NCBI GenBank assembly: GCA_018238625.1
Contig: JABCSY010000058.1
Location: forward strand, 1 to 24,568
Length of the DNA: 24,568 nt
Origin: Promethearchaeota archaeon
GTDB taxonomy: Archaea; Asgardarchaeota; Lokiarchaeia; Sigyniarchaeales; SOKP01
Reading direction: 5' to 3'
Shown here: positions 1-24,568 of the stretch, piece by piece
How the letters are laid out: each line of letters begins with the position of its first letter
How positions within the stretch are numbered: position 1 is the stretch's first letter
Made by a program: the position numbers and the translations under genes
Notes under the pieces: model-generated
What the model saw: the letters and a program-made list of their open reading frames with translations, nothing else
The model's database searches: none
Told to the model about the DNA's origin: nothing

Positions 1-189
1 CTCTGTAGCTGCTTTTGACATTACGGAAACTACATCCGCTCCTAAACGCATTAATACTCTACAAATAATTGGAGCGTTAATAACCGCAACCGAGCCAGTT
101 AAACACATACATATAGTTTTTCCTCTTAAGATCGTTCCCTTGCTTTCTATAATGTCCTTGGATGGGTGCTGTAATCTGTCTTTTACCAT
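1..189 (-). CDS. coaBC: Bifunctional phosphopantothenoylcysteine decarboxylase/synthetase CoaBC, N-terminal part (runs off the window edge)
   Basis: Manual translation from ATG at 189: MVKDRLQHPSKDIIESKGTILRGKTICMCLTGSVAVINAPIICRVLMRLGADVVSVMSKAATE. The HPSKDI start, the LTGSVA flavoprotein motif and LMRLGADV..VMSKAA are typical of archaeal CoaBC. Not in the ORF track. Confidence 0.9.
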   Translation of the reverse strand, partial: MVKDRLQHPSKDIIESKGTILRGKTICMCLTGSVAVINAPIICRVLMRLGADVVSVMSKAATE

Positions 190-456
190 TTTTCAACGAT
201 TATTTTAATTAATATACTTAATAAAGTTATATTTTCAATTTAAAAATATTGCAATCCTTTAACTCTTTTTGGATATTGGAAGATAAATTTTTAATTTAAG
301 TCGTTTAGTTAAAGAGACTTAAGGAATATCTATACATTTTATATTAATTAACTATCCAAAATTTATGAATATCTAAAAATTTCAATAATAATGATGGAAA
401 TTAAATACATTCTTTATTATTAATATATAAGATTTTATCGAGATAGGCTGAACGGA

Positions 457-1647
457 ATGGAAAAAATTTGTGATCTCCATATTCACAGTAAATATTCAGG
501 CGGAACTAGCACCCAAATAAATATTAATAAGATCGCACATAACAGTAATATAAAAGGAATAGAGATTATTGGTACAGGAGATTGTTTCCATCCTTTATGG
601 TTAAAAGAATTACAAGAAAATTTATGCGAATACTCAAATGGTATTTTTTTTTTACCAAAAACTCCTCGAGTAAAATTTATTTTGCAATCAGAAGTAGAAT
701 TGATGTGGACGCAAAATTCTCAGATAAAAAAGGTTCACTTCATTGTATTAGTTCCAAATTTTGATAAATTAAAAGAGATCTATGAATTTATAATTAATTT
801 TGGCAACTTAAAAATTGATGGTAGACCTGTACTAAATATTTCAGCAGAAAAATTTATTTTAAAAATGAATAATATTGACGATATGATTGAGGTTATTCCT
901 GCCCATATTTTCACACCATTTTATGGCATTTTAGGAAGCAAATTACATTTCAATTCTTTAAAAGAAGCGATAGGTCAAGGGATAAATTATATACACGCAA
1001 TTGAAACAGGATTGAGTGCCGATCCTAGTATGATTAGACAATTATCAGAATTAAATAATCTTTCGATAATTTCAAATTCAGATAGTCATTCACTCAACTT
1101 TCATAGACTTGGAAGAGAAGCAACTGCATTAGAATTAAATAATATTGATTATCATAATGTTATTGAATCAATCCGGAAGAAAAAGATCACAAAAACATAC
1201 GAGTTTAATCCATCTGAGGGGAAATATTATTACGATGGGCATCGCTCCGATCGTCATTCTTCTGGCAAAGATTATTTTTGCAGTCCAAAACGGAATTTAA
1301 TTAATTGTCCGGTCTGTGGAAAAATGCTCACGAAAGGTGTTTTATCAAGAGTTTATGAATTAAAAGATCAAGAAATTCCAGTAATTGAAAATTTTCAATA
1401 TATAATTCCCTTGTTACATTTGATTGCGATAGTTTATGGTGGGTCTGAATATAGCAAATACAATGTGTCTTTATATAGAGATGTTGTTAACACCTACGAT
1501 GGAGAATTTAACATTTGGAATAAAGAATCTGTTTTTGAAGAAGTTCCTTTTGAATTAAGTAATGCCATTGAAAAGGTTAAATCTGGAAAGTATTGGTTTA
1601 TTCCAGGTCACGATGGGGTTTATGGTGAATTACAATTTGAAGCGTAG
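457..1647 (+). CDS. PHP-domain protein, endonuclease Q (EndoQ)/TIGR00375-like family
   Basis: Motifs DLHIHSKYS, GTGD, PAHIFTP, ETGLSAD, SNSDSHS, GKYYYDGHR, the Zn-finger-like CPVCG...KGV and a C-terminal PGHDGVYG match the EndoQ-family pattern. Confidence 0.8.
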   Translation: MEKICDLHIHSKYSGGTSTQININKIAHNSNIKGIEIIGTGDCFHPLWLKELQENLCEYSNGIFFLPKTPRVKFILQSEVELMWTQNSQIKKVHFIVLVPNFDKLKEIYEFIINFGNLKIDGRPVLNISAEKFILKMNNIDDMIEVIPAHIFTPFYGILGSKLHFNSLKEAIGQGINYIHAIETGLSADPSMIRQLSELNNLSIISNSDSHSLNFHRLGREATALELNNIDYHNVIESIRKKKITKTYEFNPSEGKYYYDGHRSDRHSSGKDYFCSPKRNLINCPVCGKMLTKGVLSRVYELKDQEIPVIENFQYIIPLLHLIAIVYGGSEYSKYNVSLYRDVVNTYDGEFNIWNKESVFEEVPFELSNAIEKVKSGKYWFIPGHDGVYGELQFEA

Positions 1648-1672
1648 CAAAAATAACTAATTTACGCTTCAA
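1637..1672. terminator. 10-bp inverted repeat overlapping the EndoQ-like stop codon; possible terminator between convergent units
   Basis: TTGAAGCGTA (1637-1646) and TACGCTTCAA (1663-1672) with a 16-nt loop, followed by AT-rich sequence. Confidence 0.4.
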
Positions 1673-1706
1673 TTATATTAAATTAAAATATTTTTTAAAT
1701 TACCCA

Positions 1707-1752
1707 TTTTAAAAAAGAAAGGAAAATAAGTGATGTTCTTACAACAAACATC
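1707..1752 (-). terminator. Hairpin plus pyrimidine tract downstream of micropeptide copy 1
   Basis: GATGTT-N9-AACATC (1732-1752), followed on the minus strand by ACTTATTTTCCTTTCTTTTTT. Confidence 0.5.
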
Positions 1753-1755
1753 TAA

Positions 1756-1785
1756 TTATGGTCCTGTACCGTCCTGACCAGGCAT
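1756..1785 (-). CDS. Putative 9-aa micropeptide MPGQDGTGP (copy 1)
   Basis: ATG CCT GGT CAG GAC GGT ACA GGA CCA TAA. SD-like GTGAG lies 4 nt upstream (1790-1794) and TTAAATA at 1815-1821. Frame, start and stop are conserved in copy 2. Confidence 0.6.
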   Translation of the reverse strand: MPGQDGTGP

Positions 1786-1925
1786 TTTTCTCACTTTGTT
1801 TGTTATGTGAATTGTATTTAACTAATTTTTTTTTTATTTAAAAACGAAATAAAACTATATAGAATACATTTTGTTAAATTGTAAGCTCTATTTAATTATA
1901 TTAGAATATTTTATTAAACGACTCT

Positions 1926-1972
1926 TTTTAAAAAAGAAAGGAAAATAGGTGATGCTCTTATAAAAAGCATCA
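1926..1972 (-). terminator. Hairpin plus pyrimidine tract downstream of micropeptide copy 2
   Basis: TGATGCT-N9-AGCATCA (1950-1972), followed on the minus strand by CCTATTTTCCTTTCTTTTTT. Shows a compensatory base change relative to copy 1. Confidence 0.5.
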
Positions 1973-1974
1973 AT

Positions 1975-2004
1975 TTATGGTCCTATACCTTCTTGACCAG
2001 GCAT
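1975..2004 (-). CDS. Putative 9-aa micropeptide MPGQEGIGP (copy 2)
   Basis: ATG CCT GGT CAA GAA GGT ATA GGA CCA TAA. GTGAG lies 5 nt upstream (2010-2014) and TTAAATA at 2035-2041. Confidence 0.6.
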   Translation of the reverse strand: MPGQEGIGP

Positions 2005-2322
2005 TATATCTCACTTAATTTGTTAATTGAAATGTATTTAACTTCTTATTCTTTTTAATTTGGAGCCAAATGGATGATTAATGTTTTTTTTTTCAAGCCT
2101 ATTTATTAGTTTGACTAAATTTATTTAAACTCCTAAAAAAGTGAAAAGTGATTAGGATAAAATAACCAACTCATGCTTTTAGGGATTTTTAAATATAATT
2201 TTTTATCAATGTAGGTCAAAATAATTTTAAATTCTTTACATCATCAAGTTTGGTGCTAAACGCTCTGGTGAAAAATGAAAGAAACTTTAAGAAGTATTCT
2301 TTGATGTAAATACAACGAAGTG

Positions 2323-3525
2323 TTATATTAAATCTGAAGGTAAAATTGGATTAACGAGAAGATATCGAAGATCTTTAACTGAAGGAGGTTCTCCGTACTT
2401 GTGCTTAATGAGATTGCTTCCAAGGTTATACAAAAAAGCGTTTTTTGAATAAATTGGGTTAGAGATTTTTTTAAGTTGATTTTTTATGTTTTCTTTACTA
2501 ACAATTTCAAAATTTGTTCCATATCGTATTAATTCCTCGTCTTTATATTTATCAATAAGCGCATGATATGCAAAATTATACCAAAAAAGCGTTAATTTCC
2601 CTCTTACTTTGTTTTGTGCCATCATTATTTCGAGAGAATCTTCGTTTGATGAATCTGGACACAATTCTCGTAAACTAATTTCTACTGCTTCCCGATTTGA
2701 AAAGAGCACTTTTACTGCTAAATCTGCGATCCCTTCTGAAATTATTAATTTAGGGCTATGTAACAGTAGTAATGAGTGTTCAAATTGATTTAATTCGTGA
2801 TATAACACTCTTTCTTTGATAGTAAATTCTGTATGATGTCCAGGATAGGCTTCATGTGCGGCAGCAAACAAAAATGCGGTCCAATACATGTTATAATTCG
2901 GATTAACCTCAATTCGGGAGCGAGAATTACCCATATACCAATTATAATAAGCCCATTTTACGTTATCGTTATTTTTAATTAATTCTAAAACAATTCGTTC
3001 TTTTTGAGGTAAGAAGTTGACAAATAACTCTTTAGTTCGCTCTCTCGTGATGCTAAGAGCTTTTTTAAATAATTCAAATACCTTACTCTCAGGAACAGTT
3101 CGTCGTACTCTTAAATCGTTCATTCGCTTTTCTAAACTTCCAAGACCACCATACGCTGCGTTAAACTCTTCTTTTAAGTTGTCCAACTCAGTTTCGTTAA
3201 CGGGCTGTAAGGCTACATCAAATAACCTTAAAAATTGTTCCTTAATAGAAATCTCGATACCATCTAGGATTTCGATCGAAGTCCTCATCGCTGTTAACAT
3301 TTTTTCTAAGTATCGCTCGCGTTTTTTATCGTATCCTTGTTTAAACAAATCTTCTTGTAGAGCTTTACAATCGGCTAACAGTTTGTTTGGTGATGTTATA
3401 GCCTCATTGTCAACAATTTTGCGTATTTTTTTAGGACCAATATAGAAATCAACATATCCCTTATTGTGTTTGTCTATGCGAAGCGGTAAATGTAGAAATT
3501 TTCTCCCATATTCAGATAATTTCAT
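2323..3525 (-). CDS. DUF885-like putative zinc metallopeptidase
   Basis: AHEAYPGHH (the HExxPGHH motif of DUF885) plus a downstream SEGIA glutamate. ATG at 3525 (MKLSEYG...) is preferred over the track's TTG at 3558. Confidence 0.7.
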   Translation of the reverse strand: MKLSEYGRKFLHLPLRIDKHNKGYVDFYIGPKKIRKIVDNEAITSPNKLLADCKALQEDLFKQGYDKKRERYLEKMLTAMRTSIEILDGIEISIKEQFLRLFDVALQPVNETELDNLKEEFNAAYGGLGSLEKRMNDLRVRRTVPESKVFELFKKALSITRERTKELFVNFLPQKERIVLELIKNNDNVKWAYYNWYMGNSRSRIEVNPNYNMYWTAFLFAAAHEAYPGHHTEFTIKERVLYHELNQFEHSLLLLHSPKLIISEGIADLAVKVLFSNREAVEISLRELCPDSSNEDSLEIMMAQNKVRGKLTLFWYNFAYHALIDKYKDEELIRYGTNFEIVSKENIKNQLKKISNPIYSKNAFLYNLGSNLIKHKYGEPPSVKDLRYLLVNPILPSDLI

Positions 3526-3774
3526 AATCAAATACAACAATTTTTGTCTTTGTAACAATATACTAGGTATTTTAATTACTAATAAATTTTTAAGTTTATA
3601 AATAAAAATCTTATCTACTTACTTTTTTGAATTTCTCTTGATTAGCTTTAAAAGTTAATCATGATTTTCTCCAAGACTTAATTGTGAAACATCTATTTTA
3701 TTTTTAATCATATAGGTTGTTTTTTCAAGGGCAATAACAAGAGAAATCATTCCAAAATTAGTAGAAAAATTGTT

Positions 3775-3790
3775 CTCCAATTAATTGGAG
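3775..3790. promoter_or_regulatory. Perfect 16-bp palindrome in a divergent intergenic region
   Basis: CTCCAATTAATTGGAG is its own reverse complement. It lies between the divergent DUF885-like and SmAP3 genes. Confidence 0.35.
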
Positions 3791-3881
3791 TAAAATTGAA
3801 ATGTAATATTTAAATTAAAAATAAAAGGAAAAGACTATAATATTAATAATAATAATAAAAATTTATTGAAGGTGTTGATTT

Positions 3882-4301
3882 ATCAGTCTAAGACAATACA
3901 ATACGGAATTAGGATTGCTCATAGATAAGATTGTTAAAGTATATCTAGAGAAAGACAAATTCTTTGTTGGAAAATTAAAAGGTGTTTCGGAAGATTCGAA
4001 CTTGGTTTTAAATCACGTGAAAAACGAAAAAGGTAAAACATTCCCAAAAATGTTGATAAGAAGTAGTTACTATCATTTTGTAACGGTAGAAGAAGAGCCG
4101 TTCCCAATGCAAGCTTTGGCAGATAGAATTGCTACGATTTTTTCAAAAGGACATGTGAACTATATTGAAGATCAAAATATTATATCAATTTTGAATGGGA
4201 AAATTATAGTAGATGAGAACGGAGTGAGAGGAACTGGTCCTTCTGCTGAACGCGTAAAGAAGATATACGATCAATTTAGTATTGATTTAGAAAAGGACTA
4301 A
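3882..4301 (+). CDS. SmAP3-type Sm/Lsm RNA-binding protein (Sm domain plus Lsm_C domain)
   Basis: Sm1 motif VKVYLEKDKFFVGKLKGV...NLVL, Sm2-like MLIRSS, and a C-terminal VDENGVRGTGPSAERVKKIYDQF as in SmAP3. Start is uncertain: TTG 3915 (track) or ATC 3882 behind GAAGGTG. Confidence 0.85.
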   Translation: MSLRQYNTELGLLIDKIVKVYLEKDKFFVGKLKGVSEDSNLVLNHVKNEKGKTFPKMLIRSSYYHFVTVEEEPFPMQALADRIATIFSKGHVNYIEDQNIISILNGKIIVDENGVRGTGPSAERVKKIYDQFSIDLEKD

Positions 4302-4328
4302 TTAATATTCTTATTTTTTTACATTTTT

Positions 4329-4850
4329 TTAAGTAGATTCTTTTCCTTTAAACGCATTTAACAAGTTTTTTAGGTTTATGTCTTGAATGAGATTTTTCAA
4401 GATTGCTTTTCCTAAAGGAGTAATTTTTATGATATCAAGATCTTCTATTTTTCTTAAATAATCGTTTTCAATTAGGAATTCAACATCAGTTGCCCAGACT
4501 TCTTTGAAAATTTCTTTTAGGTCGCTAATCTTTATGTTTTCGTCTACCTCCTTGCCAAGAGCAAGTATCAACGCCAAAGTACCGTATTGAGAAGGCGTAA
4601 TGTTGTCGTCTTTACCCTCAGAGGTTAAAACATAGAACTTTTGATCTAAAAAATTAGATTTTATGAATTCAAAACCAATTTTCTTTAAATTTAAATAAAC
4701 TGAGCTTATGATTTGTTCAAAATCGAAATTTTTACTTAAATTCTGGAGGTCCTCTTCTCGAATCATTTTTTGAGGGCTCGTTAAAATAATTTTAGTAATG
4801 TTTTTTACCGCTTCTTCAAAATTTGTATTATCCATATTTTTTCTTATCAA
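4329..4850 (-). CDS. Tandem winged-helix protein, KITE-like (Nse1/Nse3-MAGE/ScpB type)
   Basis: WH-A: FEQIISSVYLNLKKIGFEFIK...KFYVLTS. WH-B: YGTLALILAL...VEFLIENDYLRK...IKITPLGKAIL. Directly downstream of the SMC-like gene (4-nt overlap if the TTG start is used; alternative ATG at 4835). Confidence 0.6.
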   Translation of the reverse strand: MIRKNMDNTNFEEAVKNITKIILTSPQKMIREEDLQNLSKNFDFEQIISSVYLNLKKIGFEFIKSNFLDQKFYVLTSEGKDDNITPSQYGTLALILALGKEVDENIKISDLKEIFKEVWATDVEFLIENDYLRKIEDLDIIKITPLGKAILKNLIQDINLKNLLNAFKGKEST

Positions 4851-6496
4851 CTCTCTTCAACTTTTAAAACTTTTAAATTCTCAATTTCTTTTTTTAATTC
4901 TAAATTTGACATAAGAAAGATTAGTTTAAAATTAGATAGATTATCATTTGTTTCGAATATTGGTAAAATCTTTCTAATAGTTCTGTAAATGGAACCACCT
5001 TTATTATAAATATTAGGGATGAATAAATTTGAAAACAATATATTTTCAGATTTTAAAAGGATTTTAATAGAGAGGAAAAAAACAACTATGAAATAAATTT
5101 TTTCGGGAGTTGTTAATCCTTCAAAATTGACTTTCTCTTTGTAATTTCGTATAAAATTAGTTTGGATAAGAAAAGCCATATTATCGTTGCTAATTACTAG
5201 CTGATAAAGAATTTCTAGATGAATTTCTTTTAAGAAGCTATTCAATACAATTTCAAGATCGTGAATAATAGTCTCAAATTTCTTAAAACTTTCAAAACTT
5301 TTTGCAACCTCTTTTTCATTGGTAGAAATATTGATTTTATCGTGACCAATTTTCAAAACATTATCAAATTCTCTCAATTTTTCAATTATTCGAGTTAAGT
5401 CGCTCAAATTATGAATGTTAAATGAATCTTCAGGGATGGAGATTTTATCTAAGTCTGAGATCGTTTTTTCAATCTCATCTTCAATTTCTACGGAGTTTCG
5501 TACTAATTTTAACACTAAACTTTCAGGTTCTACGTCTGGAACTGTTTTATTATCGTTTCTTTTTTTTTCGTAGTTAGATTTTACTTCCTTTATTCTTATT
5601 TCATCTTTTTTTATTGTTTCTAAGAGGTTCTCATAATCATTTTTGTATAACTCATAATGAGGAGTAAGGTTTTCTAGTTTTACTTTAGTTTCATTTGTGC
5701 TTGATTGAATTTGTTTAATTTCGTATTGAGCTTCTTTCGCTTTTTTTTGAAGAGCTCGTATCTTTTCGGCGTTAGTAAGATTTACTTTAATTCCTAATTT
5801 TGCAATTGAGTCGTTATTATCTTCATTTAAAGAACCCTCGATTTGTCGCGTAATTCTATTAATTTGACTGAAACATTCTTTTTTAGTTTCGTTTTGAAAT
5901 CGAATCTGCTGAGCGTGATTTCTTAATTCTTTTTTTATTTGATCAACCTGATTTTTTTGTTGAAAATAATCCTCTTCTAAATAATTCAATTCTTTCTTGT
6001 TTTTAATTATAGCCTCATTTAATTTTTTAATTAAGTCTATAATTGATGCTAGATCGCTTGATTTTTTGTAAAGTTTTGACAATTCTAATTCTTCAGATAA
6101 CTGATTCTTTTTTTCCGTTAGGAAGATATATCTGAAAATCTTCAATAATGTTTCAGTAAGCGAGTTAAAATCAGAAAAAGCTTCTAAATTATATTCCATG
6201 ATTTTGCTATAGTTAGATAAATAATCCAAGATATTTAGAGATTTATCTAGACTAGATAAATTAGCGTTTTGGTTTTGAAAAAGTTTAATAAATTTTTTAA
6301 CAGGGATTAGCTCTAAATTGTCAATAATTTCTAAGAAATCTTTATTGTGATATAGATTTAGAACGCCTTTTTTGAATTTACCGAGAATTAACGTAAATCT
6401 ATCTTCTACTAATATTTCTTTCGTTCCAACAGTAAGCTTAAAATTATTTAGACTAATATGTAAATTCACTCCTGATTCTTTTTTAACCAGATTCAA
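4847..6496 (-). CDS. Short SMC/Rad50-like coiled-coil protein with degenerate ABC-ATPase motifs
   Basis: N-terminal ISLNNFK...FTLILGKFKKG resembles the SMC N-head. A long central coiled coil follows. C-terminal FEGLTTPEKIYFIVVFFLSI...NILFSNLF...FKLIFLMSN occupies the signature, Walker B and H-loop positions. Confidence 0.6.
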   Translation of the reverse strand: MNLVKKESGVNLHISLNNFKLTVGTKEILVEDRFTLILGKFKKGVLNLYHNKDFLEIIDNLELIPVKKFIKLFQNQNANLSSLDKSLNILDYLSNYSKIMEYNLEAFSDFNSLTETLLKIFRYIFLTEKKNQLSEELELSKLYKKSSDLASIIDLIKKLNEAIIKNKKELNYLEEDYFQQKNQVDQIKKELRNHAQQIRFQNETKKECFSQINRITRQIEGSLNEDNNDSIAKLGIKVNLTNAEKIRALQKKAKEAQYEIKQIQSSTNETKVKLENLTPHYELYKNDYENLLETIKKDEIRIKEVKSNYEKKRNDNKTVPDVEPESLVLKLVRNSVEIEDEIEKTISDLDKISIPEDSFNIHNLSDLTRIIEKLREFDNVLKIGHDKINISTNEKEVAKSFESFKKFETIIHDLEIVLNSFLKEIHLEILYQLVISNDNMAFLIQTNFIRNYKEKVNFEGLTTPEKIYFIVVFFLSIKILLKSENILFSNLFIPNIYNKGGSIYRTIRKILPIFETNDNLSNFKLIFLMSNLELKKEIENLKVLKVEES

Positions 6497-7520
6497 AATG
6501 ATTTTTGAATTTTTTGTATTCTTTTTCTTTTTTTTTCTTTCTTTCTCTAATTAATTCGATAGGGTCTCTATCATCATCTTTTTGATTTAAATAGTTTTCT
6601 TTAAAATTTTTATCAAATTGCAATTTAAACTTTTCAATTTTCTCTGAAACTTCGTCTGAAAGTTCCATTTTCTTTTGATTTCCATCTACGATAACATCAG
6701 TTAATTTTTCACGCTTTTCTTTTCGCATTCTTCTTTCAAATTCTTTAGGTGAGAATTTCAAATAGTTTTTATAGGTTTCTGTTTGTTCTTCTTGATTTTT
6801 TTTTAATTCTTCGATTTCACTTTTTTCTTTTCTTTTATTTACAAATTCTTTTCTATCTAATAATTCTTGTTTAGTTAGCTTATTCTCAACAGTTTGTAAG
6901 AATTCTTCGTAAGTTAACTCAGGATTTAAATAAAATTGCTTTTCAAATTCCTTAATAAAAGAAGAGTCTATACCGTCAGGAATTCGACTTAATTCGTCTT
7001 TTAATCTTTTATCTATTAACTTATTATTGTATTTCCTTAATTGTTCGACAGATGTTAAAAAGAGAGAGTTTCGGTTTAGAGCATCTATTAATTCTAGCCA
7101 TTGATTTATTCCAATGGAAGAAATATATGATGTTTGACTAATAATTTTACTAATTTTTCTATTTTCAATTAAATCCAAACCAATAATTTTGGTATTAATT
7201 TCATTTAAACTAATTAGTTTTAGATGATCTTTAAAGTCATTTTTGTATTTATTAAGAAGTTTGTTTTGTAAGTCTAGAAATCTATTTATGTTATTGTTTG
7301 AGATGTTTTCTAAATTTTTATAGATAGTACTTAGAACTTTGGTTAGTTCATTTAATTGATTACTAAATGATTCATCGTCGAAATATTGGGAAGTTAATCG
7401 TTTTTCTGCTTCTAATTTTTCAGCGATATTAGTTATTTGATTAACTTTTCCTTGAAGATTTTCTATAGGAGATGTAAATTCTCTAATTTTTTCGAGGTTA
7501 AATAATTGATTTTCCATCAT
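6483..7520 (-). CDS. Hypothetical charged, helical/coiled-coil protein
   Basis: 345-aa ORF with a K/E-rich C-terminal half. Overlaps the start of the SMC-like gene by 14 nt. No family recognised. Confidence 0.75.
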   Translation of the reverse strand: MMENQLFNLEKIREFTSPIENLQGKVNQITNIAEKLEAEKRLTSQYFDDESFSNQLNELTKVLSTIYKNLENISNNNINRFLDLQNKLLNKYKNDFKDHLKLISLNEINTKIIGLDLIENRKISKIISQTSYISSIGINQWLELIDALNRNSLFLTSVEQLRKYNNKLIDKRLKDELSRIPDGIDSSFIKEFEKQFYLNPELTYEEFLQTVENKLTKQELLDRKEFVNKRKEKSEIEELKKNQEEQTETYKNYLKFSPKEFERRMRKEKREKLTDVIVDGNQKKMELSDEVSEKIEKFKLQFDKNFKENYLNQKDDDRDPIELIRERKKKKEKEYKKFKNHFESG

Positions 7521-7567
7521 TTTTAGCTAAAAATTATATTTTGAAATTAAAATCTTCTAATGTGTTA

Positions 7568-8686
7568 TTATATCTCTGGTGGACTAAATAATCTTTTTTT
7601 ATTATTTTCAGTTCTTTTCGATCCCGTATATCCTTTTCTAGGATTGCTTAAAATGTCTTGCCTCTCAACGTGAATTGCGGTACCTCCAACTAATTTTAAT
7701 GAATTATAAAAATGTTCATAAGTTAAACGTTCTGAATCAATAGCCTTCAATAAAGATACTTTCGTACCCCTTTCGATATCTGAGCCAGAATATCCAATAG
7801 TTAATTCAAGTAAGCCCATGGCTTTGCTCTTTTTGTTGAGTTCATCCCATAATATATTGTCGCTAAACTCAGTGATGGTATGACCTAATTTGCTTTCTAA
7901 GCTTATTGTAATTGCCTTAAGCCTTTCGTACTCATCATTTAAACTAACATAAATTGATTTGTCAACGCCAATTTTTGCTTTTTCTACCTTACTAAGAAAA
8001 GATTCAATGATCTGCTTTCTTATATGAAAATTGGGGAATTCAAAGCTAAAATGAAAAGTAAATCGTCTCCAAATAGCTGAATCTAATTGGTTTTGATGAT
8101 TTGTTGCTCCAAATATCGCTAAAGGTACGCCTTGATAATTTATTCTGTCGATTGCTTGTAAAAATGATATAACCGCACGTTTAATTTCACCAACTTCATG
8201 AATGTTTGATCTTTCAGAGCCAATAGAATCAATTTCATCGAAAAATAATATAAAAGCACCTCTTTCTTTCGCGATTTCAGCTGCTAAATCCACAACATTT
8301 CTAATTTGTTTAATTGTATCTCCTAATAATGGTGATACCAATCTATCAGTTTCTACTACACAAATTGGTATTTCATAATGCTTCGCAAATCCTCTCGTAA
8401 GAGAAGTCTTCCCCGTGCCTGGGGGGCCATATAAAAGAACTGTTAAACTGGGGTTAAGTTTTGCTCCTTTTAACTGTTCCGTAAATTCTTTATATTTTTT
8501 TAAAGCTTTGAAAAAATCATGTAATATTTCTTTTTTAACCTCATTTCCTAAAATATCGTCAATATTATCTTGAATGTCGAAAGGAAAATACACTGCTCCA
8601 TATTTACCTATTCTATTCTTAATTACATCATCGGTAAATGTTTTTATTTCTTCCACTTCTTCATTTGAATTGCTAATTTTTCTCAT
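7568..8686 (-). CDS. Single-domain classic-clade AAA+ ATPase
   Basis: Walker A GPPGTGKT, Walker B ILFFDEID, and SRH with arginine fingers GATNHQNQLDSAIWRRF. Lid motif GYSGSDIE. Confidence 0.93.
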   Translation of the reverse strand: MRKISNSNEEVEEIKTFTDDVIKNRIGKYGAVYFPFDIQDNIDDILGNEVKKEILHDFFKALKKYKEFTEQLKGAKLNPSLTVLLYGPPGTGKTSLTRGFAKHYEIPICVVETDRLVSPLLGDTIKQIRNVVDLAAEIAKERGAFILFFDEIDSIGSERSNIHEVGEIKRAVISFLQAIDRINYQGVPLAIFGATNHQNQLDSAIWRRFTFHFSFEFPNFHIRKQIIESFLSKVEKAKIGVDKSIYVSLNDEYERLKAITISLESKLGHTITEFSDNILWDELNKKSKAMGLLELTIGYSGSDIERGTKVSLLKAIDSERLTYEHFYNSLKLVGGTAIHVERQDILSNPRKGYTGSKRTENNKKRLFSPPEI

Positions 8687-8702
8687 CTCATTTTATTGTA
8701 AT

Positions 8703-10010
8703 TTAATTATTTTTTCTTTCTTTATCAAATTTTTCACAATAATCTGCAATTTCGTTAATAAATTCTTTAAGATTATCAATTTGAGCACCAATAAAGTTAA
8801 AAATTTCTTTTCTATATTGAGGGGAATCTCTTATCTTCAGTTTATCTAAACCTAAATAATTTGGAAAACATACGAGCTTCATTAAATAAGGTAGTACTTT
8901 TTCATTTGTTTGTAAATCTTTAAATATTGGATAAAAAATATTTTGATCGGATAATTTCCATTTTAAAATTCCCATGTAAATTAGAAAGGCAAAATTCATT
9001 GAAATCCAATTTATAAATTCTTTTGATAAAAATCCTCTTCTTTGTGAAGCTAACGCTAAATAATACAAATTTAATGTTTCATTGCTCAACTGTGGTAATA
9101 ATCTTATTTTTCCATCGGATTGCTTATTTTCACGTATGAAATTGTTTTCTAACATTATATCGACTAAATCTTCTTTAGGTGCGAGGAAAATTTCGTCAAT
9201 AACACGGAGTCCAATACGTTCGGCAATTTGATTTATAGCTTCTTCCTCGGCATTAGCGATTGAATCAATGTATGGGTTAAAAACTTCAGTTTTTAAAACC
9301 ATAGGAAGTTCTTGATTTCCTCTTTCAGGGAATTCACCAAAATTTGGATCTAAATTGTAAAGAGAAGTTATATTGTTGATTAACTTAGAAACTTTCGGAG
9401 ACATACCAGGAATTTCAAAAAAGTCTGATCTTTCTAATTTATCCCTGTAATACGTGTGAGGTTGAAGCATATGTCGTTGGCACTCATAAAAATTCGAAGA
9501 GTATTTTAGTAATTTATTATAAATAATTATTTTATTTCTTCCTCGTGGAAACAATCTTTTTTCTATGTACTTCGTTAAAACATATAAAAATGTTTTTTCT
9601 AAACTCGATTCGTCTGGATTGGTAATATGTCGCAAAACATTCAATGCCCCAATGGATTCGTATAAAAATTCAATAATATAATCTTTTATATCAATGATTG
9701 GAATGGTTTCCCGATACTTCAATATAAAATCTTTTATTATATCATAAACATTTGATCTATACATCGTATAAAATTCTGATAACGCTCTTACTTTTCGGAT
9801 ATTTCTTTTTTCTTCTTCTTGGCGAATTTTATCCAGGATTTCAATATCTAGTAGTAAATCAGCGTCTAATTCGATAATTTTTCTCCTCGTTTCTCTAAGA
9901 ATTGGGCGCATATGACTTATAAAAGTTAAATATCTAGGTAGAATATCAGTCCATTTCTCCCTTTTTCTACCTGATTTTACCATTCTAGTAGATTTTTTTT
10001 TATAACTCAT
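8703..10010 (-). CDS. Hypothetical helical protein with basic N-terminus and possible winged-helix segment
   Basis: 435-aa ORF in the operon. LVDIMLENNFIRENKQSDGKIRLLP resembles a helix plus wing. Family not recognised. Confidence 0.75.
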   Translation of the reverse strand: MSYKKKSTRMVKSGRKREKWTDILPRYLTFISHMRPILRETRRKIIELDADLLLDIEILDKIRQEEEKRNIRKVRALSEFYTMYRSNVYDIIKDFILKYRETIPIIDIKDYIIEFLYESIGALNVLRHITNPDESSLEKTFLYVLTKYIEKRLFPRGRNKIIIYNKLLKYSSNFYECQRHMLQPHTYYRDKLERSDFFEIPGMSPKVSKLINNITSLYNLDPNFGEFPERGNQELPMVLKTEVFNPYIDSIANAEEEAINQIAERIGLRVIDEIFLAPKEDLVDIMLENNFIRENKQSDGKIRLLPQLSNETLNLYYLALASQRRGFLSKEFINWISMNFAFLIYMGILKWKLSDQNIFYPIFKDLQTNEKVLPYLMKLVCFPNYLGLDKLKIRDSPQYRKEIFNFIGAQIDNLKEFINEIADYCEKFDKERKNN

Positions 10011-10037
10011 AGTTCTCGCTCTTTTTTTTAAACTATA

Positions 10038-11186
10038 TTAACTTTCATCGTACCCTACTACTATTTCTGTGAATATGTTAGCGATCTCCACGAAGATTGG
10101 TATTTCTACACGCACCAACTCTCCGAGAATCCACTTGTTTACATCTTTCAACAAGAAACGTACTTGATTTATTATTTTCTTATTAATTTCAGAGTCTATT
10201 ATTTTGGTTAACCATAAACCTCCCCCTAACCTATAAGCAATAATTTTTATTAATGGTTCAAAAAGAGGTTCTAAGACTTGTCTCATCATCCACGATTTTG
10301 GAATGACACTCATATTATTTTCGTCAAAATTAGGATCGTTGAGAATGGGGTTTGTCTCATCAACAGATAGTTTTGGCATAAAGCTTAATAATAGAATTAG
10401 AGCAAATATAGCAGTGATGCCGTTTATTGTATAAGAGCCCCCAATCTTCTCAATATCGTCTCTATTTATTGATACATTGGCTAAAAACATACAAATAAAA
10501 ACATTTCTGTCGAAGGCTTCAGAGACATAAGTATAACCTAATTCCTCATTAATTATTAAATATTTTTCTTTGAGAATTTCAATAATATCATCTGGAAATG
10601 TGTAAAAAGTGTAAACCTTCTCTTCACTTTTTCTAACATCCTTTTTTACAATCAACTCTTTTGAGACCAAACCAAACATTTTAACAAGTTCTTCCAGTTG
10701 GTTTTTTATGTAATGACGAGGCTTATTCGGATCGCCAAACATGGCATAAAATTGATGATCAATAATATGAAAATCATTTCTTTTACTAAAGGCTTCTACC
10801 ATCCTATTTATTATGGGTCCTTGTGTTCCTGAAGCGATTGCTTTCGCTTTTGATGTTACAAATCCATTTAATAACTCATTTATAATAAAATCTTGTTCAT
10901 GAGTTCTAGACTTTAATATTTTATCAAAAGCTTCAGAAAAAATTTTTGTATTTGGAAAAAATGCGTTTTGAATTTTATCATTTATTGATTTCAAAAAAAT
11001 ATCACCGTTATTCTTTGGAAAGTGGAGTTTCATATTATTCAGTCTTTGTACTAGAGCTTCTTTTGCTCCTGGGATGTTTTCCGCATCTCTTTTCTCCAAT
11101 TCATCGATTGCCTTTTCTAACCCTTTATCAAATTGCTGAAGTAATTCTTTCCAAGTAGAATCTTGAATTTCTGCCATTTTTTTCAC
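10038..11186 (-). CDS. Hypothetical protein with probable central winged-helix domain
   Basis: 382-aa ORF. RHYIKNQLEELVKMFGLVSKE...VYTFYTFPDDIIEIL fits a recognition helix plus wing hairpin. Confidence 0.75.
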   Translation of the reverse strand: MKKMAEIQDSTWKELLQQFDKGLEKAIDELEKRDAENIPGAKEALVQRLNNMKLHFPKNNGDIFLKSINDKIQNAFFPNTKIFSEAFDKILKSRTHEQDFIINELLNGFVTSKAKAIASGTQGPIINRMVEAFSKRNDFHIIDHQFYAMFGDPNKPRHYIKNQLEELVKMFGLVSKELIVKKDVRKSEEKVYTFYTFPDDIIEILKEKYLIINEELGYTYVSEAFDRNVFICMFLANVSINRDDIEKIGGSYTINGITAIFALILLLSFMPKLSVDETNPILNDPNFDENNMSVIPKSWMMRQVLEPLFEPLIKIIAYRLGGGLWLTKIIDSEINKKIINQVRFLLKDVNKWILGELVRVEIPIFVEIANIFTEIVVGYDES

Positions 11187-11210
11187 TATAGATTATAATT
11201 CTTTTATTAT

Positions 11211-12164
11211 TTACCAATTTAATTCTGCTACTATTTTCTTTAAGGCATCAACTAATGGATTTATAAGCTTTTTATCGTAAAGGTTCGGAGAACTTACTCC
11301 TCTTTGGGCTTTCCAACCCATTTGTGTTCCTTCCCCCATTTCTCTTTTTCCAAATTTTAAAATGTTGCTTAGATCTCGCATCCACCAATAAAATCTTAAC
11401 CATTTTTTGTTTGGGTTATCTTTAGAATGAATAACTGCCAAAGCTTTCCATTCCCCCATTAACCACTTTACTGTAATGCCGCTTTCAGGCAAATAATAAT
11501 TTATGGGAAAATTAGCTTGAAAATTTAAATCGAGATCTTTAGAAATTATATTAAAGATCGGCTGGTTATACCCTTCTAGTACGACGATTTCACCACAAAA
11601 CTGGCACTCATAATGAGATTTCATTTTTTTCATTTTTTTTTGACATTTTGGGCATGTCCGGTTTTCAATAATTCTATATTTGATAATGTCTAAGTTTTTT
11701 TCTTTTTCTAAGGTATCTTTTGTTTTGGGTTCTTGTTTTCCATACTTCCCTTTCCAAGTCCATATTTCGTCGAAAGAATCATTAATTTTTTCTAATGCGA
11801 TAATAACATTTTTCAGAACGTCCTTATCATAAATTTTAAACATCCCCGCGTGTTGATAACTTTTCCACCAAGAAAGTCTTACGTATTTCTCAGTTTTTAA
11901 GTAAGCACTATGGCAAATCAGGACCGCGAATAACCGTGTATCGCTCTTATTTATTACAATCCCTTTTTCTGCTACTTCATAAGTTTTATTCAATGATACA
12001 TTTTTATGAAACCACTCTCCATCTATAAAAGTTCCTATAGTGGATTCTTCTTCTTTTTTTTCTACCTCTATACTCTTTTCCTTAATGATTTTCTTACATT
12101 GTGGGCATTCAAAAATTCCTGGAATTAAGGGTTTCATTTCAACATTACATGTAGAACATTTCAT
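11211..12164 (-). CDS. Double zinc-ribbon protein with internal duplication
   Basis: CSTC..CPQC and CPKC..CQFC ribbons. Each is followed by a similar beta-rich unit (KYVRLSWW / KWLRFYWW; IYDKDVLKNVIIALEKI / LYDKKLINPLVDALKKI). Confidence 0.8.
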   Translation of the reverse strand: MKCSTCNVEMKPLIPGIFECPQCKKIIKEKSIEVEKKEEESTIGTFIDGEWFHKNVSLNKTYEVAEKGIVINKSDTRLFAVLICHSAYLKTEKYVRLSWWKSYQHAGMFKIYDKDVLKNVIIALEKINDSFDEIWTWKGKYGKQEPKTKDTLEKEKNLDIIKYRIIENRTCPKCQKKMKKMKSHYECQFCGEIVVLEGYNQPIFNIISKDLDLNFQANFPINYYLPESGITVKWLMGEWKALAVIHSKDNPNKKWLRFYWWMRDLSNILKFGKREMGEGTQMGWKAQRGVSSPNLYDKKLINPLVDALKKIVAELNW

Positions 12165-12166
12165 AT

Positions 12167-13267
12167 TTAGTCATCATTAATGGTTATAATATACCTTTCA
12201 TAATCTAAATTTAATAATTTTAATTCTTTCTTTGTAAATCTTGTAATCTTACTATTAATTTTTACTAAATCTTCTCTAAGATCAATTAAAGCATTCTGGA
12301 TATTATTCACAATGTCATCTTCGTTAAAAGACACTTTCTCGATGAATTCAAGATAATTATACTTTTTACCTTTCCCTGAATAATATAATTTCATTTCTAA
12401 TAATTTGTTTTCAATTTGTTTCATCTGAAATCTAAGGTTTAACAAAGATAATAAATTAGAATTCCAACTTTTAAAGATTAGATTTTCTTTATCAATTTCA
12501 TCGTAATTAAATTTATCTGGAAGCTCTACTTTTTCATCTTTAAGAAATTGAATAATATCTTTATTTTCTTCAATAGCTTTATTTGTTTTTTTTAAAACGA
12601 TTTTATTTTTCAATTTGGGCTCAAAGATTTCAATAAATTCATCAATTTTATCCTTTATCTCCAAAAATCTTTGGTAAAACCCTTCGATTGTAATCTCAAT
12701 TTTAATAGCTTGAAAAATATTTCCATATTGATCCAAAATATAATATAGATCATCTGATATTCTAAAATCATAACCCCCTATTTCAAAAACAAATGGGTGG
12801 ATAATGTTACCTATTTCGCACCTAACTCCTTTTAATTTATTTAAAGCCAGATTAAAATTCCTCCTGGTTAGAAACTTAAATTTTTTGTTTATTAGTAAAA
12901 ATAATGTATGATCTGGCACCGAAATTTTATTATTTTCTATTGTTACTGTCTCTTCTCCTAACCGGATTATGAAATCACCGTCTTTTTGTTCAAATTCTCT
13001 CATACTTCTTATATTTTTAATTAAACCTAAATCAATAACAATTTCAATAAATTCTTTATTCCAAAAGGTTAAAATATTATCTTTATATATCTCATCTAAT
13101 ACTAGAACCTTCTCATATGATTCTATGAGTTCTTGATTACTTAAATCCTTGAATAAATCATTTCTGATGACATATAAAAATAAAATGATATATCTCATAT
13201 CAATGTCGTCAAGAATCGTCTCTATCAAGTTCTTATCGTAATCCATCGACAAACTCGTATGTTCCAT
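12167..13267 (-). CDS. Hypothetical protein: winged-helix-like middle and helical-bundle C-terminus; first gene of the operon
   Basis: 366-aa ORF. LTRRNFNLALNKLKG...FVFEIGGYDFRISDD is wHTH-like and is followed by long amphipathic helices. Confidence 0.75.
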   Translation of the reverse strand: MEHTSLSMDYDKNLIETILDDIDMRYIILFLYVIRNDLFKDLSNQELIESYEKVLVLDEIYKDNILTFWNKEFIEIVIDLGLIKNIRSMREFEQKDGDFIIRLGEETVTIENNKISVPDHTLFLLINKKFKFLTRRNFNLALNKLKGVRCEIGNIIHPFVFEIGGYDFRISDDLYYILDQYGNIFQAIKIEITIEGFYQRFLEIKDKIDEFIEIFEPKLKNKIVLKKTNKAIEENKDIIQFLKDEKVELPDKFNYDEIDKENLIFKSWNSNLLSLLNLRFQMKQIENKLLEMKLYYSGKGKKYNYLEFIEKVSFNEDDIVNNIQNALIDLREDLVKINSKITRFTKKELKLLNLDYERYIITINDD

Positions 13268-13472
13268 ACCTAAAATCCACTTGCTATATTTAAAATGAAT
13301 AATTTATTTCAGTTAAAAAGAGTAATTGAATTAATTAATCATTCCTAAAAAATCTTTCGGTTTCCTCCATTCTACAACTAAAAAAGCGAAAATTTTTTAG
13401 TTTTGATTTCTAATTACTTATTGATTAAGAAATTAATAAAAAAATACACAATTATTTTGAGTTTGAACTTCG

Positions 13473-14054
13473 ATGGGAAGAAGAAAAAGAAAGCAACAAT
13501 CTTATAAAAGAGTCAAAACAGTCCCAAAAATTTTTACTTGCCCAAATTGTGGGGAAAAATCAATAAAAGTAGAAAATTTACGAAAAAGTGTTATAGCTAC
13601 AGTGAAATGTGGTCATTGCGGTTTAACAAAGGAAGTTCTGGTTAATTCTATTTCAGAACCTGTTGATGCTTTTGGTGATTTTATCGATATTCATTATGCT
13701 GATCAAGAACTTCAGAGATTAGAAAAAAGCATTGGAAAATTAATAAAAAAAAACGAATGGGGAGAACTTGCACTATCCTACTCAATTTTATCGGATATTT
13801 GTAAACTTAAAGCTGTTCAAGCTTTAGAAGACGAAGATAAAGTAGATCTTGATGAAGTAAATAAATGGAAATTTAAAGCTGAAGAATATAAAAGGCGTGA
13901 AAGAGATGCTCTACTTCAATTAGACACGCTTGAATTGGAAAAAGGAATTAGAACAGACGAAGAATCTCTATTTTCAGAGCATGATGAGAGCGATATGAAA
14001 AAAGAAAAAAAAATCGAAGATATCTTTGACGATCCTGGTTTTCTTGAATTTTAA
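13473..14054 (+). CDS. elf1: Transcription elongation factor Elf1 with long C-terminal extension
   Basis: The basic N-terminus MGRRKRK, FTCPNCG...CGHCG Zn ribbon and EPVDAFGDFID are Elf1 hallmarks. About 115 extra residues follow. Confidence 0.9.
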   Translation: MGRRKRKQQSYKRVKTVPKIFTCPNCGEKSIKVENLRKSVIATVKCGHCGLTKEVLVNSISEPVDAFGDFIDIHYADQELQRLEKSIGKLIKKNEWGELALSYSILSDICKLKAVQALEDEDKVDLDEVNKWKFKAEEYKRRERDALLQLDTLELEKGIRTDEESLFSEHDESDMKKEKKIEDIFDDPGFLEF

Positions 14055-14125
14055 ATAGATTGAATTCTTTAATTAAGTACTTTAATGAATTTAGATAGGG
14101 TAATTTAATGTAACAACTCTTTATT

Positions 14126-15856
14126 TCAATTATTTAGGATATGGGATTTAACTTTAGGCGGAATGTGTTTCCAAATAGGAAGATTTAAGATTAAATTGAA
14201 AAAGCGAGTTCGATTCAATTTTTTTTTTAAAATAAAATAACTCCAGTTGTAAAATGCTAATTTATTAAAGAGATTCATTAAGTTCACACCAAATAGGTTA
14301 TATTTTGAAGTTAAAAAACTTGCTAAATAAGCACCTAACCGCTTATTTCGTGGAACTGATTCAGGATATACTGATTCTGATAGAGGTCTATTGAAAATTT
14401 CATAAATTGAAAAAATAGGTATAAGATTATCTAAATGTTCGTTTACAATTCTATTATAATTTGAGTTCTCTAAGGATAAAGCAGAAAGCTCATTTAATTT
14501 TTTTAAGGCAAGATTAAAGTGTTGTTCCTTAAAGTAAAGCCACATAATTCCCATCTTATCTCTTAATTTCACCAACTCAGCTATAACTTCCTTTTCTTTA
14601 AAAGAAAATGAGTTTTTTATCTCGAAATGTGTTATATAAAGCAAAAATATTGAATAAATAGAAGTTTTATCAAATTCAGTTAAATTATCACTTTCTTTGA
14701 CCTTTTGGAGATCAATTTTATTATTTGATACGTTATGGATAGTATGAGTATATAATGGTGTTATCCATAACATTTTCAAAATTTTTTCCATAAGTCGAAT
14801 ATGGAGCGTATATTCTTCAATTTTAGAAAATTTTTTAGATCGTTTCAAACTGGGAACAGAAAAGGTTTTAGATTGATCGATTCTAAATTTAAATGTATCG
14901 ATTCTTTTTAACTTATTAATCAATTCTTTTCTTTGTTTTTTATTTATTAAAATCTTTTCAATTAGCAACTTCTTTATTGATATTAACTTCTTTATGTAGA
15001 TATAGAAATCTACATTGTACTTTTTTACAATATAATCGTTTGTTATTAATGGAATGTTGATTGTTTGTTTTTTGGTTTTAGTCTCAATGCTCATTGCATG
15101 GTCCCCTATAGAATATGAAAACGTAATTGTTTCAAGAGCTTCTTCTAAACTGGAATATACACCTAATTTTTTTGGATCATGGGTGAAATAACCGTGCAAG
15201 AGAGTATCGATTCCTTTAAACTTATTATTTTCATATTTTGAAATAATAACAGATTCAAATTCACCAGGATGATGCCTTTTAATGCCGTAACGTTTACCCA
15301 CAAGAAGAATTGCTTGATTAGCTCTATGATATACAGTATGAGACCACCTAAACAATGGTTCTAATATTTTTCCAATTGTTAATAAATACCCATAAAATTC
15401 TGGTCCAAAATAGATAGGGAATCCAAAACCTCGAGATGTTGAAAATGTAAATTGGAAAACATTCCTTGTTTTCTCACCTTTTAGAAATCCGGGAAATTTA
15501 TAGTGTAAAGCTAATCTGGGATAAAGTGCTCCCAAACCCAAATTCATCCACATTTCAAATAGAATTATGCTGTCAGGAAATTTGAATGAATCTTTTTTGA
15601 TTAAGAAATCGTTTCTCGATGTGTTTAACGCAGTTGGAATGGCATAGAGCCATTCTTTATTGCTTTCTAAAGACTTCAACCGGTTTTTAAACTTTTTTAC
15701 CAATAATCGTTTATTCTGGTTTTGTACTGCAGCTTTTTTATAATAATAATTATTCAGAACTCTAAAGAGCGAAGTAATTTCTAGTATTTGTCTTTGAAGA
15801 TCATGAGCTACTTTTACTTTAATAACGCCTGAATTCTTATTTGAGGATTGCTGCAC
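14126..15856 (-). CDS. Hypothetical protein (576 aa, basic)
   Basis: Long ORF with GTG start and no recognised motif. N-terminal alpha/beta region, central coiled coil, helical C-terminus. Confidence 0.75.
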   Translation of the reverse strand: MQQSSNKNSGVIKVKVAHDLQRQILEITSLFRVLNNYYYKKAAVQNQNKRLLVKKFKNRLKSLESNKEWLYAIPTALNTSRNDFLIKKDSFKFPDSIILFEMWMNLGLGALYPRLALHYKFPGFLKGEKTRNVFQFTFSTSRGFGFPIYFGPEFYGYLLTIGKILEPLFRWSHTVYHRANQAILLVGKRYGIKRHHPGEFESVIISKYENNKFKGIDTLLHGYFTHDPKKLGVYSSLEEALETITFSYSIGDHAMSIETKTKKQTINIPLITNDYIVKKYNVDFYIYIKKLISIKKLLIEKILINKKQRKELINKLKRIDTFKFRIDQSKTFSVPSLKRSKKFSKIEEYTLHIRLMEKILKMLWITPLYTHTIHNVSNNKIDLQKVKESDNLTEFDKTSIYSIFLLYITHFEIKNSFSFKEKEVIAELVKLRDKMGIMWLYFKEQHFNLALKKLNELSALSLENSNYNRIVNEHLDNLIPIFSIYEIFNRPLSESVYPESVPRNKRLGAYLASFLTSKYNLFGVNLMNLFNKLAFYNWSYFILKKKLNRTRFFNLILNLPIWKHIPPKVKSHILNN

Positions 15857-16029
15857 TGAATTAACCGAATTAAAAACAATTAATTTCTTAAATTGATATA
15901 TATGTTTATCAATTTTAATCTTAATTGATTTTACCTATTCATATATTGAATTATTAAAAAGTGAAAATGAGATGTTTTTTATTCCTTATTGCCAAGTAAG
16001 TTCAATGAATTTAAAATTAAAATTGATTT

Positions 16030-16479
16030 TCATTGGGTGTTTCTTTTAGCGAACAAGGATTTTAACTCACCCATAATAGCACCTCTTAGACTTACAGGGC
16101 TGGCTGGACGGGCGCCTCCGGGACCTCCAGGTGGTGGCGGTGGACTTCCGGGTGGACCTCCAGGTGGACCTCCAGGTGGACCTCCAGGTGGCCCTGCCAT
16201 AGGTGGTGGGGCACTACTTGGGGCTGTGGGCGCTGCAATGACTGGGGCGGCCCCAACTCCTCTCGTTCTAAGTGCCGAAACATCATTATTTATGGAATTG
16301 ATTCGCGATTCTAATGTTGAAATTCTTTGACCAACAGCCGCTAAAGATTGATCTACTAAATCTGGTATCCTTAGAATCATTATCATCATTTTTTCAACAA
16401 CATCGCCAAATGTATTTAACTTTTCTTCAAGGGGGGCTTTTCTTGTTTCTTGCATGAAATTTGCGAAATCTTCGGCCAT
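16030..16479 (-). CDS. Coiled-coil plus proline-rich protein with C-terminal WH2/VASP-like amphipathic helix
   Basis: Heptads VGQRISTLESRINSINNDVSALR, then PPPMAGPPGGPPGGPPGGPPGSPPPPPGGPGG, then SLRGAIMGELKSLFAKRNTQ. ATG is preceded by purine-rich GAGAGAG. Confidence 0.8.
   Translation of the reverse strand: MAEDFANFMQETRKAPLEEKLNTFGDVVEKMMIMILRIPDLVDQSLAAVGQRISTLESRINSINNDVSALRTRGVGAAPVIAAPTAPSSAPPPMAGPPGGPPGGPPGGPPGSPPPPPGGPGGARPASPVSLRGAIMGELKSLFAKRNTQ
16139..16198. repeat. Coding 12-bp tandem repeat (GGTGGACCTCCA)
   Basis: Three perfect copies at 16151-16186 with one degenerate copy on each side. Encodes the GPPG/GGPP repeat of the 149-aa protein. Confidence 0.9.

Positions 16480-24568: not shown

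Follow-up and report, generated by a model that had tools for sequence, protein, structure and literature searches.

The window analysed here, a 24,568-nt stretch of DNA from a Promethearchaeota archaeon, contains eight ORFs (g1 to g8) that all lie on its minus strand and span positions 4329–13267. ORF calling reproduced exactly the layout given in the initial annotation, with eight co-oriented genes separated by gaps of 2, 24, 27, 16 and 47 nt from g1 through g6 and joined by overlaps of 14 nt (g6/g7) and 4 nt (g7/g8). The overlaps and the 47-nt gap suggest a single transcript. Comparison with three close orthologous loci revealed purifying selection on every gene (dN/dS 0.04–0.29); judged from these ratios and from synteny, the eight ORFs are real genes. 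GC content runs from 0.24 to 0.33 within the cluster and from 0.25 to 0.37 in its flanks, with no shift between them, and the neighbouring genes are of the housekeeping type (Lsm, Elf1, pelota, RimI, CutA). Searches of the whole window for tRNAs and Rfam families returned no match, and no integrase or transposase family was found among 21 window proteins scanned with NCBIfam or 13 scanned with Pfam. Family scans, GC content and synteny hence agree with the earlier view of a resident locus lacking mobility genes and compositional shifts.

Cluster proteins were scanned against Pfam, NCBIfam, PHROG and PADLOC, and, as initially proposed, the AAA+ ATPase was the only product with a clear family. 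Among the eight, g5 (7568–8686; 372 aa) alone exceeded a Pfam cut-off (PF00004, 89.2 bits against a cut-off of 21.2; E = 3.9e-25). Walker A (GPPGTGKT), Walker B (DE150-151), TN195-196 and RR207-208 are invariant in 19/19 sequences; the last two we take to be sensor-1 and the arginine fingers of the family. With its catalytic motifs complete, g5 is by its sequence an intact classic-clade AAA+ ATPase. Its IetA-like core (residues 47–244) matches the PADLOC model of IetA (1.1e-55), and the protein also matches NCBIfam IteA (4.3e-49) as well as CdvC, PAN, Cdc48 and FtsH (1e-18 to 1e-23). The N- and C-terminal parts of g5 are unmatched. IetAS pairs the IetA AAA+ with the IetS protease. Membership of IetAS was rejected: the IteA score of 167.6 bits stays below the cut-off of 510, and neither IetS nor another protease was found among the eight proteins with Pfam and PADLOC.

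Downstream, g7 (4847–6496; 549 aa) encodes a shortened SMC-type protein that appears ATPase-dead and hinge-less. AF2 models were made for g7 and g3, and in that of g7 (pLDDT 83) a pair of long helices lies between strands at the N-terminus and an alpha/beta domain at the C-terminus. Its top Foldseek matches were Rad50 (2e-9), JetC (1e-6), Smc5/6 (3e-6), an Smc head (4e-6) and LmuB (2e-5). In VIA, the model matched the heads of Rad50 (Z 11.2, rmsd 4.0 Å, 197 residues aligned) and Smc5/6 (Z 11.0, rmsd 4.6 Å, 229 aligned), at Z scores that generic coiled coils in the same list reach as well. Profile comparison by hhalign matched g7 to the SMC of a second SMC operon of the same archaeal order (97.2%, E = 4.3e-11, 343 columns, C-terminal head included), although the alignment spans g7 residues 149–509 only and leaves the N-terminal half of the head unaligned. 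The match to canonical SMC (84.6%, E = 6.7e-6) was confined to the coiled coil, and that to PADLOC JetC was weak (E = 0.0038) and likewise fell in the coiled-coil region. Taken together, model and hhalign place in g7 the split head joined by an antiparallel coiled coil that is typical of the SMC superfamily.

The ATPase motifs are another matter. Neither a Walker A P-loop (G....GK[ST]) nor a Walker B DE occurs in any of 19 g7 orthologs; a GKFKKGV stretch seen by eye after the third strand of the window protein is not conserved across the alignment. Opposite the second-operon SMC, hhalign places LTTPEK at the LSGGQ signature and, at Walker B, ILFSNLF opposite CMFDEAGMF, with S-N where D-E stands. 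In the model, a 22-residue loop (220–241) joins the two long helices and a globular hinge is absent; the ortholog alignment shows no conserved Cys pair of the Rad50 zinc-hook type. Judging from sequence and model, g7 is a real SMC relative without ATPase motifs, and the initial description of it as SMC-like is borne out by fold, profile alignment and the missing motifs alike.

The small last gene, g8 (4329–4850; 173 aa), had been called KITE-like, and indeed hhalign aligned its product with the second-operon kite (86%, E = 5.1e-6, 120 columns), which relates g8 by sequence to a recognised kite family. Comparison with ScpB gave 0.7% (E = 0.077), and a Pfam search at E ≤ 1 yielded no ScpB, MukE, MAGE or Nse1 match; within the second-operon kite family, one member (from genome G032) lies over the ScpB Pfam cut-off, at 28.4 bits. 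By these profiles, g8 is related to the Asgard second-operon kite and not detectably to ScpB. Its dN/dS (0.04–0.07) is the lowest of the cluster. We regard as shown the homology of g5, g7 and g8, the modelled fold of g7, and which ATPase motifs g5 keeps and g7 lacks.

At a position that could suit a kleisin lies g6 (6483–7520; 345 aa). Its product is helical, evolves fast, ends in a long tail rich in Lys and Glu, and fell into no family in the Pfam, NCBIfam, PHROG and PADLOC scans. A single residue, R266, is invariant in its ortholog alignment. An identity as kleisin (ScpA/Nse4/MukF) found no support in the hhalign score against the second-operon kleisin (E = 0.11) or in Pfam, which gave no match, and comparison with the 313-aa Nse4_C-like protein of the variant operons described below gave E = 0.37. 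Together with g7, g6 has the highest dN/dS of the cluster (0.18–0.29; 0.18–0.25 for g6 itself), and same-genus identity of the two proteins drops to 34–35%, where g3 and g4 stay at or above 77%.

The remaining genes have no counterpart in the second operon. The first, g1 (12167–13267; 366 aa), could be placed in no family with any of the four databases (Pfam, NCBIfam, PHROG, PADLOC), its profile found nothing among PDB sequences, and hhalign revealed no likeness to g3, g4, g6, g8 or the second-operon kleisin and kite; its syntenic orthologs share 26–93% identity (dN/dS 0.15–0.20). Both g1 and g6 remain orphans. In g2 (11211–12164; 317 aa), an internal duplication yields two CxxC...CxxC zinc ribbons, each followed by a beta-rich domain with RLSWW or RFYWW. 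C171, C174, C187 and C190 are invariant in the alignment and C3, C6, C20 and C23 nearly so, as would be expected from the duplicated Zn-ribbon protein that had been proposed. Zn-ribbon matches in Pfam were weak and under cut-off, and none to PurA appeared at E ≤ 1.

The most conserved subunit is g3 (10038–11186; 382 aa; dN/dS 0.09–0.12). In its model (pLDDT 74, pTM 0.77), a winged-helix-like domain at residues ~105–235 interrupts a bundle of helices. Foldseek returned nothing at E ≤ 0.001 for this model and only weak winged-helix matches, e.g. to TFIIE-alpha and MarR, and the best Z in a wide VIA search was 5.0. The g3 profile matched 37 representative clusters among 1.84 billion. For g4 (8703–10010; 435 aa), 568 homologs were found; among the 120 listed, all were unnamed or "hypothetical protein" and without a Pfam domain, and the g4 profile had no match in the PDB. 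Alignment of g3 with g4 extends over 204 collinear columns (hhalign probability 30%, E = 5.5e-4), and a 386-aa protein from another Asgard family matches both profiles (1e-10 and 1e-8). The two are probably distant paralogs that share this architecture of helix bundle and winged-helix insert, an overall fold without a known match. Both sequences contain hydrophobic helices, and none of g1 to g4 belongs to a known DNA-binding family. Winged-helix segments had initially been assigned to three genes: the g3 model bears one out, and g8 qualifies through its kite homology only.

Gene order proved constant, with Lsm on one side and Elf1 on the other, in all retrieved loci uncut by a contig end. Within the genus, all eight genes are syntenic in 17/17 uncut loci, with three further loci cut; 9 of 11 loci from other genera of the family keep the eight-gene order, as do five loci of the sister family, judged by position and including two single-contig genomes. 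Across two families of one Lokiarchaeia order, the g3 profile matched 118/134 and 13/14 genomes and g4 was present in 115/134 and 11/14; elsewhere, g3 matched 2/251 genomes of the phylum, both weakly, and g4 none of 12 in the class's other families. Such presence (~88–93%) is consistent with MAG incompleteness. Between 16 and 19 of the 134 genomes gave no match in the g4 and g3 searches. Two of the most complete genomes among them have a contig end running through the adjacent Elf1 gene, indicating that the locus is simply unassembled there. Two loci carry insertions: in G057 a 464-aa ORF separates g2 from g3, and in G067 g4 and g3 lie ~8.7 kb apart. The fixed order across the two families, the opposite of scattered genes, supports the proposal of one conserved unit. 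Conservation, synteny and purifying selection are firm, and the operon is vertically inherited, resident and Lokiarchaeia-specific.

Rare relatives combine g1–g5 with an SMC-like ATPase whose Walker A is intact. In G032 and G050, an SMC-like protein of 1057 or 1071 aa replaces g7, accompanied by a protein with a weak Nse4_C match and a final gene of g8 size; in G085, the SMC-like protein has 644 aa. These variant proteins match LmuB (3e-17; 5e-7), mad3 and JetC. The type of SMC module differs even within one genus (G028 vs. G032; G038 vs. G050). An SMC-type gene follows g5 in all uncut g1–g5 loci seen. The dead-SMC cluster is an extra system, since the genome from which the window comes also encodes canonical SMC and ScpB as well as the second SMC operon.

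This variation bears on whether the operon could serve immunity or conflict in the manner of Lamassu, Wadjet or IetAS, with an SMC-like protein sensing foreign DNA and an IetA-like AAA+ acting with effectors among g1–g4. The best g5 matches, to IetA and anti-phage IteA, point that way, as do the LmuB, mad3 and JetC matches of the variant proteins, the swapping of SMC-type modules within one genus and the fast evolution of g6 and g7. The distant g3/g4-like protein of the other Asgard family has an E2/E1 fusion and a JAB protein next to it, which are found together in conflict systems. Structures of LmuB, JetC and Rad50 match the g7 model, but the cluster has no nuclease partner of the LmuA, JetD or Mre11 type and the dead-SMC operon, passed on vertically, occurs widely and at a constant site. 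Further evidence against an immune role comes from the single Lsm–Elf1 position maintained in most genomes of two families, the absence of any nuclease, protease, TIR, SIR2 or other effector family, and of IetS, from the eight proteins, the IteA score far under its cut-off, the lack of mobile genes or a GC shift, and the low dN/dS throughout. We therefore consider an immune function unlikely.

Somewhat less probable still is that two units merely travel together, g1–g5 being an AAA+ core for a non-SMC substrate and g6–g8 a degenerate SMC-kite remnant with little or no function. Replacement of the downstream module behind a retained g1–g5 (G032, G050, G085), the insertions in G057 and G067 and the high dN/dS of g6 and g7 would fit such an arrangement. 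However, purifying selection persists on g6–g8 and is strongest on g8, no uncut g1–g5 locus seen lacks an SMC-type gene after g5, and the overlaps and short gap speak for one transcript.

Literature searches turned up no described system matching the operon, consistent with its initial classification as undescribed. Its closest relative appears to be the second SMC operon. "SMC5/6-related" SMC-kleisin-kite operons are described from TACK and Asgard archaea (Yoshinaga & Inagaki 2021, PMC8665677; van Hooff et al., preprint 10.1101/2024.01.07.573240), and the gene make-up of the second operon, rather than a tree, suggests that it is of this type. Its SMC and kite align with g7 and g8, and both operons place an AAA-type gene ahead of the SMC-type one and close with a small kite gene. 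In contrast, its SMC measures ~1125–1190 aa, while g7 has half that length and is devoid of hinge, Walker A, Walker B and signature; its AAA lacks a P-loop and any Pfam AAA match, whereas g5 is intact; and g6 is not recognisable as a kleisin. The P-loop-less AAA of the second operon resembles g5 no more than it resembles a Cdc48-like protein, which gives no support to a specific AAA–SMC co-ancestry. The SMC-kite ancestry of g7 and g8, together with the two zinc ribbons of g2, the winged-helix insert in the g3 model and the absence of ESCRT, MIT or membrane families in Pfam, makes it very improbable that the operon encodes a non-DNA machine, with a Vps4/Cdc48-like AAA+ remodelling a g6/g7 coiled-coil scaffold for a task in the cytoskeleton, at membranes or in protein quality, despite the classic-clade matches of g5 (CdvC, PAN, Cdc48, FtsH), the predicted inability of g7 to hydrolyse ATP, and hydrophobic helices and no known DNA-binding family in g3 and g4.

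To a DNA-handling machine we give about an even chance. Counting against it are the defence ATPase IetA as best family match of g5, the within-genus differences in SMC module, which are more typical of conflict systems, and the fact that the cluster can be interrupted (G057, G067). In such a machine, the last genes would stem from a chromosome-ring module of SMC and kite whose nearest kin is the Asgard second SMC operon. Retaining the split head and antiparallel coiled coil, g7 would have lost its hinge, about half of its arm and all ATP motifs and could therefore serve only as a passive clamp or scaffold, probably partnered by g8, its kite-like neighbour, and by g6, to which it is translationally coupled. 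Energy would come from g5 alone, which may load, open or recycle the g7 clamp, e.g. through a pull on the long charged g6 tail, and nucleic acids might be recognised by the double zinc ribbon of g2, the winged-helix-bearing g3 and g4, and g1. We infer that all products act in one complex, with DNA as its substrate, the clamp as the target of the AAA+ and the AAA+ in place of the SMC ATPase. The Lokiarchaeia operon would then represent an SMC-kite-derived system in which a dead SMC clamp and an AAA+ motor form an undescribed machine for handling DNA, with what may be a housekeeping role.

The eight genes g1 to g8, numbered in the direction of transcription, are co-directional open reading frames (ORFs) on the minus strand at 4329–13267, separated by intergenic gaps of 2, 24, 27, 16 and 47 nt and by overlaps of 14 nt (g6/g7) and 4 nt (g7/g8). 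The ORF listing of the window thus reproduced, figure for figure, the eight-gene layout of the initial annotation. As reading frames overlap, coupled translation of g6, g7 and g8 is suggested. GC content varies between 0.24 and 0.33 through the cluster and is similar in the flanks, and neither a tRNA nor an Rfam match was found in the window. The flanking genes are ordinary ones: Lsm (3915–4301) and Elf1 (13473–14054), both on the plus strand, and farther out pelota, RimI, CutA and radical-SAM enzymes. Beyond Elf1, a 576-aa ORF (14126–15856, minus strand) matches no Pfam, NCBIfam or PHROG family; it keeps this position throughout the window's family (49–92% identity), and was not found there in the sister family. 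Over 15500–17000, GC content rises to 0.35–0.37 vs. about 0.27 around it, with only short overlapping ORFs (113 aa, plus strand; 149 aa, minus strand), no tRNA and no Rfam match. Sequencing run X20, probably of DNA, provided only contigs of a 90–95% similar strain.

For g7, an AlphaFold2 model built from 19 orthologs (pLDDT 83) starts with three strands at the N-terminus and a long helix (residues 83–219); beyond a tip of 22 residues, helices run back to an alpha/beta domain at the C-terminus. Foldseek ranked Rad50 (2e-9), JetC (1e-6), Smc5/6 (3e-6), an archaeal Smc head (4e-6), LmuB and MukB at the top, and VIA-align superimposed both head halves on the Rad50 head (Z 11.2, 197 residues, 4.0 Å) and the Smc5/6 head (Z 11.0, 229 residues, 4.6 Å), Z values that are not decisive on their own because unrelated coiled coils score equally. 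Decisive for kinship is the profile–profile match to the SMC protein of another SMC–kleisin–kite operon of the window's order (hereafter, the second operon; alignment of 18 sequences): hhalign joined residues 149–509 of g7 with 719–1075 of that SMC over 343 columns (97.2%, E 4.3e-11), as compared to 84.6% and E 6.7e-6, over the coiled coil only, for canonical SMC (alignment of 14). Single SMC sequences, whether from the same genome or from the variant operons described below, gave no hhalign match to g7, and the g7 profile retrieved only coiled-coil matches among PDB sequences. In the alignment with the second-operon SMC, LTTPEK occupies the place of the LSGGQ signature, and ILFSNLF that of CMFDEAGMF at the Walker B/D-loop. 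The P-loop and the Walker B Asp-Glu pair are both missing from all 19 orthologs, and only two columns of the whole g7 alignment are invariant. The hinge is absent and the arms are about half as long. The proposed SMC resemblance of g7 therefore stood up in both model and profile comparisons: g7 keeps the SMC architecture and, having no P-loop or Walker B, is predicted to be ATPase-dead, neither binding nor hydrolysing ATP by the usual mechanism.

The KITE likeness claimed for g8 was likewise recovered, by way of the last gene of the second operon (kite2), which g8 matches over 120 columns (86%, E 5.1e-6). Compared directly with ScpB, g8 reached 0.7% and E 0.077; for scale, the kite2 family itself, one member of which lies above the ScpB Pfam cut-off, attains only 4% and E 0.0098. 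Against PDB sequences, the g8 profile gave only matches above E 0.1. From these profiles, g8 is a predicted kite-like protein.

Among the remaining proteins, g5 carries an intact, classic AAA+ core, with Walker A, Walker B, a TN pair (which we take to be sensor 1) and two arginines invariant in 19/19 sequences. In agreement with the suggestion that only the AAA+ ATPase has a clear family, g5 alone of the eight reached a curated cut-off (Pfam AAA, 89 bits vs. 21.2). Its best family matches are IetA (1e-55) and IteA (4e-49), the IteA score of 167.6 bits standing against an equivalog cut-off of 510, and an IetS-type partner was not found. Internal alignment of g2 bore out its description as a duplicated Zn-ribbon protein, with a CxxC…CxxC ribbon in each half and, after it, a domain that bears an RLSWW or RFYWW motif; its profile found only weak ribbons among PDB sequences. 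The g3 model (pLDDT 74, pTM 0.77) is a bundle of helices into which a winged-helix-like domain is inserted, and neither structure search (Foldseek, VIA) found a significant overall match for it. Probably g3 and g4 are distant paralogs: they align over 204 collinear columns (hhalign 30%, E 5.5e-4), and both profiles are matched by a single protein from another Asgard family. This 386-aa protein (g3 1e-10, g4 1e-8) adjoins a 149-aa JAB protein and a 608-aa E2/E1 fusion (UQ_con + ThiF) on a 5.4-kb contig (L063, G240:C831, 1022–5041), presumably a pairing of the ubiquitin-like or Cap2/Cap3-like type. The profiles of g1, g3 and g4 retrieved nothing from PDB sequences; g1 and g6 matched no Pfam, NCBIfam, PHROG or PADLOC family, nor, by hhalign, any of the other profiles compared (kleisin2, the second-operon kleisin, included for g6); and every ESM Atlas cluster found with g4 and g2 was either unnamed or that of the protein itself, with no model. 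An ESCRT-like reading was rejected, there being no Snf7, EAP30, Vps25 or MIT match. Judged by these searches, the cluster adds five protein families without known relatives.

The synteny comparison across Asgard genomes proposed with the initial annotation revealed a single gene order between Lsm and Elf1: 17 of 20 same-genus loci have all eight genes in order, the other three are cut by contig ends, and the 17/17 uncut loci thus agree. In other genera of the window's family (134 genomes in all), 9/11 loci hold all eight genes; in one of these (G057, L060), a 464-aa ORF is inserted between g2 and g3 (7218–8612). In G067 (contig C4, ~46100 to 54900), g4 and g3 are about 8.7 kb apart, and the intervening DNA includes ORFs of 440 and 1006 aa. 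Five loci of the sister family (14 genomes of the same order), two of them in genomes assembled as one contig (4.32 and 6.04 Mb), contain g1–g5 and g8 by sequence, while ORFs of 230–271 and 535–555 aa in the places of g6 and g7 are divergent orthologs according to alignments. Within the class, g4 was found in 127/161 genomes (115/134 and 11/14 in the two families, 0/12 in five others), and within the phylum the g3 profile matched 134/400 genomes (118/134 and 13/14, plus two weak matches, 9e-6 and 5e-3, in the other 251). As a single query, g7 was detected in 23/24 other genomes of the genus and, outside it, as one weak match in 16 genomes. Two of the most complete matchless genomes (100% and 99% complete) have the neighboring Elf1 cut by a contig end, so the cluster is unassembled rather than lost there. 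Synteny and distribution therefore make the cluster a resident of a single Lokiarchaeia order, inherited vertically there.

In a search of 1.84 billion representative proteins, the g3 profile hit only 37 clusters, the named distant full-length matches being proteins of Helarchaeota or Promethearchaeota metagenome-assembled genomes (MAGs). These distant relatives contain no Pfam family, and single-protein searches of genome and metagenome contigs found no context for them. The best 120 of 568 g4 homologs are unnamed or 'hypothetical protein', those named coming from MAGs with various Asgard labels, mostly Promethearchaeota. Against three close orthologous loci, dN/dS was 0.15–0.20 for g1, 0.10–0.13 for g2, 0.09–0.12 for g3, 0.07–0.12 for g4, 0.09–0.15 for g5, 0.18–0.25 for g6, 0.24–0.29 for g7 and 0.04–0.07 for g8. 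Several g5 and g7 orthologs have an open frame for the full protein and no ATG, GTG or TTG near the aligned N-terminus, and one g5 ortholog (L023, 5709–6830) has a stop two codons ahead of the conserved start region, suggesting that the start codon is unusual or the assembly in error.

Some operons pair the core with an SMC-like ATPase that is intact. Divergent g1, g3, g4 and g5 occupy the corresponding neighborhood in the single-contig genome G032 (L062, contig C1, 824–12137) and in G050 (L064, contig C66, 804–10928), where g5 is followed by an SMC-like protein of 1057 and 1071 aa, respectively, with an intact Walker A (Pfam AAA_21 1.5e-11, PADLOC LmuB 3e-17, JetC 1e-11), and then by a protein of 322–325 aa. 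In G032, where the locus continues, come a 313-aa protein with a weak Nse4_C match (E 1.3e-3, below cut-off) and a last, 176-aa gene collinear with g8 at a non-significant E of 0.038. The G032 neighborhood is the same (GHMP kinase, Lsm, methylase-like gene), inverted. In one of the 11 other-genus loci (G085, L053, contig C7, 12691–14625), g1–g5 are kept, and g6–g8 give way to one SMC-like ORF of 644 aa whose Walker A is intact (PADLOC LmuB 5e-7); the next gene encodes a PAPS-reductase-domain protein. In G048, additional genes are present and g7 is 678 aa long. Taken with the common form, the G032, G050 and G085 variants mean that an SMC-type partner accompanies the g1–g5 core in every case, dead as an ATPase in most lineages and intact in a small number.

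The cluster is an additional system, since the window's genome has canonical SMC and ScpB genes, one Rad50-like gene and a complete second operon besides. Its identification with canonical condensin was rejected, as canonical SMC and ScpB lie elsewhere in this genome; ScpB occurs in 30/31 genomes of the order, and in G038, where places were compared, its matches lie far from the cluster. The second operon of the window's genome (L122, G000:C101, 984–6961) begins with a 429-aa AAA+-collinear gene that has neither a P-loop nor a Pfam AAA match, a dead AAA-like gene, followed by a 1125-aa SMC, a 216-aa gene and a 186-aa kite. Its kite, searched alone, was found in 40/41 genomes of the order, and BLAST placed the four genes together in 15/17 fetched loci (17/17 if the kleisin is taken by position). 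That this dead AAA and g5 are specific sisters was rejected, since the dead-AAA profile matches a Cdc48-like ORF (91.8%, 7.4e-7) as well as or better than g5 (83%, 8.6e-6). TACK and Asgard archaea are described as having two SMC complexes, one condensin/cohesin-like and one SMC5/6-related, the latter with its own kleisin and an Nse1/3-like kite (PMC8665677; 10.1101/2024.01.07.573240); the accessible portions of these two sources make no mention of an ATPase-dead short SMC or an AAA+ partner. A full-text literature search found no publication on the cluster.

The cluster is thus of a predicted SMC–kite kind, with five orphan subunits and a putative function. In our preferred model, to which we give an even chance, g7 and g8, perhaps with g6, would form a passive SMC-type clamp or rod on DNA; a g5 ring, as the sole ATPase, would remodel, load or release it, for which the Lys/Glu-rich tail of g6 could plausibly serve as the handle; and g2, g3/g4 and g1 may recognise nucleic acid or chromatin. 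The DNA-handling machine originally proposed is partly supported, by synteny, by the SMC and kite kinship of g7 and g8 and by the intact AAA+ core of g5. Complex prediction of g7 with residues 1–270 of g6 plus g8 as partner scored 0.45, 0.45 and 0.58, compared to 0.00 and 0.00 for controls with the partner replaced and 0.30 for a control with g7 replaced, which kept the prediction short of its mark, so that it weighs neither way on binding.

The low dN/dS, the fixed locus, its near-universal presence and the lack of any effector family in the eight proteins all count against a defense or conflict system, which we regard as unlikely despite the IetA-like core of g5, the LmuB/JetC-like variant SMC proteins, the swapping of the SMC-type module within genera and the adjacency of the distant g3/g4 relative to a JAB protein and an E2/E1 fusion. 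Less probable still are two units merely travelling together, and we attach little credence to a scaffold-remodelling machine acting on something other than DNA.

A passive clamp worked by g5 could also be read more boldly, and here we are doubtful: as a third, Lokiarchaeia-specific chromosome machine, in which the motor role would have shifted from the SMC head to a separate AAA+ protein. A dead SMC–kite clamp would then be loaded, moved or opened by the AAA+ ring together with the new DNA-recognition subunits g1–g4, and rare relatives with both ATPases intact would represent evolutionary intermediates. Lokiarchaeia are among the closest known relatives of eukaryotes, and as two single-contig genomes of the order carry the cluster, experiments are possible wherever such an organism is cultured. 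SMC complexes are generally considered to require an ABC ATPase cycle of their own. The SMC-type protein of this cluster is predicted to lack such a cycle and is nonetheless conserved and under purifying selection, and its gene always stands beside those of an intact AAA+ ATPase and of four orphan proteins that are likewise conserved. The complex would be either a passive clamp on DNA that a different motor drives, or one put to some non-motor use.

What the first reader, a model, noticed from the sequence alone, without database searches (positions are those of the whole stretch)
16030..16479. Miniature WASP/WAVE/VASP-like architecture: coiled coil, polyproline, basic amphipathic C-terminal helix
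Seen: N-terminal oligomerisation-type heptads, a (GPPG)n/PPPPP linker, and terminal LRGAIMGELKSLFAKR. Known: eukaryotic actin assembly factors join an oligomerisation domain, proline-rich profilin/SH3 sites and an actin-binding helix; the VASP F-actin-binding segment is of the LMEEMNAMLARRR type; Asgard archaea encode actin and profilin. Inference: a candidate ancestral actin elongation or nucleation-promoting factor. It lacks a canonical LKKV and an acidic Trp tail, and polyproline binding by Loki profilins is not assured.
Basis: partly seen in the sequence, partly recalled or inferred. Interest (0 to 1): 0.75.

Follow-up and report, generated by a model that had tools for sequence, protein, structure and literature searches.

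The report
Asgard coiled-coil, proline-arm, docking-helix protein
This small gene encodes an unnamed protein found in most Asgard archaea, built like a miniature actin-assembly factor and sharing its parts with small-GTPase and gelsolin-like proteins, but whether its end helix grips actin is still untested.

Summary
The ORF at 16030-16479 (-) encodes 149 aa: a conserved N-terminal helix running into heptads, a Pro/Gly linker (four GPPG units plus PPPPP), and a terminal helix SLRGAIMGELKSLFAKR.

The gene is real. Relatives were found in 226 of 301 Asgard genomes. The N-terminus and the end helix (core ELKxLF) are nearly invariant, while the linker varies.

No sequence test places it in WH2, Ena/VASP or WAVE/WASH. 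The helix has no LKK[TV] motif, and its hydrophobic face is interrupted by conserved arginines. Runs of five or more prolines occur in 98 of 118 close relatives but only 14 of 54 distant ones.

The same coil-linker-helix tail ends two Arf/RagA-like GTPases in this genome. In relatives the N-terminal module is fused to Ras-type GTPases and to a gelsolin-like protein. The upstream 207-aa neighbour folds like a BAR domain, but that pairing is limited to the Loki-type order.

Best reading: an oligomeric adaptor that displays protein-docking helices and works in the GTPase/BAR/actin remodelling network, with actin as the leading but unproven partner.

This scan has already found the same family many times on other DNA, with similar verdicts.

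The parts
16030..16479 (-). Gene for the 149-aa protein (stop codon at 16030-16032)
   Evidence: ORF listing. Full-length homologues: 195 at E<=0.01. Single copy in its own genome by the full-length profile.
16345..16479 (-). Residues 1-45: conserved N-terminal module (helices 2-14 and 17 onward, with a conserved I-P-D kink at 38-40)
   Evidence: Invariant and near-invariant columns. AlphaFold2 helices. The same module is found fused to Ras/Arf GTPases, a gelsolin-like domain and LRRs.
16258..16344 (-). Residues 46-74: heptad coiled coil (a/d positions L46, V49, I53, L56, I60, I63, V67, L70)
   Evidence: Read from the sequence. Part of the single long helix 17-74. The PDB profile search hits only coiled coils here, best the trimeric adhesin stalk fusions at E 8.5e-5.
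16096..16257 (-). Residues 75-128: disordered Pro/Gly-rich linker with four GPPG units (96-111) and PPPPP (113-117)
   Evidence: pLDDT under 50. Length varies between homologues. In the family the linker is 10-104 aa, with median Pro fraction 0.35.
16139..16195 (.). 12-base tandem repeat (4.8 copies) that encodes the GPPG units
   Evidence: Tandem Repeats Finder: 93% matches, score 93.
16033..16095 (-). Residues 129-149: C-terminal docking helix VSLRGAIMGELKSLFAKRNTQ (family core ELKxLF)
   Evidence: E138 and K140 are invariant, and L139 and F143 are at 90% or more, across 35 divergent members and in the 24-row helix alignment. Helix 131-148.
16480..16621 (.). 142-base AT-rich spacer between the upstream 207-aa gene and this gene
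   Evidence: Sequence. The spacing of about 140-150 bases is kept in related loci.
16622..17245 (-). Upstream neighbour: 207-aa three-helix, BAR-like protein (true start is the fourth codon of the listed ORF)
   Evidence: Present just upstream in 78 of 80 related loci. Start codon fixed by alignment. AlphaFold2 pLDDT 91.7. Best fold matches are BAR domains. Not found next to 20 distant family members, so it belongs to the neighbourhood and is not shown to belong to the system.

Best explanation
The protein is a small multivalent adaptor. Its N-terminal module and heptads pair or bundle several chains. Each chain throws out a floppy proline-rich arm that ends in a short, almost unchanging helix, and this helix docks onto a conserved protein partner rather than into lipid.

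It is the free-standing form of the tail that Arf/RagA-like GTPases of the same organism carry. It would therefore recruit, or compete for, the same partner as those GTPases. That places it in the Asgard small-GTPase / BAR / actin membrane-remodelling network. The single most likely partner of the end helix is the main actin (Lokiactin).

Shown: the anatomy, the conservation pattern, the phyletic spread, the shared tail, and the fusions.
Inferred: oligomerisation, protein docking rather than lipid docking, and the identity of the partner.

The confidence given is for the adaptor-with-shared-GTPase-tail reading as a whole. Direct binding to actin on its own I put at about 0.2-0.25.
For: Anatomy and conservation:
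- Long helix 17-74, disordered arm 75-130, helix 131-148.
- Invariant residues sit at both ends and the linker is variable.
- Across 35 divergent members the only invariant residues outside the linker are E138 and K140, with L139 and F143 at 90% or more. That degree of constraint fits a specific protein contact.

Spread:
- 226 of 301 Asgard genomes, 75 of 90 high-quality ones, and 59 of 70 genera match.

Shared tail in the window's own genome:
- The N-module profile hits this gene (E 2.5e-32) and next the 414-aa Arf/RagA-like GTPase at residues 322-368 (E 4.4e-6).
- That GTPase ends ...RTTVLNELKQLFEKKRKLNL.
- A second GTPase of 493 aa ends ...PPPPPPKIAVG...RSEILSELKNMFVKRG.
- Both carry Arf and Gtr1_RagA domains.

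Shared tail elsewhere:
- Forms of 400-475 aa occur in other genomes, as do P0149 and P0182.

Fusions of the N-module:
- To Ras/Arf GTPases: P0154, P0172, P0217, P0219.
- To LRRs: P0192.
- To a gelsolin-like protein: P0159 residues 27-149 are 68% identical (E 1e-58) to a gelsolin-family protein of the window's own genome, and residues 155-211 are 56% identical (E 2e-17) to this protein.

Gene neighbourhood:
- A Ras-family GTPase gene lies within 1.4-4 kb of the family member in 9 of 20 distant loci, covering 5 of 14 genome families. The 9 were grouped by all-against-all BLASTP; 3 of them were scanned with Pfam and all 3 are Ras family.
- The background is one Ras-family gene per roughly 100-225 kb.

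Against lipid docking:
- On a helical wheel the hydrophobic face is interrupted by R132 (90% or more conserved) and R146, and the 18-residue moment is no better than shuffles.

Context:
- Lokiactin, gelsolins and GTPases are all present in the window's own genome.
- In L. ossiferum an Arf GTPase was significantly enriched with Lokiactin, and two BAR proteins were detected (PMC13716822, passages and Supplementary Table 2).
Against: - No partner is shown. The co-fold with Lokiactin was never run.
- Oligomerisation is inferred from heptads only.
- No gene partner is conserved across the phylum. The BAR-like neighbour is found in 78 of 80 Loki-type loci but in 0 of 20 distant loci. The immediate neighbours there are unrelated: tRNA intron endonuclease, a VTT-domain membrane protein, phosphoglucomutase.
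- The gelsolin link concerns the N-module, not the end helix. The Gelsolin Pfam scores are at or below the cut-off: 14.6-20 bits by hmmscan and 22.8 in the genome search, against a cut-off of 21.
- The Arf GTPase pulled down with Lokiactin is 38.1 kDa. That is smaller than the tail-bearing GTPases, and I could not map the L. ossiferum orthologue of this protein in the table.
- The end helix resembles generic coiled-coil heptads. The only PDB hit below E 0.001 is a designed coiled coil. It could therefore pack on its own coil or on any helical bundle.
- The helix falls inside the loose amphipathic-helix range that one Asgard Arf study used (moment 0.236-0.636; PMC11914678 methods passage).
Confidence: 0.5

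Rival explanations
1. The protein is an Ena/VASP- or WAVE-like actin assembly factor. The coil oligomerises, the polyproline tract recruits profilin-actin, and the end helix binds G- or F-actin, so that clustered helices nucleate or speed elongation of Lokiactin filaments.
For: - The layout is as described.
- The end helix is strongly conserved, and Lokiactin is too: 88-100% identity across the order.
- A run of five or more prolines is present in 98 of 118 close relatives.
- The N-module is fused to a gelsolin-like protein.
- Filament nucleation machineries were said to be still undiscovered in Asgard archaea (PMC9433394, introduction passage).
- Heimdall and Thor profilins bind polyproline weakly (PMC8410842, passages).
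- There is an archaeal precedent for a C-terminal helix docking in an actin groove: arcadin-2 (PMC5173319, abstract).
Against: - No WH2, VASP or WASP similarity in Pfam at E<=10 or in the PDB profile searches.
- No LKK[TV] motif, and the helix runs to the C-terminus.
- No EVH1 domain.
- Loki profilin-1 and -2 are reported not to bind the VASP polyproline peptide (PMC8410842, passages).
- Proline runs of five or more are present in only 14 of 54 distant members, and the own-genome GTPase tail has a short, proline-poor linker. Profilin recruitment therefore cannot be the family's core function.
- No actin gene is nearby in this window.
Confidence: 0.2
2. A membrane tether. The C-terminal basic helix is a membrane-targeting sequence of the MinD/FtsA type (recalled). 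The proline arm is a spacer. The N-terminal coil holds a partner, such as a GTPase or the BAR-like protein, at the membrane. On the GTPases the same tail plays the part of the hypervariable-region anchor of Ras/Rho proteins (recalled).
For: - The helix is at the very C-terminus, after a flexible linker, with net charge +3.
- The 11-residue core has a moment of 0.59.
- The same tail sits on small GTPases, which need membrane anchors.
- The neighbour is BAR-like.
- Asgard Arfs are reported to associate with membranes through amphipathic helices (PMC11914678, abstract in the search listing plus a methods passage).
Against: - The 18-residue moment is not above shuffles: 0.08 against 0.27 on the Eisenberg scale, and 0.28 against 0.23 on the Fauchere-Pliska scale.
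- The hydrophobic face is interrupted by the conserved R132 and by R146.
- An invariant Glu and Lys are unusual for a lipid-binding helix.
- Many members carry acidic tails after the helix, such as a run of seven D/E, with tail charge down to -6.
- In P0192 and P0142 the helix is internal and followed by further domains.
Confidence: 0.15
3. A GTPase-cycle accessory. The end helix docks onto a regulator or effector of the Arf/RagA-like GTPases, for example a roadblock/longin-type protein or the BAR-like neighbour, or back onto the G domain. The free-standing protein then acts as a decoy or scaffold for that step, with no direct contact to actin or membrane.
For: - Two own-genome Arf/RagA-like GTPases share the tail.
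- Ras-family genes are enriched near distant family members.
- The neighbour's best fold match is arfaptin, a BAR domain solved in complex with Rac1 and ARL1: Z 13.2, rmsd 5.1 over 186 residues, TM 0.56-0.61.
- An own-genome roadblock-like protein (MAPKK1_Int, E 0.0027) carries ELKELF near its end. Its match to the helix profile is not significant (E 0.22).
Against: - No partner was tested.
- The BAR-like gene is absent from 20 of 20 distant loci.
- The fold match is at the level that helical bundles reach by chance (note).
- The roadblock motif match is within noise.
Confidence: 0.15

Closest known systems
C-terminal tails of Asgard Arf/Gtr1-RagA-like GTPases (own genome: 414 aa at L120:1492-2736 and 493 aa at L145; elsewhere P0149, P0182, L114-L117)
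   Same: They share a homologous coil: the N-module profile hits the 414-aa GTPase at E 4.4e-6 in the window's own genome, and P0149 aligns over query residues 15-147. Both then have a linker and the same end helix, [R]xx[IL]xxELKxxFxK[KR].
   Different: This protein has no G domain and no N-terminal helical region. It has its own conserved first 15 residues. Its linker is longer and richer in proline than that of the 414-aa GTPase.
Ena/VASP proteins (EVH1, proline-rich region, EVH2 with G- and F-actin sites and a tetramerising coil; architecture recalled)
   Same: An oligomerising coil, a proline-rich stretch and a short conserved basic helix in one small protein. The multivalent display of a binding helix is the same working idea.
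   Different: The order is reversed: here the coil is N-terminal and the helix is at the end. There is no EVH1 domain and no sequence similarity in Pfam or PDB searches. Long proline runs are not conserved family-wide.
WH2-bearing nucleation promoters WAVE / WASH / WASP (Pfam WH2 PF02205)
   Same: The order of parts resembles WAVE and WASH: an N-terminal coil, a proline-rich region and a C-terminal helix.
   Different: No WH2 match. No LKK[TV] motif and no central or acidic region with Trp. The CCDC53 and BRICK1 similarities are at noise level (4 of 32 members, best E 0.018; E 0.42).
Arcadin-2 of Pyrobaculum calidifontis (crenactin regulator; PMC5173319, abstract read)
   Same: A small archaeal protein that acts through its C-terminus. 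In arcadin-2 the C-terminus binds the hydrophobic groove of an archaeal actin. This is the nearest archaeal precedent for the proposed docking.
   Different: No sequence relation was found or tested: there was no hit in the PDB profile searches, which leave out chains under 20 residues. Arcadin-2 belongs to the crenarchaeal arcade cluster and depolymerises filaments. It has no proline arm and no link to GTPases.
C-terminal membrane-targeting helices of MinD / FtsA type (recalled)
   Same: A short basic helix at the very C-terminus, after a flexible linker.
   Different: The hydrophobic face is interrupted by conserved Arg, the Glu and Lys are invariant, and the 18-residue moment is not above shuffles.

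Membership tests
WH2 domain (PF02205) | Match to the family profile | tested here: not met
   hmmscan of 32 family members at E<=10 lists no WH2. The window protein has 0 families at E<=0.01. Caveat: HMMER filters drop most matches above E of about 0.1.
WH2 domain (PF02205) | A short helix followed by an extended LKK[TV]-type motif | tested here: not met
   The sequence ends ...GELKSLFAKRNTQ and is predicted as one helix from 131 to 148. No L-[KR]-[KR]-[TV] follows it. The motif definition is as given in PMC9433394 (passage).
WH2 domain (PF02205) | [quoted passage not shown] | not testable with these tools
Ena/VASP | N-terminal EVH1 domain | tested here: not met
   No Pfam family on the window protein. 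No EVH1/WH1 among the 25 families most often matched in 32 members.
Ena/VASP | Proline-rich region with repeated runs of Pro | tested here: met
   Four GPPG units and PPPPP. A run of five or more prolines is present in 98 of 118 close relatives but only 14 of 54 distant ones.
Ena/VASP | C-terminal tetramerising coiled coil after the actin-binding sites | tested here: not met
   The coil is N-terminal (17-74) and the conserved helix is at the C-terminus.
WAVE/WASH complex components (WHD/SHD, WAHD1, BRICK1, CCDC53) | Sequence similarity of the N-terminal coil to these families | tested here: not met
   CCDC53 matched in 4 of 32 members, best E 0.018. BRICK1 chain 3p8c_E scored E 0.42. Both are at the level of coiled-coil noise.
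WAVE/WASP WCA region | Central helix and acidic tail with a Trp | tested here: not met
   No Trp anywhere in the protein. Acidic tails occur in some distant members, but the acidic tails seen carry no Trp.
Asgard Arf/RagA-like GTPase tail module (unnamed) | Homologous coil, then a linker, then an ELKxLF end helix | tested here: met
Membrane-targeting amphipathic helix | High helical hydrophobic moment with an uninterrupted hydrophobic face | tested here: inconclusive
   The 18-residue moment is 0.08 (Eisenberg) and 0.28 (Fauchere-Pliska), neither above shuffles. The 11-residue core reaches 0.59. The face is interrupted by R132 and R146. No lipid binding can be tested here.
Arcadin-2-type actin-groove binder | C-terminal helix that binds the hydrophobic groove of an archaeal actin | not testable with these tools
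   Only the abstract of PMC5173319 was read. No co-fold was possible.
BAR domain (for the 207-aa neighbour, not the finding itself) | Three-helix bundle of BAR type, and a match to the family profile | tested here: inconclusive
   AlphaFold2 pLDDT 91.7, three helices. Foldseek's best hits are BAR domains, but none reaches E<=0.001. VIA-align gives arfaptin Z 13.2, at the level helical bundles can reach by chance. No Pfam or NCBIfam match. The Atlas leads FAM92/BAR score 0.76-0.78, below the 0.9 line. Dimerisation was not tested.

The most novel reading that the evidence does not exclude
This family is the missing Asgard actin-assembly factor. It forms a coiled-coil hub whose end helices dock in the barbed-end cleft of Lokiactin. 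Clustered helices then nucleate filaments, or ride and feed growing ends. The Arf/RagA-like GTPases that carry the same tail couple their nucleotide switch directly to actin at membranes shaped by BAR-like proteins. This would be a pre-eukaryotic solution with the same logic as Ena/VASP and WH2 nucleators, but of independent origin.
Probability: 0.2. Interest if true: 0.9.

Novelty: new variant of a known kind. Interest (0 to 1): 0.55.

Why it matters
Asgard archaea have actin, profilins and gelsolins. [quoted passage not shown]

This family is small, nearly universal in the phylum, and undescribed in the literature I searched. It also shares modules with small GTPases and with a gelsolin-like protein. 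That makes it one of the few concrete, cheap-to-test candidates for a link between GTPase signalling, membrane shaping and the actin cytoskeleton in the closest archaeal relatives of eukaryotes.

If the helix binds actin, it bears on how regulated actin assembly arose. If it binds something else, it still defines a new docking motif used by Asgard Arf/Rag-like GTPases.

Tried and rejected
**Co-fold with Lokiactin.** It was sent unchanged. At the tool said it was unavailable. Nothing was folded, so there is no result either way.

**Profilin in the window's own genome.** The Pfam Profilin family gave no match, but the control rang in none of the 14 control genomes. This says nothing.

**Fused forms by word search.**
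- The 'longer' search with the whole protein gave only P0217 (a Ras/Arf fusion), P0218 (876 aa, a proline-rich match) and a eukaryotic FH2 fragment that matched through its proline tract.
- With residues 1-76 it gave only P0217 and P0219.

**Mapping the L. ossiferum orthologue in Supplementary Table 2 of PMC13716822.**
- Pelota is GNAMCCOK_02289 and the radical-SAM neighbour is 02290. The next genes are a hypothetical protein (02291) and nucleoside diphosphate kinase (02292), so the local gene order differs.
- 'Bar1' (GNAMCCOK_01913, 24.73 kDa, log2 fold change 0.94, P 0.09) has nearly the mass of the 207-aa neighbour (24.29 kDa). I could not fetch its sequence, so identity is not established. 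Its neighbours 01912 and 01914 could not be identified either.

**RNA evidence.** Contigs from RNA libraries of two studies cover 16270-16458 at about 94-99% identity: coded run X1, with 10 differences in 180 bases, and coded run X7, with 2 in 169. Contigs of X1, X4 and X8 cover the 207-aa gene. These are contigs of close relatives, and DNA carry-over cannot be excluded. I count this only as a weak hint of transcription. The parts without cover prove nothing.

**Other rejected leads.**
- The 243-aa ORF beside an actin paralogue in the window's own genome (C77:35513-36244) scored E 0.046 with the N-module profile. It has neither a proline arm nor the end helix, so I rejected it as a member.
- ESCRT-III MIM-type helix: considered from memory. 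The spacing of Leu and Arg does not fit. No Snf7 family is among the families listed, and the window protein matched no Pfam family at E<=0.01. Not pursued.
- In one search three of the five handles were mistyped: genome handles G129, G131 and G134 in place of the genomes behind loci L129, L131 and L134. I used the result only as a background density of Ras-family genes.
Full report
**1. What is there**

The minus-strand ORF at 16030-16479 starts with ATG and encodes 149 residues. The window is AT-rich (G+C 0.22-0.35). It carries archaeal genes: an Elf1 zinc ribbon, a Pelota/eRF1-type protein, an Lsm protein, radical-SAM enzymes and CutA. The gene itself is locally G+C-rich (0.45) because of its Pro/Gly codons, which include a 12-base tandem repeat in 4.8 copies at 16139-16195.

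- a conserved N-terminus;
- a 3-4 heptad run at L46, V49, I53, L56, I60, I63, V67 and L70;
- four GPPG units at residues 96-111, and PPPPP at 113-117;
- SLRGAIMGELKSLFAKR at residues 130-146.

AlphaFold2 with 32 homologues predicts helices at 2-14 and 17-74 (pLDDT about 87-92), a disordered arm at 75-130 and a helix at 131-148. The 113-aa ORF on the plus strand is a shadow of the Pro/Gly codons.

**2. The gene is real and widespread**

- A word-seeded search found 195 relatives at E<=0.01. The 120 listed are 47-89% identical. All are unnamed or 'hypothetical', from Lokiarchaeota/Promethearchaeota and other Asgard labels.
- An exhaustive search of cluster representatives found 96 at E<=0.001.
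- In species-representative genomes, 123 loci encode a relative.
- A profile of 35 divergent members hits 226 of 301 sampled Asgard genomes at E<=1e-5. That is 75 of 90 high-quality genomes and 59 of 70 genera.
- In its own genome the full-length profile finds one copy.
- Conservation is two-ended. In 32 sequences the invariant columns are F5, F8, P16, E18, K20, F24, G25, D26, E29, M32, L36, I38 and R124, P128, L131-I135, E138-K140, L142, F143, while the linker varies in length.
- Across the divergent set only E138 and K140 remain invariant outside the linker (P114, in the proline linker, is the third invariant column), and L139 and F143 stay at 90% or more. The family signature is ELKxLF.
- Contigs from RNA libraries of two studies cover part of the gene at about 94-99% identity. 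This is only a weak hint of transcription.

**3. It is not a member of the eukaryotic families it resembles**

- The window protein matches no Pfam or NCBIfam family.
- Scanning 32 members at E<=10 lists no WH2, EVH1 or WASP-type family. The only actin-related name is CCDC53, in 4 of 32 members, best E 0.018. It sits among coiled-coil families such as Baculo_PEP_C (23 of 32).
- A profile search of all PDB sequences returns coiled coils, best the trimeric adhesin stalk fusions at E 8.5e-5. BRICK1 appears only at E 0.42.
- A profile of the end helix alone returns no WH2, thymosin, VASP or arcadin chain. Its only hit below E 0.001 is a designed coiled coil with AIQQELK heptads.
- The helix runs to the C-terminus with no LKK[TV] motif and no acidic-Trp tail.
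- Long proline runs belong to the Loki-type clade, not to the family: five or more prolines in 98 of 118 close members against 14 of 54 distant ones. What is conserved is a Pro-rich linker (median 0.35) of very variable length, 10-104 aa.
- Loki profilin-1 and -2 are reported not to bind the VASP polyproline peptide, whereas Heimdall and Thor profilins bind it weakly (PMC8410842, passages).

**4. What the family is related to**

The distant hits include longer proteins.
- P0149 (426 aa) and P0182 (399 aa) are Arf/Gtr1-RagA-like GTPases that end in the same coil, linker and helix.
- A helix-only profile picks up such 400-475-aa forms in several genomes.
- The window's own genome has two. One is 414 aa and ends ...RTTVLNELKQLFEKKRKLNL; its coil matches the N-module profile at E 4.4e-6. 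The other is 493 aa and ends with PPPPPP ... RSEILSELKNMFVKRG. Both have Arf and Gtr1_RagA domains.
- The N-terminal module also occurs without the end helix: on Ras/Arf GTPases (P0154, P0172, P0217, P0219), with LRRs (P0192), and on a gelsolin-like protein.
- For the gelsolin-like case, P0159 residues 27-149 are 68% identical (E 1e-58) to an own-genome protein that matches Pfam Gelsolin at the cut-off. Residues 155-211 are 56% identical (E 2e-17) to this protein.
- I found no profilin fusion.

**5. Neighbourhood**

In 78 of 80 related loci a 207-aa gene lies about 140-150 bases upstream on the same strand. However, the whole block is syntenic in these relatives: Pelota in 69, radical SAM in 75, Elf1 in 72 and the 576-aa gene in 55 of the 80.

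The 207-aa protein folds confidently into three long helices (pLDDT 91.7). Its best structural matches are BAR domains:
- arfaptin: Z 13.2, rmsd 5.1 over 186 residues, TM 0.56-0.61;
- then SNX1, Lsp1/Pil1, I-BAR, FAM92A and ACAP.

Foldseek gives no E<=0.001, and the Z-score is at the level helical bundles can reach by chance. The language-model leads (FAM92/BAR, 0.76-0.78) are below the trust line.

Around 20 distant family members from 14 genome families, this gene is absent (0 of 20 within about 5 kb), and no neighbour is shared by all. The one recurring neighbour is a Ras-family small GTPase, within 1.4-4 kb in 9 of 20 loci covering 5 of 14 families. These 9 were grouped by BLASTP; 3 were scanned with Pfam, and all 3 are Ras family. 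The background is one Ras-family gene per roughly 100-225 kb. These loci are not independent, so this is a hint, not a test.

**6. Lipid or protein?**

The end helix is basic (+3), but its 18-residue hydrophobic moment is not above shuffles. On the Eisenberg scale it is 0.08 against 0.27 +/- 0.13. On the Fauchere-Pliska scale it is 0.28 against 0.23 +/- 0.11. Only the core 135-145 reaches 0.59.

On a helical wheel the hydrophobic residues L131, L142, I135, L139, F143 and M136 are interrupted by R146 and by the conserved R132. Several members add acidic tails, and in P0192 and P0142 the helix is internal. Together with the invariant Glu and Lys, this favours a specific protein contact. It does not exclude lipid binding: the values fall inside the loose range one Asgard Arf study used for amphipathic helices (PMC11914678, methods passage).

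**7. The actin question**

The window's own genome encodes Lokiactin (381 aa, Pfam Actin E 3e-132), further actin-family genes and gelsolin-domain proteins. Lokiactin is 88-100% identical across the order. It is therefore the kind of slowly changing target that a nearly invariant helix suggests.

In L. ossiferum a Lokiactin co-IP enriched an Arf GTPase (38.1 kDa, log2 fold change 1.34), one profilin and five gelsolins. It also detected two BAR proteins, not significantly enriched (PMC13716822, passages and Supplementary Table 2). I could not map this family's orthologue in that table. The local gene order differs there, and the mass match between 'Bar1' (24.73 kDa) and the 207-aa neighbour (24.29 kDa) is not an identification.

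Actin binding therefore stays open.

**8. Verdict**

The best-supported reading is an oligomeric adaptor that displays protein-docking helices on proline-rich arms. It is the free-standing form of an Arf/RagA-like GTPase tail, working in the GTPase/BAR/actin remodelling network. Actin is the leading partner, at about one chance in four to five as a direct binder.

It works like Ena/VASP or arcadin-2 in principle, but it is not a member of any of those families.

The family is not described in the papers I searched. Searches turned up no description. Passages of PMC12962969, 10.1101/2024.02.28.582541 and PMC11914678 do not mention such a tail. I read no supplement other than file 13 of PMC13716822; those of PMC12962969 and PMC11914678 were not opened, and those of the preprints were not readable. 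Any of these may bear on that claim.

The same family has been reported many times by earlier agents of this scan on other genomes, with concordant verdicts.

Noticed in passing
window 16622-17245 (-): A 207-aa protein of three long helices (pLDDT 91.7) whose best fold matches are BAR domains (arfaptin Z 13.2). It is 59-97% identical across 78 of 80 related loci, which is more conserved than the finding itself. The listed ORF starts three codons too early.
   Followed up: yes
window 4329-13267 (-): A run of eight co-directional ORFs. All but one lack any Pfam or NCBIfam family above its cut-off. The exception is a 372-aa AAA ATPase at 7568-8686, whose best NCBIfam match is the anti-phage ATPase IteA (E 4e-49, 167.6 bits, far below the 510-bit cut-off). 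The 549-aa ORF has weak SMC/Rad50 coiled-coil matches.
   Followed up: partly
window 14126-15856 (-): A 576-aa, lysine-rich protein (pI 9.9) with no family match. It lies directly downstream of the finding and is conserved at 50-92% identity in 55 of 80 related loci.
   Followed up: partly
window 13473-14054 (+): An Elf1-type zinc-ribbon protein of 193 aa. The Elf1 domain covers only residues 2-73, so the protein has a long C-terminal extension. It is conserved in 72 of 80 related loci.
   Followed up: no
L146 (own genome, contig C36:38103-38576, -): A 157-aa roadblock-like protein (MAPKK1_Int/LAMTOR3, E 0.0027, below the cut-off) that carries ELKELF near its C-terminus. The match to the end-helix profile is not significant (E 0.22).
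   Followed up: partly
L001, L002, L003 (own genome contigs C138, C16, C47): Three high-scoring actin genes (Pfam Actin E 1e-127 to 3e-132). The second and third are 83-85% identical to the first. The assembly has 7.6% estimated contamination, so they may be paralogues or may come from a second strain.
   Followed up: no
L140 (5001-5393 and 5393-5836) and L141 (82-471 and 596-973): Two genomes of the same class carry two family members in tandem, so the family duplicates locally in some lineages.
   Followed up: no
L124, L125, L129, L131, L134, L135, L141, L142, L143: A Ras-family small GTPase gene of about 170-186 aa (285 aa in L125) lies within 1.4-4 kb of the family member in 9 of 20 distant loci. 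The background is one such gene per roughly 100-225 kb.
   Followed up: partly
PMC13716822 Supplementary Table 2 (L. ossiferum): 'Bar1' (GNAMCCOK_01913, 24.73 kDa), detected in the Lokiactin co-IP, has almost the mass of the 207-aa neighbour (24.29 kDa). Whether it is the orthologue could not be checked without its sequence.
   Followed up: partly
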